64,000 nt of DNA. Origin: Planctomycetota bacterium (lineage in GTDB: Bacteria; Planctomycetota; JAJSAM01; JAJVHW01). Location of the stretch: positions 107,861 through 171,860 of the forward strand of contig JAJRPF010000070.1 of assembly GCA_024280885.1 (NCBI GenBank), written 5' to 3'. The number at the start of each line of letters is the position of its first letter. Within the stretch, counting starts at the first letter, position 1. The notes beneath the pieces are model-generated. The model did no database searches. It had not been told where the DNA came from and saw only the letters and a program-made list of their open reading frames with translations. A program made the translations under genes and the position numbers. Of this stretch, positions 1 to 64,000 are shown piece after piece.

Positions 1-1034
1 GCGAATGCCGCGGCGACCGCCGACGGTGTCCCGATGCCGCCCGCGGCGCCGATACGAATGGGGCGTGTGAAACCGTGCTTCTTCATCATCTCGTCACGCA
101 GTTGCAGGACGGTGGGGAAGAGAGCCGTGAGCGTCTGGTTGTCCGTGTGCCCGCCGGAGTCGGCTTCGACGGTGTAATCCTCGGCCACCGGCACGCGCGC
201 GCCCAGGCGCGCCTCGTCGGCCGTGATGCGGCCCGCCGCAGCGAGATCGCGCAGCATCTCGGCTGGTGCGGGCGCCATGAAGCGGCGGGCGACCTCGGTC
301 CGGCTGATCTTCGCGAAGACGTGGTTGCGGCGCTGGATGCGACCGCTGGCGTCTTCGGTCAACCCCGTCACCGCGTAGCGCACGATCATCGGCGTGAGCT
401 GCATGTAGGCCGATGCCGAAACGCGCGTCACGCCGCGGCGCAGATAGAGATCGACGACCTCATCCTCGAGCGCCGGCTCGCTGGGCGAATGAATGAGGTT
501 GCTGCCCCAGGTCGGCGCAGCGGGCCCGGTGCCGAGCGCTTCCTCGATGCGGTCGATATTCTCCTCGACGCGCTCAGCGCGCAGCCCCGCGGCGCCGAAG
601 AACGCGAGCATCCCGGCGCGCGCCATTTCGATGACGAGTTCGGCCGTCGCGATCCCATTCGCCATCGCCCCGGCGACGTACGGGAAGCGCACACCGTGGG
701 TCTCGCAGAAACTGCGGTCGCCCAGCCACTCGGGGTACATCGCGGGGAGCGTGGCGACGAGCTCGAGCGCGGGCGGCTCCGAGCCTGCCGTGGCCTGCGT
801 CGCGCGTCCGCCCAATCCGACGCCGAGGCGCCCCGTCGCAGCGTCGCGAACGACGTGTACAGGCTCACGAACCCGCTGCACTGCGCTCGCGAGCTCGTCC
901 TGCGTGAACGCAGGGGCGATCGCGTCCGCGGTCCAGCCTGTGGGGGCCGGAGCGTGCGTGCTCGAGGGCGATGTACTGGCAGACGAGGCTGATTGGGGCA
1001 AGATGGAGAGCTCGTTCGTTCGAGAAGTGCGCAT
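1..1034 (-). CDS. PfaD-family / nitronate-monooxygenase-like enoyl reductase (FMN TIM-barrel), 3-prime end beyond window edge
   Basis: Minus-strand frame open from ATG at 1032-1034 to the window edge. Reverse-complement translation gives ...VEADSGGHTDN...IRIGAAGGIGTPSAVAAAF, typical of the NPD/PfaD enoyl-reductase fold. The plus ORF 75..992 and minus ORF 428..1312 in the track are Arg-rich shadows. The gene is not in the track because no stop lies inside the window. Confidence 0.5.
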   Translation of the reverse strand, partial: MRTSRTNELSILPQSASSASTSPSSTHAPAPTGWTADAIAPAFTQDELASAVQRVREPVHVVRDAATGRLGVGLGGRATQATAGSEPPALELVATLPAMYPEWLGDRSFCETHGVRFPYVAGAMANGIATAELVIEMARAGMLAFFGAAGLRAERVEENIDRIEEALGTGPAAPTWGSNLIHSPSEPALEDEVVDLYLRRGVTRVSASAYMQLTPMIVRYAVTGLTEDASGRIQRRNHVFAKISRTEVARRFMAPAPAEMLRDLAAAGRITADEARLGARVPVAEDYTVEADSGGHTDNQTLTALFPTVLQLRDEMMKKHGFTRPIRIGAAGGIGTPSAVAAAF

Positions 1035-1112
1035 GCGGTACGTTGGAAAGTCGGCGACGCGGCGATCAGCAGCGCTCCGCGAAGCGAAGCATGAGACGAA
1101 CGGCGCGTCACG

Positions 1113-1131
1113 AACGGCACTCTGTGCCGTT
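1113..1131. promoter_or_regulatory. Perfect 8-bp-arm palindrome AACGGCAC-TCT-GTGCCGTT ~40 bp upstream of the TetR start; candidate TetR operator
   Basis: Read directly in the sequence. It lies in the divergent intergenic region between the PfaD-like gene and the TetR gene. Confidence 0.3.
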
Positions 1132-1169
1132 TGTCACCGAGTGTCACGATTAAAAAGCGAGATCTGCCC

Positions 1170-1775
1170 ATGCCAAGCGGTCTACGAGAGCAAAAGAAGG
1201 CGGAGACGCGCGCGGCCCTCGTCAAGGCGGCCCAGGATCTCTTCCGCAAGCAGGGATATGAGGCCACGACGATCGAGGAGATCGCGGAACTGGCCTCCAT
1301 CTCGCGGCGCACGTTCTTTCGCTACTTCCCCACAAAAGAGGATCTGGTCTTCCCGCAGCAGGAGTCGCGGTTGCAGGGGTTCATGATGCTGCTCGAGACG
1401 CATCGCCCCGAGGAGACCCCCTTCGAGACGTTGCGCAACCTGACGGCGCTCTTCGCAGCGGACTACACGCGCCACGCCGAGCGGATCCTCGTCCAGCAGG
1501 AGTTGATCCTCTCGTCACCCGACCTCCTCGCCCGCGAGCGCGAGATCGACCGCGCGTGGGAGGCCACGATGTTCGAGTACCTCGCCAAGTGGGGCGGCGG
1601 CGGACGCGAGGCCGAGCACCGCGCGCGCGTGCTCGCCGGTGCGGCGATCGGCGTCATCCGCGCGACGCTGCGCTATTGGTTCAGCACGGGCGGCACCGAG
1701 GACCTCAACCAACTCGGGCAAGAGGCGCTCGACTTCCTCGAACAGGGCTTCCGCAAGATCGTCCCGATGGACTGA
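1170..1775 (+). CDS. TetR/AcrR family transcriptional regulator
   Basis: N-terminal HTH: RAALVKAAQDLFRKQGYEATTIEEIAELASISRRTFFRYFPTKEDLV. ATG at 1170 preferred over the TTG at 1131 given in the track. Confidence 0.85.
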   Translation: MPSGLREQKKAETRAALVKAAQDLFRKQGYEATTIEEIAELASISRRTFFRYFPTKEDLVFPQQESRLQGFMMLLETHRPEETPFETLRNLTALFAADYTRHAERILVQQELILSSPDLLAREREIDRAWEATMFEYLAKWGGGGREAEHRARVLAGAAIGVIRATLRYWFSTGGTEDLNQLGQEALDFLEQGFRKIVPMD

Positions 1776-1786
1776 CCGGGTAGGGA

Positions 1787-1874
1787 GCCAGGACAACTTC
1801 GGCAGAGTTCGGAGCGCGGGCGACGCAAGCACAACGACGCTGCCCCGAACTCCGCCGAAGTTGTCCTGGCTCCG
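1787..1874. repeat. Palindromic structured repeat, copy 1 (29-nt arms GGAGCCAGGACAACTTCGGCAGAGTTCGG / CCGAACTCCGCCGAAGTTGTCCTGGCTCC around a ~30-nt centre)
   Basis: Near-perfect inverted repeat. A second copy at 17426..17514 carries compensatory arm substitutions. Confidence 0.7.
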
Positions 1875-1928
1875 TATCTAGACCGACTCGTCCGCGTTCG
1901 CCGAGCCGAGTGGTAGAGTCGTGGCATC

Positions 1929-2441
1929 ATGAAAATCCTCCATGCGAAGAACGGCCCGCTCGCGGGCAACTCGTACAAGCTCGGCGCGAGCACCGTGATC
2001 GGTCGCGACGGCGAGTCGGATATCCAGCTCATCGACGACGGCGTCTCGCGGCGACACGCCTGCGTTGTCGAGAACGAGAACGGCAGCTTCTCCATCATCG
2101 ATCTCGGCAGCCGTAACGGTACGCAGGTGTGCGGAGAAGCCGTCCGCACGCGAAGCCTCGCGCAGCGCGACGAGATCACGATCGGCGGTACGACGTTTCT
2201 CTTCGGCGAGGTCGACGACGCGCAGGTGGATACGGACCATCCCGACATGCGCCTGACCAGCGGCCCCGCACTCGAGAGCACCGTCATGCACGAGGTCAGT
2301 GACGTCGTCGCGGATCTCCGCGCCAGAGCCGCCGCCGGCGAGGCCGCGTCGCCCTCGCCGTGCTGCGACAGCCCACTGGCGAGCCGCGCACAGACCGAGG
2401 GCTGGGCGCATTGTCCCTCGTGTGGCTCTCCCGTCGAGTAG
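1929..2441 (+). CDS. FHA-domain protein with Cys-rich C-terminal tail
   Basis: GRDGESDIQLIDDGVSRRHACVV...NGSFSIIDLGSRNGTQV is a canonical FHA core. The C-terminus CCDSP...HCPSCGSP is zinc-ribbon-like. Confidence 0.8.
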   Translation: MKILHAKNGPLAGNSYKLGASTVIGRDGESDIQLIDDGVSRRHACVVENENGSFSIIDLGSRNGTQVCGEAVRTRSLAQRDEITIGGTTFLFGEVDDAQVDTDHPDMRLTSGPALESTVMHEVSDVVADLRARAAAGEAASPSPCCDSPLASRAQTEGWAHCPSCGSPVE

Positions 2442-2494
2442 CCGTCGCCGGTTCCGCCCGGGTTTGCGGCTGGGCCCCTACACTGCGCGGTTCC

Positions 2495-4111
2495 ATGCCG
2501 AACACGCGCTTCTACGTCACGACCCCGATCTATTACGTCAACGATCGGCCGCATACCGGACACGCCTACACCTCCGTGTTGGCGGACGTCATGGCGGGCT
2601 ACCACCGCCTGCTCGGGATCGACACGTGGTTCCTGACCGGCACCGACGAGCACGGGCAGAAGGTGCAGGACTCTGCCGCCGAACGTGACGTGGCGCCGCA
2701 GGCTCTGTGCGATGAGATGGCTGCGCACTTTGGCGACTTGCTGGAGCGTCTGCGCGTCCGGAACGACGATTTCGTGCGCACGACCGAGCCGCGTCACACC
2801 GCCGTCGTGACGCAGGTACTCGCGGAATTGCATGCCCGCGGCGACGTGTATCTCGATCACTACGAGGGCTGGTATTGCGCGCGCTGTGAGCGCTATTGGA
2901 CCGACCGTGACGTCGAGGAGCAGGGCGGCGGTCGCTGCCCGGACCAGCCCGAGTTGCACGGCGTCGAGCGACTTGCGGAGGAGAACTACTACTTCCGCAT
3001 GTCGAAGTACGCCGATCGGTTGCGCGAGGCGATCGAGACCGACGTGTTCCGCGTTCATCCCGAGAAGCGCAAGAACGAGGTGCTTGGTTTCCTGAAAAAG
3101 GGCCTCACCGATCTTTGCATCAGCCGCAATCGAGAGCGGCTGTCGTGGGGAGTGCCGCTCCCTTTCGATGACAAATACGTCTGCTACGTCTGGGTCGATG
3201 CGCTCTTCAACTACAAGAGCGCGATCGGGTATCTCGCCGCCGATGACGCAGAGCACGAGCGCCATGCGCGGTGGTGGCCCGCGGACGTCCACGTGATCGG
3301 CAAGGACATCCTCACGACGCACGCGGTCTACTGGCCGACGCTTCTGATGGCGATGGGGGAGGCACTCCCGCGCATGGTGCTCGCGCACGGCTGGTTGCTG
3401 GACTCCAGGGGCGGCAAGCTCAGCAAGACCAAACGCGAGGGCGACGACGCGGAGGGCGTGTTGCCGGTGCCGACCATCGACGGTCTGCTCGACGTATTCG
3501 GCGCCGACGGCACGCGCTGGTTCCTCGCTACGGCGATGAAGCCAGGCGACGACACAGCGTTCGATTGGACGATCGTGCGCGAGCGCGTGAATACCGATCT
3601 GGCGAACGGTCTTGGCAACACGGCGAACCGGCTACTGAAGATGGCGGCCGGCGCGTGCGACGGTGTCTTCCCCGGACTGGGCGAAGACGACGATGTGGGG
3701 GAGACGCAAGAGCGCGTTCGTGCAGCAGCCGTTGCGGCGGTCGACGCGGTGCGCGCCTTCCCGGAGACGCTTGACGTGACGGCGGTCGTGGCCGCTGTCC
3801 GGAGTGGCGTGGCTGCGATCTCGCTCTTCCTGCAAGACGAGAAGCCGTGGAAACTCGTGAAGACCGACGACGGGCTGCCGCGCGCGCGCATCGTGATCGC
3901 TTGGTCGCTCGAGTCGCTGCGGTTGCTCGCTCTCGCCGTCCATCCCATACTGCCTGAGTCATTCGCCACACTCCGTACGGCACTCGGGATGACCGGCGAT
4001 CTCGATTTCGCGCGCGAGTCGCAATTCGGTGCGCTGCCCGAGGGGGCTCGTCTGGGCGCACCGCCGAATCTCTTCCCCCGTATCGGAGCTGACGCCATTC
4101 CCTCCGCGTAG
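2495..4111 (+). CDS. metG: Methionyl-tRNA synthetase (short form without C-terminal tRNA-binding domain)
   Basis: MPNTRFYVTTPIYYVNDRPHTGHAYTSVLADV (HIGH-type motif) and KLSKTKREG (KMSKS-type). The ORF begins at the ATG at 2495; the track ORF from 2360 carries an N-terminal shadow extension. Confidence 0.9.
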   Translation: MPNTRFYVTTPIYYVNDRPHTGHAYTSVLADVMAGYHRLLGIDTWFLTGTDEHGQKVQDSAAERDVAPQALCDEMAAHFGDLLERLRVRNDDFVRTTEPRHTAVVTQVLAELHARGDVYLDHYEGWYCARCERYWTDRDVEEQGGGRCPDQPELHGVERLAEENYYFRMSKYADRLREAIETDVFRVHPEKRKNEVLGFLKKGLTDLCISRNRERLSWGVPLPFDDKYVCYVWVDALFNYKSAIGYLAADDAEHERHARWWPADVHVIGKDILTTHAVYWPTLLMAMGEALPRMVLAHGWLLDSRGGKLSKTKREGDDAEGVLPVPTIDGLLDVFGADGTRWFLATAMKPGDDTAFDWTIVRERVNTDLANGLGNTANRLLKMAAGACDGVFPGLGEDDDVGETQERVRAAAVAAVDAVRAFPETLDVTAVVAAVRSGVAAISLFLQDEKPWKLVKTDDGLPRARIVIAWSLESLRLLALAVHPILPESFATLRTALGMTGDLDFARESQFGALPEGARLGAPPNLFPRIGADAIPSA

Positions 4112-4132
4112 CGGGCGGGCAAGGCCGACGAC

Positions 4133-4552
4133 ATGAGCGACGACGCCGTCACCCGCATCCTGCGCCGCGATCCGCGGTTCGCGCGCGCCGCGTACGACTT
4201 CGTGCGCGCGTCGTTGCGTCGCGCCGTCGAGATGGAACCCGAGCCGCGCCACATCTCGCCGCGCGAGTTGCTCGAGATCATCCGGGACCATGCACGCGAG
4301 ACGTTCGGCGCCCTGGCCCGGACCGTGCTGCGCGACTGGGGTGTCACGTCCACGAACGACTTCGGTGAGATCGTGTTCCACCTGATCGAAGAGAATGAAT
4401 TCGGCAAGAGCGCCGACGACAAGCTCGCGGATTTCCACGACGTCTTCGACTTCGATGCTGCCTTCCCGACCGATCTGGCGACGATGGGCGAGGTGCGCGT
4501 CCACGCGCCTGGCGACGAGTGGGACGACCTCGACGACGATGATGCGGAGTAA
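4133..4552 (+). CDS. Hypothetical small acidic protein
   Basis: Clean 139-aa ORF 22 bp after metG with non-shadow composition and an acidic C-terminus (DEWDDLDDDDAE). No family recognised with confidence. Confidence 0.55.
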   Translation: MSDDAVTRILRRDPRFARAAYDFVRASLRRAVEMEPEPRHISPRELLEIIRDHARETFGALARTVLRDWGVTSTNDFGEIVFHLIEENEFGKSADDKLADFHDVFDFDAAFPTDLATMGEVRVHAPGDEWDDLDDDDAE

Positions 4553-4627
4553 CGCGCCGCGGTCCGTCCGCGCGGCAAGCGCGTAGGACGGAAACGGTCG
4601 CATGGTGGCGGTTGGACGTCCTCCAAC

Positions 4628-6385
4628 TTGCCGCGTGATAGAGTCCCGCGCGTGAGCACTCCGGCCACCACCACCGCTGCAGCCCCCGCGCCTCCGAGCC
4701 GCTGGCTCCACGGGCCCGTGAGCGATCTGCTGCTCGGATGTGGCGCGCTCTACGTCGTTTTCTTCCTGGCGCAGTCGCTCGCCGGCGACGCGATGCGCGG
4801 GCTCCTCCCGATGGCGCTCGCGCCACTCATCACGCTGGCCGTCTCGGTCCCTCACTACGGAGCCACGCTGCTGCGCGTGATGGAGCGCCCCGCTGATCGC
4901 CGGACGTACGGTCGCGCGACCACGTGGACCACGCTTGCCGCACTCGTGGCTCTCTTCGTCGGCCTGCGCGTGCCGTTGCTCGGGGCCTGGATCGTCACGC
5001 TCTACCTCACGTGGAGTCCGTGGCACTACTCCGGCCAGAACTACGGCATCGGCATGATGTTCCTGCACCGCCGTGGCGTGCAGGTCTCGCCGGTCGCGCA
5101 GCGTCTCTACAAGTGGTCGTTCTGGCTGGCATTCGTGCTGGCGATACTCGCGATCCACGGTCCCTCGCCGATCGCCGAGTACTCGGCCCCGGGACTCGCC
5201 GCCGCCGACTTCAACTTCAAGCCGCTCGGCATCCCGGTCGGTATCCGCGACGCCTTGTTCATAGGGTTCGGCGCAGCGTACGTCGTCACGGTCGTGCTCT
5301 CGTTCGTGCATCTGCGCCGCGGCGCGGTGGGCTGCGAGCGCGGTGCGCTGCTCCCGGCATTCGCAATCGTCGCCACGCAGGCGCTCTGGTTCGTTGCGCC
5401 GGCGATCGTGCGGCGTTGGGATCTCCTCCCCTCGATCGAGCCGCTCTCGCGCGACGAACCCGCCTACAGCTTCCTGTGGGTCGCCGTCGGTCACGCGCTG
5501 CAGTACTTGTGGATCACGACCTACTTCGCCGAGCGCTCGGGTGCCGCACCATCGCGTGTGCGCTATCTCGGCAAGGCGATGACCGTCGGCATCGTCGCCT
5601 GGGCTCTCCCTGCGCTCGTGTTCGCCCCGGGGCTCCTCGGCGACGTTCCGTTCGATGCGGGACTCGGCATCCTGGTGGCGTCGGTCGTGAACTTGCACCA
5701 CTTCGTGATCGATGGCGTGATCTGGAAACTCCGCAAGGGACGGATCGCGCGCGTGCTCCTGCGGCGGGCGACGCCCGAGGAGCAACCATCCGATTCCACG
5801 TCGGCCACCGAGCCTCCGCAATCCCCTGCACGACGCTGGGTGTGGCCGGCACTCGGTGCGCTCGGAGTACTGCTGGTCGCGGCGTCCGCGTTCTCCGTGG
5901 TCGAGGAACAGATCGGATTCCAGCGTTCGCTCGACGCACAACCGCCGCGCTACGAGCGCGCGCGCGTTGCCTCGGAACGACTGCGATGGTTTGGCCGCGA
6001 GAGCGCGCAGCGCGAGACGCGACTCGGCATGGCCGCGCTTGCGCTCAAGCGTCCGGACGCAGCCGAGCGCGCGTTCGTGCGCGCCGTGGAGATCGATCCG
6101 AGCGTCGTCGCGTGGCTCGGATTGGGCGTGCTCCGACGGACGCGACGCGACGCTTCCGGCGCGCGCGCAGCATTCGACGCAGCGCTCAAGATCGACGCGC
6201 GCCACCCGGCCGCCTTGCTCTGCGCCGCGCAACTCGACGTGGCAGAAGGGCACACGATTTCCGCGACCGAGCGCCTACGCGCCGCAATCCGCGAAGCCGA
6301 CGTGCGGCGCGACATCCCCGAAGACAAACGCCGCAACGTAGCCCGCACCGCGCAGCGCCTGCTCACGACACTCGACGCCCGCTGA
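4628..6385 (+). CDS. Polytopic membrane protein with C-terminal TPR repeats
   Basis: About 10 hydrophobic segments followed by TPR-like helices (AERAFVRAVEIDPSVVAWLGLG...AFDAALKIDARHPAAL). Start uncertain (4628 or 4651). Confidence 0.6.
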   Translation: MPRDRVPRVSTPATTTAAAPAPPSRWLHGPVSDLLLGCGALYVVFFLAQSLAGDAMRGLLPMALAPLITLAVSVPHYGATLLRVMERPADRRTYGRATTWTTLAALVALFVGLRVPLLGAWIVTLYLTWSPWHYSGQNYGIGMMFLHRRGVQVSPVAQRLYKWSFWLAFVLAILAIHGPSPIAEYSAPGLAAADFNFKPLGIPVGIRDALFIGFGAAYVVTVVLSFVHLRRGAVGCERGALLPAFAIVATQALWFVAPAIVRRWDLLPSIEPLSRDEPAYSFLWVAVGHALQYLWITTYFAERSGAAPSRVRYLGKAMTVGIVAWALPALVFAPGLLGDVPFDAGLGILVASVVNLHHFVIDGVIWKLRKGRIARVLLRRATPEEQPSDSTSATEPPQSPARRWVWPALGALGVLLVAASAFSVVEEQIGFQRSLDAQPPRYERARVASERLRWFGRESAQRETRLGMAALALKRPDAAERAFVRAVEIDPSVVAWLGLGVLRRTRRDASGARAAFDAALKIDARHPAALLCAAQLDVAEGHTISATERLRAAIREADVRRDIPEDKRRNVARTAQRLLTTLDAR

Positions 6386-6614
6386 CACGGAGTGCGACCC
6401 GGTCACGGGTACACGACGCGTGGTGAGATGGACGATCGGTGAGCGGCCGTTCAATGACGCGTGGGGGAGGTCCAAGTGCCCGCGAGAGAGTCCGAGCGGG
6501 CGTCCAGAGAAGTGCCTCGGACGCGATCCCCTATCCTCGGCTGAGCATGCGCACGGCACAGAGTATCCTCCGACTCACGTTGACGATTACGACCGCCGGA
6601 TCGAGGAGCCAGAC

Positions 6615-7076
6615 GTGGGCATGACAGACGACATCGACAGGGCATGGAAGCTGTTCGTCGATGCGCATTCGGCGTACGTCGCGGCGAGGATGGACCTGTT
6701 CGCGACGGGTGGGAACTCGGGAGGCCACCTGGTCGACGCCCTGCGGTCCCCCGGCCAACGGCCGGCCGCGCTGGAACTCCTCGAATTCCTGCCGGAAGCG
6801 GAGAGTCGCGCGTATCTCGCCGAACTCGTTGCTCTCGCTTCGTGGGTGCATGGCGACATACTCGCTGCGCGCCACCTCATTGGCCGCATGGACCGCGAGT
6901 GGGTCATGGGGCGAATCGACGCCGTCGTCGTCTCCATGCTCGATGACGAGGAGTCATACCGACGGTTCGCCGAACTGTACGTCGAACTCGGAGGTGATCT
7001 GCTCTCATCGCACTTGCGCCGGTGCGCGGAGCACGCCGATCCGGAGGTTCGCGAGATCGCCGCCGACTTCGCGTGA
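6615..7076 (+). CDS. Hypothetical all-alpha cytoplasmic protein
   Basis: GAGGAG 5 nt upstream of the GTG at 6615 (ATG at 6621). Composition non-shadow (MTDDIDRAWKLFVDAH...). The upstream part of track ORF 6420..7076 looks non-coding. Confidence 0.45.
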   Translation: MGMTDDIDRAWKLFVDAHSAYVAARMDLFATGGNSGGHLVDALRSPGQRPAALELLEFLPEAESRAYLAELVALASWVHGDILAARHLIGRMDREWVMGRIDAVVVSMLDDEESYRRFAELYVELGGDLLSSHLRRCAEHADPEVREIAADFA

Positions 7077-7395
7077 CTTGCGCAGCTCGCGACGTCCTGG
7101 AGTCTCGAGCATTCCGTGCCAGGCTCGTCGGCGCGCCTGGCGAAGCGCCCGAGCTGACATTCGGCTGCGTCGCGCTCCACTGTGTATGGAGCGACGCGTC
7201 GTCATCGTTCGTGGACGATGATCGTTCCGCGCCACGAGCATGCCGTCGCTCGCGCCCGCGTTGCCCCGGCGACTCGGCGTCGCATCTTAGTCCCTGTGTA
7301 GGGCTCGGAGTGACGTTGTGCGCCGCGCCGATGCCGTTGACAGGCTCGTCAGATCGCCATCCACACGGTCATGCCGCGAGAGTGCGCAGCACTGC

Positions 7396-7431
7396 GTTGA
7401 CACAATGTGCCACAGACCCTAGCTTGGCCCC
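7396..7431 (+). promoter_or_regulatory. Candidate sigma70-type promoter for parDE (TTGACA ... TAGCTT)
   Basis: TTGACA at 7396, 17-nt spacer, then a weak -10 TAGCTT, 7 nt before the parD ATG. Called by eye only. Confidence 0.2.
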
Positions 7432-7704
7432 ATGGCGTCTCGCACGACCCTGAACGTCTCGCTCACTCCGGAACTTGGTCGCTTCATCGAGAGCCGACTG
7501 CGGTCCGGGAAGTACCAGACCGCGAGCGAGGTGGTGCGCGAGGCGCTGCGCCTGCTCGAGTCCCGGGGCCGCGAGCCGGTCGCGGGCGTCGAGGAGTTGC
7601 GAACCGAGATCGAATTGGGTCTCGATCAATTGCGTCGAGGCGAGGCCGTCGATGGAGACGAGTTCTTCGATGCCTTGCAGGCCCGTCGCAACGGCACGGG
7701 CTGA
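7432..7704 (+). CDS. parD: ParD-family ribbon-helix-helix antitoxin
   Basis: MASRTTLNVSLTPELGRFIESRLRSGKYQTASEVVREALRLLE matches the ParD/CopG antitoxin signature. A ParE gene follows 6 bp downstream. Confidence 0.8.
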   Translation: MASRTTLNVSLTPELGRFIESRLRSGKYQTASEVVREALRLLESRGREPVAGVEELRTEIELGLDQLRRGEAVDGDEFFDALQARRNGTG

Positions 7705-7710
7705 CCGCCG

Positions 7711-8010
7711 ATGAGCGGATTCGTCCTCTCGCCCGCGGCCGCGGCCGATATCGAGGACATCGCGTCGTTCCTGGACGATCACGCATCGCACGCAACGGAT
7801 TCAGTGCTCACCGCTCTGCGCGGATCGATGACGCGCCTCGCCGAACGACCTGGCCTCGGACATCTTCGCGAGGACCTCGCGGACGAACCGCTGCGCTTCT
7901 ACGCCGTCTGGAGCTACCTGGTCATCTACCGCGTCGCTGCGCGCGTCGAGATAGTGCGCGTGATTCACGCTGCGCGCGACGTGGCCGACGAGCTCAGCGA
8001 CTCCTCGTAG
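7711..8010 (+). CDS. parE: ParE/RelE-family toxin
   Basis: 99 aa with ...PGLGHLREDLADEPLRFYAVWSYLVIYRV..., a ParE-like fold signature. Paired with parD. Confidence 0.8.
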   Translation: MSGFVLSPAAAADIEDIASFLDDHASHATDSVLTALRGSMTRLAERPGLGHLREDLADEPLRFYAVWSYLVIYRVAARVEIVRVIHAARDVADELSDSS

Positions 8011-8106
8011 CACACCCCGGTCGACACGAACCTCGCTCCCAATCTCCTACCCTGCCTCTACCTGCCGACAGACCGCCCAGCGACCCGCTCATCCGCGAGG
8101 ACCAAG

Positions 8107-8757
8107 ATGCCCCAGCCCATCGAACTCGTGATTTTCGACTGCGATGGTGTCCTCGTGGACAGCGAGCGCCTCGCGGTGCGCATCGATGCACTCGTTCTCG
8201 CGCGCATGGGATGGCCGCTGTCGGAGTCGGAGATCATCGAGCGCTTCGTGGGCCGCTCCGATGCCTACATGCGCGAGGAGGTTGGGAAACACATCGGTCG
8301 CGAACTGGCCGAGGATTGGGACGCGGAGTTTTCGGGCCTCTACCGCGAGACGTTCGAGAACGAGCTCCGCCCGGTGGACGGCATCGTCGATGCGCTCGAC
8401 GAGCTGTCACTTCCCACGTGCGTGGCATCGAGCGGCAGCCATCGGAAGATGCGCTTCACACTTGGGCTGACGGGTCTTTGGGATCGCTTCGACGGGCTGA
8501 TCTTCAGCGGAGATGAAGTCGAGAATGGGAAGCCCGCTCCCGACCTCTTCCTCCACGCCGCCGATCGCATGGGAGTTGCGCTGGCGGCGTGCGCCGTCAT
8601 CGAGGACAGCAGATTTGGGGTCGCAGCCGCGCGCGCCGCGGGAATGCGTGCCTTCGGATTTGCGGGCGGATTGACGAGCGCGGAGCGACTCGCCGGACCC
8701 GGTACGAGAGTCTTCGACAAGATGCGGGAGCTTCCCCGCCTGCTCGCCGCGTCGTAA
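8107..8757 (+). CDS. HAD-IA family hydrolase (beta-phosphoglucomutase-like)
   Basis: ELVIFDCDGVLVDSE (motif I DxDGV), SSGS, ENGKPAPD and EDS motifs. Confidence 0.85.
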   Translation: MPQPIELVIFDCDGVLVDSERLAVRIDALVLARMGWPLSESEIIERFVGRSDAYMREEVGKHIGRELAEDWDAEFSGLYRETFENELRPVDGIVDALDELSLPTCVASSGSHRKMRFTLGLTGLWDRFDGLIFSGDEVENGKPAPDLFLHAADRMGVALAACAVIEDSRFGVAAARAAGMRAFGFAGGLTSAERLAGPGTRVFDKMRELPRLLAAS

Positions 8758-8993
8758 GTCTCTGGCATGTTGTCGGCGTGCCGAGACGTGCGCGGGCCGG
8801 CCCGTCGCGAGCGGACGTGGACCGGGTCCGCGCGGTCGGCGAGAAGTATCTTCCACACAGGACATCTCGGCGCGTCGCTGTAGTTGTCGCTGCGAAGTAC
8901 AGAACCCGGATGAACTCTTCGGCCCACCGACGCGTCCGAAGAATCCACCCGGGTTCAGCACTTCAGGGATAGGTCGAGTCGGAGGCACGCCCT

Positions 8994-10118
8994 TCACGTG
9001 CCCTTGAAACTCAGCACGGGGCGCAGCCGGCGATCGATGCGCGTGAGCTCGCGCTGCGCGCGCATGACGGCGGCGATGTCGCGGTATGCTCCTGGCGCCT
9101 CGTCGAGCAGATGTCGCTCGCGGCGATGGTCGTACCACACGCCCTGCATCTGACGCCGAAACGTGCGCATCGGGATGCGTCGGCGCGCCTCGGTGCGGCT
9201 CATTGCACGACCTGCGCCGTGGGACGACGAGTTCAGGGCTGCGGCACATCCGCGTCCGGACGTGTGGTAGCTGGCGACGCCCATGGAGCCGGGGATGATC
9301 CCGGCCTCGTCCTGGCGCGCGGAGATCGCGCCCTTGCGATGGACAAGGAGTGGTTCCCCGGCGTGCGTCTCACGCCGAACGTGATTGTGATGGCAGGCGA
9401 AGAACGTCTCCGCATCGGCGGATGCGTCGAGCACATCTGCAATGACCGTCACCGCGCGACGCACGAGCTCCGCTCGATTGGCCTGCGCATACGCGAGAGC
9501 CCACTCGTGATCGCAGATATAGGCCCGTCCTTCGTCGCTGTCGACATCGAGGAAGAGCAGTCCGGATGCCCTGTCGGTCGTTGCCGCGTGCAGATGATGA
9601 TCGCGGATCGCGACGCCCATGCTGCGCGAACCGGAATGGACCATTAGCCACAGCCGCTCCTCGTCGTCCCTCTGGAACTCGAGGAAGTGATTCCCGCGAC
9701 CGAGAGTGCCGAGCTGAAACCGGCCCTCGCGCGCCCGTCGGCGTTCGAGCGTCGGAGCGCTGAGCTGCGCATCTGCGAGCGCGGCAGCGAGCGGTCTTGC
9801 AGCACGGTGCTTGAGGCATGGGATGGTCGAGTAGAGTGCAGATAGGACGCGCGCCGCAGCGATCTCACCGTCGAGGATCGAGGCGTCGGCATTGAATGCG
9901 ATCGCTGCCATGCCGCAGCCGATGTCCCCGCCGACGGCGGCGGGGTAGATCCGATCGCGCGTGGCCAGAACCGTTCCCACGCACACGTCGTGGGCGAGGT
10001 GGGCGTCGGGCATGACGGCGATGTGTGCGGCGCCGCCGGCCGATGCGAGCCGTTGGAGTGACGCATCGACATCGACACCGAGCGGTGTCGACGTCCATCT
10101 GTGGAGTGTCGCCGTCAT
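8994..10118 (-). CDS. rtcB: RtcB-family RNA ligase, short (~374 aa) variant
   Basis: Metal-site and catalytic motifs HIAVMPDAHLA, GGDIGCGM, GRGNHF, ACHHNH, SSSHGAGR. Its length matches the short PrfH-coupled RtcB subgroup. Confidence 0.85.
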   Translation of the reverse strand: MTATLHRWTSTPLGVDVDASLQRLASAGGAAHIAVMPDAHLAHDVCVGTVLATRDRIYPAAVGGDIGCGMAAIAFNADASILDGEIAAARVLSALYSTIPCLKHRAARPLAAALADAQLSAPTLERRRAREGRFQLGTLGRGNHFLEFQRDDEERLWLMVHSGSRSMGVAIRDHHLHAATTDRASGLLFLDVDSDEGRAYICDHEWALAYAQANRAELVRRAVTVIADVLDASADAETFFACHHNHVRRETHAGEPLLVHRKGAISARQDEAGIIPGSMGVASYHTSGRGCAAALNSSSHGAGRAMSRTEARRRIPMRTFRRQMQGVWYDHRRERHLLDEAPGAYRDIAAVMRAQRELTRIDRRLRPVLSFKGT

Positions 10119-10552
10119 GACGACGGCTCCGCGCGCGGAAGGACATCGAAGATGAGTTCCGGCGCCTTGCGGCGACGGATGGCCTGCGCGACGGCGGAAC
10201 GCAACACTCCGTGCGCCCGTTCGAGGCGCGCGCGCACGTCGTCGATCGAGTCGGCGTCAGATGGTGCGTGCACGATCACGCGTAGTCGTCGCGCGTCGGG
10301 AGCGGGCTCCACGGACACGACGTCGAGTTGTTGAAGCAGGGGATCACGGCACACACCGCCGAGAGCGAATTGGAGTGCCCGAGCGGCCTGTGCGGCGAGT
10401 TGGTGGTTCTTGCGGTCGTTGCGAGACCGCGGTTGTTCGTTGCGGAAGAGAATGCGTGGATCGATTCCGTCGTCGGGACCGAGTTCGTCACAGGGCGGCT
10501 GGTTGTTTCGGCACCGCCGATTCCAATCGAAAGACATGGAGACTCCCACCAT
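10115..10552 (-). CDS. rbfA: RbfA-like (ribosome-binding factor A family) protein, overlapping rtcB start by 4 nt
   Basis: C-terminal ~105 aa align to RbfA: ...RDPLLQQLDVVSVEPAPDARRLRVIV...RARLERAHGVLRSAVAQAIRRRKAPELIFDVLP versus E. coli ...[27 protein letters not shown]...[30 protein letters not shown]. There is no GGQ motif, so it is not PrfH. Start codon uncertain: the nearest in-frame ATGs are at 10552 and 10537, giving an N-terminal extension. Confidence 0.55.
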   Translation of the reverse strand: MVGVSMSFDWNRRCRNNQPPCDELGPDDGIDPRILFRNEQPRSRNDRKNHQLAAQAARALQFALGGVCRDPLLQQLDVVSVEPAPDARRLRVIVHAPSDADSIDDVRARLERAHGVLRSAVAQAIRRRKAPELIFDVLPRAEPSS

Positions 10553-10934
10553 CGGGGCCCCGCGTGCGAATCCGCGGACAGACCCCGGGTCTGAAGAAGA
10601 GGGGGAGAGCCGCAGCGGTGCGGTCGAGTGCCCGTGAACTTTTGCCCCGTGAACTTGCACGGGACGCCTGTCAGCGATCGAAGCGCTGAACTAGGGGCCC
10701 GGCCAGAAACCCCCGCGGCGCCGGTGAAGGCGTGATTGCTGGCCGACGTGCGGAGCATCCACCGCGCCCGGGCGGGCCGTCTGCCGCGGCTGCCAGGCTC
10801 GGAGACTCTCCGGAGTCGAGTCGCCTGGCACCCACGACAGCCGTCCCACCCGGACACGTCCGGCTATCCACGGGGGTTTCTAGCCGCACCCCTAGCGGTG
10901 GTTCGGGCCGCGGCTCGAGATCAGACGGTGGGTG

Positions 10935-11300
10935 TCAGAGAGTTGCACGACTGATCTCCTTCTCCGCCATGTGGCGGGCTCGCGGGATGTGGAACGGCAG
11001 TAGCGTAGTCGCGGCCCCGCGCGCGTCAACCCCCGACCGGAGAATCTTCTCGGCCGCACGTGATCGCTCGGGGTCGAGCTCATGGTGTGGCGAGCGCGGC
11101 GCTTCGATCTCCACGCGGACGTTCTCGTGCACGCATGCAGGATGGACGGGCGTGTGGCACGCGATCGTGTACTCGCCCGCCCCGGAGTCGCGATCCGCAG
11201 CTGGCTGTTCTGACCGCCCGGCAGCTCCAACGAGAACTCCCCCTCGGGACCGGTCGTGGCGGAGACCGTGAGTCTGTGTGGCGGTGCTCGTCGCGGACTG
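10935..11300 (-). pseudogene. Carboxypeptidase-regulatory-like domain fragment, apparently frameshifted
   Basis: Two adjacent minus-strand frames each hold half of the domain pattern: ...VSATTGPEGEFSLELPGGQ... then ...SGAGEYTIACHTPVHPACVHENVRVEIEAP.... No usable start codon after the FAD-oxidase stop. Confidence 0.25.
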
Positions 11301-11304
11301 ACCG

Positions 11305-12819
11305 CTACCGGATCTCCGGACCGTAGGTCTCGTAGAAGCGGTTGCGGAAGATGCCGTTGGGGTCGTACTTGCGCTTGAGTTCGAAGAACCGCGTCGACAT
11401 GGGATAGGCGCGCTCGAACTGCTCCCGCGAGGCGTGCAGACGGTACGGGAGGTAGTACCGACCGCCGTGCGCAAGGGACGCGTCGATGAGTTCGCGGGTC
11501 ATGGCGGACATGGCGGTGTCTGCCGCCGCCGACCTCGCCTGGTTGAAGAGCATCACGAACGCGAACATGGGCCCGTCCGCGTAGCGCAGGACGGTGTCCG
11601 TGTCCTCCGTCACGTAGCGAACCGTCACGTTCAGGAGATCGGCGCCGTGGGCCGGGACGATCCGCTGAACCGCCTTCACGAATGCCGCGGTGCCCGCGCG
11701 CGGCACGAAGTACTCGTGGAGGATGTCCGTGGAGTCGGCGCTGCGGTTTTCGAAGACCTCGACGCTTTCGTTGAGCAGTTGGTTGCGCGTGAAGTGCGAG
11801 TCCTTGAGGTGCGGCTGAAGTTGCGCCTCCGCCATCCAGCGCAATTCCTTGCCGTAGTCGCTGCCCACGGAGCCGCGAAAGACAGTGCGGCGCAGCGCGA
11901 TCATCTCCGGTTCCAACAGGGCGGCGAGCGAGCCGTCGGGGGCGGGGTCCGGAGTGAACACGGTCAGGATGACCTCGTTCAGGAAGTCGTCGGGCACGAT
12001 GCCGAGACGCGCGTAGACCATGGCGACGCCGTCGTGCGAGGCCACTTCCCGCTCGTACGTCTCGAAGCCCTGCGTTGCGGGGACGACGAACTGTTCGAGC
12101 CGGTAGCGCTCGTTCGGCACGACGCGGAGTTCGACGTCGAGGATGATCCCGAAGAGCCCGTAGCCGCCCAGGACGACGGAGAAGAGCTCCGCGTTCTCCG
12201 TGCGGCTGCAACGCTTGATGGAGCCGTCAGCCAACATCAGTCGCAGACTCTCGACGGTGGACGCGATGGGCGGGGCCCCGTACTGCCACCCATGGCAGTT
12301 CACGCTCACGGAGCCACCCACGGAGAACGAGTTGTTGGATTGCATCACCCCGACGGAGCGGCCGCTGGCGTCGAGGTACGCGATCACGTCCTTCCAGACG
12401 GCGCCAGCGCCGACGGTGAGGAACTCGCGTTCCTCGTCGAGCCCCATCGTCCGAAACGGCAGCATGTCCACGGCGATGCCGCCGGGATAGAGCGTGTGAC
12501 CGCCCATGGAGTGGCGGGTGCCGGCTACCGATACCTTGAGCCCCTCGCGCGTGGCGCGGCCGAGCAGATCTGCGAGCAGGCGTTCGGCCTCCTCCGCATC
12601 TGCGGGGACGGCGAAGACCTCGTTCATCGGGGTCGCGTTCATGCGACTCGCGTCGTCGAGATAGCCCGCGGGCAGCGGGGCCCGCGTGTCGTCGTCCCTG
12701 TAGACGGTGGTTCCGAGATGCAGGAGGGGGCGAGCGATGACCGCAACGACGGTGAGAACTCCCGCCAGGACCAGACAGAGTCTCCACTTGCGCCTGAGGA
12801 ATCCGGGAGAGCGTGTCAT
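11305..12819 (-). CDS. FAD-binding oxidoreductase (PCMH/vanillyl-alcohol-oxidase type), N-terminal membrane anchor
   Basis: N-terminal TM helix (LCLVLAGVLTVVAVIA), FAD motif VAGTRHSMGGH and ...GGYGLFGIILDVELRVVP.... Confidence 0.8.
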   Translation of the reverse strand: MTRSPGFLRRKWRLCLVLAGVLTVVAVIARPLLHLGTTVYRDDDTRAPLPAGYLDDASRMNATPMNEVFAVPADAEEAERLLADLLGRATREGLKVSVAGTRHSMGGHTLYPGGIAVDMLPFRTMGLDEEREFLTVGAGAVWKDVIAYLDASGRSVGVMQSNNSFSVGGSVSVNCHGWQYGAPPIASTVESLRLMLADGSIKRCSRTENAELFSVVLGGYGLFGIILDVELRVVPNERYRLEQFVVPATQGFETYEREVASHDGVAMVYARLGIVPDDFLNEVILTVFTPDPAPDGSLAALLEPEMIALRRTVFRGSVGSDYGKELRWMAEAQLQPHLKDSHFTRNQLLNESVEVFENRSADSTDILHEYFVPRAGTAAFVKAVQRIVPAHGADLLNVTVRYVTEDTDTVLRYADGPMFAFVMLFNQARSAAADTAMSAMTRELIDASLAHGGRYYLPYRLHASREQFERAYPMSTRFFELKRKYDPNGIFRNRFYETYGPEIR

Positions 12820-12912
12820 CCCGTCACTCTACCGGACGCACCCGGCGCGCGGTCACGACGGGGTTCGTGCTTGCCTCACCAGACCCGCGTTGTCGCGCTA
12901 CGCGTTGTTGCG

Positions 12913-15102
12913 CTATCTGGGCGTGACGACGGGGTTCACCGGCAGCGCGCCGCCGCGCTTTCCCGCCCACTCGCGCATGGCATCGGCGAGTCCCTGCACA
13001 CGTGCGAGGGCGGCCAGGCGAGCCTTCACGTCTGCGTCGGCCGATGTGTCCGCGGCCCACGCACTGTCGGCCCACTTCTCGATGCCCGCGTCCGAGAGGC
13101 GGAAGACCGCGCCGTCGGTGCTCGCGACGATCGTCTGTCCGACCGGCGAGATCTCCGTCGTGCGATCTCCGAGTGGGAAGCGATCGGCCGGGAGACCGTC
13201 GCGCGCGAGAACATCCTCGGCCCACGTCGCGTAGATGTCGGGGCGCGGCGCGGCGGTGTCAAATGCGTCGGCGTCGATCGAGTAGGGGAACATGCGGCGG
13301 CCGCCTTGCAGGTAGCGGTCGGCGTACCACCGCACGCGTCCGTAGCTCGCCGTGTAGGCTGACCACTCGCTCGCTCGGGCGAGTCCGTCGTCGCCGTAGA
13401 GCACGCTGCGTGGACGGAACACCCCGGCCAGCGGGTCGTACCAACGGTTCTCGCCGTACGTGCGCGGCGCCGGATACCAGTTGCCGTTGCGCAACATCCC
13501 CCGACGGTCCCAGCCATTGCCGTGGACTGGAACGCCCTTGTGCAGATAGACGCCGCGGTAGGGGCCGAAGGCGGCGAAGCGGAAGCCCTTCTCGCCTGCG
13601 CCGAGAGGCTTGCACCACGTCACATGATACGAGCCCGTGGACTCGGGCACGCTCGCCAGTTCCTCCGGCAGCTCCTCGACGGCTGTCCAGCGCCCCTTTC
13701 CGGAGGTGGAACGGAACCACGCGCCGCGCACGCAGACCAGGTACTCGCCACCGAATTGGAATTCCGCGTCCTCGGTACTCGTGACCTTGCGGTACTCCAC
13801 CTTCTCGATCGGCGACGTGACGATCTCGCCCTTCTCGTACTTCACGCTCGCGAGAATGCGGCGATGGAGCAGTACGCGCTCGGGCAAGAGCGCGCGAGCC
13901 GCCGCCTCGGCGGCCTGCGGGGTGCCGGGCACGGAGTAGAGTACGTGGGCGCGCGAGTGCGTGACCGGGATGCTTGCGAACTCGTCCGGGAGCGAGCCGT
14001 AATGCTGCGCCCACGGGCCGTCGATCTCGTCAGCCGCGAACCAGCGCCCCGAGATCAGCAGGAAGTACTTCCCCGTCCGCGGGTGGAAGAGGAGATCGCT
14101 CGCCGTGTTGGCGACGATCATCAGCTTGACTCCCGGGACCAGCGTGAAGAGCGGATCGCCGAGCAGACTCACGAGCTCCGCCGGTTCCTCCGTGACGATG
14201 ACCTCCGGCAGCGTCTCCGGGCGTTCCGGAGGTGTCTTGCCGACGCGCTTGTTGTAGCGGCGTGTACCCGGAACGAAACGGCGCACGTGGCCCCGTGGGT
14301 GATCGACGGGGAGTTGGGTCAGGACGATCGGGAGTTTGCCGTCGAACCAGGTCCACGGTCCTTCGAGCTTGGGCGCTGCGGCCCAGAAGCCGTCAACGAG
14401 CATCAGCCAACGATCGTCCCGCAGCTCGTGGAAGATGTCGGCGGCGGAGTTCAGGACGTATTCGAGTGGGAAGCTCTCGACCTGTCCCAGGACCGGTTCA
14501 CCGTCGATCTGGACGAGCATCGCCGGCGTGCGGCGGACGTGGATCTTTGGCGGGCGCGAGCTGACCTTGCCGGTGAGCGCATCGCCCTCCGGCGCGGCGC
14601 CTGGACGATCCGTGATCAGCTCGAGACGGATCAGGGTCTCTGCGGGCAGGTGATCCGGCAAGCCCTCGGCGGCCGCCTTCGCCAGGACTTCGTCGAGCCC
14701 GGGGAAGGCCGTCTTGACGACGGACAGGCCATCGATTGCTGCCAGCCGCGCGTTCAGATCGAGGTGCGCGACGCCCGCCAGTTCCACGGCGCCCCACGTC
14801 AGACGCCCGACGGCGTCGGTGATCTCGACCGGGACACGCAGTGTGATGGTGCCGTCCGCTGCCGTGTATCCGAGCACCGCAGGCTCGTGGAAGGCGAAGC
14901 GGACGCCGCCCGCCTCGACCTTGCGCGGGAACTCCCATGCCGACTGGGCTGCGACTTCTGCGGCCCCGCTGCCCGACGCTGCGGTGCCCGATGCTGCGTT
15001 GTCCGGCTTGGCCGGGTCCTCGCCGCGGGCGGTCGATGCCGGCGTGGCGGCCAACAGGAACGTGGCTGAGAGGACCAGGGCGAGCGACGAGCGTGACAAC
15101 AT
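12913..15102 (-). CDS. Secreted hypothetical protein with three Trp-rich internal repeats
   Basis: Start ATG at 15100-15102 preceded by GGAAGGAG. Signal peptide MLSRSSLALVLSATFLLAATPASTA. Repeated motif x(Y/W)xLxxxGxWFxxxxxxGPWxxxxxLPxE x3. The track ORF extending to 15825 is an upstream shadow. Confidence 0.7.
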   Translation of the reverse strand: MLSRSSLALVLSATFLLAATPASTARGEDPAKPDNAASGTAASGSGAAEVAAQSAWEFPRKVEAGGVRFAFHEPAVLGYTAADGTITLRVPVEITDAVGRLTWGAVELAGVAHLDLNARLAAIDGLSVVKTAFPGLDEVLAKAAAEGLPDHLPAETLIRLELITDRPGAAPEGDALTGKVSSRPPKIHVRRTPAMLVQIDGEPVLGQVESFPLEYVLNSAADIFHELRDDRWLMLVDGFWAAAPKLEGPWTWFDGKLPIVLTQLPVDHPRGHVRRFVPGTRRYNKRVGKTPPERPETLPEVIVTEEPAELVSLLGDPLFTLVPGVKLMIVANTASDLLFHPRTGKYFLLISGRWFAADEIDGPWAQHYGSLPDEFASIPVTHSRAHVLYSVPGTPQAAEAAARALLPERVLLHRRILASVKYEKGEIVTSPIEKVEYRKVTSTEDAEFQFGGEYLVCVRGAWFRSTSGKGRWTAVEELPEELASVPESTGSYHVTWCKPLGAGEKGFRFAAFGPYRGVYLHKGVPVHGNGWDRRGMLRNGNWYPAPRTYGENRWYDPLAGVFRPRSVLYGDDGLARASEWSAYTASYGRVRWYADRYLQGGRRMFPYSIDADAFDTAAPRPDIYATWAEDVLARDGLPADRFPLGDRTTEISPVGQTIVASTDGAVFRLSDAGIEKWADSAWAADTSADADVKARLAALARVQGLADAMREWAGKRGGALPVNPVVTPR

Positions 15103-15285
15103 GCGGGACTCCTTCCCCTCACGGGGACGCTCAAAGTAACCAACTGGGGTTCGGAAACGTGTGGGTTCCCGCCCGGTCTCTTCCGCCGCCGCGCTCGGAT
15201 CTGCGTTCGGGAGGCCGCCGACGCACCGCTGCGCGAACCGACGAAACGCACGCGCGGCGCGCAGCCGGGCGTATCCTCGTGCGCG

Positions 15286-16119
15286 ATGCCACGCACTCGC
15301 TTCGTCGCGCTCTACACGGACTTCGGCACCACCGACATCTACGCCGGAGTCGTGCATGGCATCATTCGTACGCTCGCACCGGAGGCTGGCGTGATCGACC
15401 TGACGCACGGGATCGCGGCGGGGGATCGCCATGGCGGTGCGTTCATGCTCCTCTCTGCGGTGCCTTTTCTCCCGCGTGGCACGGTGCATCTCTGTGTCGT
15501 GGACCCCGGCGTGGGCACCGAGCGGCGGATCGTTGCCGTGCGGGCGGGCGGCCACACGTTCGTCGGCCCGGACAACGGCGTCTTCGCCCCCGTGGTCGAG
15601 GCTCTGGGCGGCGTCACGGATCTGCGCTACGTCACGAATGAGCGGCTGATGCGAAGGCGGCGCAGCGCGACGTTCGAGGCGCGTGACATCATGGCCCCCG
15701 TCGTGGCGCATCTCGTGCGCGGGATCGACTTCGCCGCGGTGGGGGAGGTTGCCGACGAACTGGTGCCGCTGCCGGGCTTCGCTCCCGAGGTGGCCGCCAC
15801 GCAGGCGCGTGGGCGTGTGTTGCACGTGGATCGCTATGGGAACGTCGTCACGAACCTACTCCCCGGCGAGTTGCACGGCCCGCGCGGCAGCTGGCAACTC
15901 GAGGTGGGCGGGTGCGTCGTGGATCGCTGGGGTACGACGTTCGGGGATGTCGCTCCCGGCGAGCTGGTGGTCTATCCCGGCAGCGTCGGATTCCTGGAGG
16001 TCGCGCAGCGCGACGGCGACGCAGCCGGGCGGCTTGGCGTCTCGATCGGGGACGCGGTGCTGGCGCGGCCAGGCGGCGGCGCGAACAGTGTGGGCGCAGC
16101 GCCGGGAGAGAGCGCGTGA
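15286..16119 (+). CDS. SAM hydroxide adenosyltransferase family protein (DUF62; fluorinase/chlorinase-like SAM hydrolase)
   Basis: ALYTDFGTTDIYAGVVHGII...DLTHGI...GAFML...GTVHLCVVDPGVGTERR...GGHTFVGPDNGV matches the DUF62 signature. Confidence 0.8.
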   Translation: MPRTRFVALYTDFGTTDIYAGVVHGIIRTLAPEAGVIDLTHGIAAGDRHGGAFMLLSAVPFLPRGTVHLCVVDPGVGTERRIVAVRAGGHTFVGPDNGVFAPVVEALGGVTDLRYVTNERLMRRRRSATFEARDIMAPVVAHLVRGIDFAAVGEVADELVPLPGFAPEVAATQARGRVLHVDRYGNVVTNLLPGELHGPRGSWQLEVGGCVVDRWGTTFGDVAPGELVVYPGSVGFLEVAQRDGDAAGRLGVSIGDAVLARPGGGANSVGAAPGESA

Positions 16120-17402
16120 GGACGCTCTATCTCGACTGCTTCTCGGGCATCGCGGGCGACATGTTCGTCGGGGCGCTCATCGATCTCGGTGCGCCCTTCG
16201 AAACGATCCGGGCCGGATTGGAACGCCTGGGGCCGATGGGGCCGGGCGGCTTCGAAGTCGGCGTCCGCGAAGTGGAGCGCGGAGCCATTCGCGCCACGAA
16301 GTTCGATGTGCGCGTCGCCGGACACGTGGCCGACTCGCCCGAGCACGTGGACCATCAGCATGGGCATCATCACGCGGATCACGCTGATCCGCTGCGCGCC
16401 GCACACGGACCGCAGGCCGGAGCCGCCGATCTCCCCGCGCGTGGATTGCGCGAGGTGCGTGCCCTGATCGAGCCGGCGGATCTGCCCGATACGGTGAAGA
16501 CGCGCGCTCTCGCGGCATTCTCGCTGCTGGCCGAGGCCGAGGGGCGTATCCACGGTCGTCCGGCAGACCAGGTGCACTTTCACGAAGTCGGCGCCGTGGA
16601 TGCGATCTGCGACATCGTCGGCGTCGCGCTCGCCCTCGACGCTCTCGATGTGCAGGACGTGCGCGTCGGTCCACTCCGCGTCGGATCCGGGTTTGTCCAA
16701 TGCGCGCACGGCAAGCTGCCGGTGCCCGCTCCCGCGACGCTGGAATGCCTGACCGGCTTCGACGTGCGGATGGATGCCGGCAGGGGCGAGCTCATCACGC
16801 CGACCGGCGCGTGTCTTCTCGCCGCGCTCGCCACGCCGATCATTTCCGCGACGGGCGGCGCGCTCGGCGAGTTCCGCGTCGAGCGCGTCGGCTACGGGGC
16901 GGGAACGCGCAACCCGGAGGGCGTCCCGAACGTCCTGCGGGCTGTCCTTGGAGAGACGCCGGAGTCGGACGCCGAGCCGTTGATGGAACTGCGTACGAAC
17001 GTCGATCATCTGCCCCCGAACGTGTTGGCCGCGGGGCTCGAAAGCGTGCGCGCTGCCGGGGCGCTCGAGGTCTTCACGACGCCGTGCACGATGAAGAAGG
17101 GGCGCAGCGGACACCTCATCACGGTGCTCGTACCGGCGTCGCGCCGCGCCGACGCCGAGACGGCACTCTTCCGCGAGACGGGAACGCTCGGCATCCGTGC
17201 GTTCCCCGTCACACGGAGCGTGCTCTCCCGCGCGTTCGAGACGGTGGCGACGCCGTGGGGTGCGGTACACGTCAAGCTGGGTCGCCATCGCGGTCGCGTC
17301 ACCAGCCGCGAGCCGGAACTGGAAGACTGCCGACGTCTCGCGGGCGAGCACGGCGTCGCGGTCGCGGACGTGGTGGCCGCAGCCCGGCGCGCTGATGGGT
17401 AG
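16116..17402 (+). CDS. larC: LarC-family nickel insertase (DUF111, nickel-pincer cofactor biosynthesis type)
   Basis: GTG start at 16116 overlaps the upstream stop (GTGA). N-terminus MRTLYLDCFSGIAGDMFVGALIDLG is the LarC hallmark. The His-rich stretch HVDHQHGHHHADH fits a Ni site. Confidence 0.8.
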   Translation: MRTLYLDCFSGIAGDMFVGALIDLGAPFETIRAGLERLGPMGPGGFEVGVREVERGAIRATKFDVRVAGHVADSPEHVDHQHGHHHADHADPLRAAHGPQAGAADLPARGLREVRALIEPADLPDTVKTRALAAFSLLAEAEGRIHGRPADQVHFHEVGAVDAICDIVGVALALDALDVQDVRVGPLRVGSGFVQCAHGKLPVPAPATLECLTGFDVRMDAGRGELITPTGACLLAALATPIISATGGALGEFRVERVGYGAGTRNPEGVPNVLRAVLGETPESDAEPLMELRTNVDHLPPNVLAAGLESVRAAGALEVFTTPCTMKKGRSGHLITVLVPASRRADAETALFRETGTLGIRAFPVTRSVLSRAFETVATPWGAVHVKLGRHRGRVTSREPELEDCRRLAGEHGVAVADVVAAARRADG

Positions 17403-17425
17403 GGGCGACACGGAGCCAGCGATAC

Positions 17426-17514
17426 GGAGCCAGGACAGTTCCGGCAGAGTTCGGGGCACGGGTAACGCAAGCACGACGGCGCTCTCCGAACTCTGCCGGA
17501 ATTGTCCTGGCTCC
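17426..17514. repeat. Palindromic structured repeat, copy 2
   Basis: GGAGCCAGGACAGTTCCGGCAGAGTTCGG ... CCGAACTCTGCCGGAATTGTCCTGGCTCC. Arms differ from copy 1 at paired positions (ACTT/GAAGT versus GTTC/GGAAT) while preserving base pairing. Confidence 0.7.
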
Positions 17515-17544
17515 GTATCGAGCCGTCCCGGGTAGCTTCGCCCC

Positions 17545-18918
17545 GTGAGTACGAACGAAGCCCCCCCGCACGCGATGGACGTCCTCCTGGTCGAGGACGA
17601 GAAGACGATTGCGATCACCTTGCGTGATGCACTCGAAGAGGACGGCCACAACGTCACCGTGGCCTGCGATGGCCTCGAGGGGCGCCGCCACATCGAGGAC
17701 CGCACGTACGACGTCGTGATCACGGACCTCAAGATGCCCGGGATGCCGGGGATGGAGGTCCTGCGCCTCGCGAAGAGCAACTCGCCGGATACCGAGGTCA
17801 TCGTAATGACCGGCTACGGCACCGTCGAGACCGCCGTCGAGGCGATGAAGTCGGGTGCCTACGAGTACATCTTGAAGCCCTTCTCGAACGAGGAGGTCGT
17901 GCACTACCTGCGGCGCATCGCCGCGCAACGCAAGTTGGTCGCAGAGAACCGCTCGCTGAAGGAACAACTCGGCCGCGCCCAGAGTCTGGAAGGGCTGATC
18001 GGTCAGTCGCGCCCCATGCGCGAGGTTTTCCAGACCATCCGCCTCGTCGCGCCGGGCGACGCGCGCATCCTGGTCGTCGGCGAGAGTGGTACGGGCAAGG
18101 AACTCGTCGCGCGCGCCATCCACAATCTCTCCGAGCGCCGCGCGAAGCCGCTGGTTGCGATCTCGTGCGCGTCGGTTCCAGAGACGCTGCTCGAGGACAC
18201 GCTCTTCGGCCACGAGGCGGGCGCGTACACAGGGGCGACCGACCGTCGCATCGGGCGCTTCGAGTACGCCGATGGCGGGACCGTGTTGCTCGATGACATC
18301 GACGACATGCCGCTCTCCACGCAGGTGAAGCTCCTGCGCGTCCTGCAAGAGGGCGAGGTGGAGCGGCTTGGGTCCGCCGCGCCGCTCCACGTCGACGTGC
18401 GCGTGATCGCTGCGACGAAGGTCGATCTTCTCGATGCGGTCGAAGACGGTCGCTTTCGCCGTGATCTCTACTATCGCCTGAACGTCGTCCCCATCGAGCT
18501 GCCCCCGCTGCGCGATCGCGAGGACGATCTCAAGCTACTGGCGCAGCACTTCATCGAGTGCTTCGGTAAGAAGACGGCGTTCCGGATCGAAGACGAACTC
18601 GTCGACGAGATGCTGCGCTACTCGTGGCCAGGGAACGTCCGCGAACTCGAGCACTCGATCGAGCGTGCGATCGCGCTGGCGGGCGGCAACGAGGTACTGC
18701 AGCGGGTCCACATTCTCGGAACGAAGGCCGTCCCCACGCGTCGCGCCGCGCCTGCGCGCGTCACCACGCTGCGCGAAGCCGTCGAGGAGGCCGAGAAGGG
18801 GGCGATCCGCGCCGCTCTCGAACACACCGGCGGCCGCAAGGCCGAGGCCGCGAAGGTCCTGGGCATCTCCCGCAAGAATCTGTGGGAGAAGATGAAGGCG
18901 TACGAACTCGAGGCCTGA
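17545..18918 (+). CDS. Sigma-54-dependent response regulator (NtrC family: REC + AAA+ + Fis HTH)
   Basis: Receiver motifs (DVLLVEDE, VITDLKMPGM), AAA+ GESGTGKE, GAFTGA-like (GHEAGAYTGA) and a C-terminal HTH. Confidence 0.85.
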   Translation: MSTNEAPPHAMDVLLVEDEKTIAITLRDALEEDGHNVTVACDGLEGRRHIEDRTYDVVITDLKMPGMPGMEVLRLAKSNSPDTEVIVMTGYGTVETAVEAMKSGAYEYILKPFSNEEVVHYLRRIAAQRKLVAENRSLKEQLGRAQSLEGLIGQSRPMREVFQTIRLVAPGDARILVVGESGTGKELVARAIHNLSERRAKPLVAISCASVPETLLEDTLFGHEAGAYTGATDRRIGRFEYADGGTVLLDDIDDMPLSTQVKLLRVLQEGEVERLGSAAPLHVDVRVIAATKVDLLDAVEDGRFRRDLYYRLNVVPIELPPLRDREDDLKLLAQHFIECFGKKTAFRIEDELVDEMLRYSWPGNVRELEHSIERAIALAGGNEVLQRVHILGTKAVPTRRAAPARVTTLREAVEEAEKGAIRAALEHTGGRKAEAAKVLGISRKNLWEKMKAYELEA

Positions 18919-19022
18919 GCGAGGGTCTCCGTCGCGGCGCGATCACGCCGGACGAGAGACCCGGTGCCGACGTGACGGCGCCGCTCCGGCCTCACGCAGT
19001 TGCGGGCCTGAGTGAGTGAGTC

Positions 19023-19895
19023 TCAGTCGCGCGTGAGCCAGTCGTCCTCGATTGCAACGGCCGCCTCGTGCTCCGCTCCCTCGACGTAGAGGGTCGGCTC
19101 GAGCCATCCGGCGGTGTCCGAGAACGCCCCGGTCGGCGTGCCCATCAGCGATCCGGACTCCGGCGCGACGTCTTCGGCATCGGCCCACTCGGCATCGTCG
19201 AAGTCGGTGGCGTCGTGCGCGGCGAATGAACTCGGATCGGAGGCGCCGGAGGCGAGTCGCCCTTCGAGCGCCATTGCTGCGGCCATTGGCGAGCCGCGCG
19301 AGACGCCATCGTCCGCGTCGTCCGGCGCCTGCTCGTCGCAATCCTCGAACTCGGTATCCCAGGCGCGCTCTTCACCGGGGCCAGTGCCGCCGTGGAAGCT
19401 CAGTTCGCCCTCGAAGACGGGGTCGCCCACGCGCACCTCGCGCGCACTGCCGTACTCCTCGAGCGACAGGATCTGCCCGGTCTCCTCGTCCTCGAAGACG
19501 CGGTAGCGCACGCGGTCACTGGTCGTCCCCGTCTCGCCGAAATGACGCACGGCGCAGGCCCCTTGGTCCGCGATCCGGAAGTCCTCATCTTCGGGGCCGC
19601 GCTGCACGTCCTGATCCCAGGCGACCTTGACGTCGCTGCGGACACGCTCGAGGGCGAACCCGTCGGCGACATCGCCACCCGCCACCAGGATCGCGATGCT
19701 CTTGTCCTCCGCCCGCAGGCGATATTGATACACGAGGCGCTCGCCCCGCGTCTGGACGCGAGTTCCGATCACGCGGTAGCGCGTGTCGTAGTGCGAGAGC
19801 TCGTCACCGGGGAGGAGGCCCAGCGGACCCTTGGGGTCGAGCTTGGCCTGATCTCGTCGTGCAATCAGTGAGGTGAAGCGGTCGAAAATGCCCAC
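19023..19895 (-). CDS. Hypothetical acidic protein
   Basis: Clean region of track ORF 19023..20792 begins at a GTG (19895) with GGAGAG 5 nt upstream. Highly acidic, non-shadow composition. Confidence 0.5.
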   Translation of the reverse strand: MGIFDRFTSLIARRDQAKLDPKGPLGLLPGDELSHYDTRYRVIGTRVQTRGERLVYQYRLRAEDKSIAILVAGGDVADGFALERVRSDVKVAWDQDVQRGPEDEDFRIADQGACAVRHFGETGTTSDRVRYRVFEDEETGQILSLEEYGSAREVRVGDPVFEGELSFHGGTGPGEERAWDTEFEDCDEQAPDDADDGVSRGSPMAAAMALEGRLASGASDPSSFAAHDATDFDDAEWADAEDVAPESGSLMGTPTGAFSDTAGWLEPTLYVEGAEHEAAVAIEDDWLTRD

Positions 19896-19964
19896 GGATC
19901 TCTCCAAGTTGTGTGTGCAGGGGTAACCTCCCATCGGCCTGAACGTGCCGGGAGGTGAAGTACC

Positions 19965-20738
19965 GTGATCGAGCCTGAGTTGGAGCGTGACGGAGAGGGG
20001 GGCGACTGCGACGAGACGGGCGTCGTGCTCTTCGTGAGCGACACGCACCTGACTCCGGCGTTCCCCGAGGGCATCGACCGCTTCCTGCGCTTCCTTCGCG
20101 GTCCGTGCGCCGCCGCCTCGCGCGTGATCCTGCTCGGCGACCTCTTCGATTTCTGGGTATCGCCTTCCCAGGCTCGGACGCCGGCGTTGGCGCGCATACT
20201 GACGGGGCTCTCGCGCCTCGCCGCGACGGGCGTTGATGTGGGGTTCGTTGAGGGCAACCGCGACTTCGCGGCGTCGCCCGAATTGCGCGCTGCGGGCGTG
20301 CGGAGCTTGCCTGACGTGGGCGTGCTGACCAGCGGAGGACGCCGGGTTGCATTCACGCACGGGGATCTGCTGTGTACGCGCGACGTGCGCTACCAAGCGC
20401 TGCGGCGGGTCGCGCGGACGCAGATCGTGCGTCATGTGTTGCGCGTGTTGCCGGAACGAGCGGCGATTAGCCTCGGCGAGGGCGCGCGCGAGGGCAGTCG
20501 ACGCGAGACCACACGCAAGGCCGAGGGCGATATGGGATTGGTGCCAGAGGCGGTCGCCGCGCTCCTTCGCGACCGCAACGCCGACGCGTTGGTCTGCGGG
20601 CACGTGCACTGGGGGCGGCGCTACAGCCTCGCGGTCGAGGGCACGCCGCGCGACGTTGTCGTGCTGTCGGCCTGGGAGGACGCAGGCACGTACGCTCGCG
20701 TCGAGGCCGGCTGCGTGGACTTCGTCCGCTTCGCGTGA
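19965..20738 (+). CDS. Calcineurin-like metallophosphoesterase, LpxH-like (UDP-2,3-diacylglucosamine diphosphatase family)
   Basis: FVSDTHL, GDLFDFW, GNRD and GHVH metallophosphatase motifs. Confidence 0.7.
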   Translation: MIEPELERDGEGGDCDETGVVLFVSDTHLTPAFPEGIDRFLRFLRGPCAAASRVILLGDLFDFWVSPSQARTPALARILTGLSRLAATGVDVGFVEGNRDFAASPELRAAGVRSLPDVGVLTSGGRRVAFTHGDLLCTRDVRYQALRRVARTQIVRHVLRVLPERAAISLGEGAREGSRRETTRKAEGDMGLVPEAVAALLRDRNADALVCGHVHWGRRYSLAVEGTPRDVVVLSAWEDAGTYARVEAGCVDFVRFA

Positions 20739-20878
20739 TGTGCGCGCCGCAGCGGTTCCTCGGAGGAGTCCGCGCGAGCCGAAAGTCTCCAAAAGACCCC
20801 GAAACGGGTCCGATTAGCTCGCGCGGCTCTTCGCGACCGGCGTATTCTCCTGGGCTTGTTCCTCGTCCGCAGGCCGGA

Positions 20879-21586
20879 ATGTCCATGAGATCGCGTCTCA
20901 TCATCGCCATCGACGGACCCGCCGGCGCGGGTAAGAGCACGGTTGCACGCCAGTTGGCGCGGCGACTCGGGTATCGCTTCCTGGACACAGGAGCGCTCTA
21001 CCGGGCTGTCACGTTTGCGGCGCTGCGGGCCGGGCTCGCGCCCTCGGACGAGGAGCAGGTCGCCGCACTCGCGCGGACGATGGATCTGAGGCTCGAGAAC
21101 GAGCCGGACGGTTCACGCGTCTTGCTCGGGGGTGACGACATATCTACCGAGATCCGTGGCCCCGACGTAACGACGGCGGTCTCCACGGTGGCCGCATTGC
21201 CGCGTGTCCGTGCGGCGATGGTTCCTCTTCAGAGGGCTGTCGCCAAAGACGGAGGCGTGGTCGCGGAAGGTCGTGACATCGGAACGGTCGTCTTCCAGGA
21301 CGCCGACTTGAAGTTCTACCTCGATGCCGATCCCGCCGTGCGGGCCGGCCGCCGCGCTCTCGAGAGCGGCGAAGGGGACGTGGCACGCGTGCACCGCGAG
21401 ATGGCGGAGCGCGATCGCGACGACCGAGAACGAGAGGCCTCGCCGCTACGTGCGGCCGACGATGCGATCCGCATCGACTCGACCGCGCTCTCGTTGGACG
21501 CGGTCGTGGAGCAAATCCTGGAAGCGGTCGAAGGTAGATTGAACGCCGATGAGTTGAATGCCGACGGGCGGGCACGCGATGAGTGA
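20879..21586 (+). CDS. cmk: Cytidylate kinase
   Basis: IIAIDGPAGAGKSTVARQLARRLGYRFLDTGALYRAV. Upstream part of the track ORF is a shadow. Confidence 0.85.
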   Translation: MSMRSRLIIAIDGPAGAGKSTVARQLARRLGYRFLDTGALYRAVTFAALRAGLAPSDEEQVAALARTMDLRLENEPDGSRVLLGGDDISTEIRGPDVTTAVSTVAALPRVRAAMVPLQRAVAKDGGVVAEGRDIGTVVFQDADLKFYLDADPAVRAGRRALESGEGDVARVHREMAERDRDDREREASPLRAADDAIRIDSTALSLDAVVEQILEAVEGRLNADELNADGRARDE

Positions 21587-22334
21587 GCCCGGAACGGAGC
21601 GACAGGGACTGGGCTCGCAACAGGGGCTGGTAACGGACGACATGACGCCGGTCGAGCGCAAGCTCGCGATCGGCGAGGCGGCCACGCCCAGCCCGTTCTG
21701 GTACTGGCTCGCGACGTTCTTGTCGCGCTGGGTCGGGCGCATCTTCTGGGGCGCGCGCGTCTCGGGGACGCACCACGTTCCGGCCGAAGGCGCGCTCATC
21801 ATCGCGGTCACCCACGAGTCGGTTCTCGACCCGCCCTTCGCGTCGGGTTTCGTCCGCCGCAAGATGCGCTTTCTCGCGCGCAGCTCGCTCTTCGGACCCG
21901 AAGGCGAATACTCCGCTTGGGGGCGCTTTCTGCTCAAGCTGGGCGCGGTGCCCATCGAGCGAGGCGGCGGCGCACGCGCCACGTTGCGGACCGCGCGGAA
22001 GCTCTTGCGACGCGGCGACGCGGTGCTGATCTTCCCCGAGGGCACGCGTTCGACGGATGGGGAAGTGCAGCCATTCCGGCGCGGGATCGGGCTGATGGCG
22101 CGCTCGGCAAAGTGCGCGGTCTTGCCGGTCTCGCTCCACGGCAGCCGACGGATCTGGCCGAAGGGGCGGAAGTTCCCGCGCATCTTCGGCGGCCCCGTCC
22201 ACGTGAAGATCGGGGCGCCACTCACCTTCGACAAGACGACCTCGGCCGAGGAAATCGCCACGCAACTGCGTGACGTCATCCTCAAGCTGCGTGGAACCGA
22301 TGCCGGAGACGGTGGTCGGGACCATGCCGACTGA
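21579..22334 (+). CDS. plsC: 1-acyl-sn-glycerol-3-phosphate acyltransferase
   Basis: VTHESVLDPP (HxxxxD) and FPEGTRS motifs. Overlaps the cmk stop. Confidence 0.8.
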   Translation: MSEPGTERQGLGSQQGLVTDDMTPVERKLAIGEAATPSPFWYWLATFLSRWVGRIFWGARVSGTHHVPAEGALIIAVTHESVLDPPFASGFVRRKMRFLARSSLFGPEGEYSAWGRFLLKLGAVPIERGGGARATLRTARKLLRRGDAVLIFPEGTRSTDGEVQPFRRGIGLMARSAKCAVLPVSLHGSRRIWPKGRKFPRIFGGPVHVKIGAPLTFDKTTSAEEIATQLRDVILKLRGTDAGDGGRDHAD

Positions 22335-22335
22335 T

Positions 22336-22410
22336 CGACTGCCACGATTGACTGGCAAGACTGGCTGACTGGCAAGACCGACTGACAAGACTGAACAAAT
22401 GACCAAGATG
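22336..22410. repeat. Degenerate tandem direct repeats (unit ~TGACTGGCAAGAC, ~4-5 copies) in the plsC-rpsA intergenic leader
   Basis: Read directly: cgactgccacga / tgactggcaagac / tgactggcaagac / cgactgacaagac / tgaacaaatgaccaaga. Confidence 0.5.
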
Positions 22411-22655
22411 GTCGCGCGATGAGACCTCCGCCGGTGACGGTGCGGAACTCGGCGCGGCCCCCGATGGCGGCCTCTCACAGTGAGGGGCGATCGGGTACGA
22501 AAGAGAAGACCGAGAGCCGTAGTTCACGCAATGGACTGGGGCTCGGAACCCACAAACGCTCTCCGCCTCGGCGGAGATGACCGTCGCATGATGTTTCCCG
22601 GAAACCCTGCATCGCAGGTACGCGGGTGACTCGGCCCTGGAGGGGCCACCTGATC

Positions 22656-24353
22656 ATGAATCCCAAAGAACTCCTGAAGCGCGTTGACATCCCCAAGGAC
22701 CGCCTCGAAGAGGAAGTCGAGAGCGCATTCGCGGCCTCCGGCCTCACCGACGGTTATGAGGACACGGTCAACGCGTTCTCCACGGATACGGTCCTGAAGG
22801 GCCGCGTGCTCGACATCATCAACGACGATGTGATCGTCGATGTCGGCTACAAGTCCGAGGGCATCATCCCCAAGTGGGAATTCGAGAACCCCGAGGACAT
22901 CGACATCGGCGACGAGGTCGAGGTGCTGCTCGAGGCCGTCGAGGACGAGACCGGAGCCATCGTGCTCAGCAAGCGCAAGGCCGATCGCCTACGCGGCTGG
23001 GAACGGGTCATCGCCAACAACAACGAAGGCGATGCCGTGCGCGGCAAGGTCATGCGCAAGATCAAGGGTGGCCTGGTCGTCGACATCGGCGTTCCGGTCT
23101 TCCTCCCGGCCTCCCAGGTTTCCATCCGCCGTCATGCGGATATCTCCGAGTTCATCGGACAGGAGATCGAGGGCAAGATCATCAAGATCGACGAGAGCCG
23201 CATGAACATCGTCATCTCGCGTCGCCGCCTCATCGAGGAACAGCGCGACTCCATGAAGCGTCAGCTCATGGACGAGATCGCCGAGGGCCAAGTGCGGCGC
23301 GGCATCGTCAAGAACATCGCCGACTTCGGCGCGTTCGTCGACCTGGGCGGGATCGACGGTCTGCTCCACATCACCGACATGAGCTGGGGCCGCGTCGGTC
23401 ACCCGAGCGAGGTCGTGAAGATCGAGCAGGAGCTCGACGTCGTGATCCTGAAGGTCGATCGCGATCGCGAGCGCATCGCGCTCGGTCTCAAGCAGCTCAC
23501 GCCGTCGCCTTGGAAGAAGGTCGACGAGCGCTACCCGCTCGGCACGCGTGTCGATGGCGAGGTCACGAACATCGTCAACTACGGCGCGTTCGTCAAGCTG
23601 GAGGAGGGCCTCGAGGGCCTCGTCCACATCTCCGAGATGTCCTGGACCAAGCGCATCAACCACCCGAGCGAGCTGCTCACGGTGGGCGAAAAGGTCGAGG
23701 TCATCGTGCTCGACATCAACAAGGAGAAGAAGGAGATCAGTCTCGGCATGAAGCAGACCGAGACGAATCCCTGGGATCTCGTCGAGAGCAAGTACCCGAC
23801 CGGAACGATGATCGAGGGCGAGGTGCGCAACCTCACCAACTACGGCGCGTTCATCGAGATCGAGGAGGGCATCGATGGCCTCCTGCACGTCTCGGATATG
23901 TCCTGGACGAAGAAGGTCTCGCATCCGAGCGAGGTCCTCGAGAAGGGCGACAAGGTCAAGGCCGTCGTCCTCTCCGTCGACCAGGACAAGAAGCGCGTGG
24001 CACTCGGCGTGAAGCAGCTGCTCTCCGACCCGTGGCGCGACGACATCCCGATGCGTTATGGCATCGGTACGATCGTGGACGGCAAGGTCACGAAGCTCAC
24101 GAACTTCGGCGTTTTCGTCGAACTCGAGGAGGGCCTCGAGGGTCTGCTCCACGTCTCGGAACTGACGGAGGATCGCGAGGTCGCTCCCGAGGAGATCGTG
24201 AAGGTTGGCGACGAGGTGCAGGTCAAGGTCATCCGGGTGGACCCGGAGGATCGCAAGATCGGCCTCACCTTGATGGGCGGCGAGGAAAGCGAAGCGGTCG
24301 AAGACCCCGTCGACCTCTCGCGCGATCGCAAGAGCGAGCGCCCCAAGAAGTAG
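22656..24353 (+). CDS. rpsA: 30S ribosomal protein S1
   Basis: Six S1 domains (repeated GxVxxIxxFGAFVxL motifs). Confidence 0.9.
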
Positions 24354-24410
24354 TAGTACGAGCGAAGTAGAGCCGTGCGAGGCGCAGTTGTGAAAGGGCA
24401 GTCGAACGTC

Positions 24411-25445
24411 ATGCAGAGCATCCGTTCCACCGCTGTCCCCGCAATGACTGCGATCCGTTACAAGAAGTCGAGGGTCGTCACGAGAGTGGCGACCCTCTTC
24501 GCATTCCTGTTGGGCGTGGCGCTGCAACTTCCGGGTTGCGCGCTCTTCGGGCTGGGGGACGAGAACCCCGAGGACGGGATCAGTTCGGCGCCCCTGATCT
24601 CGATGGCGGAAGAACTTGATGAGCGCTCTGCCGCCGCCGAGTCCGCACTCGCGGCGGCGACCCAGGCGTGGCGCGACGGCGACGCCCTCGGGGCGATGTC
24701 GATCGCGAATGCGGCCTTGCGCGAGGGCGCGCCCGACGAGTACGAGACGAAGTTGCGCGCGCTACGCAGCCGGGCGCGCGAGGCGCTCGTGACGTCGAAG
24801 ATTGCGCGCCTCTCCGTCCTACCAGCACGCGACGCCGTCGCTGACGGGACCGAGGTTCTCGGTACGGTCCACGTCCGCAACCTTAGCAGCGCACCGCTCA
24901 CCATTCCCGCGACTGCGGACGACTCGTCCACGTCACAGGTCGTGCTCGCCGTGCTGCGCGAGGACTTCGATCTCTACGGCAACATGCGCCGTACGGAGTT
25001 CAACGTGCGCATTCCGCTCGAAGAAGATCTCGTACTCGCGGCGGGCGGCGTCGCTGACATTCCGATCGCGATCCCATCCGAGCACGTACGTCTCTCGCAC
25101 ACCGGTTTCGCAGTGTTGAAGATCGGTGGACACCTGCGTCCCGTGGTCATCCGGATCGGAGCGACCGAGTTCTTCGACGCGCTCGATCTTGACGACGCCA
25201 CGGTCCGGATCTTCATGGATGGCTTCGAGCAGCTCGCGGCCGATCCGTTCGCGTCGTTGCAACGCGCGGTCTCGAAGCGTTCCCCGCCGCATATCCTGAC
25301 GGCGGCCGAGTTGCTGGCTCCAGACGAGCGCTCGCGCGCGGCGGCGTTCTTGCTGGAGTCGGCCGACGCGGATCCCGACCTGGCCTTCGTCTGCCTTGCG
25401 GCCGCCGCTCGTCTGAAGCAGATGCTGGCCGACGAGCCGAGGTAG
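24411..25445 (+). CDS. Hypothetical lipoprotein
   Basis: Signal peptide plus lipobox LQLPGC. Start ambiguous (24375, 24411 or 24444). Confidence 0.5.
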   Translation: MQSIRSTAVPAMTAIRYKKSRVVTRVATLFAFLLGVALQLPGCALFGLGDENPEDGISSAPLISMAEELDERSAAAESALAAATQAWRDGDALGAMSIANAALREGAPDEYETKLRALRSRAREALVTSKIARLSVLPARDAVADGTEVLGTVHVRNLSSAPLTIPATADDSSTSQVVLAVLREDFDLYGNMRRTEFNVRIPLEEDLVLAAGGVADIPIAIPSEHVRLSHTGFAVLKIGGHLRPVVIRIGATEFFDALDLDDATVRIFMDGFEQLAADPFASLQRAVSKRSPPHILTAAELLAPDERSRAAAFLLESADADPDLAFVCLAAAARLKQMLADEPR

Positions 25446-25446
25446 G

Positions 25447-26670
25447 GTGGCCGCCATGGCGCACGACTTCCTGCCCGTCGACGAGCAACTCGCGCGCATC
25501 AAGCGCGGTGCCGAGGACGTCTTTCCCGAAGACGAACTCCGCAAGAAGCTCGAGAAGAGTCGCGCGACCGGGACACCACTGCGTGTGAAACTCGGCGTCG
25601 ATCCGACGGCGCCGGATCTGACACTCGGCAACGCCGTTCCGCTGTGGAAGTTGCGCACGTTCCAGGATCTCGGACATGTCGCCGTGCTCATCATCGGCGA
25701 CTACACGGCGCAGGTGGGGGACCCATCTGGCCGCAACTCTCTGCGTCCGATGTTGACGGCGGAAGACGTCGCCGCACACGCGCAGACGTACATCGATCAA
25801 CTCGATCGCATCCTGCTGAAGGAGCGTCTCGAGATCCGCCGCAACGGCGAGTGGTTCGCCGCCATGAACTTCATGGAGGTCATGCAACTTGCGGGTCGCA
25901 TGACGGTGGCGCAGATGCTCGAGCGCGACGACTTCAACAAGCGCTACACGTCGCAGCAGCCGATCTCGGTCCACGAGTTCCTCTACCCGCTGATGCAGGG
26001 CTGGGACTCGGTCGTCATCCGTTCCGACGTCGAACTCGGTGGCTCCGACCAGCGCTTCAACCTGATCGTCGGACGCGACATGCAGCGCTCGGACGGACAG
26101 GCGCCGCAGGCGATCGTCATCAACCCGCTCGTCCCTGGCACCGACGGCGTGATCAAGATGTCGAAGAGCAAGGGCAACTACGTCGGCGTGACCGAGGCGC
26201 CATCCGAGCAATTCGGCAAGTGCATGAGCGTTCCCGACACCATGCTGCGCCCGTGGCTGACATGCTTCACCGATGTGGACGAGGCGCAGATCGACGCACT
26301 TTGTAACGGCGACAAGACGCACCCGCGCGACGCGAAGGAAGCGATGGCGAAGGGCGTCGTCACCCGCTACTGGGGCGCCGCTGCCGCAGACGAAGCCGCC
26401 GCCGGTTTCCGGCGCGTCTTCGCGCAGGGCAAGCTCCCGGACGACATGCCCGAGCTGACGATCCCGGCGGGCGGCCTGCCCCTGGTCGAAATCCTCACGT
26501 CGGAGACGCTCGCGTTCGCGAAGAGCCGCGGCGAGGCCCGTCGCCTCGTCAAGCAAGGTGGCGTCAAGATCGACGACGTGAAGCAGGACGACGCCGAAGC
26601 CATCATCGACCCGACGGACGAAGTTGTCCTGAAGGTCGGCAAGCGCCGCTTCGCGAAGCTCGTTCGCTGA
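25447..26670 (+). CDS. tyrS: Tyrosyl-tRNA synthetase
   Basis: KMSKSKGN motif and C-terminal S4 domain. Confidence 0.9.
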   Translation: MAAMAHDFLPVDEQLARIKRGAEDVFPEDELRKKLEKSRATGTPLRVKLGVDPTAPDLTLGNAVPLWKLRTFQDLGHVAVLIIGDYTAQVGDPSGRNSLRPMLTAEDVAAHAQTYIDQLDRILLKERLEIRRNGEWFAAMNFMEVMQLAGRMTVAQMLERDDFNKRYTSQQPISVHEFLYPLMQGWDSVVIRSDVELGGSDQRFNLIVGRDMQRSDGQAPQAIVINPLVPGTDGVIKMSKSKGNYVGVTEAPSEQFGKCMSVPDTMLRPWLTCFTDVDEAQIDALCNGDKTHPRDAKEAMAKGVVTRYWGAAAADEAAAGFRRVFAQGKLPDDMPELTIPAGGLPLVEILTSETLAFAKSRGEARRLVKQGGVKIDDVKQDDAEAIIDPTDEVVLKVGKRRFAKLVR

Positions 26671-26778
26671 CACAGGGTCGGGCGACGGTCGCCGAATGGC
26701 ACTTCGGCGGACCGCGCACCGAAGAAGCGTGCAAAATGACTGTCCCCGGGCGCCGGTCCGCGGCGTTCCGGGGTTGTC

Positions 26779-28341
26779 ATGAGCGATCTTCCACACACAG
26801 CCGACATCTCGATCCACGTACTTCTCGACCATCACAAGTGGGTGTTGCATCTCGCGCGAGCCCTCTCGCGGGACGATGCCTCGGCGGCGGACCTGGCGCA
26901 GGATGCGTGGGTGCGCGCCCTTGAGCGCCCTCCCGCGCACGGTGGGGCGCTGCGCGCCTGGTTCGGGACCGTCGTTCGCAACCTCGCTCGCGATCGCGCG
27001 CGATCCGCCGAGCGACGAGAACGGCGGGAGAGTGCTCCAGGCCGTGGCTCGGACTCGGGCGATGCGGCGGTTCTCGTCGCGCGGGCCGAGGCGCATGCGC
27101 GTGCCGTGGACGCGGTGGTTGCGCTGCAGGAGCCGTATCGCACGACGGTGTTGATCCATTACTTCGAGGGCGCGCCGCTCGGCGAGGTCGCCGAGCGAAT
27201 GGACGTATCCCGGGACGCGGCGAAGAAGCGGCTGCAGCGTGCGCACGTGATGTTGCGCAGAGCGCTCGACGACGCGCACGACGGCGACCGGAGAGCGTGG
27301 CTCGTACCGCTGCTTGCGGTGGGCGATTGGGGTGCGCCTCCCGTGGCGCGTACGCGACTCCGCACGGCGGCGACCGGGGTCTCGGTCGCTGTGGGCCTTG
27401 CGGTCGTCGCGACTCTCTCCTGGCGCGCTCTCGACGGACGGGAGTTCGGAGTCGATGACGGCGTTGCGTCGCCGGCGAGCGTGGCGACAGCGACCGACGC
27501 CACGATGCCCGTACCGCATGGCTCGGGTGGTCTGCAACCGGATGCGACGGCCCGGAGTGACGACGCGCGATCGGCTTCGAGGGGGCCGGGTGAAGCGGTC
27601 GGCCCGGCCGAGGTCGGCCGCGCAGAAATCTCGTACGGGTTCCGAATCGAGGACGAAGCCGGATCGCCGCTCTCAGGCGTGTCGCTCTCTGCATTCGTCG
27701 AACCCGAGAGGACCGCGTTCGACGACATCGAGGCCGTGCTCTGGGCGTCCCGGGTGATCCCCGCTCCCGACGTGACCGCGTCCACGGATGCGGGCGGGTT
27801 CGCCCGGATCGCGTGGCCCTCGAGTCCGCAGATGAGCGCGCTCGTTGTCGTGCGCCGAACCGGATTCGCGGAAGCGAGAACTCGCGTCGGGCGCAGCGAT
27901 GCGGGGCGCGGTGCTCCAGTCCGTGTTCTCACACTCGGTCGCGCTCACGTCCTGCGCGGTCGCATCGTGGGGGCCGAGGGCGTTGGTCGTTCCGACCTGG
28001 TGGTCCATGCCTCGCCGGTGCTGGGCGTCGGTGGCCTGGAGGAGTACGTTGCACGCCGGGTCGTCGAGACCTCCAGCGGCGGGTGGTTCGAGATCGAGGA
28101 CGTCGCGGCTGGCGATTGGGCAGTCTTCGTGCGCGGTCGCGACATGGTGCGGTCGCGCGTGGCGACGGTCCGTGTGCCGGACTCCGAGGCCGTGGTGATC
28201 CGGTTGTCGCGCGGAACGACCATCTCCGGCTCTCTCACCGATGCCGAGACGGGCGCTCCGCTCGCTGGCGTTAGGGTGGCGATCTTGGCGCAGACGGACG
28301 AAGCCTGGCCCATGCGAGTGCAGGGTGACCACTGCGGTTGA
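26779..28341 (+). CDS. ECF (sigma-70 family) sigma factor fused to transmembrane segment and extracytoplasmic carboxypeptidase-regulatory-like repeats, part 1
   Basis: Region 2 (DLAQDAWVRALE) and region 4 (PYRTTVLIHYFEGAPLGEVAERMDVSRDAAKKRLQRAH), then TM helix VSVAVGLAVVATLSW, then beta-repeat domains. Frame ends in the middle of a repeat. Confidence 0.6.
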   Translation: MSDLPHTADISIHVLLDHHKWVLHLARALSRDDASAADLAQDAWVRALERPPAHGGALRAWFGTVVRNLARDRARSAERRERRESAPGRGSDSGDAAVLVARAEAHARAVDAVVALQEPYRTTVLIHYFEGAPLGEVAERMDVSRDAAKKRLQRAHVMLRRALDDAHDGDRRAWLVPLLAVGDWGAPPVARTRLRTAATGVSVAVGLAVVATLSWRALDGREFGVDDGVASPASVATATDATMPVPHGSGGLQPDATARSDDARSASRGPGEAVGPAEVGRAEISYGFRIEDEAGSPLSGVSLSAFVEPERTAFDDIEAVLWASRVIPAPDVTASTDAGGFARIAWPSSPQMSALVVVRRTGFAEARTRVGRSDAGRGAPVRVLTLGRAHVLRGRIVGAEGVGRSDLVVHASPVLGVGGLEEYVARRVVETSSGGWFEIEDVAAGDWAVFVRGRDMVRSRVATVRVPDSEAVVIRLSRGTTISGSLTDAETGAPLAGVRVAILAQTDEAWPMRVQGDHCG

Positions 28342-29896
28342 CGGGAGCTATCGACATGTCACCATGGCTCCGGGACGCCTCGATGGACTGATCGCAACTC
28401 GCGATGGCTACTTCCGCGCCGAGATCGTCGGACCCCGCAGCGGCGGCCTCAGACTCCCGCCCGGAGGGTCGCGGATCCTGGACGCCGCGCTGCGTCGCGG
28501 CGGGTCGGCACGAGGGCGCGTGACCGTGGATGGTCTGCCCGCGAGCGGGGTGCGTGTGACGGCAATGCGCCCCACCCTGCCGTGGCCGCCGGTGGCCAGC
28601 GCGACGACCGGCACCGACGGCCGGTTCGAAATGCGGTCGCTTCTGGACGAAGCGCTGCATTTCTCGGCTCGTGTTCCGATGCCCGGAGGTCCCGCTCTCG
28701 TGCTGGCCCCCACAACGGGGGTGGACGCTGTTCAGATGGCGGCGGGCGCGGCGCCGCTCGAGGTCAACTTTGTCGGGACCTCCGTACCGGTGACGACGGT
28801 TGCAATCAGCGGGCGCGTCGTCGATCCGGAGGGGGCACCGATCGCCGACGCTGCGATCGGCCGGTACGGGGCGTCGTCTGCTGCCGATGGATCGTTCATG
28901 CTCATGCTCTCGCTTGCACTCCCGATCTCGAACGAGCCGCGTCAGGTCGTGATCTCCCACAGGGACTTCGCATACGCGCTTCTCGCGGTACCCGACGGGG
29001 CAAGGGATCGCGAAGACGTCGGAGAGATCGTCCTCCGGCGTCCGGCTCTGGTGCGTGGTCGCATCCTGGACTCTCGTGAGGTGCCGATCGTAGGCGCCGA
29101 TGTCTGGTTCGGTGAAGACCGCGGCGCGTCTGGCGGACCGGCGTGGACTTCGCCCGCGAGCCGCGCACCGGGACCGACGAGGACTGACGCGCGAGGCGAC
29201 TTCGAGCTCCGGCTCCCTTGGGCGTCCGGGCGCTATCGACTGCGCGCGCGCGCCGCCGGCCATGCGACCGCCGAGTCCGCGACGATCGACCATCCGGGCG
29301 CACCCACGATCCCCGTCGTCGATCTCGTCCTGCAGCCCGCCGAGGTCTTGCGCGGGAGGGTTGTGAACGCGCGGACCGGGACGCCCGTTCCGGGTGCGCG
29401 CTTGGGTCTGGTCTCACTCACGCGGTTCTCCGGCGCCAACAGCGCGGCGGCGTGGGTCCGGCAGGGCTCTCACCCGGTCGTCGCACGCACGGATGCCGGT
29501 GGAGCGTTCACGATCGGGGACCTCGATCCGGGTGGCTACGTCGTGGGGGCCCTGGCGGACGGCTACGCCTCGGCAGACGTGGCTGTGTCTGCGCCGGTCG
29601 AAGCCCCGCTCGTGTTGCGCCTTGAGCCTCTCTTCGAGATCAGTGGCACGGTGATCGCCGCCGACGGAACGTCCGCCGTAGGGGTCCGCATCCGCGCCGG
29701 CAACGGCGGCGGCCGCGAGGGAGACCGCTCTCGGGGGATCACCGACGCGAACGGCGAATTCCGCCTTCGTGGGCTGCTCTCCGGCGCGTACTCGGTCGTC
29801 GCCGTCGGTACCGGCGGCCACCTCCTCCGCGTCCCAGCGGGCACACATGACGTTCGTGTCGTCATCCCGGCGCCGGCAAACCGTGAGCACGAGTGA
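28310..29896 (+). CDS. Carboxypeptidase-regulatory-like repeat protein; probable continuation of the ECF-sigma fusion after a frameshift
   Basis: Domain pattern continues into the second frame (...RVTTAVDGSYRHVTMAPGRLDGLIATRDGYF...) with no credible independent start. Multiple repeats of the form GxVxDxxGxPxxGAxVxL...TDxxGxFxL. Confidence 0.5.
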   Translation, partial: PCECRVTTAVDGSYRHVTMAPGRLDGLIATRDGYFRAEIVGPRSGGLRLPPGGSRILDAALRRGGSARGRVTVDGLPASGVRVTAMRPTLPWPPVASATTGTDGRFEMRSLLDEALHFSARVPMPGGPALVLAPTTGVDAVQMAAGAAPLEVNFVGTSVPVTTVAISGRVVDPEGAPIADAAIGRYGASSAADGSFMLMLSLALPISNEPRQVVISHRDFAYALLAVPDGARDREDVGEIVLRRPALVRGRILDSREVPIVGADVWFGEDRGASGGPAWTSPASRAPGPTRTDARGDFELRLPWASGRYRLRARAAGHATAESATIDHPGAPTIPVVDLVLQPAEVLRGRVVNARTGTPVPGARLGLVSLTRFSGANSAAAWVRQGSHPVVARTDAGGAFTIGDLDPGGYVVGALADGYASADVAVSAPVEAPLVLRLEPLFEISGTVIAADGTSAVGVRIRAGNGGGREGDRSRGITDANGEFRLRGLLSGAYSVVAVGTGGHLLRVPAGTHDVRVVIPAPANREHE

Positions 29897-29946
29897 CGCA
29901 GCGCGTCCCGTGGCGACTTGCCCTCGCACGGGCATGCGTATAGACT

Positions 29947-30294
29947 ATGCGCATGCTGTCATCTCGTGTGCATCTTCTCCTGGAGCCGAGTGAGCGTGAG
30001 CGTTTCGTGCGTGCCGCCGATCGTTGTGGCGAGTCACTGAGTACGTGGCTGCGGCGAGCCGGTCGCGAGCGATTGGAGCGCGAGGACCGCAGCGGCGTCA
30101 TGTCGGTGTCCGAACTGCGCGCATTCTTCGCGGACTGCAATGCGCGTGACGACGGCGTGCCGGAGCCGGATTGGGACGAGCAGAAGCGCGTGATCGAGTG
30201 CTCGGTCCGCTCTGGCGCGGGCGACGCCGGAACGACTGACTCGGAGACGCCTGATGTCGCCAGCTGCGAGACGCGAGAGCGTGGCGAGTCGTGA
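29947..30294 (+). CDS. vapB: Ribbon-helix-helix antitoxin (VapB-like)
   Basis: RVHLLLEPSERERFVRAADRCGESLSTWLRRAGRERLE is RHH-like. Stop overlaps the GTG start of a PIN gene. Confidence 0.6.
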   Translation: MRMLSSRVHLLLEPSERERFVRAADRCGESLSTWLRRAGRERLEREDRSGVMSVSELRAFFADCNARDDGVPEPDWDEQKRVIECSVRSGAGDAGTTDSETPDVASCETRERGES

Positions 30295-30674
30295 TCTTCG
30301 TCGATACCAACGTGTTCATGTATGCGGTCGGCGGGAGGCACCCGTTGCGCGCGCAGGCGCAGGCGTTCTTCACCGCGAGTCAAGGACCGGGCGGCGAGCC
30401 GCTGTGTACGTCTGCCGAGGTGCTCCAGGAACTGCTGCACGCGTATCTGGCGGTCGGGCGGACAAGCACTCTCGACGACGCGCTGCGTCTCGCGCGCAGC
30501 ACGATGGGCGAGGTCTTCGCGATCGAGGCCGACGACGTGCTCTTCGCTCGTGATCTGAACACATCTCTCCCGGGCCTGAGCGCGCGCGATCTCCTGCACG
30601 TCGCGACTTGCCGTCGCCGTGGGATCGACTCCGTCAAGACCTACGATCGCGCGCTGGCCGCCATTTTCGCGTAG
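30291..30674 (+). CDS. vapC: PIN-domain toxin VapC
   Basis: MIFVDTNVFMYA start with downstream acidic residues. Confidence 0.85.
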   Translation: MIFVDTNVFMYAVGGRHPLRAQAQAFFTASQGPGGEPLCTSAEVLQELLHAYLAVGRTSTLDDALRLARSTMGEVFAIEADDVLFARDLNTSLPGLSARDLLHVATCRRRGIDSVKTYDRALAAIFA

Positions 30675-30830
30675 TCGGGTTTGGGCCCAAGACCTGTCCT
30701 CGGCGTCGATGACGAGTCGTCGCCCATGCGTCCCGCCGCCGCTGACGGTTGGAGTCGGGACTCCGTACGCTTCCGCGTGATCGTCGACTTCGATCTGGCT
30801 CCGCGTTGCGTTCTCTGGTGACCTGCGTGC

Positions 30831-31904
30831 GTGCAGCGTGACTCTCGTCTCGATTCCCTGCGAGGGCTCGCCCTGGTCGTCATGACCGCGGTGCATCTGC
30901 CGTACTCGACACACCCATGGTTTTCCGGGTGGCTGGGGCTCGCCACGTTCGCACACGTCTTTGTCTTCCTGTCCGGGTTCGTGGCGGGGATGGTCTACGA
31001 GCACCGCGCGCCCGAGATGACGGATGCCGACGTGTGGCGGAAGACACTGAGGCGGGCTGGCGGAATCTGGGTGGCCAATGTCGTCGTGACAGCGCTCATG
31101 GCCGTGTACTTGACGTCGCTCGATCGAGTTGGCGTGTCGTACACCCCCTACGGTGCACAATTCCTCCACGCGCGACCGGTGCTCGGTGTCGGGCTCGCCG
31201 CCGCGATGATCTACCTCCCCGGATACACGCACATCCTGGCGATGTATGTGTTCTTTGTCGCGACGCTCGCGCCCGCGGTGATCGGGATCCGGCGGCGGCG
31301 AACCTGGCTCGTGCTCGGGGCGAGCGTCGCGCTCTGGGGTGCCGCCCAGGCAGGGCTACGTGATGTCTTCGAGTCCGAACTGCAGAAGCACGTACACACC
31401 CGCCTCGGTCATTTCGATGTGCTGGGGTGGCAGCTGCTCTTCATCGCGGGCGTTGTCCTCGGAGCCCTGCGGCAGCGGGGAGCCCTGAAGGCGATTCGCG
31501 TCTCCCTTCCGGTCGCGATCCCGACGCTGGCGGTACACGCTGTGCTGACCGCCATTCGCCACGGCTGGCGACCGGACTCGGAACTGTCCATCGTCGTCCA
31601 TCAGGTCGCAGACAACAACGTGCTCGGGCCGCTGCGCGTGTTCGATTTTGCCCTCGTCGCAATGCTCGGCGCAGACCTCATGCGCCGCTGGCCGCGCGCG
31701 ACATCGATCGGCGCTCTCTCCCTGCTCGGACGTCATTCGATGGCGGTCTTCATCTACCACATCGTGTTGGTGTACGCGGTCACGCCCTTCACTCTGCCCG
31801 CGTGGTTCCACGTGCCCGCGACAGTCGCTGCACTCACGAGCCTGGCGTTGCCCGCGTACTGGGCCGAGCGCCGCCGGGATGCGCGGCGTCTCCTCATGCA
31901 ATGA
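30831..31904 (+). CDS. Acyltransferase-3 / OpgC-like membrane protein
   Basis: RLDSLRGLALVVMTAVH start and ~10 TM helices. Confidence 0.65.
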   Translation: MQRDSRLDSLRGLALVVMTAVHLPYSTHPWFSGWLGLATFAHVFVFLSGFVAGMVYEHRAPEMTDADVWRKTLRRAGGIWVANVVVTALMAVYLTSLDRVGVSYTPYGAQFLHARPVLGVGLAAAMIYLPGYTHILAMYVFFVATLAPAVIGIRRRRTWLVLGASVALWGAAQAGLRDVFESELQKHVHTRLGHFDVLGWQLLFIAGVVLGALRQRGALKAIRVSLPVAIPTLAVHAVLTAIRHGWRPDSELSIVVHQVADNNVLGPLRVFDFALVAMLGADLMRRWPRATSIGALSLLGRHSMAVFIYHIVLVYAVTPFTLPAWFHVPATVAALTSLALPAYWAERRRDARRLLMQ

Positions 31905-31989
31905 CCGGTGTCGACGCGCGGCGATGTCTCAATCCGCCGACGGGCGCATTCCCGGTTCGTGCCGTCGCGAGCGCGCCGCGTCCCACCGC

Positions 31990-32949
31990 TCAGAGCTGGG
32001 CGAAGCGGACGGCGCGGCGCAGGGTCTTGGCGCCCATCAGGAGTGCGGCCGTTGCGAGGACGAGCGTGCCCACCTGGTCGAGGAAGGCGTTCACGGGCTC
32101 GCGAAACGCTTTCAGTTCTTCGAGTTCCGGTACCTGCATGAGCGGGTCGCCGTTCAGGAGGTAGAGCATCAGGATGACCCCGAGGAAGCCGTGGATCGCG
32201 TCAGCGGCAACCGGAATGCGTCGTTCGCCGAGCGCCGTGTAGAGCAGGTCTTTTCCAGCTGCCAGCACGAAGAGGCCGGTCACGAGCGAGACGACGCTCG
32301 CCGACCAGTTTGTGAAGAGCGGATAGGCGCGACCGCCGCTGATCACGACGAAGACGTCGTCGCGAAAGACGGTAATGAGCATCGCGAAGAGCAGCGCGAG
32401 GACCGCGCGCCCGAGGGCATGCCGTCTGCGGGCCTCGACCGCGAACGACGACGAAGCCGCCGTGAGAGGTCCGGCGAACGCGCCGCTGACCCCGTAGACC
32501 GCGGTCACGAGACCCAGGTCGACCAAACCGGCATGGACAGCGGCTGCGACGAGACTGAGGAGACCGTTCGGTCCGACCGGTGCGATCTCGAAGAGCCCGA
32601 CGTGAAACGGGCGCGAGAGCGCGGTGGCAATTCCGATCAGAATGAGATGCACGATGAGCACGAGGCCGGTATGGAAGAGGAAGGCGCGGAACGCCTCGGG
32701 GGCGACCAGGTAACGGGCCGGGGTGTAGGACGCTGCAATGGTCTCGGGCGCGCCGATCTCGTCGATCGCGCGTCGGATCAATGCGTCGTCAACCGCGCCC
32801 TGATCCCCCTCGGCGAGGCGGTCGGCGCGGTCGAGAACGGCCCCCTCGAGCTCCATGAGGATGTCTTTGGCGTCGCGCAGCGGGAGGTGCGGGCGCACCT
32901 TCCCCAGGAACTCACGAAGAGCGGGACTCCGGGTCTGCGTCTGCACCAT
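31990..32949 (-). CDS. DUF1700-like (HAAS) membrane protein, PadR partner
   Basis: N-terminal ...LREFLGKVRPHLPLRDAKDILMELEGAVLDRADRLAEGD... followed by multiple TM helices. Immediately downstream of PadR. Confidence 0.55.
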   Translation of the reverse strand: MVQTQTRSPALREFLGKVRPHLPLRDAKDILMELEGAVLDRADRLAEGDQGAVDDALIRRAIDEIGAPETIAASYTPARYLVAPEAFRAFLFHTGLVLIVHLILIGIATALSRPFHVGLFEIAPVGPNGLLSLVAAAVHAGLVDLGLVTAVYGVSGAFAGPLTAASSSFAVEARRRHALGRAVLALLFAMLITVFRDDVFVVISGGRAYPLFTNWSASVVSLVTGLFVLAAGKDLLYTALGERRIPVAADAIHGFLGVILMLYLLNGDPLMQVPELEELKAFREPVNAFLDQVGTLVLATAALLMGAKTLRRAVRFAQL

Positions 32950-33258
32950 CGTTCGTGCGGCCTCCGACTCGGTCGAGCACGTTCACGAGTGCCCGATCCA
33001 CCGCTGCCCATTCCGCGATCAGCGCGACCTGGACTGCTCTTCCACTATCGGTCGTCCGGTAGTACTTCCTTGGGCGCGATCCGGAGGTATCCCACTCGCT
33101 CTCGAGGAGACCCTCTTTCTCGAGTCGCCGCAGGACGGGGTAGAGTGTGCCTTCTTCCGTGCGTAATCCGGCAGTGCCGAGCACGTTGAGGAGGTCGTAG
33201 CCGTAACTGGGCGAGCGTAGCAGCGAAAGCACGGCGAGCTGGAGCACGCCGCGCTTCA
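32912..33258 (-). CDS. PadR family transcriptional regulator
   Basis: MKRGVLQLAVLSLLRSPSYGYDLLNVLGTAGLRTEEGTLYPVLRRLEKEGLLESEW. The rest of the track ORF to 34135 is shadow. Confidence 0.8.
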
Positions 33259-33421
33259 TCTCAGCAAATGCGCGATCCTGGAAGGATGATCCCAAGCAGT
33301 CAAACCTCTCAATCCACGATATCGTGTGTTCCGAGGTATTTCCTGAATAGCCCCCCGGAAACGCCTCCCGAATTGTGCGCCTCATTCGTCGGAGACAGAG
33401 AAACCGACTGAGCCTGCTACG

Positions 33422-34900
33422 ATGACCGCTCCCATGAGACTCCTTCGCACTGCCGCCGCCGCTCTCCTGCTCTTCGCCGCGTGTGGCGTGGCGCGGGCGG
33501 ATCTCGATGCCGAGGCGCTGCTGCGTGAGCTCGGGGCCGACTCGGCCCACGTTCGGCGACGATCGCGGCTCCGATTGGAGATGGCGGACGACGTGACGTC
33601 CGCCGCAGTGGTGGCAGCGCTCGTCGCCGCGCGCGCTGGAGACCACCCGGACGCGATCCCGGAGTTGCTCGCGCTGGCTGGCGCGCGCGGGTTCACCGCG
33701 GTGGGGGATGTCGCTGTCAACATTGCGCAGGACGAGGATCCGATTCTCGCCGAGGCGGCGCTGCGATGTCTCGTCATGCTGGGGCCGGATCACGCCCGGA
33801 GCGGGATCGCGGCTCTCGGAGTCGCGCGGCCGGACTCCGGTGTCGCGACGACCACTCTCTCTGCGTCGATCGTTGGGGCCCGTCGGGATCGACTGCAAGC
33901 ACTTGCGATTCAGGACGCCGTCGAGCTGGATCTCTTCCAGCGCTGGCGACGCAAGGGCGGCACGTACGAGGGGCGTTTCGCGTTGCTGAAGCGCCACGGG
34001 TGGGCCGCGCAGCCGGTGCTCTTCGCGATGCTGCTCGACGTGCCGCTCGAGGATCGCTTCCTCGCGCTTCCCGAGGACCGCGAGCCCTCGCTCGGGGAGC
34101 GCTTCATCGTCCTGCGCGAGATCCTGCGCTCCCATCGTCGCGGTTACCGAACGTTCCGGCAGTTACCGCGGGATCTGAACGCCGACGACCTCTTCGACCT
34201 CTCAGCGCAGGCGTTGATGGACGTCGCAGACATGGACGTGCTCGGCGATGTCCTCGATGCCATCGCACAGACGCTCGAGAACGCACACGATCGCTACCGC
34301 TGGAACATCGGGTTTCAGTTGCGTCCGTGGGAGGACAGCTACGCCGAGGTTCTCGGTGAGATCCTCGCGGCGCACGATCGCAAGGAACGGCTCGCACGAC
34401 GCGCAGAGCGCATCGAAACCGCAGCGCGTGACTCGCGGCGGATCGCGATGCGCGTCCCGAAGGAGCTGCGGGCCCGAGCCCTGTTCTCGTACGCGCGCGA
34501 TCTCACTGACCTGGCGGGCGTGCTGCACCGCATGCGCGAGTTCGACCGCGCTGCCGCCGTGTACGCCGAGTCCATTCGCGTCTCGACGGAGCTCGGTGGC
34601 GAGGCACCGACGATCGCTGCCTACAATCGCGCGTGTGCTCTGGCGCGGGCGGGGCATGTCGATGACGCTCTCAAGCAACTGGACGTCGCGCTCCAATCCG
34701 ATCTCACGGACCTCCGGCGCGGGTGGGTCGAGGAGGACGGAGATCTGCGTACTCTCCGCGACGATGCGCGCTTCCAGGAGATCCTCGATCGACACTTCGG
34801 ACGTGAGAGCGGAAGTGCGAGCGGGGCGGCAGACACGGACTCGCCGGCGCCAGCTGCGGACGGTGGCGGCGGCACGTCAGGATCGCAGTCGGGCGAGTAG
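33422..34900 (+). CDS. Secreted alpha-helical repeat (HEAT/TPR-like) hypothetical protein
   Basis: Signal peptide MRLLRTAAAALLLFAACGVARA. Remainder helical and Arg/Asp/Leu-rich but not shadow-like. Confidence 0.55.
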   Translation: MTAPMRLLRTAAAALLLFAACGVARADLDAEALLRELGADSAHVRRRSRLRLEMADDVTSAAVVAALVAARAGDHPDAIPELLALAGARGFTAVGDVAVNIAQDEDPILAEAALRCLVMLGPDHARSGIAALGVARPDSGVATTTLSASIVGARRDRLQALAIQDAVELDLFQRWRRKGGTYEGRFALLKRHGWAAQPVLFAMLLDVPLEDRFLALPEDREPSLGERFIVLREILRSHRRGYRTFRQLPRDLNADDLFDLSAQALMDVADMDVLGDVLDAIAQTLENAHDRYRWNIGFQLRPWEDSYAEVLGEILAAHDRKERLARRAERIETAARDSRRIAMRVPKELRARALFSYARDLTDLAGVLHRMREFDRAAAVYAESIRVSTELGGEAPTIAAYNRACALARAGHVDDALKQLDVALQSDLTDLRRGWVEEDGDLRTLRDDARFQEILDRHFGRESGSASGAADTDSPAPAADGGGGTSGSQSGE

Positions 34901-35773
34901 GAAGCGCAACCCGACGTAGACGAGGATCAACCAGAAACCTGCGTCGTACCACGTGGCTCCCATCAGCCACGCAGCGTCCACCAGCAGGAAGCCGAACACG
35001 GCCCGTCGGATGAGAGCGCCCAGTCCCGGTCCGTCCGGGATCTGCGCATCGCGCGCGCCAGAGACGAGCGTCGCGGCGAGCGCGAAGAGCGGCAGTGCGG
35101 GCGCCCACCACCAGCGCGCGGCGAAGAGCGGCCACGCGAGTGCAGCGGGAAGGATGAGGATCAGGGCCAGGCCGCCCGCGAGAACGGCGGTCGGCCTGCG
35201 CTCCTCGAATGTGCTCGCATACGTGAGGAGCACTGTGTAGCCGCCGACGGCGATCGGATAGGCGAGCGCGCCCGGACTGGGAGCGCCCAGCGCCACCTCA
35301 ACCGTGAGGGCCGACGCGAGCATCCCGGCCGCCGCATTGGATGCCCGTGCGCCGCCCATCAGCAACGACCCGGGTACGCGCCAGCGCTTCCCGCCGATGT
35401 CGTAGAGGAGCGCGCAGAGAGCGGCCGCGCCCATGGCGACGCCCGCGGCAGGTCCGGCCATGGCGAGTGCGACGAGGGGCCCCGCAACGAGGAGCCCGAG
35501 CCCGAGTGCGATGGCGGTCGCGCGCGTGACGTCGCCCGCCGGGATCGGGCGCCCCGGATGCAACGCGCGGTCGCGCTCTGCGTCGCAAGCGTCGTTCAGT
35601 ACCACGCCGCCGAGATAGACGAGGACGGCCGAACTGGCGATTGCGGCCGCTGCCAATCGCGTGCCGTCCCCGCCGGCCCTGCGCACGAGCAGGAAGCCCG
35701 TCACGGCGTTCGCGGCCGCGGTCAGCGCCCCGGGCCAGCGCAGGAGTCGAAGACAGCCCGTGAGCGTGGACAT
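34877..35773 (-). CDS. UbiA-family prenyltransferase
   Basis: NDACDAERD (NDxxDxxxD) and polytopic membrane character. Confidence 0.75.
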   Translation of the reverse strand: MSTLTGCLRLLRWPGALTAAANAVTGFLLVRRAGGDGTRLAAAAIASSAVLVYLGGVVLNDACDAERDRALHPGRPIPAGDVTRATAIALGLGLLVAGPLVALAMAGPAAGVAMGAAALCALLYDIGGKRWRVPGSLLMGGARASNAAAGMLASALTVEVALGAPSPGALAYPIAVGGYTVLLTYASTFEERRPTAVLAGGLALILILPAALAWPLFAARWWWAPALPLFALAATLVSGARDAQIPDGPGLGALIRRAVFGFLLVDAAWLMGATWYDAGFWLILVYVGLRFLLARLRS

Positions 35774-35783
35774 GAAGGTCCTT

Positions 35784-37622
35784 CTACAGCCTGGAGAGAT
35801 CGTTCGCGACGACGAAGACCATCAGTGTGAGCAGCAGGATGAGGCCCGCCCATTGCAGCCCCTCCTGCACGATGCTCGGCAGTGGGCGGCCGCGGATGCG
35901 CTCGGCGGTGTACATGGCAAGTTGTCCGCCGTCGAGCATCGGGATCGGCAGCACGTTCAGGACCGCGAGGTTCATGCTGATGAAGCCGAGGAAGAGCAGG
36001 AACTGCCCCAGTCCGGACTCGGCCTGGCTGTATGTAGCCTGCGCGATGGCGATCGGTCCAGCGAGGTTCTTGGGACTGACTCGGCCTGTGAAGAGTGACG
36101 ACAGCGTCGTGAGGATGCGGCCGACCCAACGCTGTGTCCGGCGCATCCCGAGTGCCACCGCGGCGACCACGTCGGTCTCCTGCACGATTGTCATGCGCTG
36201 GCCGACGCGCATGCCTGGGTCGGCGCGGGACTCCACTGTCACCGGCGCGATGTCGGCCGCGTGCTCCGTCCCGTCCTGGTCCACCCAGCGTACGTTCAGG
36301 GCGCGTGCGTCCTCGCCTGCGGCTTTGACAGCGGCAACCAACTCCGGCAGCCCGTCGATCGAGTCGCCGTCGGCTTCGACGATCTGCGAGCCGGCCTTGA
36401 TGCCGGCAGCGTGAGCAGGGCCCGTCGCCTGCCCGTCGAGACTCGGTGAGACGATCAGGCCGCTGGTCCGATCGGGCGCGAGCGAGGCGACGAATGCCGC
36501 CGCGTCAGCGCCGATCGCGATTTCCACTGTGGCGCCGTCGCGCTCGACCGCGCACGTGGATGCACCCGTGGATGCAGCCGTGGACCCATCGGTGCCGCGC
36601 TTGTCGCCCGTGATGCGCGCGACGAACTCCGACACCGTGGTGACGGCTTGACCGTCAACGGTGACGGGGCGGTCCCCACGTTGCAGGCCTGCCCGCGCCG
36701 CGACGCCGTCTCGTCGCACTGCGCCGATCCGCAACGCATCGTGCAGGACACCGATCAGGTACGTGTCCTGCATCGGCGACGTGACGGAGACGTCGATGCG
36801 CTCGCCATCGCGCTCCACGGTGAACACACCGGAGTCCTTGGCGTCGTAGAGTGCGAGAGCCGCGCGCGCCGATGTGACCGGTGCGCCGTCGAAGAGGACG
36901 ACGTGGTCGCGGTCCTCGAGACCCGCCTCCTCCGCCACGGAATCCGGAACGATCCGTACAGAGGGGGAGTTGTCGAACGCCGGGCCGACACCGATGCGGC
37001 GCAGGCCGCCGCTCGCCTCCTGCGTCTCGATACGCATGACCGGCAGCAGCTCGCCGTTGCGTCGGATCTCGACATCGACGACCTCGACGAGAGCTACGTC
37101 CTGCACGACATCTCGAAACTCGATGATCTCCTTGCCGTCGAGCGTGACGATCTCGTCGTCGGGCAGAATGCCGTGTTCCCACGCGGGCGCGCCGGGCATG
37201 ACCGTTCCGACGATGGGCGCGGGCAGGTCCACGCCGATCGAGAAGGTCCACACGAAGAGCAGGAACGCGACGAGCACGTTCATCGCGACGCCTGCGAGCA
37301 GGATCGCGGCCTTGCGTGGATACGTAGCGGACTGGAACGAGTCGGGTGCCGGCTCGGCCTCTTCATCGGGGTTCTCGCCGAGAAATTTGACGTAGCCGCC
37401 AAGGGGGATCGGCGCCAGTCGGTACTCCGTGGCGCCAGGCGTCCACTTGAGGAGCGCTGGCCCGAAGCCGATCGAGAAGATCTCGGCTCGGACGCCACAC
37501 CAGCGCCCGACGAGGAAGTGCCCGAGCTCGTGCACGAAGATCAACCCGCCGATTCCGAAGATCGTCTTCAAGACGTTCAGCACGGGGTCGAGGGAATCGA
37601 GGGCCGCCAGAACCGTCAGCAC
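35784..37622 (-). CDS. rseP: RIP zinc metalloprotease RseP (site-2 protease, multi-PDZ)
   Basis: HELGHFLV, PDZ domains, C-terminal LDGG. Confidence 0.85.
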   Translation of the reverse strand: MLTVLAALDSLDPVLNVLKTIFGIGGLIFVHELGHFLVGRWCGVRAEIFSIGFGPALLKWTPGATEYRLAPIPLGGYVKFLGENPDEEAEPAPDSFQSATYPRKAAILLAGVAMNVLVAFLLFVWTFSIGVDLPAPIVGTVMPGAPAWEHGILPDDEIVTLDGKEIIEFRDVVQDVALVEVVDVEIRRNGELLPVMRIETQEASGGLRRIGVGPAFDNSPSVRIVPDSVAEEAGLEDRDHVVLFDGAPVTSARAALALYDAKDSGVFTVERDGERIDVSVTSPMQDTYLIGVLHDALRIGAVRRDGVAARAGLQRGDRPVTVDGQAVTTVSEFVARITGDKRGTDGSTAASTGASTCAVERDGATVEIAIGADAAAFVASLAPDRTSGLIVSPSLDGQATGPAHAAGIKAGSQIVEADGDSIDGLPELVAAVKAAGEDARALNVRWVDQDGTEHAADIAPVTVESRADPGMRVGQRMTIVQETDVVAAVALGMRRTQRWVGRILTTLSSLFTGRVSPKNLAGPIAIAQATYSQAESGLGQFLLFLGFISMNLAVLNVLPIPMLDGGQLAMYTAERIRGRPLPSIVQEGLQWAGLILLLTLMVFVVANDLSRL

Positions 37623-38773
37623 GTGTGTACCTCCAGGCGCGCCGCAGCATCGGCGGCGCGTAACTCGTCGAGCGTCGCGGCGGTCGCCACGTCGCCCTCG
37701 GGACAGAGACTGTCCATCGTTCGGCGAACGCGTTCCACGATCTCCGTGAATGCGATCTTGCCGCTCAGGAACAACTCGACTGCGACCTCGTCAGCCGCGT
37801 TCATCACGGCGCCCGCGATCCCGCCCGAGCGTGCCGCGCGATAGCCGAGCGCAAGTGCCGGATAGCGCTCGGGATCGACCGCGCGGAAGCTCAACTCTGC
37901 GTAGTCACCGAGCGAGAAGCGCACTGCGTCGTACTCCGGTCGATCCGGGTACGCGAGCGCGAAGAGCACGGGCAGCCGCATGTCAGGCCGACTCATCTGT
38001 GCCATCACGCTGCCGTCCCGGAATTCCACCATGGAGTGGACGATTGACTGCCGGTGGATGAGCACGTCAATCCGCTCGGGCGGCACGTCGAAGAGGACGT
38101 GGGCCTCGGCGACTTCGAGCGCCTTGTTCATCATCGTGGCCGAGTCGACCGTGATCCGAGGCCCCATACTCCAGGTCGGATGGCGGAGCGCCTCGTCCGG
38201 CGTTGCTGCGGCGAGCGACTCAAGCGGTCGGTCGCGAAAGGAGCCGCCACTGGCGGTCAGGATGATTCGTTCGACCTCGGATGGACGCCCCGAGCGCAAG
38301 CACTGGAAGATGGCGGAGTGCTCACTGTCCACGGGGACCACCGTCGAGCCATGGCGCGCTGCGAGGTCCATCAGCAGTGGCCCTGCGACGACGAGGCTCT
38401 CCTTGTTCGCGAGACCGACGACGACGCCGCGTTCGAGCGCAGCCAGCGTCGTCTGAAGCGCCGCCGCACCTACGGTCGCCTGCACGATGACGTCCACGTC
38501 GACGCGACGCACCAGTTCCAGCGCCGCTCCGGCTCCCCCGAGCACCTCGATGTCGGTGCCGGCGAGCAACTCGCGCGCCCGTGCGGCCGCCGCCTCGTCC
38601 TCCAACGCGATGATCCGTGCGCCGTGCGTGCGGGCCTGCTCCGCCAGTGCAACGGCGCTCGACCGAGCCGCCAATGCGACGACCTCGAAGCGCTCCGGTA
38701 GGCTCCGGGCGACGTCAAGGGTGCTCTTTCCGACGGAGCCGGTGGAGCCGAGCAGGAGGACGCGTCGTTTCAT
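37616..38773 (-). CDS. dxr: 1-deoxy-D-xylulose 5-phosphate reductoisomerase
   Basis: LGSTGSVG, LANKESLV and DSEHSAIFQ motifs. Confidence 0.9.
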   Translation of the reverse strand: MKRRVLLLGSTGSVGKSTLDVARSLPERFEVVALAARSSAVALAEQARTHGARIIALEDEAAAARARELLAGTDIEVLGGAGAALELVRRVDVDVIVQATVGAAALQTTLAALERGVVVGLANKESLVVAGPLLMDLAARHGSTVVPVDSEHSAIFQCLRSGRPSEVERIILTASGGSFRDRPLESLAAATPDEALRHPTWSMGPRITVDSATMMNKALEVAEAHVLFDVPPERIDVLIHRQSIVHSMVEFRDGSVMAQMSRPDMRLPVLFALAYPDRPEYDAVRFSLGDYAELSFRAVDPERYPALALGYRAARSGGIAGAVMNAADEVAVELFLSGKIAFTEIVERVRRTMDSLCPEGDVATAATLDELRAADAAARLEVHTC

Positions 38774-38960
38774 GCAGGAAGGTGGTCCGGCGAGGGTCGA
38801 ATGCAGGTCGGCGAGGGTGGGGGATGGCTCGGTGGCCAGAGATCGCGGACAGCCGGCGACCCGGGAGCCGGGCGAGGATAGCGGCGCCGCGCGAGCCCGG
38901 CCCTCTTTGGCGGAGCCGCGATCACGAGGATCTGCACGGCGATCTGTGCGATGCGATGGC

Positions 38961-39473
38961 TCAGTCGCGGCGCTTCGCGAGCGCGGTGACCACCCGCGCG
39001 CCGGGGTGCAGCAGGAGCGCCTGCGGTGCGACGAGGATCTTCGACGTGCGCCCGCCGGTCCCCACGATCACGCGCTCCGGGGCCATGACGGCCTCGTCGA
39101 TCAGGAGTGGCAGCTCAGCCGGGAGTGCGAATGGCGTGACGCCTCCGATCTCCATGCCTGTCACCTGGCGCATGTCATCGGCCGAGGCGAACGAGACCTT
39201 TCCGGCCCCGAGTTCGTGCCTGACAGCGCGATTGACATCGAGACGTGTCGTCGCGAGCGCAAGGCATGCAGCGAAGACCCTGGGCTTCTTCTTCGACGCG
39301 ACGACGAGCGCGTTCGCCGAGATCTCGAGTGGGTAGCCGTAGTGGGCGCAGAAGGCCGCGGTATCCGCCAGGGCGGGGTCGCACGGTATGCGTTCGAAGG
39401 GGATGTCATGCGCGGCGAGGTGGGCCAGGACGCGGGCTTCGGTGGGATGGGCTTCGATGGGATCAGTACTCAC
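38961..39473 (-). CDS. ybaK: YbaK/ProX-type aminoacyl-tRNA deacylase
   Basis: Clean 170-aa region from a GTG at 39473 (...KKKPRVFAACLALATTRLDVNR...GMEIGGVTPF...). Upstream part of the track ORF is shadow. Confidence 0.65.
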   Translation of the reverse strand: MSTDPIEAHPTEARVLAHLAAHDIPFERIPCDPALADTAAFCAHYGYPLEISANALVVASKKKPRVFAACLALATTRLDVNRAVRHELGAGKVSFASADDMRQVTGMEIGGVTPFALPAELPLLIDEAVMAPERVIVGTGGRTSKILVAPQALLLHPGARVVTALAKRRD

Positions 39474-39678
39474 AGCGACGAGGATGCCCGAGGGCCCGCT
39501 GCACGCGAGAGACTTCGCGGCGATCGCAGGCGGCGAGGTCGTCCCCGTCGTGCTGCCGACGGTCGGGGCTCTCGACCGGTCACGCGCTGTCCCGCCGCGC
39601 CCCCGTCGGCTCGGCGGGTGCCTCTCGCGCAGAAGCCGGGTTCCCGGATACGCTCTGGCGAGTCCAAGGGAGCCGTGC

Positions 39679-41004
39679 ATGCGCAGATATTCGACCAAGA
39701 GGGCCCGGGGCCGGAGGCTCCGGCAACGGGTGTGCGGCGTCCTCGTGACTGTTGCCGCCGCGGCAGCGCCGGGGTTCGCAGCCGAGGCCGCGGATGCGGA
39801 GGTCATCGCGATCCGCGGCGCGACCGTGATGACGGCTGGCCCGGCGGGCACACTCGAGAACGCGACCGTCATCGTGCGTGCCGGGAAGATAGCGGCTGTC
39901 GGGCTCGACGTCGCCGTCCCGGATGGTGCGACGATCGTCGATGCCGCCGGGCGCTATCTCTTGCCGGGCATCATCGATACGCACTCGCACATGGGGGTGT
40001 ACCCGTGGCCCGGGAGCAAGAGCAACGCCGACGGCAACGAGATGACGTCGCCGATCACGCCCGAGGTACGCGCCGAGGACTCCGTGTATCTGCAGGACCC
40101 CGCCTTCGCACGGGCCCGAGCGGGAGGCGTCACCACTGTCATGATCCTGCCGGGCAGCGGCAATCTGATCGGCGGTGAGGGAGTCACGCTGAAGTTGCGC
40201 CCCGTCGAGACGCTTGCCGGTCTCAAGTTCGCGGGCGCACCGCGCAACATGAAAATGGCGTCAGGCGAGAACCCGAAGCGTGTGTACGGCGGGCGCAATC
40301 AGGCGCCGAGCACGCGCATGGGATCGGCCGCGTTCTTGCGTCGCGTGTTCACCGAAGCGCGTGAGTACGGCGCCAAGTGGACGCGCCACCGCGAGAAGAC
40401 CGCGCGCGCGACGGAAGACGGCAAGGACCTGCCGGATCCACCCGACGTCGATCTTCGCAAGCAGGCGCTGCTCGACATGCTCGAGGGGCGCGTGCAGGTG
40501 CATCTGCACGGCTACACGGTCAGTGATTACACGTCGTACCTGCGCGTCTTCGACGAGTTCGGAATCCGCCCGCGCGCGTTTCATCACGCCCTCGAAGCGT
40601 ACAAGATGCGCGACGAGCTGGCGCGGCGCGGGATCGGCGTCTCGACGTGGGCCGACTGGTGGGGGTTCAAGGTCGAGGCGTACGACGGTATCCCTCACAA
40701 CGCTGGGCTGTGCGCCGCGGCCGGTGTACGCGTCGCGTTGCACTCGGACAGCGCCGAGGGAATTCAGCGGCTCTTCGTCGAGGCGGCGAAATGCGTGCGC
40801 TTTGGGATGACGGAGGAGGACGCGATCAAGGCATTGACCATCAACCCGGCTTGGCAGATCGGCGTGCATGAGCGCGTCGGCTCGATCGAGGTCGGCAAGG
40901 ACGCGGATCTCGCACTCTTCTCGAAGCATCCGTTCGACATCACGACACGCGTCGATGGCACGTGGATCGATGGCGTGCGCGTCTTCACACGGGAGGGGCG
41001 CTGA
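39679..41004 (+). CDS. Amidohydrolase-family metallohydrolase, secreted (paralog 1)
   Basis: Signal peptide. LLPGIIDTHSHMG metal-binding motif, HSD and DAD motifs. Confidence 0.8.
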   Translation: MRRYSTKRARGRRLRQRVCGVLVTVAAAAAPGFAAEAADAEVIAIRGATVMTAGPAGTLENATVIVRAGKIAAVGLDVAVPDGATIVDAAGRYLLPGIIDTHSHMGVYPWPGSKSNADGNEMTSPITPEVRAEDSVYLQDPAFARARAGGVTTVMILPGSGNLIGGEGVTLKLRPVETLAGLKFAGAPRNMKMASGENPKRVYGGRNQAPSTRMGSAAFLRRVFTEAREYGAKWTRHREKTARATEDGKDLPDPPDVDLRKQALLDMLEGRVQVHLHGYTVSDYTSYLRVFDEFGIRPRAFHHALEAYKMRDELARRGIGVSTWADWWGFKVEAYDGIPHNAGLCAAAGVRVALHSDSAEGIQRLFVEAAKCVRFGMTEEDAIKALTINPAWQIGVHERVGSIEVGKDADLALFSKHPFDITTRVDGTWIDGVRVFTREGR

Positions 41005-41005
41005 T

Positions 41006-42301
41006 ATGCGTGCGACGACACGGATCCTCGCAGCGTTGGCGATCGCTTGCTCGACAACGGTCGCAATCGCTCAGGAGGTGACCGTCATCTCCGGCGGTCG
41101 CGTTGTCCCCATCGTCGGGGAGCCGATCGATGATGGCGTTGTCGTGATCCGCGGGGCGAAGATCGCGTTCGTCGGCGCGGCGGGTTCGTTTGACCTCCCC
41201 GCTGGCGCGACCGTCGTGGACGCCGCGGGACGGATCGTCATGCCCGGCCTGATTGATGCATTCACGCACGTCGGAACGCGCGAAATCGGCGCCGTGAAAG
41301 TGACACGCGACGACGACGAGGCCACGTCGCCGATGACGCCCGCGGTTCATACGGCCGACGCCCTCAACGTGTCGTCTTCGCACTTTCGCGTGACGCGCAT
41401 GAACGGGACGACGACGGTGCTCGTCGCCCCGGCTCCCGGCAATCTGATCTCGGGTCGTTCGTGTGTCATCGCTCTTGATGGCGAGAGCGTCGATGCCATG
41501 CTGCGTCTGCCGCATGCAGCGTTGCACGCGTCGCTCGGCGATCCACCCAAGTTGCGCTACGGAGAGAAGAACCAGGCGCCGGCCACACGCATGGGCGAGA
41601 TGGCGATGTTGCGCGCGGCCGTGACGAAGGCGCGAGAGTACGTCGCGAAGTGGGCCCGGTTCGAGGAGCAGCAGCGTCGCTCGATGGAGGACGGCGAGGA
41701 GCAGCCCGATCCCCCGAGTCGGGATCTCGATCTCGAAGCGTGGCGGCCCATTCTATCGCGCGAGCGACCACTCATCGTGCGCGCGCAGCGACTCTCCGAC
41801 GTGCAGGCCGCGCTGCGCTTCGCTCGCGAATTCGACGTCCGGATCGCACTCTTCGGTGGGGCAGAGGCGTGGAAGGTCGCTGACGAGATCGCCGCGGCTG
41901 GAGTCCCGGTGTTACTCGGAACGGTGACCACACAACCGTCGTCGCACGAGACGCTCGCCGCGCGCATGGATGCGGCGCAGATCCTCGAAGCGGCGGGCGT
42001 GGAATTGGTCATCGTCTCGGCAGCCGCCCACAACGCGCGTCGCCTGCCTTCTCTCGCGGGCATTGCGATGAGTTATGGGTTGCCGGCAGACGCCGCGCTC
42101 GAAGCGCTCACGATCCGCCCGGCACGCGTGCTCGGCCTGGCGGATCGGATCGGATCGCTGACCGTCGGCAAGGATGCCGACGTCATCATTCTCGATGGTG
42201 ACGTCGTGCAACCGCGCACGCGGGTCACGCATATGTGGATCCGGGGCAAGCGCGTCGTGTTGACGTCGCGTCAGACCGAACTCGCCGAGAAGTACAAGTA
42301 G
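41006..42301 (+). CDS. Amidohydrolase-family metallohydrolase, secreted (paralog 2)
   Basis: Signal peptide. [12 protein letters not shown] motif. Start 1 nt after the paralog-1 stop. Confidence 0.8.
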
Positions 42302-42330
42302 CGCGGCACGTCTGCGCCGACGGAGAGAGC

Positions 42331-42750
42331 ATGCCGCCGCCATTCCATCTCGCGTTTCCGGTGGACGATCTCAACGCTGCGCGCGCCTTCTACGGAGGGC
42401 TTCTCGGCTGCGCCGAAGGGCGCGCGTCGGAGGCGTGGATCGACTTCGACTTCGAGGGACATCAGATCGTCGCGCATCTCGTGCCGGGGCAGAGCGGCGA
42501 CGCCGGCAACAACCCGGTCGACGGGCACGGCGTCCCGGTCCCACATTTTGGTCTCGTGCTCGCGTGGGGTGCATGGGAGGCACTTGCGGAGCGGCTTCGC
42601 TCGGCCGGGCATGCGTTCGTGATCGAGCCCTACGTGCGCTTCGTGGGCGAGGTGGGGGAGCAGGGCACGTTCTTCGTTCGCGACCCCGCGGGGAACGCCC
42701 TCGAGTTCAAGGCGTTCCGCGATCCGGAGCAACTCTTCGCGCGGTGGTGA
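42331..42750 (+). CDS. VOC (glyoxalase/bleomycin-resistance/dioxygenase) family protein
   Basis: [27 protein letters not shown] ... GNALEFKAF. Confidence 0.7.
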
Positions 42751-42844
42751 CGGCTCTTCGACGCGCGCATGCGGTTGCGGAATCGAGACCGCCCGAGAGA
42801 TCGCTCTCTCGGGCAGTTTCGGAACGACAGGCGTCCGTTGCGAG

Positions 42845-43549
42845 TCAGTTGACCTGCTTCCACCTGTTGGAGTCTCGTCCCGGCGTGCCGACGGCCACTT
42901 GGCCCGTGATCGCGCCTGCATCGCCCGAGCCGGAGAACGCCGAGCCGCTCGTGGCCTCGTCGATTGCGCTCGATCCCGAGTACGCGCTCGAGTCGGTGGA
43001 GACGATGTCGCCACCCTGGTTGACGAAGAACGTGCGGTTCCCCGACGTCGCGTAGTTCGCCGGCCAGGCGTAGGCGCACCAGGTGGTCTCGGCGAGATCG
43101 TTGTCGACCGTGCCGTCCACGCTGTCGCCGGACTGCGTCTCTTCCTGTCCGAAGCCGTTGTTCCCCGGAAGGAACATCTTGTAGAGGTAACCGGAGCGGC
43201 TGACCTGCGCCGAGGGATTCAGTGTCCGGAACGCGCCCGAGAGTACGGGCGGGTTGAGTGTCGATCCACCGGTTGCGGAACCGTCCGCGGACGTGCGGAC
43301 AGCGACGCCGCCGGACAGCTCGCGGAACATGCCGAATTCACCTGCGCCGTCGAGGTCGGCATCCGCCTTGGCACCCGCCTGGAACTGCGCTTGCGACGAA
43401 CTGATGTTACGGAGCGTCGAGATGGCCGCCGTCTCGTTGGCGTTGAGACGGGCACTCAGCAGGTTCGGGATCGCGATCGCGGCAATGATGGCGATGATCG
43501 CGACAACGATCATCAGCTCGATCAGAGTGAAGCCGGTGTGCTTCTTCAT
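42845..43549 (-). CDS. Type IV pilin-like / prepilin-type N-terminal cleavage-methylation domain protein
   Basis: MKKHTGFTLIELMIVVAIIAIIAAIAIPNL. Confidence 0.75.
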   Translation of the reverse strand: MKKHTGFTLIELMIVVAIIAIIAAIAIPNLLSARLNANETAAISTLRNISSSQAQFQAGAKADADLDGAGEFGMFRELSGGVAVRTSADGSATGGSTLNPPVLSGAFRTLNPSAQVSRSGYLYKMFLPGNNGFGQEETQSGDSVDGTVDNDLAETTWCAYAWPANYATSGNRTFFVNQGGDIVSTDSSAYSGSSAIDEATSGSAFSGSGDAGAITGQVAVGTPGRDSNRWKQVN

Positions 43550-43759
43550 CGTGGAGTCTCCTCGTCAGTTCCGTAGTCGGAGGACGAACGCCTGCGTTGG
43601 TCGCGTTGCCTCACTCAGCAGGAGGATCGGGACCGACGTGCCGATGACTTGAGACGTCGTTCAGAATAATCAACACGCGTGTCATTCGAATGCAACGTGC
43701 GCGGGGCGCTGCGAGCGTGGTTCTCGACGGCGTCAGGCAGACGCCGCCGGATTTGCGAC

Positions 43760-44662
43760 TCACGGCGCGAGGAGCCCCGACAGGCCTCCTGCGAGGATCT
43801 CGGTGTAGGCCTGCTGTTGCGGCGAGCGCACGTTGCCGAGCCAGGTCGGTGTCGTATTCACGTCCAGCAGGATCGGGCGGCCCTCGTGCATCACGTAGTC
43901 GAATTTCCCGTAGTCGAAGCCGAGTCGGCGTCGCGCGTGGAGCAGCTCGTCGGGGATCGAGACTTCTTCTCGTTCGCCCGTATCGCGTCCCTTCGCGAGG
44001 GGGTGATCAGAGAAGCGTCGGTAGGCGATGCCCGCGGTCCCGAGGAAGAGGTAGTTGCGGATGCAGTAGCGCTCGCCGTCCCGCTCGGGAACGAAACGCT
44101 CAACGATGAGATGGGGGTTGTCGAACGCTGACCGTGGCACTGCACGCAACGAAGCAAAGATCGGGTAGGCGTGAGGCGAGAGAGAGTCGGTGTCCGAGAG
44201 CGGATGCCAGATGCGTTCGCGCAGAGCCCGCGGAAGCGCGTAGCGCAGGCGAGCCTTCCACAGCGCCGCACCGGTCGGTCGCGGCGGCTCTTCTCCTGCC
44301 CGCCTGGCCGCGAGCCGTTCCGGCAGTCCACCGTAGTTGCAGTCCGTCTTGACGATCACCGGTCCGTCCCAGTCGTCCCTCCGTCGCAAACGGATGCGAC
44401 TGAATGTGGATTTGCGGATGTCGACGACGTCGCGATTGACGACGTGCGGGTAGCGTTCAATGAACGCGCGATACGCTGCGGGTAGCACGGAGAGATCGAC
44501 CTGCGGCACGAGCATGTCGGCGTCCGGCGCGTTTGCTGTTCCCTGTAAGTAGACGATCTCAGTCCCCGTCCGTTCGCACTCGCGGGCCACCGACGAGAAG
44601 ATGTACTCTCCGTCTTTCGGGAGTTCCGCGTGTTCGTGCAACAGGATCGCGACGCGCTTCAT
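43760..44662 (-). CDS. Hypothetical protein, possibly ATP-grasp fold
   Basis: C-terminal ...YVMHEGRPILLDVNTTP... resembles the ATP-grasp C-lobe. Weak call. Confidence 0.4.
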   Translation of the reverse strand: MKRVAILLHEHAELPKDGEYIFSSVARECERTGTEIVYLQGTANAPDADMLVPQVDLSVLPAAYRAFIERYPHVVNRDVVDIRKSTFSRIRLRRRDDWDGPVIVKTDCNYGGLPERLAARRAGEEPPRPTGAALWKARLRYALPRALRERIWHPLSDTDSLSPHAYPIFASLRAVPRSAFDNPHLIVERFVPERDGERYCIRNYLFLGTAGIAYRRFSDHPLAKGRDTGEREEVSIPDELLHARRRLGFDYGKFDYVMHEGRPILLDVNTTPTWLGNVRSPQQQAYTEILAGGLSGLLAP

Positions 44663-44681
44663 CGCGGAGTTGTAGCACGTC

Positions 44682-45797
44682 GTGCGAGATGCATTCGTCG
44701 CGGCGGCGCGGCCGCAGAGGCTGGCTCAGAGCTCGCGATCAGATAGTCGCTCTGACGAGGAATTCACTCCGTTGCACTTCGGCGAGATGACCAGTGATGC
44801 ACTCGCCGCCTGGGCGTGTCGGCAGGGAGCGAGTGCGCCCGCAGCGCGTGCGCTCGCCCGCGCACTTGTCGGTCGGTGGGCCGGGAGCAGCGACACCGTC
44901 GAACCGGGCAAGCGTCTGATCGCGCAAGCGGAGGCGACGTTTCGGAGCGACCTCCCTCAGGCGGAGTGCGTGACCGATCCCGACGGCACACGACGCCTGA
45001 TGGTGACGTACGCCGACGCTGCCGTTGTCGAGACGGTCGTCATCCCGCACCCCGAGCGGACGACGATTTGCGTCTCGACGCAGGTCGGCTGTGCGCGCGC
45101 ATGCGTCTTCTGCGAGACCGGGCGTCTGGGACTCCAGCGTCATTTGCGGGCGGAGGAGATCACCGCGCAGTTCACCCTCGCGGCCCGGCACTTGGCTGCG
45201 AGCGGGATGCCAGCACCCACCAACGTCGTCTTCATGGGCATGGGCGAACCGCTCGACAATCTGGAACCCGTCCTCCGCGCCGCGGATGTTCTCGCCGACG
45301 ACAACGGCTTCGCCGTCGCAGCGCGCCGCATCTCAGTTTCGACGGTCGGCATCGTGCCCCAGATGCACGCCTTCTACGCGCACGGCCGCTACCGACTCGC
45401 CGTCAGCCTGCACGCCGCAAACGACGCAGAACGCGAAGCACTCCTGCCCGCCGCCCGGATCTGGAACCTCGAACAACTCCACGCCGCCATCGCCGCTTCG
45501 CCCCGCACGGTCCTCCTGCAGTGGACGCTGATCGAGGGGGTGAACGACAGCGACCGCCACATCGAAGAACTCCTCCGCTTCACAGCAGACCTGGACGTCC
45601 GCCTGAACCTCATCCCCCTGAACCCCGGCCCGGTCGACACGCTCCGCGCCCCGCCAATGCCCGCAATCCGTGCCTTCCAGAGAAAACTCCAGACTGCCGG
45701 CCTCCCAACGAACGTGCGCCTACCCCACGGCCAGAAGATCGGCGGAGCATGCGGACAGTTGGCAGGCGGAGCACGCCGAGGAGCGGAGCAAGCCTGA
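44682..45797 (+). CDS. rlmN: 23S rRNA/tRNA adenine-C2 methyltransferase RlmN (radical SAM)
   Basis: CARACVFC radical-SAM cluster, GMGEPL. Confidence 0.85.
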   Translation: MRDAFVAAARPQRLAQSSRSDSRSDEEFTPLHFGEMTSDALAAWACRQGASAPAARALARALVGRWAGSSDTVEPGKRLIAQAEATFRSDLPQAECVTDPDGTRRLMVTYADAAVVETVVIPHPERTTICVSTQVGCARACVFCETGRLGLQRHLRAEEITAQFTLAARHLAASGMPAPTNVVFMGMGEPLDNLEPVLRAADVLADDNGFAVAARRISVSTVGIVPQMHAFYAHGRYRLAVSLHAANDAEREALLPAARIWNLEQLHAAIAASPRTVLLQWTLIEGVNDSDRHIEELLRFTADLDVRLNLIPLNPGPVDTLRAPPMPAIRAFQRKLQTAGLPTNVRLPHGQKIGGACGQLAGGARRGAEQA

Positions 45798-46021
45798 GTG
45801 GAGGCGCTGCGGCGTGAGGGGCGCACCGAGCCCGGGTCAAGAGGTCACAATTCGAACCAGGCGCCGCAGGTGAGCCAAAGCAGGAAGAGAGTTGACACCA
45901 CAATCGCCATGGCGATGACTGCGGGCCCGAAGCCATGCATGGTCTGTCTACCCGTCACGGGATCGCGCATGGCCGAAGAGTAGTAGGACCACCGCGAGCG
46001 GCGGCGCCGCCATGACCGCAA

Positions 46022-46330
46022 CGCCAAGGGGAAAGATCTGGGGAAACGGTCAAACCCGAAGACGCCCGAGGTGACGTACGTGCCCCACGGTGCAGGTCGG
46101 ATGTGGTCTGCGACCATGTGGATTGGCGCGGAGTCGGTACCCAAGGCCGCGAAGCGACGTCGGTATCCGAGTCGGAGTGGGCGAAGCCCAGTCCCCCGTG
46201 CTCATGAACCTGACCGCTATCGTCACGGTATCTCCCAATCGGCGCGCTGGCCTGCGGCCGCGCTCCGGCCCGGCGTGGTGGGCGATGCTGGACTTGAACC
46301 AGTGACATCCCTGCGTGTCGGTCAGGTGCG
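46022..46330. repeat. Left copy of a ~300-bp duplicated segment, ending in a 3-prime-half tRNA-Val fragment (46276..46330)
   Basis: 46276..46330 matches the 3-prime 55 nt of tRNA-Val at 48598..48652 with ~5 mismatches. 46150..46245 is ~85% identical to 48475..48568. The distal block CCGTTTCCCCAGATCTTTCCCCTTGGCG matches 48373..48400. Confidence 0.7.
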
Positions 46331-46874
46331 CCATCGTGATTGCACGCGCCTCCTCATTCGAGGGTTGCGGCCCGTAGTCGGCGCGGTCGAATGCCGCCTG
46401 CGACGGCGTTCCGCGACCACTCACCAAGATCGCGCAGCAGGCAACGGCAAGAAGCGGACTACGCATGGAGTTCCTCTTCTGCGACCGAACCCGCCTCCCA
46501 TTCCCAAGCGAGTGTACGCGACCGGGAAGGCGCACACAGTGTGTCGGCTCACCCGGGCGCTCGGGGCGTGTGCGGTGGGCTTCGCGCAGCGCCACGCAGG
46601 CCCCGCGACCTCGTCCGGAACGGGAACGGCATACTGCGCGCCGCAATCAGATGCCGATGAGCCATGCGGCTATTCGCGAACGCTGACCGCCCTGGCGACC
46701 ACGGTCACGAGGAGAGCGCACCCGGCTCTGACCGGAGCGGCGAGGGTTGCATTGCGCGTTCGGGTGTCGTCCGGCTACGCGGGCACGTCTCCTCGACATG
46801 CACATCCGCCTGCGCGACGAGGATCTCGAGCGACGCGTCGAGTGGCCCCGTGACGCGCAACTGGCAGCCAGCAC

Positions 46875-47459
46875 TCACAGGCGCCATTCCCGAATCCACG
46901 CGAACAGCTCATTCCAGGATGGCTCCGGAAGAGACCACCTCAGGGATCCGACAGCGAGGCATGTGAGAAACGACTGCACAACGAGTGGCATGTCGGCTGG
47001 GAGATCCACGTGGTACTTGTGGCCGTCGAGGAGATGCTCGCGCCGGATGGCCCCGATTCGGGACTCGCCCTTGCTGAGCAGCCACTCGGATTGGAAGAGT
47101 GATTGGCTCTCCAGCAGGTACTCCGACTCCCCGTGAACAACCACGAAGCAACGGCTAGTAGCGCCGCCGGACATCTCCGCAGACGCGATCATCTCCTCCC
47201 CACGGCGCATTTCGATTCGTTGGCGCGAGCGCCGATTGAGTTCCACGACGTAGTGCGTACGATCAATCGTGATCTCGCAACGGGGATTGAAGAACGCGAA
47301 GAGCATCCGAGCGAGGACCAACTCGACCTGCCGAAGCTCATACGTCGGCGACCCGAATCCAGTGGCTACCGCTCTCAGCATCCGCGCGTTGCTCCAAGGA
47401 ACAGGGACCGTGGCAATCGCCGGTCTCTGGCGAAGACGGCTGGTGGATTGTACTCGCAC
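46875..47459 (-). CDS. Hypothetical protein (islet gene 1)
   Basis: 194-aa ORF in a visibly lower-GC stretch, no recognisable motif. A shorter start at 47381 is possible. Confidence 0.4.
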   Translation of the reverse strand: MRVQSTSRLRQRPAIATVPVPWSNARMLRAVATGFGSPTYELRQVELVLARMLFAFFNPRCEITIDRTHYVVELNRRSRQRIEMRRGEEMIASAEMSGGATSRCFVVVHGESEYLLESQSLFQSEWLLSKGESRIGAIRREHLLDGHKYHVDLPADMPLVVQSFLTCLAVGSLRWSLPEPSWNELFAWIREWRL

Positions 47460-47832
47460 CGCGGGGGCGTCCCCACGCCGTGCGGCAGATTCTGCTCGAT
47501 CTGTGTCCCGCTGCTGAGTTGGATCCGCGACACCTCGATCGCGAGCTCTTCACGAGCATTCTCGAAGCCCAGGTGGCGCTGGGCGACTTGCTGGTGGAGT
47601 GCAACACGGAGCGTCCCCGCGGGGCACTCCGGCAACTGACCCGGTCGGAGTTTGCCCCGCGCTTTGCTGCGGCAGGCTCCGCTTCGCTGCACCTGCCGCA
47701 GCAAGGCGAATCGAACGAGAAAGCTCTCACATGAGGTGGTACGGAGAACGGGGGCAGATCAACGTCGTTTGCGCCGCGCGCAGCGATCACGATAGAGTTC
47801 GTGCGGAACTGACCTCGGGGAGGGAGTGAACG

Positions 47833-48267
47833 GTGCCAAAGATACGCATGTTAGCGATGATAGTGATGGCGGCGCTGGTTGCCGGTGGCTGCTCGACGAT
47901 GCAAGACGCAGTGCGAGAACATGATGAGGGCGGTGGGACGTCTGCGACCTACGCCGTGAGCATGGATCAGGCGTGGAAGATCTCGAAGGCGGTCTTTCGG
48001 TGGGAAGGCTGCGACGCAATCGAGGAGCACCGTGACGACGGCTACATGCTCACGAGCAGCGGCCAGAACATGGTCTCGTGGGGTGCCGTTATGGGCGCTT
48101 GGCTGACGCCGGTGGGCAACGGAGCCACGGAGGTGACGGTCGTGACGAAGCGCCGACTCTCAATGAACGTTGCGACTACGCTGACCGAGGGCACGTTTCA
48201 CAAGCGGTTCCGAGAGGCCATCGAGATCGTCAAGTCGGGCGAGCCGCTCCCGGCTGCCTCCCCCTAG
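47833..48267 (+). CDS. Hypothetical lipoprotein (islet gene 2)
   Basis: MPKIRMLAMIVMAALVAGGCSTMQ: signal peptide plus lipobox. Confidence 0.6.
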   Translation: MPKIRMLAMIVMAALVAGGCSTMQDAVREHDEGGGTSATYAVSMDQAWKISKAVFRWEGCDAIEEHRDDGYMLTSSGQNMVSWGAVMGAWLTPVGNGATEVTVVTKRRLSMNVATTLTEGTFHKRFREAIEIVKSGEPLPAASP

Positions 48268-48372
48268 AACTGGCCCGCCTTCATCTGCTCGAAGACGTCG
48301 GGCGCGTCCCCATACTCGAACGACGGGCCGCATGCGCCTTCTGCGACGCGATCATCGGCGTGCCTGGATCGA

Positions 48373-48597
48373 CGCCAAGGGGAAGGATTCGGGGAAACGG
48401 TTGGGCCCGGATCGGCGCATGTGCCTTCCGGGCCTTGTCTCGCGTGGTGGGGCTCCCAGGACTTGAACCGAGCGAAGCGAGGTCTGCGACCGAGTCGAAC
48501 TGGGCGCAGCCCAGTTCCCCGTGGTCGTGAACCTGACCGCTATCGTCACGGCCTCTCCCAATCGGGGCGTTGATCCAAAGCCGCGCAGGTTCCCGCG
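48373..48597. repeat. Right copy of the duplicated segment, contiguous with intact tRNA-Val
   Basis: See the left copy. Contains stable hairpins (GAACTGGGC-TGC-GCCCAGTTC; CCGTG...CACGG). Confidence 0.7.
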
Positions 48598-48674
48598 TGG
48601 TGGGCGATACTGGACTTGAACCAGTGACCCCCTGCGTGTCGAGCAGGTGCTCTAGCCAACTGAGCTAATCGCCC
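48598..48674 (-). tRNA. tRNA-Val (anticodon GAC)
   Basis: Manual cloverleaf: GGGCGAT/ATCGCCC acceptor, GCTC-AGTTGGCTA-GAGC D arm, CCTGC-TCGACAC-GCAGG anticodon arm, ACTGG-TTCAAGT-CCAGT T arm, CCA encoded. Confidence 0.85.
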
Positions 48675-48945
48675 ACGCGGGAGCGGAAGTGTACGCACGG
48701 GGCACGGGGCTTCAAGTTCCGGAGCGCCGGGATGGCGAGGAATGCCGAGATCCGTGGACGGAACGGGGCGGTCGCGGACGTCGAGGGAGCGATTTCGAGG
48801 CGTGGACGTGCGCTTCGTCGCGGTGCGCGATCCATTCCGCTTTCCGGCGTAGCGCGTCCCGACGTAGAATCTGGGACTTCCCGGGCGCGACGCCCGACGA
48901 GTCCCCGAGGCGAGCTCGGGCGAGTGCGAACCAAGGAGACCGGCG

Positions 48946-50055
48946 ATGATCGTGGGCGTGCCGCGCGAGATCAAGGACAACGAAAACCGCATTGCCATCG
49001 TGCCTGCCGGTGTGGACGCACTGCGCCGTGACGGCCACATGGTGCTGGTGGAGCAGGGGGGCGGTGTCGGCTCCGGGATCTCCGACGACGAGTTCGTCGA
49101 GGCCGGTGCCGAGATCGTCGAGGGCCACGCCGAGGTCTTCGCCAAGGCTGACATGATCATGAAGGTCAAGGAGCCGCTCCCCGAAGAGTACGGTCTCATT
49201 CGCCCCGGCCAGATCGTGTTCACGTACTTTCACTTCGCCGCGAGCCGTGAGTTGACCGACGGCATGCTGGCATCGGGTGGGGTCTGCATCGCCTACGAGA
49301 CGGTCGAACATGGCGCCACGTTGCCGCTGCTGACTCCGATGAGCGAAGTCGCGGGCCGGATGTCGATCCAGCAGGGCGCGAAGTACCTCGAGAAGCCGCA
49401 GATGGGGCGCGGCATTCTGCTCGGTGGCATCCCCGGCGTGGAGCCGGCGACGGTGATGATCATCGGCGGCGGCGTCGTGGGGACCAACGCGGCGAAGATG
49501 GCCGCGGGGATGGGCGCGAACGTCATCATCTTGGATCTTGATGCCGATCGGATGCGCTACCTCGACGACGTCATGCCAGCCAACTGCACGACGCTCTTCA
49601 GCAACGCGTACAACATCCGCAAGGTGCTGCGCTACGCCGATCTCGTGGTCGGCGCCGTTCTCATTCCAGGCGCCAAGGCGCCGTCGCTCGTCACGCGCGA
49701 TGACCTGAAGATGATGAACGAGGGCGCAGTGATCGTTGACGTGGCCGTCGACCAGGGTGGTTGTGTCGAGACCACGAAACCGACCACGCACAGCAACCCG
49801 ACGTATATCGTCGACGGCGTCGTGCACTACTCTGTGGCCAACATGCCGGGCGCTGTCGGCCGCACATCGACGTACGGTCTGACCAACGTCACGCTCCCGT
49901 ACGCGCGCATACTCGCACGCGACGGATGGTCGAAGGCCGTGCGGGAGAACCACGGTATTCGGACCGGCGCGAACATCGTCGAGGGCAAGGTCACGTACGA
50001 AGCTGTGGCGCGCGCATTCCAACTGGAGTACGTCGACATCGATCAACTCGTCTGA
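48946..50055 (+). CDS. ald: Alanine dehydrogenase
   Basis: MIVGVPREIKDNENRIAIVP... and IIGGGVVGTNAAKMAAGMGANV (Rossmann). Confidence 0.9.
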   Translation: MIVGVPREIKDNENRIAIVPAGVDALRRDGHMVLVEQGGGVGSGISDDEFVEAGAEIVEGHAEVFAKADMIMKVKEPLPEEYGLIRPGQIVFTYFHFAASRELTDGMLASGGVCIAYETVEHGATLPLLTPMSEVAGRMSIQQGAKYLEKPQMGRGILLGGIPGVEPATVMIIGGGVVGTNAAKMAAGMGANVIILDLDADRMRYLDDVMPANCTTLFSNAYNIRKVLRYADLVVGAVLIPGAKAPSLVTRDDLKMMNEGAVIVDVAVDQGGCVETTKPTTHSNPTYIVDGVVHYSVANMPGAVGRTSTYGLTNVTLPYARILARDGWSKAVRENHGIRTGANIVEGKVTYEAVARAFQLEYVDIDQLV

Positions 50056-50114
50056 GTAGGCGATGGATGAGTCGGTGACGGGCCCGCGACGGCGCGAGAC
50101 CATCGTCCCAGATC

Positions 50115-50143
50115 GGCCCCGCAGCCACTCAGGCTGCGGGGCC
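50115..50143 (+). terminator. Perfect 11-bp-stem hairpin (GGCCCCGCAGC-cactcag-GCTGCGGGGCC) 60 bp after ald; candidate intrinsic terminator without U-tract
   Basis: Read directly. Confidence 0.4.
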
Positions 50144-50252
50144 AGCTCGATTCCGGTCACGAAGTGCGTGTCCGGGCTCAAGTTGAACACGTCGAATTGT
50201 AGATAGGTATGCGCGGGCGCCTCCCCTGATGGGAGCGGCTCGCGGAGGCACC

Positions 50253-50627
50253 ATGCAACTCGATGTCACTCGCAATGGCGACCGGATGGTCGTCAGATTC
50301 TCGGAGCGCGTGGATCTCGAAGGCGAGAGCTCCGATCGGTTCAAGAACCAGCTCAAGGACATCGTCTCGCAGGGCGGGAAGTACCTTGTCGTTGACCTTG
50401 GTCACGTCGGTTTCATCGATAGCTGTGGACTCGGAGCGCTGATCTCCGCGCTGAAGGTGCTGCGCAGATCGGGTGGGTCGCTCGTGCTGGCGAACATCTC
50501 GGAGCCGGTCGAGGCGGTTCTGCGCATCACGCGTCTGTCGCGCGTCTTCGATATCTGCCCCGACGTGCAGGACGCCCTTGTTCTCTCGTCCACGCATGCG
50601 AACTCGTCGGGTGAGTCGACTCGATGA
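50253..50627 (+). CDS. STAS-domain anti-sigma-factor antagonist (RsbV/SpoIIAA-like)
   Basis: ...LVVDLGHVGFIDSCGLGALISA... Confidence 0.75.
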   Translation: MQLDVTRNGDRMVVRFSERVDLEGESSDRFKNQLKDIVSQGGKYLVVDLGHVGFIDSCGLGALISALKVLRRSGGSLVLANISEPVEAVLRITRLSRVFDICPDVQDALVLSSTHANSSGESTR

Positions 50628-52039
50628 ACGAGCTGCGGCTTCAGTTGGTCGGGAGCGATCCGGAGACGGAGGCTCGACTGCGTCGACGCTTCGAGCGCTC
50701 CGGCGTGCGCATCGCGGAATCCGTTCCGCTGCACGACGCACCGTCACGGCTGGCCAACTCGGATCCTGACGTCGTCCTTCTCGACGCGGGCGAGGGCGGA
50801 GCCGCTGCCGCCGACGGATTGGTGGCCTTGAAGGAGGCGTTCCCGGAGTTGCCGGTGATCTTGCTCGCGGCGGCCGAGGATGTGGCGTCGCTCGCGGGGG
50901 CCGTGCGCGGCGGAGTGTTCGACGTCGTCCCGAAACCGCTGGATCTCACGCGCCTCGACCTCGCGATCAAGAACGCCTCGCAAATGCACCGGCTTCTGCG
51001 ACGTGTGCAGCAGTTGCAAGAACGCGGCGCGGCGCCGAGTGGGTTCCGTGGGATCGTCGGAGAGTCGAGCGCGGTGCGGGATGTCATCGCGTCCATCGAG
51101 CAGGTCGCCCGAACCGACGTGGGCGTGATCCTCGCGGGGGAGAGTGGCACGGGGAAGGGACTCGTCGCGCGCACCATCCACGACTCGGGCGAGCGCAAGG
51201 CGCGCTCGTTCGAGGCGTTCCATGCAGCTGCGATCCCCGCGTCTCTGCTCGAGAGCGAGCTCTTCGGCCACGAACCTGACGCCCTTGAGGGCGCGACCGC
51301 GCCGTACCCTGGCTGCTGTGAGCGCGCTGATGGGGGCTCGCTCTTCATCGGTGAACTCTGCGATCTCTCGCTGGACGTCCAGGCCGTCCTGCTGCAATTC
51401 CTGCGCGAGGGGAGTTTCCGCAGGTTGGGTGGCACGTCGCCGATGACCGCAGACGTCCGCGTCATTGCCGCCACGAGCCACGATCCGGCGGAGGCGATCT
51501 CCAGTGGCCGATTGCGCGAAGACCTCTACTACCAGTTGAACGTCGTCACGATTGCCACGCCGCCGTTGCGACGCCGCACCGGCGACGTCCCGCTCCTCGC
51601 ACAGCACTTCCTGGCGCGCTTCTCGGGCAAGTACGGACGCTTCTTCCAGGGCTTCGACGCGGAGGCCCTCGAGTCCCTGTCTCGACACGCGTGGCCTGGC
51701 AACATCCGCGAACTCGAGAACGTGATCGAGCGGATTGTCGTGCTCTACGACGGGCCGACCGTGACGGCGCGCATGCTGCCGCCCGAAGTCCTCGATGCCG
51801 CGCCTCATGTGGATCTCGATCGCCACGATCGCGGTCTCGACGAGATCCTGCCATTCGTCGAGATCGAGCGCCGCGAGATCGTGCGCGCGCTGCGCATCTG
51901 CGAAGGCAACGTGTCGCATGCCGCGGAGCGGTTGGGGATCGGGCAAGCGACGCTCTACCGCAAGATCAAGAAGTTCGGTCTCCGCTCTCGACGCGGCTTT
52001 CGCGAGCCGGCAGCAGACCCCCTGGGACAATCTGGGTGA
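50624..52039 (+). CDS. Sigma-54-dependent transcriptional activator (REC-like N-domain + AAA+ + HTH)
   Basis: GESGTGKG, GAFTGA-like (GHEPDALEGA), ESFRRLGG. ATGA overlap with the STAS gene stop. Confidence 0.85.
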   Translation: MNELRLQLVGSDPETEARLRRRFERSGVRIAESVPLHDAPSRLANSDPDVVLLDAGEGGAAAADGLVALKEAFPELPVILLAAAEDVASLAGAVRGGVFDVVPKPLDLTRLDLAIKNASQMHRLLRRVQQLQERGAAPSGFRGIVGESSAVRDVIASIEQVARTDVGVILAGESGTGKGLVARTIHDSGERKARSFEAFHAAAIPASLLESELFGHEPDALEGATAPYPGCCERADGGSLFIGELCDLSLDVQAVLLQFLREGSFRRLGGTSPMTADVRVIAATSHDPAEAISSGRLREDLYYQLNVVTIATPPLRRRTGDVPLLAQHFLARFSGKYGRFFQGFDAEALESLSRHAWPGNIRELENVIERIVVLYDGPTVTARMLPPEVLDAAPHVDLDRHDRGLDEILPFVEIERREIVRALRICEGNVSHAAERLGIGQATLYRKIKKFGLRSRRGFREPAADPLGQSG

Positions 52040-52154
52040 ACTCGTTCGGCCGCAACCTGGCGCGGGCGATCGGCGCGCTGCTGCGGCAGGTGATGCGCGA
52101 CAGATGTCTGGTTCCGCTTCCCGCGCGGGTTCGCCCGCGTCGCGGTGACCCGCG

Positions 52155-52598
52155 GTGAGCGCGTCCATGCCGGTCGTCAGTCTGGATCTCCCGGCAGAGC
52201 GTTCGTCACCGGCCGCCGCGCGAGCGCTGCTCTCCGAGGTCGCGCGCGAGTGTCGGTCGGTGCGACTCTCGGAAGCGGAGATCGCGGAACTGAGTGTCGT
52301 CCTTCACGAGGCGTGCACGAATGTGATCGAGCACGCGCTGGGTGGGGATCGAGAGCGCCGGTTCCGCGTGGAATTCCATCGGCTCGCCACGGGTCTAGCG
52401 ATTGTCATCGAGGACGATGGAGCTGCCTACTCTCTCCCGGAGCGAGCGCCGCCCACGCCGGAGGATCTTCACGAACGCGGTTACGGCTTGCACATCATGC
52501 GCTCGTGGTCGGATCGCGTCCGCCTGGAACGACGTGGAGGCGTCAACCGCTTGCACCTGTTCCGTGCGTACGAAATCCGCGCGGGAGACCGGGCATGA
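52155..52598 (+). CDS. Anti-sigma regulatory factor / Ser-protein kinase (RsbW/SpoIIAB-like GHKL ATPase)
   Basis: ...LHEACTNVIEHA... (N-box) and ...DDGAAY...GYGLHIM... (G-boxes). Confidence 0.7.
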   Translation: MSASMPVVSLDLPAERSSPAAARALLSEVARECRSVRLSEAEIAELSVVLHEACTNVIEHALGGDRERRFRVEFHRLATGLAIVIEDDGAAYSLPERAPPTPEDLHERGYGLHIMRSWSDRVRLERRGGVNRLHLFRAYEIRAGDRA

Positions 52599-54199
52599 CC
52601 GCCGTCCGGAACGTCGCGCGTGAGGCCGGTCGATCGGGCGCATTGCGCGCGCTGATCGACATGGCAGCGGACACCGGTTGGGATGTCGGGCTCTACGACC
52701 TCGAAGGTAATCCGCTCGCTCCCGCAGGCGGGTTGCGCGGCCTGCCGCAACTTGAAGTGCAGATGCCGCTCGCCTGGACGCTCGCGCATCGCGCCGCAGT
52801 GACGTCGCTCGGCGACGTGACAGGTCACGTGGTGGTGCAGCCCCGGATCGACGGCGCCATGGGCGGGTGGTCGCTCGCGGCGCGCGTCGCGGAGGTCATC
52901 GGAGATCTCTGTCGCCTGGAGGTCGAGTTGGAGGACCTGGCGCGCGAGATCGCCGGAGCGTATGAAGAACTCAACCTCTTCTACGATCTGTCCGCGTCGT
53001 TGGCGGGCGCGCGGGAAGCGTCGGTTGTTTGCAGCGCGGTCCTCGAGCGCGCGTTGCGTGTGGTGCCTGCTCGGGCTGCACGCATTCTGCTGCGCGAGCC
53101 CGAGGGCGGATTGCGTGCTGTCGCCCAGTGGGGCGGGGCCGGCGACGAGACCGGCGTGGGCGTGCTCTCGGCAGCTCGCGTCTGTGTTGACAGCCGTCAG
53201 CACGTTCTGCTGGGGTTGGACGCGGCGCTCGGCAATTCGACCCTCGACGAATGGGAGGAAGCGGCGCATCGCTCGCTGGTCGCGGTGCCGGTGCGCGTCT
53301 TTTCGATGGAACGTGTGACGGTTGTCGGTGTACTCGAATTGCGCGATCGCGTGGATGGCGTGGCCGGGCGCCCACAAGCGTTCTCGGCCGGCGATGTCAA
53401 GCTCGTGCAGGCCCTTGCCGATCAGGCCGCGCTCTTGCTTGAGAATACGCGCTTGGCCTCGTACGAACGCGAGGTCCAACTCGCCAGCAATATTCAACAG
53501 GGCTTGCTGCCCGCCGAGCCGCCGCGGATCAGCGGGCTGGAGATCGCCGCCCGCTGCGTGGCCGCGCGGGATGTGGGCGGGGATTACTACGACTTCTTGG
53601 AGTGCTCGGGCGACTCGCTGGGTGTCGTTGTCGCTGACGTCTCCGGACACAACCTGGCGGCAGCGCTCTTGCAGACAGCCACGCGCGCCACGTTTCGTGC
53701 GGCAGCATTGCGCGGCGCGGATCCGGCCCAGATGCTCGCGACGAGCAACGACGCGCTCATGCAAGATCTCGAGCGCGCCGGTCACTTCCTGACGGCGTGG
53801 GTGGCGCGTCTGGATACACGTACAGGCGAGCTGGAGTTCGAAGGAGCCGGACACCCACCGGCGCTTCTGCTTCGCGCGGACTCGGGAGTCGTCGAGCGGC
53901 ACGCGGGAGGAGGCCTCCCGGTCGGGGTCGATCCCGACGCGAAGTACGCGACGCATCGTGCCGTCCTGCGTCCTGGAGACGTGCTGCTGCTCTACACGGA
54001 CGGTCTGCTCGAAGCGCGCGATGACAGTGACGAACCGTTCGGAGAAGAGCGCCTGATTGACGTGTTGCGCACGGCGCATTCCGGCGGCGCAGAGCAGGTG
54101 GTGGAAGAGATCCTCGCGGCGATCCGCGCCCACACCGCTGTGCAATCCGACGACCGGACGCTCGTCGCGCTCAAGCGCAGCAGCCCCGATATTCGATGA
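52596..54199 (+). CDS. GAF-domain PP2C-type Ser/Thr phosphatase (RsbU/SpoIIE family)
   Basis: ATGA overlap with the preceding gene. PP2C motifs DVGGDYYDF, VADVSGHN, YTDGLLEA. Confidence 0.8.
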
Positions 54200-54233
54200 A
54201 GAGTCGGGTGGGAGTCCACCCCTGGAGGTCAAA

Positions 54234-54644
54234 ATGTCGCAACGTGTCCTCGTCGTGGACGACGAACCGTTCATCCTGCGGTCGCTGAGTTTTGTACTCG
54301 AGCGTGCAGGGTACGAGGTGCTGCAGGCCCGAGATGGCGATGAGGCGCTCGAAGCCTTGCGCGATCATCGTCCACAGGTCTGCCTGCTCGACGTGATGAT
54401 GCCGCGCCGTAGCGGATTCGAGGTCTGCGAGATCGTGAAGGGTGATCCCGACCTGCGCGATACGTACGTCGTCATGCTCACGGCCAAGGGCCAGGACGCG
54501 GCGCGCGAGCGCGGTGTGCAAGCGGGCTGTGACGAGTACCTCACGAAGCCGTTCAGTCCCAGCCTGATTGTCGAAAAGGTGCGTGCCGCGTTCGGCGCCG
54601 CCGAGAGGCTGGCCGCTTCGGCGACGACTGCCGAGGAAAGCTAA
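54234..54644 (+). CDS. Single-domain response regulator (CheY-like receiver)
   Basis: GGAGG 7 nt upstream. VLVVDDE ... LLDVMMP ... KP. Confidence 0.8.
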   Translation: MSQRVLVVDDEPFILRSLSFVLERAGYEVLQARDGDEALEALRDHRPQVCLLDVMMPRRSGFEVCEIVKGDPDLRDTYVVMLTAKGQDAARERGVQAGCDEYLTKPFSPSLIVEKVRAAFGAAERLAASATTAEES

Positions 54645-54646
54645 CG

Positions 54647-56452
54647 GTGCCGTCGGTCCCACTGACCGGCATCCCCGCGCTGATTGCGGCCGTTCTGGGT
54701 CTGGGCTGCGTCTTCGTCGTCCTTTCGCAGGCGTCTCGGTCGCGCGTCGTGCGGACGATCGTGCTGGCGTTGGCCCTCGGCGCCGTCGCCGCGGGTGGCG
54801 CGCTCGGCATGCGCGAGGAGCACACCGCATCCGTTCTCGGCGGACGGCTCTTCCTCGTCGGGGTGTCTTCCGCGGTTCTCGCAGTGGGATACTTGCTGCA
54901 CCAGTTGACGGCGGCCGAACGAGCGCTGATCGGCGCGTTCTCGGACAGCGGTCGCTTCGAGCGGGAGAGCGAGTTGTTGGCCGCGCGAAACGCCGTGCTG
55001 CAAACGCAACTCGAACAGTCGCAGGCGCAACTCGCGCAGACCGCCATCAGCGGCTCTGCCGCCATCCTGGACCCGTCCGATGATGGCACGGACGTGCGTG
55101 TGCTTGAGGACCGTGCCGAAGACGCCGAGCAGGCTGCCCGGCGGTCGAGTGCAATCGGCGACGAGATCGTCGATGCCGTGGTCACGCTTGAGCGCAAGTC
55201 CATGCGAGTGGTTCGTCATAACGCGGCGCTCTGCCGCCTGCTCGGCCGCTCAAGGGGCGAGCTTCAAGGAGCGCGACTGGTCGATGTTCTCGGCACGAAC
55301 GAGTCCGTTGTTCGTGCGTTCGACATCGATCAGATGGCACACGCCGGTAGCTCGGTGGTTGTGGCGATCACGCGCCCAGACGGTGCCCAGATCGAGGCCG
55401 AATTGCGCATCGGTACGGCCGGTGACGGGCAGGACCGGCAACTGATCGCCGTTCTGCGCGACGTGACGGAGAGCAGCGAGCAGGCGCGGAAGCTGTGTGC
55501 GGTCGAGGAGCAGGTCCGGGTACTGGAAGCCGAGGCCGCGGCGCATCAGTGCGCCGCGACGACTCCTGCGGCGGCACCGGCGGATGCGCGCGATGCGGCG
55601 ACATCCGAGTCCGGTCCCACGCAGAGCGATTCTTCCTCTCAGCGTGTGCACGCGTCGATCGATGCTCTGATCGATCGCGAATTCGCGTGGGTCTCTGAGA
55701 CACTGCCTTCGGATGCCGACGTCGCGCACGAGCGATCGGTCGAAGCCATCGCCCACGACTTGCGCGTTCCATTGACCAGCATCCGGAGCTTTGCCGAGAT
55801 CCTGCTCGAGCACGACGATGTCGAGGCCGACGAACGGGTCGAGTTCTTGCAGATCATCCAGAAGGAGAGTCGGCGCCTGACGCGCATGGTCAACGACCTG
55901 CTCGATGTGCGCCGGATCAAGTCCGGAGTTGGTGAGCTCGACCTCGAGGACATGGATCTTCGCGACCTCGTGCGCGACGGCCTCAACTCCCTGAACGGCC
56001 TTGCGCTCTCGCGTGGGGTCTCGTTCGAAGGGACGTGGGATGGCGAGGTGCGGACGGTGCGTGGTGACCGCGATCGGTTGCACCGCGTCGTGGCCAATCT
56101 GCTCTCGAATGCCGTGAAATTCAGCCCCGAGGGCGGCGCGGTCGAGGTCATTCTGCGCGAAGGCGAGGAAGCTGGATCGGTGCGGCTTGGCGTTCGAGAC
56201 CACGGTCCGGGTATCGCGGAAGAGGATCAGGGAGTCGTCTTCGAGCGCTTCAGTCGCGGTGCGGACGGTCCCGAGAACGTCTCCGGTACCGGTCTCGGCC
56301 TCTCGATCTGCCGCGAGATCGTCGAGATCCACGGCGCACGAATCTGGCCAGAGAGCAGGCCGCAGAGTGGCGCCACGCTCTGGGTCGAATTCCCTCCTCC
56401 CGAGCGGGTCAACGCGACCCCGGCTCACGCGGTCACCGCCGACTGCGCCTGA
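54647..56452 (+). CDS. Sensor histidine kinase (TM + PAS-like + HisKA + HATPase_c)
   Basis: H-box AHDLRVPLTSIRSFAEIL, N/G boxes NLLSNAVKFS ... GTGLGLSI. Confidence 0.8.
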   Translation: MPSVPLTGIPALIAAVLGLGCVFVVLSQASRSRVVRTIVLALALGAVAAGGALGMREEHTASVLGGRLFLVGVSSAVLAVGYLLHQLTAAERALIGAFSDSGRFERESELLAARNAVLQTQLEQSQAQLAQTAISGSAAILDPSDDGTDVRVLEDRAEDAEQAARRSSAIGDEIVDAVVTLERKSMRVVRHNAALCRLLGRSRGELQGARLVDVLGTNESVVRAFDIDQMAHAGSSVVVAITRPDGAQIEAELRIGTAGDGQDRQLIAVLRDVTESSEQARKLCAVEEQVRVLEAEAAAHQCAATTPAAAPADARDAATSESGPTQSDSSSQRVHASIDALIDREFAWVSETLPSDADVAHERSVEAIAHDLRVPLTSIRSFAEILLEHDDVEADERVEFLQIIQKESRRLTRMVNDLLDVRRIKSGVGELDLEDMDLRDLVRDGLNSLNGLALSRGVSFEGTWDGEVRTVRGDRDRLHRVVANLLSNAVKFSPEGGAVEVILREGEEAGSVRLGVRDHGPGIAEEDQGVVFERFSRGADGPENVSGTGLGLSICREIVEIHGARIWPESRPQSGATLWVEFPPPERVNATPAHAVTADCA

Positions 56453-56658
56453 GCGGCGGTCCGTTGTCCGGCCGACCGCCTCTGTCACGAGCGGGCAATC
56501 GTTGACCGCTCCCGCCATGCAGCGTGGAATCGCCGACTGCACGCGAGCCTCCCACGAGAAGTGGACGGACAGCGCGCATCGCGCCGCGCCGCCGCGGCGA
56601 TCGGTCGGGGTCGTGTGACCTCGGCGTCCATCGTCGTCCCCGAGATCTGTCGAGGCCC

Positions 56659-58101
56659 ATGTCCGAGTCCGCTTCGACCGAAAAGACGGGTTCGACTGAG
56701 AATGCGGATTCGACCACCCCGACGGGCTCGCGAAGCCTGACCCGCGGCCTGCCGGCACTGCTCAAGCTGGGTCTGCCGCTGGTCGCTGGCATGGGCGGGC
56801 ATGCGTTCTTCAACCTGATCGATCTCGCGATGGTCGGGGCCTACGAGAGCGACCCACATCGAGCGGAGTTGACGATCTCGGGCGTCACGATCGCATCGCT
56901 CCTCATCACGGTGCCGCTCGTCTTCGTGAACGGCATCTCGAATGGCTCCGTGGCTGTGATCGCGCAGCAATTCGGTGCCGGCAAGATGAAACGCGCCAAT
57001 CGCTCGGCGCGCCAGGCACTGCTTCTAGCGCTCGTGCTCTCCATCGTGCTCGGAGTGCTTCCGGGGCTCTTCTCCGGTCCGATCGTCTCGATGTTCGACG
57101 TCACGTCGTCGTTGGAACGCAGTGTCGCCGAGCAATATTTTGCGATCATGAGCCATGGGGCCATCACCGGTTTTCTGCTGGTGCAGATCACCGCCAATAT
57201 GCGCGCGATCGGCATGGGAATGTGGCCCATGATCCTGTTGCTGACGTCGAACGCCGGCAACATCATCGGCAACTATGTGCTCATTTTCGGGAAATGGGGC
57301 TTCCCCGAATTGGGCGCGACAGGGGCGGCGTGGTCCACGACGATTGCGCGCGGCGTGGCGATCCTCATTGGCGCAGCCGTGCTCTTCCGAGCGCATCCCT
57401 CGATCCGTATCGGCTGGACCGGCTGGCGCATCGACAAGCGCGTCTTGCGGAACGTGGCAGGCGTCGGTCTGCCCGTTGCGCTCCAGTGGACCGTGCGCAT
57501 GGTCGGCATGCTGGCGCTCCTCCTCGTGGTCTCGCCGTTCGGGTCGCCGGTCAAGGCGGCGTTCGGCGTCGGCACGCGATTGGATACGCTCGCGACGTTC
57601 GCGGGCCTCGGCTGGGGTGGAGCTTGCGCCGCCATGCTCGGGCAGCGCCTGGCTCAGGATCGCATTGCGGACGCCCGCCGTGTCGCACTGCAGTCGGCGA
57701 TCCTCAACGTCGCGACGATGTCTCTGTTGGCGGCCGTATTCTACATCTGGGCGGCACCGCTGATCAGGCTGTTCAGCCTTTCAGTCGATGGGCCGGTCGA
57801 TCCCGATTCGGTCGCCCACGGTGTCACGTATCTGCGGATCGTGGTCCTCTCCTATCCTTTCTACGCATTGACCATCATCTGGTGCCACGCGCTCAACGGT
57901 GCCGGTAGCATGAAGACCCCGCTCCTGATCGACGCGATCGGCTTGCTCGCCGTCCAAGTCCCGCTCGCCTGGTGGCTCAGCACGACCGATCTGGCGGAGA
58001 CCGGCGCATGGTGGGCGATGGTCGTTTCGCAGATCTTGATGGCGCTGGTCTACTGGCTCGTGTTCCGAGGGGGAGCCTGGGAATCGAAGAGATTGCGCTG
58101 A
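56659..58101 (+). CDS. MATE-family efflux transporter
   Basis: 12 TM helices with MATE-like repeats. Start ATG at 56659 (upstream track extension is shadow). Confidence 0.8.
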   Translation: MSESASTEKTGSTENADSTTPTGSRSLTRGLPALLKLGLPLVAGMGGHAFFNLIDLAMVGAYESDPHRAELTISGVTIASLLITVPLVFVNGISNGSVAVIAQQFGAGKMKRANRSARQALLLALVLSIVLGVLPGLFSGPIVSMFDVTSSLERSVAEQYFAIMSHGAITGFLLVQITANMRAIGMGMWPMILLLTSNAGNIIGNYVLIFGKWGFPELGATGAAWSTTIARGVAILIGAAVLFRAHPSIRIGWTGWRIDKRVLRNVAGVGLPVALQWTVRMVGMLALLLVVSPFGSPVKAAFGVGTRLDTLATFAGLGWGGACAAMLGQRLAQDRIADARRVALQSAILNVATMSLLAAVFYIWAAPLIRLFSLSVDGPVDPDSVAHGVTYLRIVVLSYPFYALTIIWCHALNGAGSMKTPLLIDAIGLLAVQVPLAWWLSTTDLAETGAWWAMVVSQILMALVYWLVFRGGAWESKRLR

Positions 58102-58103
58102 AC

Positions 58104-59252
58104 GTGGCTGCCAACAAACGAACCAAATCATCGAACGGGCCCCGGACTTCGGCGCCTGGTGGAACGGGTGGAGAACCGACACGGATCTCCAAGCCGGAGC
58201 GGCTGCTTAACCTGGTCGCGTTCCTGCTGAGCTCGCGGCGCGCCGTCCCGTTCTCGCAGATCCGCGGGCGGGTTGCCGGTTACGACGATCCCGCGAGCCC
58301 CGAGGCGCTCGAGAAGCGCTTCGATCGTGACAAGGCTGAACTGCGCGCGTTGGGTGTGCCGATCATCTACGACGCGTCCGACGACCAGGGCGAGGATGGC
58401 TACCGCATTCCGCGCGAACAGTACTTCCTGCCCGACATTCGGTTGACGGTCGAGGAGGCCGCCGCGCTCGCCGTCGTGCAGCGCTACGCGTTCTCGGCAT
58501 CGGACGATCCACTGGCCGCTCCGCTGCAGAGTGCGCTGCGCAAGGTGGTGGTCGACAGTCCGCTCACCGGGGCAGCCGCGGCGTCGGTGACAGAGCAGCA
58601 TCGGCTGGGGGTCCGAACCGCCGGGGGCGCGCCGGAATTGGGGCCTAATCTCGAGGCGCTGACGGATGCCGTCATCCGGCATCTCCCCGCGCGCTTCCGC
58701 TACTACAGTATCGAGCGCGACGAGGTCCTCGATCGGGAGGTCGAGCCCTACGGCCTCGGCTGGCACGGTCGCTGGTGGTACATGGTCGGGTACGACCGCA
58801 CGCGCAAGGCCGTCCGGCAGTTCCGCGTCGACCGTGTACGCGGGCGCGTGAAGGTGCGTGCCGGCCGACCGTTCGAAGTTCCCGAAGGCTTCGAGATCTC
58901 CGAGCATGTGGGCCGCCCGGCGTTCATCTTCGAGGGGGACGAGTCCGACGATCGCGAGACGGTGCGCGTCACGGTGGAGTTGCGTCCGGAGATCGCGTTC
59001 ATGGCTCGCGATGGGCTGCGCCAGGGATGGACGCTCGCGATGCAGGACGACGGGAGTGGGCTGCTGTCATTCCCCGCGCGGCATGCCGCCGCCGTCTTGC
59101 GCTTCGTCGCGTCGCATGCCGAGCGGGCCCGGATCGTTGCCCCCGCCGATTTCCGCGAGAGCGCCCGCACACATTTCCGCGCGATCCTCGACCGCCACGT
59201 GGGCACGCCCACCGCCGTCCCCGGGCAGCGCCCGCGGAAGCGCCGCCGATGA
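58104..59252 (+). CDS. WYL-domain transcriptional regulator, PafB-like
   Basis: N-terminal HTH and WYL motif (WHGRWWYMVGYDRTRKAVRQFRVDRV). Confidence 0.7.
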   Translation: MAANKRTKSSNGPRTSAPGGTGGEPTRISKPERLLNLVAFLLSSRRAVPFSQIRGRVAGYDDPASPEALEKRFDRDKAELRALGVPIIYDASDDQGEDGYRIPREQYFLPDIRLTVEEAAALAVVQRYAFSASDDPLAAPLQSALRKVVVDSPLTGAAAASVTEQHRLGVRTAGGAPELGPNLEALTDAVIRHLPARFRYYSIERDEVLDREVEPYGLGWHGRWWYMVGYDRTRKAVRQFRVDRVRGRVKVRAGRPFEVPEGFEISEHVGRPAFIFEGDESDDRETVRVTVELRPEIAFMARDGLRQGWTLAMQDDGSGLLSFPARHAAAVLRFVASHAERARIVAPADFRESARTHFRAILDRHVGTPTAVPGQRPRKRRR

Positions 59253-60238
59253 GTCGCGATCCGTACCAAGGCGTGCGCCACGCACTGACGATCATCCCCC
59301 TGATTCAGGCCCGTCAGGGGATCACGATCGAGGAGCTGATGGAGGCGACCGGCCTCTCCGAGAGCCAGATCCGGGACGAGCTTCAGAGCCTCGTGATGCT
59401 CTGCGGCGTGCCGCCGTACTCGCCCAATAACTACGTTTCGCTCTGGATCGAAGACCGCCAGGTCTACATCCGTTTCGCCGAGCAATTCGAACGTCCTGTG
59501 AGACTTGTCGTTCCGGAAGCGCTGGCGCTCCTGCTCGCGCTCCAGCGGCTGGATCGGCGCGAGCACCCGTACCGCGACGCCGTGCGCCGGTTGCAGGGCA
59601 AGATCCGTGAGGCGCTCGGGCCGGAGGCAGCGCGCGAACTCGAGAAGGCCGAGAAGGCCATTCGCATGGGGGACCGCGCGGGCGGAGGGCGCGTGCGCCA
59701 GTTGCGCGAGGCGATGGCCCAGTGTCGCGAGCTGCGCATCACATACTGGTCGGCGCATCGCTCGGCACTGTCAGAGCGTGTCATCCAGCCCTACGGAATG
59801 ACCGAGTTCGGGGGCGACTGGTACGTCGTCGCTCACGACTCGGTGCGCGGCAAACCCGTGACGTTCCGGATCGACCGGATCCGCGAGGCGGAACTGCTCG
59901 ACTCCGAGTATGAGATTCCCGACGACTTCGACATCCAGTCCTGGCGCGATGCGTCGCAGTTCACGGCTCCCGCAGGTCGCACGATTGCGCGTGTGATCCT
60001 CCGCGGGATGGGGGCCCGTTTCGCACGCGAGCAACTGCCGCGGCGCGATGTCAAGGACCTGCCCGACGGCTCGCTGCTCGCTCGCGTTACGGTGCGCTCC
60101 GAGGCCTGGTTCTTCTCGTGGCTCTTGCCTTTTGGTCCCGACGCGGAGGTGATCGAACCGCTCGACCTGCGCGAGCGGGTTGCGGAGACCTGTCGCAAGA
60201 TCCTCGATTTCTACGACGAGCGTCCGCCCGCCGCCTGA
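59249..60238 (+). CDS. WYL-domain transcriptional regulator, PafC-like
   Basis: ATGA overlap with the PafB-like gene. WYL motif (GGDWYVVAHDSVRGKPVTFRIDRI). Confidence 0.7.
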   Translation: MSRDPYQGVRHALTIIPLIQARQGITIEELMEATGLSESQIRDELQSLVMLCGVPPYSPNNYVSLWIEDRQVYIRFAEQFERPVRLVVPEALALLLALQRLDRREHPYRDAVRRLQGKIREALGPEAARELEKAEKAIRMGDRAGGGRVRQLREAMAQCRELRITYWSAHRSALSERVIQPYGMTEFGGDWYVVAHDSVRGKPVTFRIDRIREAELLDSEYEIPDDFDIQSWRDASQFTAPAGRTIARVILRGMGARFAREQLPRRDVKDLPDGSLLARVTVRSEAWFFSWLLPFGPDAEVIEPLDLRERVAETCRKILDFYDERPPAA

Positions 60239-60293
60239 GGGCGGGGTGCTGATCGACTCACGCGAGCGCCGCCGCGCGCCGAAGGAAACGCCG

Positions 60294-61463
60294 ATGTCCA
60301 TTCCCGTAGCCGATCGAATTGCGTCCCTTGGGGGCTACGCCTTTGCCGAGGTCGACAAGCTCGTCCAGAATCTGCGCGACCAGGGTGCCGCTGTCATCGA
60401 CTTCGGGGTGGGCGATCCGCGCGCGCCGACTCCGCAGCTCGTACGCGACGCCGCATCGGCGGCGATGGCGCGTCACGCGACGAGCGGCTATCCGTCGTAT
60501 ATTGGCTCGCTCGACTTCCGCACGGCGTGCGCGGAGTGGGTGGGACGACGCTTCGGCGTGAAGGTGGATCCGGCGACGCACGTCACGGCGACGATCGGGA
60601 GCAAGGAGGCTGTGTTCCATGCCCCGCTCGCATTCGTCGATCCCGGGGATACCGTCATTTCCCCGGATCCGGGCTATCCGCCCTACGTTCGTGGGACGAC
60701 GTTCGCCGGCGGCGTGAACTACCGCTATCCGCTGCGTGCGTCGAACGACTACCTCCCCGATCTCGGGGCCATCCCGGACGACGTTCTCACGCGGGCAAAG
60801 GTGCTCTGGCTCTGCTACCCGAACAGCCCGACCGGGGCGGTCGCGAACCTCGACTTCTACCGCGAGGCGGCGCGCTTCTGTCGCGAGCGCGACATCCTGC
60901 TCTGCTCCGATGAGGCATACAGCGAGCTCTACTTCGGCGCCGATGCGCCCGTCAGCGCGCTCGAGACGGGGCTCGACAATGTGCTCACGTTCTTCTCGAT
61001 GAGCAAGCGTTCGGCGATGACGGGGTGGCGTTGCGGCTACGTCGTCGGCGACGCAGAAGCGATCGCGGCCTATCGGAAGCTGAAAACCAACATCGACTCG
61101 GGCACGCCGAACTTCGTGCAGGAGGCGGCGGTCGCTGCGCTGGCGGACGAGGAGCACGTCGAAGCGATGCGCGCGGACTATCGCGTGAAGCGCGACCTCA
61201 TCTGCGACGCGTTCGTGGCGACCGGATTGCCGGAATGCCGTCCCGCGGCCACCATCTACGTCTGGCAGAAGGTGCCGGACGGCGTCTCTGCCGAGGACTT
61301 CGCGAAGCGCCTGCTGGATCCGGCGATCGCGCTCGTGGCCACCCCGGGCACGTGGCTCTCCTCGGATCGCGAGGATGACCCTGCCGCGGGCCACATCCGC
61401 CTAGCGCTGGTACCGACGATCGCGGACTGCGAGGAAGCCGCCCGTCGGATCCGGTTGCTGTAG
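60294..61463 (+). CDS. Class I aminotransferase, LL-diaminopimelate aminotransferase (DapL)-like
   Basis: PLP-lysine region SMSKRSAMTGWRCGY. Overall DapL-like layout. Confidence 0.7.
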   Translation: MSIPVADRIASLGGYAFAEVDKLVQNLRDQGAAVIDFGVGDPRAPTPQLVRDAASAAMARHATSGYPSYIGSLDFRTACAEWVGRRFGVKVDPATHVTATIGSKEAVFHAPLAFVDPGDTVISPDPGYPPYVRGTTFAGGVNYRYPLRASNDYLPDLGAIPDDVLTRAKVLWLCYPNSPTGAVANLDFYREAARFCRERDILLCSDEAYSELYFGADAPVSALETGLDNVLTFFSMSKRSAMTGWRCGYVVGDAEAIAAYRKLKTNIDSGTPNFVQEAAVAALADEEHVEAMRADYRVKRDLICDAFVATGLPECRPAATIYVWQKVPDGVSAEDFAKRLLDPAIALVATPGTWLSSDREDDPAAGHIRLALVPTIADCEEAARRIRLL

Positions 61464-61745
61464 CGGCCGCGGGCGCGGGCTTCGACCACCCTCGACGCGC
61501 GCGGCTTTCCGGAGGGTACCCGGGCATCGGCGCGACACCTGGCTCCGGCTGGCGACCGTCTTGAGCGCCGCTGACCGGGGACCCGGAGCAACGTGCGAGG
61601 GCGTGCGGCGCGCGTGGATCACCTGGCATCCCGGACGCTGCGTGCATCGGCCGCCGGGTCAATCTGCCCGGTTGCCCACCAGGCGTGATCCGCGGCCCGC
61701 ACGCTTCCGCGGAGTCTCCGTGGCATCTCGCCCGTAGAATCCCCG

Positions 61746-64000
61746 TATGCACGTATCCCGCCCGGTCTTCTCCCGCTGCCTCGTGACCCGCTCCGTCCTC
61801 GCCGTCGCGCTCGTGACCGCATCGGTCGCCGGTCTTCGCGCAACGTCGCCCGCCCTCTTCGCCCAGGAGACGGACGAAGACCCGATTGCGGAGGCCCGAG
61901 AGCGCGTTGACGTGGCGCGACCGCTCATGGAGCGGGGCTCGTACAGCGATGCGAGCCGTCAGCTCAAGCGTGCTCTCGAGGCGGACCCGACGAACGTCGA
62001 TGCCGCGCTCCTTCTGGCCGAGGCGTATCGCCAGACCGGCAAGCTCCGCAAGGCCGTGGACGCGCTCGCCGCATTCGACGCCGACACGCGGGTCCTCGCG
62101 CGACGCGGCGAACTACTCCTCGATGCGGGCGATGACTCCGGAGCGCGTATCGCCCTCGACGCCGCCCTTGTGGCCGACGAGGCGAATCTCGTCGCGCGCC
62201 GCTTGCTGGGACGGCTGCTCGAAGAGACCGGCCACCGGGATGAGGCGGTCGAGGCGTACGTCGCGGTGAACTCGACGTGGGCCCAGACCGAGGGTGAGGG
62301 TTCGGACGACGAACTACTTGCTGTCGCACGGGCGCGCCTGGGGGTCTTCCGCCTCTCCAAGGAGTTCAGCCCCAGCATCAATGGGGTGCTCTCGCGTCTC
62401 GAACCGATTGTGAAGCGCAGCCCCGGTCGCGTCGACGCTCTTGTCGAACTCGGCGACCTCTATCTTTCCGATCAGCGCGACGTCTTCGCGAAGACGTGGT
62501 ACGAGCGCGCCCTCGACCGCAATCCGCACTACGCGCCGGCGATCTTCGGAGTCGCCAGACAGAAGGCGTTCCGATTCGACATGGAGGCTCGGAAGGATGC
62601 CGAGCGTGCGCTTCGGGCGAACGGTGAGTTCATCCCAGCGTTGCTCTTCCTCGCGGCGCTGGAACTGGGGGATGGTCGCTACGACGCTGCAGAGAAGCAG
62701 ATCGACAAGGCGCTCGCGGTGAACGCGCGCCACCCCGAGGCGCGCGCTGCACGCGCGGCGCTGCATTATCTGCGCGGTGAGTCGGACGCATTCGAGGCCG
62801 AGGTGAAGGAAATTCTGGCGCGCAACGCCCACGCGTCGGTCGCGTATCTCGTACTGGCGCGCGCGTTGGAGGAGCAACGGCGCTTCGCGGAATCGCTGTC
62901 GCTGGGAGAGCGCGCACTCGCGGTCGACGAGCGTGACTGGGATGCTCATTTCCTCGTCGGCCGCAACGCGATGAACATCGGCGACGACGAGAAGTCCGAG
63001 GGCCATCTCAAGTCGGCCGAGGACGGCGACCCGTTCGCCAATATCTACCGCGCCAACTTCCTGAGCGTCTTTCGCCGTCTCCAGCGTTTCCCCGTGCGTG
63101 ACGACGCCGATTTCGTCGTGAAGCTCCCGTTGATCGAGGACGAGGCGTACTTTCCGCTCTTGCGTTCCGAACTGGGCAAGTCGCTGGCGGAACTGGAGCG
63201 GCGCTGGGACTTCGAGCAGCCGCGCCCACTCTTCATCTCGGTCTTCGATCAGCAGAATGACTTCGCCGCGCGCACGATCGGATTGCCGGGCTTCCCGGCG
63301 CTCGGCGCGTGTTTCGGCCGCGTCGTGACACTCGACAGCCCGCGGGCTCTGCCGCCGGGAGCGTTCTCGTGGCGGGCGACTCTGCACCACGAACTCGCGC
63401 ACGTCATCACGCTGGAGCTGTCCAAGGGACGCGTGCCGCGCTGGCTCACCGAAGGGCTCTCGGTCTACGAGGAGCGCAAGGTCTCGCCGCAGTGGAACCG
63501 TGAGTCGGAGCGCCAGTTGATCGATGCCATCGCGTCGGACGAGGTGCTGACGCTAGCCGATATCAACTCCGCGTTTCGCGGTCCGCGCGTGCTCTATGCG
63601 TACTACCAGGGCGGGCTCATGTGCGAGTTCATCGAGCGCGACTTCGGCTTCCCGGCGTTGCGCGAGATGGTGCGGCTCTTCGGGGATGGCTTGACCACGC
63701 CGCAGGTGGTGGAGCGCGCGCTCGAGATCGACGCCGAGGCGTTCGACGCACGCTTCCTGCAGTACGCGCAGGAGTACGTTGCTGGCCTGGCTGTCCTCGC
63801 GCGGCCCTCGCGGCGGAAGATGCGCAGGCTGAAGCTGCGGCTCCGCAAGGACAAGGACGACATCGATGGGCTGCTGCTCCTCGCTTCCGGACAGATTGCC
63901 CGTGGAGATGCGCCCGGTGCGCTCTCGTCGCTCTCCAAGGCCAGCAAGGTGGCCCCCGACGATCCCCGAATTGCGTTGATCCGGAGCCTGGTGGCGCAGT
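61746..64000 (+). CDS. Secreted TPR-repeat protein with HExxH zinc-peptidase-like C-terminal domain; 3-prime end beyond window
   Basis: Signal peptide MHVSRPVFSRCLVTRSVLAVALVTASVAGLRA, many TPRs, LHHELAHVITLE. Not in the ORF track because no stop lies inside the window. The antisense track ORF 62314..63402 is a shadow. Confidence 0.65.

Follow-up and report, generated by a model that had tools for sequence, protein, structure and literature searches.

Intergenic inverted repeats of about 100-150 nt, such as Correia in Neisseria, ERIC, and RUP, fold, when they are co-transcribed, into long RNA hairpins with effects on mRNA processing, and as MITEs they are derived from or attributed to DDE insertion sequences and carry direct target duplications (TA for Correia). 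Other hairpin repeats are associated with Y1 transposases. REPINs consist of invariant ends and a variable, hairpin-forming spacer in which compensatory changes are common (Bertels & Rainey 2011, PMC3116915). TIRYT genes are flanked by TIRs able to form repeat families, and both REP sub-families with alternative complementary stem residues and the Rhodopirellula families GTAG-20 and GTAG-21 have been described (Di Nocera et al. 2013, PMC3733652). TnpA-Y1 subclass 2.1, to which the TIRYTs correspond and which is equivalent to Bertels RAYT group 1, comprises long RAYTs with a C-terminal HTH, and no REP-like structures have been reported for it (Quentin et al. 2018, PMC6006769).

Two copies of a hairpin element lie in the window, by which the whole 64-kb stretch of DNA that was analysed is meant (Table 1), and they probably belong to a family of extragenic, non-autonomous hairpin repeats of the type known as REP/REPIN or TIR repeats, moved by a Y1 transposase. 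Like a REPIN, the element is symmetric, measures about 90-100 nt, and has two invariant ends around a less conserved spacer that keeps the hairpin through frequent compensation; it is extragenic, and in relatives that share its box the cognate Y1 gene is flanked by the repeats. Unlike those of a REPIN, its arms are not palindromic REPs themselves, which places it outside the strict REP-doublet definition, its tag is GATAC/GTAC instead of the canonical GTAG/GTGG, and the protein associated with it, about twice the length of a REPIN RAYT, ends in an HTH tail. With the classical REPs and BIMEs of Enterobacteria and Pseudomonas, which are GTAG-tagged and 20-40 bp long, it shares an extragenic palindrome with a short conserved foot tag, sited after genes and between convergent or co-directional ones, but it is three times longer, forms a single 36-47-bp stem, and, GTAC being a palindrome, bears the tag on both sides.

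Table 1. Positions of the hairpin copies, their parts, and neighbouring features in the window
Feature	Positions	Strand	Basis and remarks
TetR-family regulator gene	1131-1775	+	Upstream of copy 1; Pfam TetR_N, E 1.3e-15
Hairpin element, copy 1	1779-1878 (100 nt)	.	Sequence and alignment
Copy 1, 5' arm	1779-1814		
Copy 1, asymmetric centre	1815-1842		Type A
Copy 1, 3' arm	1843-1878		
FHA-domain protein gene	1929-2441	+	Downstream of copy 1; Pfam FHA, E 5.3e-17
Possible decayed relative	8896-8962	.	Imperfect hairpin GTAC-AGAACCCGGATGAACTCTTCGG ... CCGAAGAATCCACCCGGGTTCAGCAC
larC (nickel-pincer cofactor nickel insertion)	16116-17402	+	Upstream of copy 2; Pfam Ni_insertion, E 9.4e-129
Partial direct copy of element terminus (ACGGAGCCAG)	17410-17419	+	Just outside copy 2
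Hairpin element, copy 2	17421-17519 (99 nt)	.	Sequence and alignment
Copy 2, 5' arm	17421-17456		
Copy 2, centre	17457-17483		Type A, oriented as in copy 1
Copy 2, 3' arm	17484-17519		
Sigma-54-dependent response regulator gene	17545-18918	+	Downstream of copy 2; Pfam Response_reg, Sigma54_activat, HTH_8

Each copy measures about 100 nt and combines the tag G(A)TAC and the invariant box GGAGCCAGGACA with a stem of 36 bp and an asymmetric centre of 26-28 nt. The almost invariant foot reads (C)GATAC-GGAGCCAGGACA, the terminal inverted repeats can be written CGGAGCCAGGACAACTTCGG or CGGAGCCAGGAC..., and the element can be expressed as the pattern GATACGGAGCCAGGACA. The original prediction had recognised the hairpin and drawn it too short, at about 88 nt with a stem of about 29 bp and a centre of about 30 nt. 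A 5-nt inverted tag (GGTAG/GATAC ... GTATC) lies inside both copies, and the 12-mer GGAGCCAGGACA occurs four times in the window, once per arm, against 0.27 occurrences expected by chance. The predicted gene neighbours, TetR then FHA and LarC then the sigma-54 regulator, were identified as such by Pfam. Copy 1 begins 3 nt past the TetR stop codon (TGA, 1773-1775), and 50 nt separate its end from the FHA ATG at 1929; copy 2 begins 18 nt past the LarC stop codon (TAG, 17400-17402), its end lying 25 nt short of the regulator GTG at 17545. The larC reading frame is open from 15912, and a database protein of 428 aa (P0001, 100% identical) implies a start near 16116; the closest named relative of LarC comes from a Planctomycetes MAG (56% identity).

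Both window copies fold strongly, as RNA on either strand (-69 to -80 kcal/mol, z -9.6 to -13.2) and as DNA (-41.6 and -44 kcal/mol, z -10.2 and -11.6), with z values of -9.6 as RNA and -10.2 as DNA for copy 1 and of -13.2 and -11.6 for copy 2. The stem differences that had been claimed to compensate one another (ACTT/GTTC against GAAGT/GGAAT) do so, pair 19:82 changing from C-G in copy 1 to U-A in copy 2, pair 21:80 from U-A to C-G, and pair 18:83 from A-U to G-U. A covariance-model scan with filters off found no further strong copy in the window. The imperfect hairpin at 8896-8962 matched weakly (32.9 bits, E 1e-5; DNA fold z -3.3), and its membership in the family is uncertain; a match at 10763-10858 was dropped as a copy at a fold z of -0.5. 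Partial terminus copies like the one just outside copy 2 adjoin 8 of the 44 flanks in the family, where TACGG was observed six times against 0.75 expected and CGGAGCC three times against 0.28.

The window-type arm pattern led to 21 further loci on metagenome contigs, almost all from one metagenome and with unrelated flanks, while the exact pattern had no match in GTDB species genomes and neither of the two search patterns matched a viral contig. In the window-type alignment of 22 copies the box is invariant, the 36-bp stem has 95.4% of its cells paired, and six pairs change on both sides, amounting to 16 cells against 7.2+-2.1 in shuffles (0/500 reaching that value). Over its outer 17 nt each arm hardly varies in sequence, and one arm alone lacks any structure (DNA fold z +0.7 to -0.6). 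The original proposal that selection acts on secondary structure instead of sequence thus holds for the pairing and fails for the outer arms and for any RNA-strand signature. The tag is GATAC in most copies and GTAG in only two, window copy 1 among them. One apparent case of a single locus with a flipped centre (L003 and L010) was rejected, as a second repeat family abuts the element and the resemblance is not orthology.

The same foot recurs beyond this alignment. A search requiring only 11 nt per arm, with the identity of the G(A)TAC tag left free, found the 17-nt foot G(A)TAC-GGAGCCAGGACA at the base of near-perfect hairpins of 87-98 nt in several Planctomycetota MAGs, with stems of 42-49 bp and 0-2 mismatches. 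Among six copies from one MAG, 12 of 42 pairs are changed on both sides and none on one side only, with 99% of cells paired. In about 60 fetched loci the paired boxes always stand 50-80 nt apart, except for a few solitary or degenerate boxes and those that flank Y1 genes; the ORFs between paired or solo boxes at L032 and L044 encode no transposase.

The association with transposases emerged through a syntenic relative of the larC region (L052; SAM_HAT-LarC-NtrC-DUF4178). Its Y1 gene was rejected as a partner of the element, as the gene and its homologues carry GGGGACAC-type TIRs, but this protein and its homologues, used as queries, brought up RAYT/TIRYT-like HUH-Y1 genes (about 316-350 aa, with a C-terminal HTH) flanked by box arms or hairpins at six independent loci. 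At L035, a hairpin is followed by a gene at 2005-3054 and by a second hairpin overlapping the 3' end of that gene, in the same MAG as at least seven dispersed copies of the same hairpin type; the other loci are L042, L056, L057, L058, and L059/L060, and at these loci the 3' end of the Y1 gene runs into a box arm or hairpin. The HUH motif TH[YF]HLL and the motif Y-I-D-x-N are invariant in the alignment of the L035 and L042 proteins, which score 32.0 and 25.6 bits against Pfam Y1_Tnp (gathering score 23). NCBIfam REP_Tyr_transpos (NF047646) is the only or top match, at E 1e-12 to 1e-17 over the whole profile, with scores of 46.5 and 62.4 bits below the equivalog cut-off of 80; a sequence search of the PDB returned no relatives.

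Homologues of these proteins number over 1000, most of them in Planctomycetota MAGs, and many are annotated at source as 'REP element-mobilizing transposase RayT'. Among the best 120, many have C-termini that encode the box (e.g. ..VRSQD.., ..TIPSQDKIHR, ..GTEP), and none has a window-type arm there. The link to the window element consists of the 17-nt foot and a few further bases, as in L056 GGACAACTCC versus GGACAACTTC in the window. It is thus seen in relatives that share the box rather than in the window's own genome, and tblastn found no Y1 transposase gene in the 64-kb window. A RayT is nonetheless likely to be encoded elsewhere in that genome and may mobilise the element.

Compared with the TIR repeats or 'TIRtrons' of TIRYTs, of which loci L052-L055 are textbook examples with GGGGACAC... 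TIRs, the box-associated genes likewise encode HUH-Y1 proteins of about 330-350 aa with a C-terminal HTH-like extension and lie between inverted arms rather than short REPs, arms that can form moderately abundant, self-complementary dispersed families. They differ in the foot, G(A)TAC-GGAGCCAGGAC here versus GGGG[AT][CG]A[CG], and in the proteins, which are only about 31-36% identical to L052-L055-type TIRYTs, over the N-terminal core only. By motif resemblance the box-associated proteins would fall into subclass 2.1, from whose description they depart in having complete hairpins both on either side of the gene and at dispersed sites. No GGAGCC-type consensus appears in text form in the supplementary files of PMC3733652.

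A mechanism modelled on IS200/IS605 would account for these features. The TnpA of those elements is likewise an HUH-Y1 enzyme that recognises hairpins in single-stranded DNA and inserts next to a tag without duplication, but there the hairpins are small, imperfect, and subterminal, at the ends of a gene-carrying element, whereas here one giant hairpin is the repeat unit. Where its DNA is single-stranded, as it may be on the lagging-strand template, the element would fold into a hairpin, and a RAYT/TIRYT-type HUH-Y1 transposase encoded elsewhere in the genome would recognise the G(A)TAC tag and the box at the hairpin base. By cutting and rejoining DNA, it would place the element, copied or moved, in short gaps between genes and in the apexes of other hairpins. 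The inner stem can vary as long as the arms remain complementary, and the centre can both vary and flip. A requirement for a DNA hairpin, correction of one arm by the other, or the two together may underlie the compensatory changes, rather than an RNA function. The mobility itself is deduced from sequence comparison, and the original suggestion of a REP/MITE-like mobile palindrome agrees well with a multi-copy element at unrelated loci whose foot is common to hairpins flanking RAYT-like transposase genes.

It is also possible, although doubtful, that the element belongs to an undescribed superfamily of 'giant REPs', defined by the common foot G(A)TAC-GGAGCCAGGAC, a long HTH-tailed RAYT/TIRYT clade, insertion into apexes, and arms kept by copying or correction. 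A foot of about 17 nt would then be common to distantly related genomes and served by a clade whose subclass has no REP-like partners in the literature. Insertion at a G(A)TAC exposed in a hairpin apex would produce nested palindromes, of which L025, with one copy inside another in three layers, could be an example. The strictly Watson-Crick arms might be kept by fold-back synthesis or hairpin repair and not by selection alone, and such a copying or correction step would explain apexes that are hypervariable yet perfect.

The hairpins might instead serve the host as a signal that acts in cis at the RNA or DNA level and is kept by site-wise selection, with mobility irrelevant; examples would be a bidirectional terminator lacking a U tract, a stabiliser of mRNA 3' ends, or a palindrome bound by a protein. 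This is unlikely, although the copies are intergenic, at least 12 of the 22 start 3-26 nt downstream of a stop codon, several are located between genes that converge or run in the same direction, the hairpins have extreme stability as RNA, and stabilisation of upstream mRNA is a known effect of REPs. Purifying selection on insertions in a compact genome would equally leave copies just after stop codons. Neither window copy has a T tract or terminator-like site, the stems being followed by TAGACCGAC and GAGCCGTCC, and a perfect stem of 36-47 bp with a conserved 17-nt foot far exceeds what a terminator needs. The element is absent from the larC-ntrC junction of the syntenic relative, where the spacer measures only 57 nt, and a host signal fits poorly with copies nested in one another and with transposase genes flanked by the box. 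A terminator-like or RNA-stability effect is possible as a side effect of the Y1-mobilised repeat: if transcribed, the window copies would form RNA hairpins of -70 to -80 kcal/mol that could block 3' exonucleases or attenuate read-through.

A classical MITE has slimmer prospects. It would descend by internal deletion from a DDE insertion sequence (e.g. IS630/Tc1-mariner), carry CGGAGCCAGGAC... TIRs and a TA duplication, and move as double-stranded DNA. The long inverted repeats at the termini, the small size of the element, similar to that of Correia, ERIC, and RUP, its extragenic position, and its occurrence in multiple copies would all suit a MITE, and TA flanks the core C-GGAGCC...GGCTCC-G on both sides in 20 of the 22 copies. 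This TA, however, is indistinguishable from part of the palindromic tag and belongs to the longer conserved inverted tag G(A)TAC/GTATC, in which the change at L019 is compensated on the opposite side (GATAG...CTATC). At no offset from the element boundaries did the search for target-site duplications give a direct repeat of at least 3 nt. No DDE transposase is bounded by the box in the roughly 60 fetched loci, and the sole genes found between box arms, at six loci, are Y1 transposases.

A small structured RNA, as had also been suggested, would be a non-coding RNA gene or riboregulator family with one strand transcribed and covariation reflecting RNA-level selection. The compensatory changes, occasional G.U pairs such as 18:83 in copy 2, and a centre motif common to both window copies speak for it, but it is very improbable. 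The core ACGCAAGCAC.ACG.CGCT, originally described as conserved, is indeed present in both window copies, but it is one of at least two unrelated centre types in the family, which occur in both orientations, are uncoupled from the asymmetry of the arms, and have no conserved structure; relative to the upstream gene, seven centres are sense and three antisense. Covariance-model scores are similar on both strands (98.4 bits on the plus and 89.4 on the minus strand for copy 1, 110 and 88.1 for copy 2), as is folding. At pair 26:75 the 22 copies show nine A.C, five G.U, seven A-U, and one G-C, so that A.C mismatches are at least as frequent as G.U, and the Planctomycetota relatives change almost strictly from Watson-Crick to Watson-Crick pairs. 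With similar scores on the two strands, A.C no rarer than G.U, and centres lying both ways, there is no single-strand RNA signature, and the pairing points to a symmetry at the DNA rather than the RNA level. No Rfam family reached its gathering threshold at the element (only a tRNA did so elsewhere in the window), the sub-threshold matches on both strands being eukaryotic miRNA-precursor models, that is, generic long-hairpin matches, and no promoter-like site was found at the window copies.

Recent local duplication inside the 64-kb region with chance differences is scarcely credible, since the two strong window copies, 15.6 kb apart in the same orientation, have flanks unrelated beyond the tag and 21 further copies exist at unrelated loci. 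Integron attC sites are recognised by R''/R' core sites (RYYYAAC ... GTTRRRY), arrays of short cassettes, and a nearby intI. The ends here are GATACGG...CCGTATC, without R''/R' core sites or a cassette array, and the copies lie between housekeeping and regulatory genes; attC, along with CRISPR, a telomere-resolution site, and a retron msd, was rejected on anatomy and context.

The element is most likely ordinary in kind and not a new RNA gene. Recognising it avoids mis-annotation as sRNAs, terminators, or CRISPR-like repeats, and its repetition explains assembly breaks, since most metagenome copies sit on contigs of 1-6 kb. At the two loci in the window, the tetR-FHA and larC-ntrC pairs are split by very stable hairpins, which may uncouple or stabilise their transcripts. 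The 17-nt foot and the RayT clade form a testable candidate cognate pair, probably from the transposase subclass whose DNA partners are least understood, and the strictly complementary, hypervariable stems, together with the nested copies, offer a handle on how Y1 transposases choose their targets and how palindromes are maintained.

The element is real and beyond chance, and is very probably a dispersed repeat of the REP/REPIN/MITE-like kind. Reading and aligning both regions confirmed that it occurs twice on the plus strand of the window as a hairpin, in copies about 88% identical, between the TetR and FHA genes and between the LarC and sigma-54 regulator genes, a gene context that agrees with the original prediction. 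The palindrome described there stands, and its length of ~29 bp does not, as the inverted repeat reaches further in each copy, to a stem of 36 bp (alignment columns 1-36 with 65-100) with a 5-nt inverted tag (GGTAG/GATAC ... GTATC), around a centre of 26-28 nt. Either strand folds with extreme energies, of -69 to -80 kcal/mol as RNA (z -9.6 to -13.2), and the DNA folds reach -41.6 and -44 kcal/mol (z -10.2 and -11.6). The box carried by each arm, GGAGCCAGGACA, is found in the window in these four arms only, against a chance expectation of 0.27. Of the compensatory changes proposed between the two stems, the differences at pairs 19:82 and 21:80 are compensated, and that at 18:83 yields only a wobble pair.

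Coordinates of the element copies, transposase loci and neighbouring repeats
Feature	Sequence	Positions	Strand	Remarks
Copy 1, including 5-nt tag	window	1779-1878	+	alignment
Copy 2, including 5-nt tag	window	17421-17519	+	alignment
Imperfect hairpin	window	8896-8962		GTAC foot, ..CTTCGG...CCGAAG.. arms
Terminus copy, ACGGAGCCAG	window	17410-17419		
Duplicated tRNA-Val segment	window	46149-46330 and 48472-48674		~80% identical
tRNA-Val(gac)	window	48598-48674	-	
Four tandem direct repeats	window	23307-24165		~260 nt each
Upstream box hairpin	L035	1796-1915		full hairpin before Y1 gene
Y1 gene	L035	2005-3054		349 aa
Second box hairpin	L035	2990-3110		gene 3' end reads into hairpin
tRNA-Pro(ggg)	L035	3113-3190		3 nt past hairpin overlapping RayT gene 3' end
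Y1_Tnp gene	L052	5756-7010		350 aa, TIRYT-type
Nested box hairpins	L025	1838-2107		
Nested box hairpin	L039	3943-4140		
Nested box hairpin	L042	7369-7504		
Second repeat family	L003	438-790		tandem
Second repeat family	L010	2363-2660		
Second repeat family	L015	2590-2830		

The arm pattern of the window copies had no match in 185,579 species genomes, and the search for further copies that had first been proposed recovered 21 loci from metagenome contigs, almost entirely of a single sample; this dispersed family rules out local duplication as the origin of the two window copies. The 22 full window-type copies align readily, with a near-invariant tag and box (GATAC-GGAGCCAGGACA) and inner stem (CGGC(A/G)GAGTTCGG), a 4-nt stem box that reads ACTT, GTTT, GTTC, AGTT or GGTT and covaries with its partner on the opposite arm, and centres of at least two sequence types, A (..ACGCAAGCACGACGG..) and B (..GCATCGACACGGCGAATGCC..). 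Across this alignment 95.4% of cells are paired in the stem, and two-sided changes at six pairs amount to 16 cells, against 7.2±2.1 after shuffling (0/500). When a covariance model of these copies was scanned over the window with filters off, it found only the two strong copies (98-110 bits on the plus strand, 88-89 bits on the minus strand) and one further, weak and degenerate match, an imperfect hairpin between convergent ORFs that may be a decayed relative. In L052, a syntenic relative of the second locus (SAM_HAT-LarC-NtrC-...-DUF4178) with a 64% identical LarC, the LarC-NtrC spacer is 57 nt long and lacks the element, and divergence is too great to place an insertion junction.

Other repeats were observed alongside. 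A second non-coding family of ~250 nt, containing GGATGGTGCCCGGTGACG...AGACACCGGGCACCG and CTCCGTGCTTGGTCTCTGGCGGAACG, abuts the element at three metagenome loci and is absent from the window. Within the window, the 3' half of tRNA-Val(gac) and ~125 nt downstream recur 2.3 kb apart, with no second tRNA called, a pattern that could reflect a decayed tRNA copy or an att-like duplication from the integration of a segment. The four tandem repeats (70-85% identity) are, by inspection only, S1 domains of a ribosomal protein S1-like gene and not a non-coding repeat.

A crude gene call based on GC3 places the copies between genes. Of the 22, at least 12 start 3-26 nt past a stop codon (3 nt after the TetR TGA for copy 1, 18 nt after the LarC TAG for copy 2), and some lie between convergent genes, a placement that fits either an insertion bias or survival only where insertion is harmless. 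Since the hairpins lie just after a stop codon, transcription of the upstream gene probably extends through them, and a terminator or RNA-stability effect, one of the roles originally offered, is possible as a hypothesis; no T tract was found at the window copies.

Several lines of evidence speak against an RNA function tied to one strand, and the structured-RNA option is not supported. The window copies show neither a promoter-like site nor a T tract. Covariance-model scores and folds of the window copies are alike on both strands, no Rfam family reached threshold (E-value mode returned only generic eukaryotic miRNA-precursor models, on both strands), and RNAalifold found no conserved structure in the centre. 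The polymorphic stem pair 26:75 is A.C in 9 copies, G.U in 5, A-U in 7 and G-C in 1, and the orientation of the centre is uncoupled from this arm asymmetry, and also from the direction of the gene that ends at the element (of the unambiguous cases, 7 are sense and 3 antisense). Among the roles offered, the mobile REP/MITE-like palindrome is the right one.

Relaxing the palindromic pattern to 11 nt of the box per arm, with arms 50-80 nt apart, retrieved 29 loci in species genomes, mostly from a few Planctomycetota MAGs. Beyond the 11 nt required, these copies also share the tag (GATAC or GTAC) and the same A comes next in nearly all, and the interiors are unrelated to the window type. These Planctomycetota-type hairpins have 42-49-bp stems with 0-2 mismatches and 0-4-nt loops, and their apex sequence varies among copies within one MAG with complementarity kept: in six 87-nt copies from one MAG, 12 of 42 pairs are changed on both sides and none on one side, with 99% of cells paired. 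The changes run from Watson-Crick to Watson-Crick with hardly any wobble, as expected of a DNA palindrome.

Box hairpins also lie in the exact centre of longer palindromes at L025, L039 and L042, with palindromy running 20-95 nt outside the element. L025 holds three box-bearing hairpins, each nested in the apex of the next; at L039 palindromy continues 51 nt past the element, and at L042 it takes in the last codons of a RayT gene. Such nesting suggests that the element would insert beside a G(A)TAC that the apex of a hairpin exposes, with IS200/IS605-type targeting. A search for target-site duplications, also proposed at the outset, found no direct repeat of 3 nt or more at any assumed boundary, and the TA on both sides belongs to the palindromic tag and is thus indistinguishable from a 2-bp duplication. 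The 30 nt flanking the element hold more partial direct copies of its terminus than expected (TACGG, 6 against 0.75 expected; CGGAGCC, 3 against 0.28). Terminus copies (TACGG, ACGGAG, CGGAGCC) flank L002, L005, L006, L009, L010, L016, L018 and a window copy, in all eight cases to the left in the stored contig orientation, for which there is no firm explanation.

In L052, a Y1_Tnp gene with 54-nt inverted repeats at its two ends adjoins the syntenic locus and lies between NtrC-like and DUF4178 genes that are direct neighbours in the window (18918/19023). With its homologues (L053-L055) it is flanked by GGGGACAC-type TIRs, a layout known from TIRYTs or 'TIRtrons' (Di Nocera et al., PMC3733652) and from subclass 2.1 (Quentin et al., PMC6006769), and on account of these TIRs it was rejected as the element's partner. 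A tblastn search with L052-type proteins against all fetched loci found related Y1 genes in two, L035 and L042, which had been retrieved solely for carrying the box. The L035 protein ends in ..TIPSQDKIHR, encoded by ATACCGAGCCAGGACAAAATCCACCG, and its MAG holds at least seven dispersed copies of the same hairpin type. In L042, GTACGTACGGAGCC lies directly upstream of a 335-aa Y1 gene whose final codons (..LVRTEP*) lead into a perfect hairpin with the foot GTACGGAGCC. Full-length identity between the L035 and L042 proteins is 44%, and a profile of both matched 1100 proteins at E<=1e-20. Most of the 120 listed have lengths of 316-377 aa, many bear the name 'REP element-mobilizing transposase RayT', those with a name come mostly from Planctomycetota MAGs, and in many the box is translated at the C-terminus (..VRSQD.., ..VRSQSN.., ..GTEP); none of the 120 ends in a window-type arm. 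Four more loci fetched via such proteins (L056, L057, L058 and L059/L060) share the layout, and in L059/L060 the RayT gene is bracketed by two identical full hairpins. The box-associated proteins carry HUH (TH[YF]HLL) and Y-I-D-x-N motifs and a weak sigma-70 region-4-like HTH tail; they pass Pfam Y1_Tnp, and their sole NCBIfam match, REP_Tyr_transpos, falls under the equivalog cut-off. A RAYT-type Y1 transposase is somewhat favoured as the agent that mobilises the element; the window type is linked to RayT via the shared 17-nt foot of tag and box, which is the weakest step of the interpretation.

Bertels and Rainey (PMC3116915) described REPINs with ends that do not vary, an interior that varies yet forms a hairpin, and compensatory changes, and the element matches this anatomy in all three respects, as the box-flanked genes match the arrangement of REPtrons and TIRtrons (PMC3733652, PMC6006769). 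Four features set it apart from canonical REP/REPIN sequences: its tag (GATAC/GTAC instead of GTAG), single arms that are not palindromic, its size, and a long associated protein with an HTH tail, whose motifs resemble those of subclass 2.1. On these likenesses and four differences, the element is placed by its mode of working alongside REPINs and TIR repeats, outside the canonical GTAG REPs. It forms a new family in this known class, and its relatives are unusual in a foot conserved across distant genomes, in strictly complementary hypervariable stems and in nesting.

Follow-up and report, generated by a model that had tools for sequence, protein, structure and literature searches.

A gene for an RbfA-like protein coupled to rtcB in Planctomycetota and other bacteria: a candidate two-gene module for RNA repair

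In a stretch of 64,000 nucleotides from a Planctomycetota bacterium (contig JAJRPF010000070.1; hereafter, the window), a gene for an RbfA-like protein directly precedes and overlaps a gene predicted to encode an RtcB RNA ligase. Comparison of homologous loci supports these two genes forming a conserved, translationally coupled and co-inherited module across Planctomycetota, Myxococcota and other taxa. By analogy, the pair might constitute a self-contained RNA-repair module in which an accessory RbfA paralogue attaches to the 30S subunit at the 3' region of 16S rRNA and RtcB reseals broken rRNA, a reading for and against which we consider the balance to be even. The system is apparently undescribed and the protein family apparently unrecognised: neither Pfam nor NCBIfam provides a dedicated model for the family, its members go under the names 'ribosome-binding factor A' or 'hypothetical protein', and no paper in the literature searched presents RtcB and RbfA as functional partners, with Burroughs & Aravind 2016, where a mention is possible, lying outside that search. 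The features of the locus, in window coordinates or protein residues, are the following.

8994..10118, minus strand: rtcB, predicted 374-aa RNA 3'-phosphate/5'-OH ligase (PF01139, 276.3 bits)
10115..10118, minus strand: ATGA overlap of the stop of the RbfA-like gene (TGA, 10115-10117) with the rtcB start (ATG, 10116-10118)
10115..10537, minus strand: RbfA-like gene, 140 aa (PF02033, start fixed by homologues, AF2, Foldseek)
Residues 1-37 of the RbfA-like protein: tail with conserved C16 and the motif D22-D23-G24-x-D26-P27, the family signature
Residues 38-133 of the RbfA-like protein: RbfA-type KH core, alpha-beta-beta-alpha-alpha-beta, with the A108-x-G110 helix-kink-helix and R122-K/R-R-x-P126-x-L-x-F130
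10543..10547, minus strand: Shine-Dalgarno GGGAG of the RbfA-like gene, 5 nt upstream of its start at 10537, read from the sequence
8894..8964, minus strand: stable hairpin (inverted repeat I2), 30 nt downstream of the rtcB stop
10691..10895, minus strand: nested inverted repeat (I1 and I3) in the 5' leader, folding into a highly stable RNA hairpin
10899..11000, minus strand: upstream element (blastn, alignment, nhmmer), shared with the two closest relatives alone

Profile and structure comparisons bear out the proposal, made in a preliminary description of this DNA, that the partner of RtcB is a homologue of RbfA and not a release factor. The protein lacks a GGQ motif and its only Pfam match is PF02033 (RBFA), with 38.6 bits for a cutoff of 34.7, while its score of 36.0 against TIGR00082 stays below the equivalog cutoff of 51.15 that marks housekeeping RbfA orthologues. 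A profile built for its family matches solved RbfA structures in the PDB (E = 5.5e-6), and the best 18 PDB matches retrieved by Foldseek with its AlphaFold model are all RbfA, the superposition on 2dyj yielding a TM of 0.81 and an rmsd of 2.2 Å. The model (mean pLDDT 78.6, with values of 84-95 in the core and 44-58 in the tail) displays helices at residues 38-62, 98-107 and 109-120 and strands at 72-78, 84-90 and 127-133; together with Foldseek and the conserved A108-x-G110, it indicates a type-II KH-like fold with the AxG helix-kink-helix. Considering this conservation of fold and motifs along with the binding mode reported for RbfA (PMC8177701), we infer that the RbfA-like protein would bind at the neck of the 30S subunit and the 16S 3' end.

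The start of the RbfA-like gene, earlier placed at 10552, is here moved to the ATG at 10537, which is common to all homologues and lies 5 nt downstream from GGGAG, the protein therefore comprising 140 residues. Sequences of the type gtGGGAGt or gtGAGAGa also precede the start in many homologous loci. The N-terminal extension initially described is retained as a tail of ~40 residues, probably disordered according to the model, and its hallmark within the family, as read from the sequences, is C-x5-DDG-x-DP. On the contrary, the two cysteines attributed to this extension do not hold as a family feature: a homologue with 99% identity has Arg in place of Cys9. Depending on the subgroup, Cys16 is kept by 63-100% of members, and the family Cys48, 96% conserved, is an Ala in the window protein.

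The neighbouring RtcB matches PF01139 over its full length, far above the cutoff of 27 bits, confirming the 374-residue ligase previously read at this position. Its catalytic set is intact (D65, C68, N143, H144, H161, R165, H244, H300 at the nucleophile position, R304 and R308), is invariant among 15 RbfA-linked RtcBs, and aligns with the corresponding residues of E. coli RtcB, whose metal-binding and guanylylated-histidine set we take to be D75, C78, N167, H168, H185, H281, H337, R341 and R345. The enzyme had also been likened to the PrfH-coupled RtcB subgroup, and HMM searches with TIGR03073 and PF02033 had been suggested. When run, they placed the partner above the PF02033 cutoff and RtcB below that of TIGR03073, the model for PrfH-coupled RtcB2 (147.6, cutoff 271.8); likewise, RtcB reached 180.8 for NF007153, with a cutoff of 407. 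For these two models, EcRtcB2 scores 617.6 and 641.1, and EcRtcB1 143.9 and 173.2. Given that both scores are below cutoff, that EcRtcB1 is the nearer relative (36% identity and 209 bits over the full length, versus 31% and 110 bits for EcRtcB2), and that no prfH neighbours the gene, membership of the subgroup was rejected, and judging from sequence the resemblance is one of length only. Among the best 120 RtcB matches, neither natural RbfA-RtcB fusions nor extra domains were found.

The ATGA overlap pointed out in the preliminary description is there and is consistent with translational coupling of both genes; overlaps of 4-11 nt occur in 14 of 16 loci checked (4 nt in ten of them, 8-11 nt in four). 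More than 500 metagenome stretches, at the least, matched in an RtcB-centred scan, and among the matches listed, which are close relatives of the RtcB, the RbfA-like gene lies directly upstream of RtcB in 73 of the 75 informative loci, with the other two retaining a remnant of it. The adjacency is thus not a matter of chance. The preliminary description would have given the proposal up on two findings taken together, namely a sole rbfA in the genome and an adjacency lacking in relatives; since the adjacency is conserved, the proposal is not refuted on those terms. When loci are instead centred on the RbfA-like gene, RtcB is paired with it in 13 of 36 from GTDB genomes and in 3 of 4 distinct metagenome loci, and about two thirds of the GTDB members have no RtcB beside them. 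Distance matrices for both proteins correlate with a Mantel r of 0.77, a value attained by none of 2000 permutations.

No third conserved gene was found near the pair, clusters of opposite-strand ORFs being shadows of rtcB. Across 91 RtcB-bearing loci, the only recurring neighbour is the RbfA-like gene, hence no prfH; RtcA is absent from both the window and these loci, and the analysis of recurring neighbours revealed no conserved ribotoxin or immunity gene. An origin of the pair in mobile elements or defence systems was discarded, with no match in plasmids, phages or IMG/VR, nor in PADLOC.

The regions flanking the pair also contain structured elements. The hairpin following rtcB (29-nt arms, 83% complementary; -57 kcal/mol, z = -4.7) is the probable end of the transcript, though it has no U tract. 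The hairpin of the 5' leader is very stable (-78 kcal/mol, z = -7.3; z = -6.9 for the whole leader), and is probably a genome-specific insertion, no other copies of its inverted repeat having been found. Further upstream, the element at 10899..11000 includes a strong Shine-Dalgarno, GGAGAAGGAG, and an 18-codon upstream ORF spans 10892-10948, MQLSDTHRLISSRGPNHR, codons 2-4 of which differ synonymously between loci L008 and L009. This ORF possibly encodes a leader peptide, and the element, absent from other subclades, is only tentatively assigned to the module. No known RNA family was recognised in the long leader, Rfam at gathering thresholds returning only a tRNA-Val elsewhere in the window. 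A sigma-70 promoter scan of 8700-11400 gave nothing, and plus-strand terminator-like matches in this same region fall inside coding sequence.

Beyond the window, the RbfA-like family comprises 1,661 clusters at 50% identity (E <= 1e-10), with PF02033 scores of 20.8-37.6 for many members recorded as falling below the cutoff of that model. Its longer representatives are free of additional Pfam domains and probably result from mis-called starts. A patchy distribution within Sorangium was not retained as evidence that the gene is accessory, since dozens of Sorangium strains carry the family. RtcB, RtcA and Isosphaeraceae-specific genes are the only neighbour families that recur across the 117 loci examined. 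RtcA adjoins the RbfA-like gene throughout the Isosphaeraceae clade, and it is a bona fide RtcA (TIGR03399, 342 bits for a cutoff of 250). The two genes are convergent there and not co-transcribed, and as the arrangement is confined to one syntenic clade it amounts to about one evolutionary event. A crude NJ tree places orphan members, and those linked to RtcA, within the RtcB-linked ones. The family is, therefore, tied twice to enzymes of RNA 3'-phosphates, and its adjacency to RtcA speaks more for a link to RNA-end chemistry than for a misplaced housekeeping gene. The existence of members without RtcB and of the RtcA-adjoining clade implies, in turn, that the protein is more than a cofactor of RtcB.

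Comparison with known systems helps to delimit the pair. Canonical RbfA (PF02033/TIGR00082), a late 30S assembly factor, shares with the RbfA-like protein its fold, topology and AxG helix-kink-helix, as well as an Asp in the alpha1/beta1 loop and the C-terminal R-x-P-E-L-x-F strand. The RbfA-like family differs in scoring below the equivalog cutoff, in its additional conserved tail of ~40 residues with DDGxDP, and in its signature motifs QLCxQV and VEPAPD. The usual, though not obligatory, context of rbfA is nusA-infB-rbfA-truB; on the contrary, the RbfA-like gene is linked to RtcB or RtcA and never, in the 117 loci, to nusA, infB or truB, its Pfam-checked neighbours being unrelated to them. 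The RtcR-regulated rtcBA operon of E. coli K-12 contains a ligase of the same type, EcRtcB being the closer characterised relative of the window enzyme, and the RtcA of Isosphaeraceae recalls its composition. Nonetheless, RbfA-linked RtcB loci are devoid of RtcA, no RtcR appears at the level of recurring neighbour families, the window RtcB is ~34 residues shorter, and the leader that precedes the genes in its subclade is of another kind, possibly including an upstream ORF. Archease-RtcB pairs are similar in that a small protein encoded beside RtcB is presumed to act with it, but the partner here is no archease, its sole Pfam match being RBFA and its fold that of RbfA, and it also occurs without RtcB.

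The closest parallel is the RtcB2-PrfH operon of E. coli ATCC 25922 (PMC9304027, PMC9223846, PMC13166195). Both systems combine a short RtcB, of about 375-380 residues, with 4-nt-overlap coupling to a protein paralogous to a core translation factor, one that recognises the decoding/3' region of the small subunit, and in both the target would be 16S rRNA within the 30S subunit, which for the window pair is only proposed. The differences lie in the partner, an RbfA paralogue of KH fold as opposed to the RF2-like GGQ protein PrfH; in gene order, the partner coming first in the window and rtcB2 first in E. coli; in the RtcB, which falls outside the TIGR03073/NF007153 clade and is just 31% identical to EcRtcB2; and in the particle acted upon, since a partner of RbfA type should work on the free 30S subunit and not on the stalled 70S ribosome.

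On these grounds, a mechanism can be envisaged for the pair as an RNA-repair module. The KH core would dock at the RbfA site, in the neck of a free 30S subunit, where RbfA grips the 16S 3' end (U1531-C1535), wedges h28 and holds open the h44/h45 linker and the decoding region. RbfA sequesters the 16S 3' end and leaves the h44/45 linker unfolded (PMC8177701). The conserved DDGxDP tail would then recruit or position RtcB, with RtcA as the putative partner in Isosphaeraceae, and a 2',3'-cyclic-phosphate/5'-OH break in the 16S 3' minor domain or decoding region would be resealed. Such breaks are produced by ribotoxins of the colicin E3, CdiA-CT or MazF type. On 30S subunits, RtcB2 mends 16S rRNA that has been cut in the decoding centre (PMC9304027; PMC13166195), and the module would parallel PrfH-RtcB2, placing an assembly-factor paralogue on the free subunit where the latter places a release-factor paralogue on the stalled 70S ribosome. 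Several aspects speak against repair: in sequence, the window RtcB resembles the rRNA-repairing RtcB2 no more closely than E. coli RtcB1 does; neither a conserved ribotoxin or immunity gene nor a PADLOC match accompanies the pair; the RtcA adjacency counts for about one evolutionary event; and KH folds are also able to bind single-stranded RNAs of other kinds. The more ambitious version, that of a second widespread ribosome-repair system in which the RbfA paralogue finds cut 30S subunits and holds the ends open as in assembly while its tail delivers RtcB (RtcA in Isosphaeraceae), falls in our view a little short of an even prospect.

The same observations could also be accounted for if the RbfA-like protein were an RNA-binding or activating subunit of RtcB, either archease-like or a substrate adaptor, with the KH fold reused for single-stranded RNA and non-ribosomal substrates such as tRNA halves or mRNA. 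The tight, near 1:1 coupling and co-inheritance of the genes, an RtcB whose nearer relative is the general-purpose EcRtcB1 and not the rRNA-specific RtcB2, and a tail resembling a partner-binding peptide would all suit a subunit of this kind. Nonetheless, it seems unlikely, considering that (i) the many GTDB members without an adjacent RtcB, and the clade that adjoins RtcA, indicate a role beyond RtcB, and (ii) the protein keeps RbfA-specific features and not the generic GxxG loop of KH proteins.

Neither is it probable that the RbfA-like gene is simply the own, or only, RbfA of these lineages, RtcB and RtcA taking part in normal 16S maturation or quality control within a biogenesis operon. 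NCBI and UniProt do call family members 'ribosome-binding factor A', the family spans many Sorangium strains and several Isosphaeraceae genomes, the copy of Singulisphaera acidiphila lies a few kb from rpoA, and a search with the family profile, covering the window and ~120 loci, detects no further RbfA. Against this, the gene is never found beside nusA, infB or truB, and the protein stays below the TIGR00082 cutoff, the Singulisphaera copy failing to reach even that of Pfam (28.7 for PF02033, cutoff 34.7; no TIGR00082 match at E < 0.001). Canonical rbfA (TIGR00082) is, moreover, a near-universal single-copy marker, which also counts against a housekeeping role. Finally, the distribution of the family crosses phyla and follows RtcB, while the decay of the rtcB partner in So0157-2 and the destruction of the RbfA-like gene in loci L103 and L104 are typical of accessory genes.

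RbfA occupies immature 30S subunits until IF3 releases it. As RbfA stops immature 30S subunits from translating (PMC7145577), the RbfA-like protein might be a gatekeeper keeping damaged or immature 30S subunits out of translation while RtcB repairs separately, linked at the pathway level and not in a complex; members lacking RtcB would fit this, but translational coupling and the 73 of 75 paired loci among the matches listed point to a stoichiometric partnership and make such an arrangement improbable.

The repair reading remains the one that best frames the meaning of the pair. To our knowledge, PrfH-RtcB2 is the sole ribosome-repair system characterised so far, and we know of no natural substrates identified as yet for most bacterial RtcB ligases. 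With the RbfA-like protein, a large clade of RtcBs gains a constant partner, all of whose known relatives attach to the 30S subunit at the 3' end of 16S rRNA; this turns the question of what these ligases repair into a concrete, testable hypothesis, and an apparently unrecognised protein family becomes defined. The pair points to a system that may mend broken rRNA and suggests that ribosome assembly factors may be duplicated and reused for repair; if so, a late step of assembly would be re-run as a step of repair.

The gene pair lies on the minus strand of a window with a G+C content of ~67%, and comprises the following features:

8994-10118, minus strand: rtcB, encoding an RtcB of 374 aa (PF01139, 276 bits).
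10537 (ATG start) to 10115-10117 (TGA stop), minus strand: RbfA-like gene, encoding a protein of 140 aa with a Pfam RBFA match.

The ATGA junction anticipated by the preliminary description is borne out by the sequence, the TGA of the RbfA-like gene (10115-10117) overlapping the ATG of rtcB (10116-10118). The identification of the partner as RbfA-like rather than as a release factor also holds, with a Pfam RBFA score of 38.6 bits, above the cutoff of 34.7, and no GGQ motif. The start formerly placed at 10552 is, on the contrary, five codons too far 5'. All homologues start at ATG 10537 (MSFDW...), and a Shine-Dalgarno GGGAG, common to the closest relatives, is found 5 nt 5' of it; the protein is therefore taken to be 140 aa long.

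Conservation of the pairing beyond the window, which the initial reading proposed to check, was evaluated from both partners. A word-limited search with the RbfA-like protein returned 25 clusters, with RtcB directly 3' of the RbfA-like gene in three of the four distinct contigs that reach far enough to include the downstream gene, the neighbourhoods being otherwise unrelated. Scanning one GTDB genome per species gave 36 loci with the RbfA-like gene, belonging to Planctomycetota (Singulisphaera acidiphila DSM 18658, Paludisphaera soli and MAGs labelled Gemmataceae and Pirellulaceae), Myxococcota (Sorangium cellulosum So0157-2, Sorangium sp. So ce1014 and a Polyangiaceae MAG) and a few MAGs labelled Acidobacteriota or Pseudomonadota; 13 of the 36 carry RtcB immediately 3' on the same strand. 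In the reverse scan, an alignment of the RbfA-linked RtcBs matched more than 527 stretches of metagenome contigs. Of the best 80 of these (49-61% identity), 75 extend far enough upstream to be informative, and 73 have the RbfA-like gene directly 5' of rtcB on the same strand; in the other two, metagenome loci L103 and L104, only the last ~25 codons of it survive, preceded by an inserted repeat. This repetitive insert (~2100-3000), which replaces the gene and leaves rtcB intact, gives GGWPRSS / VAPVI-type repeats in several frames. At the 16 junctions inspected, the overlap is of 4 nt in ten and of 8-11 nt in four, and no third recurring gene appears in the neighbourhoods of the collected loci. 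Across 85 pairs, the pairwise distances of one protein are correlated with those of the other (Mantel r = 0.77, none of 2000 permutations being as high), the RbfA-like partner evolving faster than RtcB. Comparison of these sequences establishes the genes as a coupled, co-inherited pair, chance adjacency being excluded.

Regarding the ligase, counterparts of the catalytic residues of E. coli RtcB, whose roles we take to be those of metal ligands, guanylylated His and two Arg residues, are found in the window RtcB at D65, C68, N143, H144, H161, R165, H244, H300, R304 and R308. All are invariant across 15 RtcBs located behind an RbfA-like gene, and the enzyme is, as judged from its residues, catalytically complete. 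The likeness to the PrfH-coupled RtcB subgroup holds for the short length (374 aa) but does not extend to membership. With TIGR03073 the window RtcB reaches 147.6 (cutoff 271.8), and with NF007153 180.8 (cutoff 407), close to the ordinary E. coli K-12 RtcB (EcRtcB1; 143.9 and 173.2) and far from the PrfH-coupled RtcB2 of E. coli ATCC 25922 (EcRtcB2; 617.6 and 641.1). It also aligns over its full length with EcRtcB1 (36% identity, 209 bits) and with many gaps with EcRtcB2 (31% identity, 110 bits). Its being a PrfH-coupled RtcB2 is thus rejected on account of both the sub-cutoff scores and the closer relation to EcRtcB1.

The family profile of the RbfA-like protein matches solved RbfA structures across residues 40-131 (best E = 5.5e-6), and an AlphaFold model built from 23 family sequences (mean pLDDT 78.6, with residues 41-130 at 84-95) displays the alpha-beta-beta-alpha-alpha-beta topology of RbfA. 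The top 18 PDB structural matches of this model are all RbfA (2dyj with TM 0.81 and rmsd 2.2 A). Residues 1-37 form an extension that canonical RbfA lacks, and their low model confidence (pLDDT 44-58) suggests a tail likely to be disordered by itself. This tail holds the most characteristic motif of the family, C16, D22-D23-G24-x-D26-P27 and then (F)F, whose D/G/P positions are 81-100% conserved in most subgroups, with D26 weaker in the RtcA-linked group. In the Sorangium/Polyangiaceae subclade (L036, L037 and L040) DDGxDP is degenerate (e.g. ...VVDAGSLFGG...) and RtcB coupling is retained; NCBI annotation there has start variants of 127 aa and 107 aa. Further signatures are R42-K43, Q46-L47-C48-x-Q50-V51, V76-E-P78-A-P80-D, A108-x-G110-x-L-R113, which corresponds to the RbfA helix-kink-helix, and, near the C-terminus, R122-K/R-R-x-P126-x-L-x-F130. 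The two Cys residues earlier singled out as an N-terminal feature are not family-wide, Cys9 being Arg in a 99%-identical homologue, and position 48, Cys in 96% of the family, is Ala in the window protein. The partner of RtcB hence combines an RbfA fold, RNA-binding motifs and a conserved, probably disordered tail.

Not all members are linked to RtcB. Thirteen of the 36 GTDB loci, every one Isosphaeraceae-like, have a convergent gene immediately 3' that encodes a bona fide RNA 3'-phosphate cyclase, RtcA (PF01137, 240 bits; TIGR03399, 342 against a cutoff of 250), at gaps of 40 to ~95 nt as measured at L014, L030, L033 and L034. Since the region is syntenic across the clade, this adjacency amounts to about a single evolutionary event, and the convergent genes do not share a transcript; chance placement beside the one other Rtc enzyme is nonetheless unlikely (an estimated ~2 neighbours in ~7,000 genes). 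At the S. acidiphila locus (L014, NC_019892.1, 9959-14962), where the convergent arrangement is shared with 12 related loci, rtcA lies 3' of a gene for a 288-aa protein on the same strand, with rpoA ~2 kb further 5' on that strand. This 288-aa protein has no Pfam match and its gene is present in 13/13 RtcA-linked loci, while S. acidiphila RtcA shows an apparent N-terminal extension of ~75 residues, or a mis-called start. Ten further GTDB loci and the metagenome locus L001 have the RbfA-like gene without RtcB, among unrelated neighbours (HEAT, FG-GAP, QueF, GH6, DUF6279, Ysc84, FHA and Uma2). Orphan and RtcA-linked members branch from within the RtcB-linked ones in a crude neighbour-joining tree, which points to linkage with RtcB as the ancestral condition. 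In S. cellulosum So0157-2 rtcB (L037, 10336-11043) is cut short, matching its So ce1014 counterpart for only ~683 nt, behind an intact RbfA-like gene. This truncation, together with the destruction of the RbfA-like gene in L103 and L104, gives signs that the module may be dispensable.

The surroundings of the pair in the window include these features:

10899-11000, minus strand: upstream element of ~100 nt, ~360-460 nt 5' of the RbfA-like start.
Within this element, minus strand: strong Shine-Dalgarno, GGAGAAGGAG.
10892-10948, minus strand: upstream ORF of 18 codons, MQLSDTHRLISSRGPNHR.
10691-10895: nested inverted repeat of 205 nt in the 5' leader, between the upstream ORF and the RbfA-like gene.
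8894-8964: stable hairpin 30 nt 3' of the rtcB stop, with 29-nt arms (-57 kcal/mol, z = -4.7).

The upstream element shows 75-80% identity only to the two closest relatives (L008:1220-1322 and L009:9737-9838), between which three consecutive codons of the ORF bear synonymous changes, suggesting that it is translated as a leader peptide. The stop codon of this ORF falls within the outer stem of the nested repeat, whose inner hairpin (10763-10858) reaches -78 kcal/mol (z = -7.3). No other copy of the repeat was found in the window or the loci, the window alone carrying it, and it is probably an insertion because its length equals the extra spacing of the window relative to L008 and L009. The hairpin 3' of rtcB is terminator-like, without a U tract. 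Beyond it, the plus strand carries a ParD antitoxin (7432-7704) and a ParE toxin (7711-8010), followed by a HAD hydrolase (8107-8757) convergent with rtcB, and nothing ties these genes to the module; Rfam and ARAGORN hit nothing in the window except a tRNA-Val (GAC; 48598-48674, minus strand).

The closest known system is RtcB2-PrfH, in which, likewise, the gene for a short RtcB and that for a translation-factor paralogue overlap by 4 nt and are coupled. The module here described differs in the RbfA-type fold of the partner, the reversed gene order, the clade of its RtcB and the target, predicted to be the free subunit instead of the stalled 70S ribosome. It belongs neither to the archease-RtcB pair nor to the RtcR-RtcBA operon, and no account of RtcB and RbfA as functional partners was found in the literature searched, the RNA-repair survey of Burroughs & Aravind (2016) lying outside it.

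Among the alternative roles, the RbfA-like protein might be a KH adaptor or activator of an RtcB whose substrate is a non-ribosomal RNA, which we regard as rather unlikely. It might also be a lineage-specific housekeeping RbfA, with RtcB participating in rRNA maturation. The family profile, which does detect PDB RbfAs, finds no second RbfA copy within the window or ~120 loci, and a planctomycete rbfA, RB5503, is named in PMC2754498. On TIGR00082, the RbfA equivalog model, the window protein reaches 36.0, short of the cutoff of 51.15, many relatives fall under even the Pfam threshold, and nusA, infB and truB are absent from all contexts of the gene examined. TIGR00082 is, to our knowledge, a near-universal single-copy marker. 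Considering (i) the sub-threshold TIGR00082 score, (ii) the non-canonical context, (iii) the co-inheritance with RtcB across phyla and (iv) the decay events, this indirect evidence favours a paralogue of canonical RbfA, and the housekeeping role appears improbable. That the protein is a gatekeeper only blocking damaged subunits, with RtcB acting independently, is likewise improbable.

The family itself is large: an exhaustive search, with 1.84 billion cluster representatives compared to its profile, recovers 216 members at E <= 1e-30, rising to 1,661 at E <= 1e-10. It has been overlooked by curators: neither Pfam nor NCBIfam has a dedicated model, and entries in public records carry the name 'ribosome-binding factor A' or 'hypothetical protein'. 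As for the preferred role, RbfA docks at the 30S neck, sequestering 16S U1531-C1535 and wedging h28 apart from the 3' end, with the h44/h45 linker kept unfolded (PMC8177701), and E. coli RtcB2 mends a 16S rRNA break between A1493 and G1494, for which it needs 30S access (PMC9304027, PMC13166195). Here the paralogue would bind free 30S subunits with a broken 3' minor domain or decoding region and would hold that 16S region open, while its DDGxDP tail would bring in RtcB or, in Isosphaeraceae, RtcA, a scheme that, taken as a whole, we consider about evenly balanced between right and wrong.

What the first reader, a model, noticed from the sequence alone, without database searches (positions are those of the whole stretch)
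15286..17402. DUF62 SAM hydroxide adenosyltransferase translationally coupled to a LarC-like nickel insertase, without larA/larB/larE in the window
The two genes overlap (GTGA). LarC normally works with LarB and LarE to build the nickel-pincer nucleotide cofactor for LarA. Here its only partner in the window is a SAM-cleaving DUF62 enzyme.

LarC homologs occur in genomes lacking LarA, with unknown function. A conserved DUF62-DUF111 pair would point to an undescribed small-molecule or cofactor pathway that uses SAM-derived adenosine and a nickel/CTP-dependent step. A His-rich segment (HVDHQHGHHHADH) in the LarC-like protein supports metal handling.
Basis: partly seen in the sequence, partly recalled or inferred. 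Interest (0 to 1): 0.5.

Follow-up and report, generated by a model that had tools for sequence, protein, structure and literature searches.

The report
DUF62–LarC operon in one Planctomycetota lineage
A SAM-hydrolase-family gene and a standard nickel-insertase gene (LarC) overlap by four bases and stay paired throughout one Planctomycetota lineage, but nothing shows that they form a new pathway.

Summary
A DUF62 gene (15286-16119) and a full-length LarC gene (16116-17402) overlap in GTGA. No larA, larB or larE lies in the 64 kb window.

LarC is canonical. It passes both NCBIfam LarC cut-offs and keeps every residue shown essential in Moorella LarC. The His-rich stretch is a normal LarC feature.

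The pair, with an NTGA overlap, is present in all 12 loci whose LarC is at least 46% identical to this one. These form one monophyletic LarC clade; the named members are annotated Planctomycetota. The genes flanking the pair differ between loci.

Outside the clade the pair is absent. Only 1 of 80 LarC loci from other genomes has it, and that one belongs to the clade. None of seven unlinked DUF62 loci has LarC nearby. No true fusion protein exists; the one apparent fusion is a frameshift artefact.

A LarC with no larB or larE nearby is common: 17 of 35 loci with full flanks.

Two oddities remain:
- The DUF62 partners diverge unusually fast.
- In the window's sub-clade, 28% of them have lost the catalytic His. 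The window has Glu.

Whether larB and larE exist elsewhere in this genome could not be tested.

The parts
15103..15285 (.). 183-bp divergent intergenic region between the upstream minus-strand gene and the DUF62 gene. It is the presumed promoter region of the bicistron (inferred).
   Evidence: Gene ends. No sigma-70 consensus or sigma-54 consensus and no Rfam element were found.
15286..16119 (+). DUF62 / SAM hydroxide adenosyltransferase family gene (277 aa). Asp73 and Arg80 of the Asp-Arg-His triad are kept; the His is replaced by Glu131 (TFEARD instead of TFHGRD).
   Evidence: Pfam PF01887 and PF20257. Matches to solved DUF62 structures: 2zbu E 7e-37, 2cw5, 2wr8. NCBIfam (R)-SAM hydrolase models hit below their equivalog cut-offs. 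Motif survey.
16104..16112 (+). Purine-rich Shine-Dalgarno-like GGGAGAGAG inside the 3' end of the DUF62 gene, 4 nt upstream of the LarC start.
   Evidence: Equivalent GGAGG-like runs occur in all 12 related junctions. Function is inferred.
16116..16119 (+). GTGA start/stop overlap. This suggests translational coupling (inferred).
   Evidence: NTGA is conserved in 12 of 12 loci.
16116..17402 (+). Full-length LarC (428 aa), with LarC1 and LarC2 in one reading frame.
   Evidence: PF01969 E 5.5e-129. TIGR00299.2 scores 201 bits (cut-off 90) and NF052512 scores 127 bits (cut-off 50). PDB 12bi (Moorella LarC) E 1.9e-80; PDB 6bwo (LarC2) E 7.7e-15.
16344..16382 (+). His-rich stretch HVDHQHGHHHADH (LarC residues 77-89), in the variable His-rich insert of LarC1.
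   Evidence: Alignment A1 shows His-rich inserts of varying length in nearly all homologues. PMC13510736 reports 21 His residues in L. plantarum LarC1.
16974..17390 (+). LarC2 (CTP-binding) domain, residues about 287-425, including the MKKGR motif (residues 326-330).
   Evidence: Alignment to 6bwo, and NF052512 above its cut-off. Invariant columns.

Best explanation
This is a two-gene operon that arose once and has been kept in one bacterial lineage. The named members are annotated Planctomycetota.

Gene 1 encodes a DUF62-family enzyme. Characterised members of this family hydrolyse S-adenosylmethionine to adenosine and methionine, preferentially the inactive (R)-sulfonium epimer.

Gene 2 encodes a canonical LarC. 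LarC CMPylates pyridinium-3,5-bisthiocarboxylate mononucleotide with CTP in its LarC2 domain. It then inserts Ni through the LarC1 His cluster and acidic pocket, giving the nickel-pincer nucleotide cofactor.

LarC starts on a weak GTG or TTG codon in 10 of 12 loci. This start overlaps the DUF62 stop and follows an internal GGAGG-like site, so LarC is probably translated by ribosomes finishing DUF62, in a fixed ratio.

Shown: the family assignments, conservation of the essential LarC residues, the conserved overlap, and the restriction to one lineage.

Inferred:
- The enzymatic activities.
- Translational coupling.
- That larB and larE lie elsewhere in the genome, as they do for about half of LarC genes.
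- That the two enzymes share expression rather than a pathway.
For: - LarC is orthodox. It passes both NCBIfam LarC cut-offs. It aligns end to end with Moorella LarC. Window residues D15, R109, E142, H146, H154, H156, E157, D162, D166, H198 and E225 match Moorella D15, R71, E104, H108, H116, H118, E119, D124, D128, H160 and E187, whose substitution reduces or abolishes activity (PMC13510736).
- DUF62 keeps TDFG, DPGVGTxR, PDNG, DRxGN and GSxGxLEVA.
- The pair with an NTGA overlap is in 12 of 12 loci of the clade.
- LarC of the two sub-clades groups together in 299 of 300 NJ bootstraps.
- Shared wider synteny (PGM upstream, NtrC-type regulator downstream) points to a single origin.
- Outside the clade, 79 of 80 LarC loci lack DUF62; 34 have larB and 31 have larE within 10 kb.
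- 17 of 35 fully flanked LarC loci have neither larB nor larE nearby.
- The closest outgroup LarCs (Myxococcota L027, L062) have larB directly upstream but no larE nearby, so lar genes are scattered in related lineages.
- No true fusion appears among the best 150 of 1.84 billion representatives.
- No paper links the two families.
Against: - The junction is invariant while the genes on either side of the pair differ between loci. That pattern is expected of a selected functional unit.
- DUF62 partners of the two sub-clades are only 41% identical, no closer than to unlinked DUF62s (42-43%). Their LarCs are 53% identical, against 41-43% to other LarCs.
- The catalytic His is replaced by E, Q or D in 17 of 61 sub-clade A DUF62 clusters, against 3 of 56 outside. 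Both points hint at a changed role for DUF62.
- Presence of larB and larE in this genome is assumed, not shown.
Confidence: 0.55

Rival explanations
1. In this lineage DUF62 is an accessory component of nickel-pincer cofactor synthesis or delivery. It could bind or process an adenosine-bearing precursor such as P2TAD or an NPAD-type cofactor. It could act as a carrier or partner of LarC. It could tune LarC, which needs stoichiometric amounts. LarB and LarE would still act upstream.
For: - The NTGA overlap is strictly kept in 12 of 12 loci despite turnover of the genes on either side of the pair.
- DUF62 diverges faster once linked, and both sub-clades sit further from distant outgroups (27% vs 30.6% identity).
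- The catalytic His is relaxed in sub-clade A.
- DUF62 occupies the slot that larB holds in the sister lineages.
- LarC accepts an AMP-bearing analogue, P2TAD (PMC13510736).
- In Sulfolobus the DUF62 gene sits in an operon with NMN adenylyltransferase, another pyridine-nucleotide enzyme (bioRxiv 10.1101/2025.08.29.672840).
Against: - The pair has a single origin and sits in a region of conserved wider synteny, so its persistence may be inertia; overlapping genes are hard to separate.
- There is no fusion, and no second lineage with the pair.
- All SAM-binding motifs are retained apart from the His, and sub-clade B keeps the His.
- No known chemistry links SAM cleavage to the LarC reaction.
Confidence: 0.22
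2. The lineage lacks larB and larE. Its LarC, together with DUF62, builds a different metallated small molecule from a SAM-derived adenosyl unit.
For: No lar partner lies in the 64 kb window or in the flanks (up to 10 kb, less on short contigs) of the other clade loci with DNA (and the Pfam tables). No cofactor user (LarA, AKR or OCD type) is adjacent either.
Against: - Every residue tied to P2TMN/P2TCD handling and Ni insertion is conserved, and LarC shows no unusual divergence.
- Half of ordinary LarC genes are equally isolated.
- Published surveys report genomes carrying larB, larC and larE together, with or without larA (PMC11796402).
- The phylum has lar genes: Brocadia locus L039 has LarC and LarE, and an Isosphaera LarA homologue is used in PMC11796402.
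Confidence: 0.07
3. The two sub-clades acquired or replaced their DUF62 gene independently next to LarC. Such convergent or repeated recruitment would imply strong selection for the linkage.
For: DUF62 A+B monophyly appears in only 4 of 300 bootstraps, while A and B are each recovered in 300 of 300. A-B identity equals background, whereas the LarCs are clear sisters.
Against: - The backbone of the DUF62 tree is star-like, so any particular pairing is rarely recovered.
- A shared rare PGF motif (window residues 163-165; F165 in 0 of 68 outgroups) favours common descent.
- The junction layout is the same in both sub-clades.
- Faster evolution in both lineages explains the distances.
Confidence: 0.1

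Closest known systems
LarC, pyridinium-3,5-bisthiocarboxylate mononucleotide nickel insertase (L. plantarum LarC1/LarC2, PDB 6BWO; M. thermoacetica LarC, PDB 12bi)
   Same: Full-length domain match. Both NCBIfam LarC models are passed above cut-off. All experimentally essential LarC1 residues, the His cluster, the His-rich insert and the LarC2 MKKxR motif are conserved.
   Different: It is a single ORF as in Moorella, not the frameshifted LarC1/LarC2 of L. plantarum. It is not next to larB or larE. It is preceded by an overlapping DUF62 gene.
DUF62 SAM hydroxide adenosyltransferase / (R)-S-adenosyl-L-methionine hydrolase (PH0463 2WR8, TTHA0338 2CW5, MJ1651 22uy, Salinispora and Sulfolobus SAM hydrolases)
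   Same: Two-domain architecture, with E values of 1e-30 to 1e-37 to solved members. The Asp and Arg of the catalytic triad and the nucleoside-binding motifs are conserved.
   Different: The triad His is Glu131 here, and E, Q or D in 28% of sub-clade A. NCBIfam equivalog cut-offs are not reached. The gene is translationally coupled to LarC.
Classical lar operons (larA-larE-larB-larC, e.g. Paenibacillus locus L028; larE-larC-larB in Acidobacteriaceae; larB-larC in Myxococcota L027 and L062)
   Same: They contain an orthologous LarC, often with tightly packed or overlapping neighbours.
   Different: Here the gene directly upstream of larC is DUF62, not larB. No other lar gene lies in the window or in the flanks fetched for related loci.
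larBCE clusters without larA that led to NphT (AKR-type cofactor user) and the NPAD-dependent ornithine cyclodeaminase (PMC13524815)
   Same: LarC occurs without LarA nearby. The same guilt-by-association logic is applied to its neighbours.
   Different: Those clusters contain LarB and LarE plus a plausible cofactor-binding oxidoreductase. This locus has neither, and DUF62 is not an NAD-like cofactor binder.
Sulfolobus acidocaldarius saci0718-0720 operon (triphosphate tunnel metalloenzyme, DUF62 SAM hydrolase, NMN adenylyltransferase; bioRxiv 10.1101/2025.08.29.672840)
   Same: A DUF62 gene in a conserved operon with an enzyme acting on pyridine mononucleotides.
   Different: The partner enzyme and the domain of life both differ. 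No functional link has been shown there either.

Membership tests
LarC (PF01969 / TIGR00299; EC 4.99.1.12) | Full-length match to the family models above curated cut-offs, covering both the LarC1 and LarC2 parts | tested here: met
   PF01969 431 bits, profile positions 1-374 of 375. TIGR00299.2 201.4 bits (cut-off 90). NF052512 126.7 bits (cut-off 50).
LarC (PF01969 / TIGR00299; EC 4.99.1.12) | LarC1 acidic pocket and His cluster shown essential by mutagenesis in Moorella LarC (D15, R71, E104, H108, H116, H118, E119, D124, D128, H160, E187) | tested here: met
   The window has D15, R109, E142, H146, H154, H156, E157, D162, D166, H198 and E225 at the aligned positions (residue list from PMC13510736).
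LarC (PF01969 / TIGR00299; EC 4.99.1.12) | CTP-binding residues of LarC2 | tested here: inconclusive
   Domain-level homology to CTP-bound LarC2 (6bwo, E 7.7e-15). All LarC2 columns invariant in 15 homologues are present, including D297, MKKGR 326-330, R361, K387, P400, E401 and C405. The published list of CTP contacts (PMC6093250) was not held, so individual contacts were not checked.
LarC (PF01969 / TIGR00299; EC 4.99.1.12) | Co-occurrence with LarB and LarE in the same genome (source of the P2TMN substrate) | not testable with these tools
   Both are absent from the window and from all clade flanks. The rest of the genome could not be read. A LarB search matched no contig known to carry a clade locus.
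LarC (PF01969 / TIGR00299; EC 4.99.1.12) | CTP-dependent nickel insertion activity | not testable with these tools
   Requires an assay, for example the E. coli Duet complementation of PMC11796402.
DUF62 SAM hydrolase (PF01887 + PF20257) | Two-domain SAM_HAT_N and SAM_HAT_C architecture | tested here: met
   E 1.8e-47 and 6.3e-21, both profiles matched at full length. Solved homologues at E 1e-30 to 1e-37.
DUF62 SAM hydrolase (PF01887 + PF20257) | Asp-Arg-His triad proposed to activate water (PH0463 D68, R75, H127). The residue roles are recalled from Deng et al. 2009, which was not readable here. | tested here: not met
   D73 and R80 are present. The His position is Glu131 (TFEARD). It is E, Q or D in 17 of 61 sub-clade A clusters against 3 of 56 outside. 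Glu might still act as a base, so activity is uncertain.
(R)-SAM hydrolase equivalogs (NCBIfam NF058624, NF053629) | Score above the curated equivalog cut-off | tested here: not met
   178 bits against a cut-off of 350, and 129 bits against 470. These are narrow models, so this is family-level membership only.
Fluorinase / chlorinase | Match to the fluorinase equivalog and to halide-site features | tested here: not met
   TIGR04507 56 bits against a cut-off of 400. Fluorinases match only at the N-terminal region, E about 1e-17.

The most novel reading that the evidence does not exclude
In this Planctomycetota lineage DUF62 has been recruited as a dedicated partner of LarC. It is translationally coupled, fast-evolving and has a relaxed catalytic His. 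It would then act in a variant nickel-pincer cofactor route, for example by handling an adenosine-bearing precursor or product, or by replacing a missing lar function. It would not be a housekeeping SAM hydrolase.
Probability: 0.12. Interest if true: 0.7.

Novelty: new member of a known kind. Interest (0 to 1): 0.3.

Why it matters
Work on the nickel-pincer cofactor is actively using gene neighbourhoods of LarB, LarC and LarE to find new cofactor-dependent enzymes and accessory factors. A strictly conserved, overlapping DUF62-LarC operon is a cheap candidate to test in the existing E. coli Duet system.

If DUF62 affects cofactor synthesis, that would give DUF62 a second physiological role and add a component to a pathway thought to need only three enzymes. 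If not, the locus is an ordinary lineage-specific operon of two known enzymes.

The survey also gives a baseline: about half of LarC genes have no larB or larE within 10 kb. 'LarC alone in a window' should therefore not be read as an orphan.

Tried and rejected
1. Fusion protein as Rosetta-stone evidence. P0021 (676 aa, PF01887 + PF01969) looked like a fusion. Its DUF62 C-domain is replaced by Arg-rich out-of-frame text after GRVLHV, so it is a frameshift read-through. An exhaustive phmmer search of 1.84 billion representatives found no true fusion among the best 150 hits.
2. Finding larB in the same lineage. I searched with the sister-lineage LarB (L027) and compared contig lengths with clade contigs. 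There was no match, and only the top 120 hits are listed, so this is uninformative.
3. Look-up of the window's own LarC (P0001) to reach flanking DNA or the assembly name: not on record. The listing of cluster members gave no accession for it.
It yielded one more clade member (L087) and six unlinked DUF62 loci.
6. Regulatory elements upstream of the pair: no sigma-70 or sigma-54 consensus, and no riboswitch or other Rfam family.
7. Literature. No paper holds both LarC and DUF62. The supplement of the NphT paper is not held. The Deng 2009 and Desguin 2018 papers are not held.
8. GC3-based gene calling first picked the antisense ORF 15972-17813 over LarC. This is a high-GC artefact and was rejected on the Pfam evidence.
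Full report
**What is there**

The window has 67% G+C. ORF 15286-16119 (+) encodes a 277-aa protein. It matches both SAM hydroxide adenosyltransferase (DUF62) domains at full length (PF01887 E 1.8e-47; PF20257 E 6.3e-21). It resembles solved DUF62 structures at E 1e-30 to 7e-37.

From GTG 16116 to 17402 (+) runs a 428-aa protein that matches PF01969 (nickel insertion protein) over the whole profile (E 5.5e-129). The bases 16116-16119 read GTGA, so the start and stop codons overlap. GGGAGAGAG lies 4 nt upstream of the start.

A Pfam scan of about 50 GC3-selected ORFs found no LarA or LarB domain and no LarE-like PP-loop match in the window. jackhmmer over all six-frame ORFs and permissive tblastn also found none. 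The queries were LarA, LarB and LarE verified from a Paenibacillus lar operon.

**LarC is orthodox**

- It passes the curated NCBIfam cut-offs for both LarC1 (201 bits, cut-off 90) and LarC2 (127 bits, cut-off 50).
- It aligns end to end with Moorella thermoacetica LarC, whose cryo-EM structure is PDB 12bi (E 1.9e-80), and with L. plantarum LarC2, PDB 6bwo.
- The Moorella residues whose substitution reduces or abolishes activity are D15, R71, E104, H108, H116, H118, E119, D124, D128, H160 and E187 (PMC13510736). They correspond to window D15, R109, E142, H146, H154, H156, E157, D162, D166, H198 and E225. All are conserved, and all but H154 are invariant among the 15 aligned homologues.
- The His-rich insert (residues 77-89) is a normal LarC1 feature. 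Nearly all homologues have one, of variable length, and L. plantarum LarC1 has 21 His residues (PMC13510736). It adds nothing beyond the family assignment.
- The individual CTP contacts could not be checked because the source paper is not held. Every invariant LarC2 column, including MKKGR, is present.

**How far the pairing extends**

I looked up LarC homologues at decreasing identity:

| LarC identity to window | Loci |
|---|---|
| 64% | L001, L002 |
| 54% | L084, L085 |
| 50% | L083, L003, L097 |
| 46-47% | L086, L095, L096 |

With the near-identical fragment L087 and the window itself, that is 12 loci. All 12 have a DUF62 gene directly upstream with an NTGA overlap and a GGAGG-like run before it.

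The loci fall into two sub-clades:
- **A** (the window type): metG, a small ORF, a ~710-aa secreted protein on the minus strand, then DUF62-LarC, with an NtrC-type regulator directly downstream or within about 2 kb.
- **B**: alkaline phosphatase, beta-elimination lyase, PGM, TatD (minus), EboA (minus), DUF62-LarC, then variable genes; in three of the five loci (L003, L086, L096) an aminotransferase (minus), an SH3-domain protein, a histidine kinase and an NtrC-type regulator follow.

The gene downstream of LarC differs between many of these loci, and the gene upstream of DUF62 differs between the sub-clades. The junction never changes. Shared wider synteny (PGM upstream, an NtrC-type regulator downstream) and LarC monophyly (299 of 300 NJ bootstraps) point to one origin. 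Named members are annotated Planctomycetota.

**Outside the lineage the pairing is absent**

A scan of GTDB species representatives gave 80 LarC loci at 32-50% identity, from Acidobacteriota, Verrucomicrobiota, Bacillota, Bacteroidota, Myxococcota and others.
- Only L003, a clade member, has DUF62 within 10 kb.
- 34 have larB and 31 have larE.
- Of the 35 loci with full 10-kb flanks, 17 have neither larB nor larE.

So an isolated LarC is normal and does not suggest an orphan. From the DUF62 side, seven unlinked homologues (27-46% identity) have no LarC nearby.

The one apparent fusion protein (P0021) is a frameshift artefact. An exhaustive search of 1.84 billion representatives found no real fusion among the best 150 hits.

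No paper mentions both families. The literature reports that about 15% of genomes carry larB, larC and larE without larA (PMC11796402). It also now describes non-LarA cofactor users (PMC13524815).

**Two oddities**

First, the sister LarC lineages (Myxococcota L027 and L062) have larB in the slot directly upstream of larC, where this clade has DUF62 (NJ tree, the sister position is recovered in 127 of 300 bootstraps).

Second, the DUF62 partners evolve oddly:
- Within sub-clades they diverge about as fast as LarC: in A, 67% identity for DUF62 and 68% for LarC; in B, 69% and 77%.
- Between sub-clades they are only 41% identical, no closer than to unlinked DUF62s (42-43%). The LarCs are 53% identical, against 41-43% to other LarCs.
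- A+B monophyly for DUF62 is recovered in 4 of 300 bootstraps.
- Both sub-clades sit further from distant outgroups than unlinked DUF62s do (27% vs 30.6% identity).
- They share a rare PGF motif. I therefore favour accelerated divergence over independent recruitment, but this is unresolved.
- The His of the proposed Asp-Arg-His triad is Glu131 in the window. It is E, Q or D in 17 of 61 sub-clade A clusters, against 3 of 56 outside (Fisher p = 0.0012, not corrected for phylogeny). The sub-clade B members checked keep the His.

**Interpretation**

The best-supported reading is a lineage-specific, probably translationally coupled operon of two known enzymes: a DUF62-family SAM hydrolase and a canonical LarC. 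LarC's substrate would come from larB and larE elsewhere in the genome.

The invariant junction and the unusual DUF62 evolution keep a functional link possible. I put an accessory role in the pincer pathway at about 0.2, and a LarB/LarE-independent pathway at below 0.1.

The decisive test is a whole-genome search for larB, larE and larA in these assemblies.

Noticed in passing
window 15676-15678 (DUF62 residue 131): The His of the DUF62 Asp-Arg-His triad (TFHGRD) is Glu here (TFEARD). In the LarC-linked sub-clade A this position is E, Q or D in 17 of 61 clusters, against 3 of 56 (all Q) in unlinked DUF62s.
   Followed up: partly
L003, L086, L095-L097 compared with the window, L001, L002, L083, L084: DUF62 partners of the two sub-clades are no closer to each other (41%) than to unlinked DUF62s, although their LarCs are clear sisters (53%). 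This could be accelerated evolution or replacement of DUF62.
   Followed up: partly
P0021 (JGI 3300041967, 676 aa): The apparent DUF62-LarC fusion is a frameshift read-through. The DUF62 C-terminal domain is replaced by Arg-rich out-of-frame sequence running into the LarC frame.
   Followed up: yes
window 12913-15102 (-): A 729-aa protein with an apparent N-terminal signal peptide (by eye) has no Pfam or NCBIfam match. It is transcribed divergently from DUF62 and conserved (47-58% identity) at the same position in L001 and L002, where tblastn was run. L083 and L084 carry a 705-713-aa ORF with no Pfam match at the same position. L003 has no homologue, and the other sub-clade B loci show EboA at that position instead.
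   Followed up: partly
L086 7242-9049, L095 5289-7063, L096 5265-7081, L097 2496-4180, L003 about 6590-8686: In four of the five sub-clade B loci an EboA gene and a TatD-family (EboB-like) gene sit divergently next to DUF62-LarC. In L003 only the TatD match was found. No other ebo genes were seen nearby.
   Followed up: no
L027 1281-3365; L062 8667-11002: The closest outgroup LarCs (Myxococcota) have larB immediately upstream of larC, in the slot DUF62 occupies in the clade.
   Followed up: partly
window 17545-18918 (+) and 50615-52039 (+): Two NtrC-type sigma-54 activators. The first lies just downstream of LarC, and its homologue stays within about 6 kb of the pair in most clade loci. No sigma-54 promoter consensus was found in the window. 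The second is flanked by a STAS-domain gene (50187-50627) and a HATPase_c_2-domain gene (52149-52598).
   Followed up: partly
window 7423-8010 (+) and 29944-30674 (+): A ParD/ParE toxin-antitoxin pair lies at 7423-8010. A PIN-domain gene (30255-30674), preceded by a small ORF (29944-30294), may be a second toxin-antitoxin pair.
   Followed up: no
window 15972-17801 (-): A 609-aa antisense ORF lies across LarC, and there are many other long shadow ORFs. These are high-GC artefacts. A GC3-based picker chose this one over the real LarC frame.
   Followed up: yes
window 48601-48674 (-): The single tRNA gene is the only Rfam match above gathering score in the window.
   Followed up: no
literature (bioRxiv 10.1101/2025.08.29.672840): In Sulfolobus acidocaldarius the DUF62 SAM hydrolase gene lies in a conserved operon with a triphosphate tunnel metalloenzyme and NMN adenylyltransferase. 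This is a second, independent neighbourhood link between DUF62 and pyridine-nucleotide enzymes.
   Followed up: no
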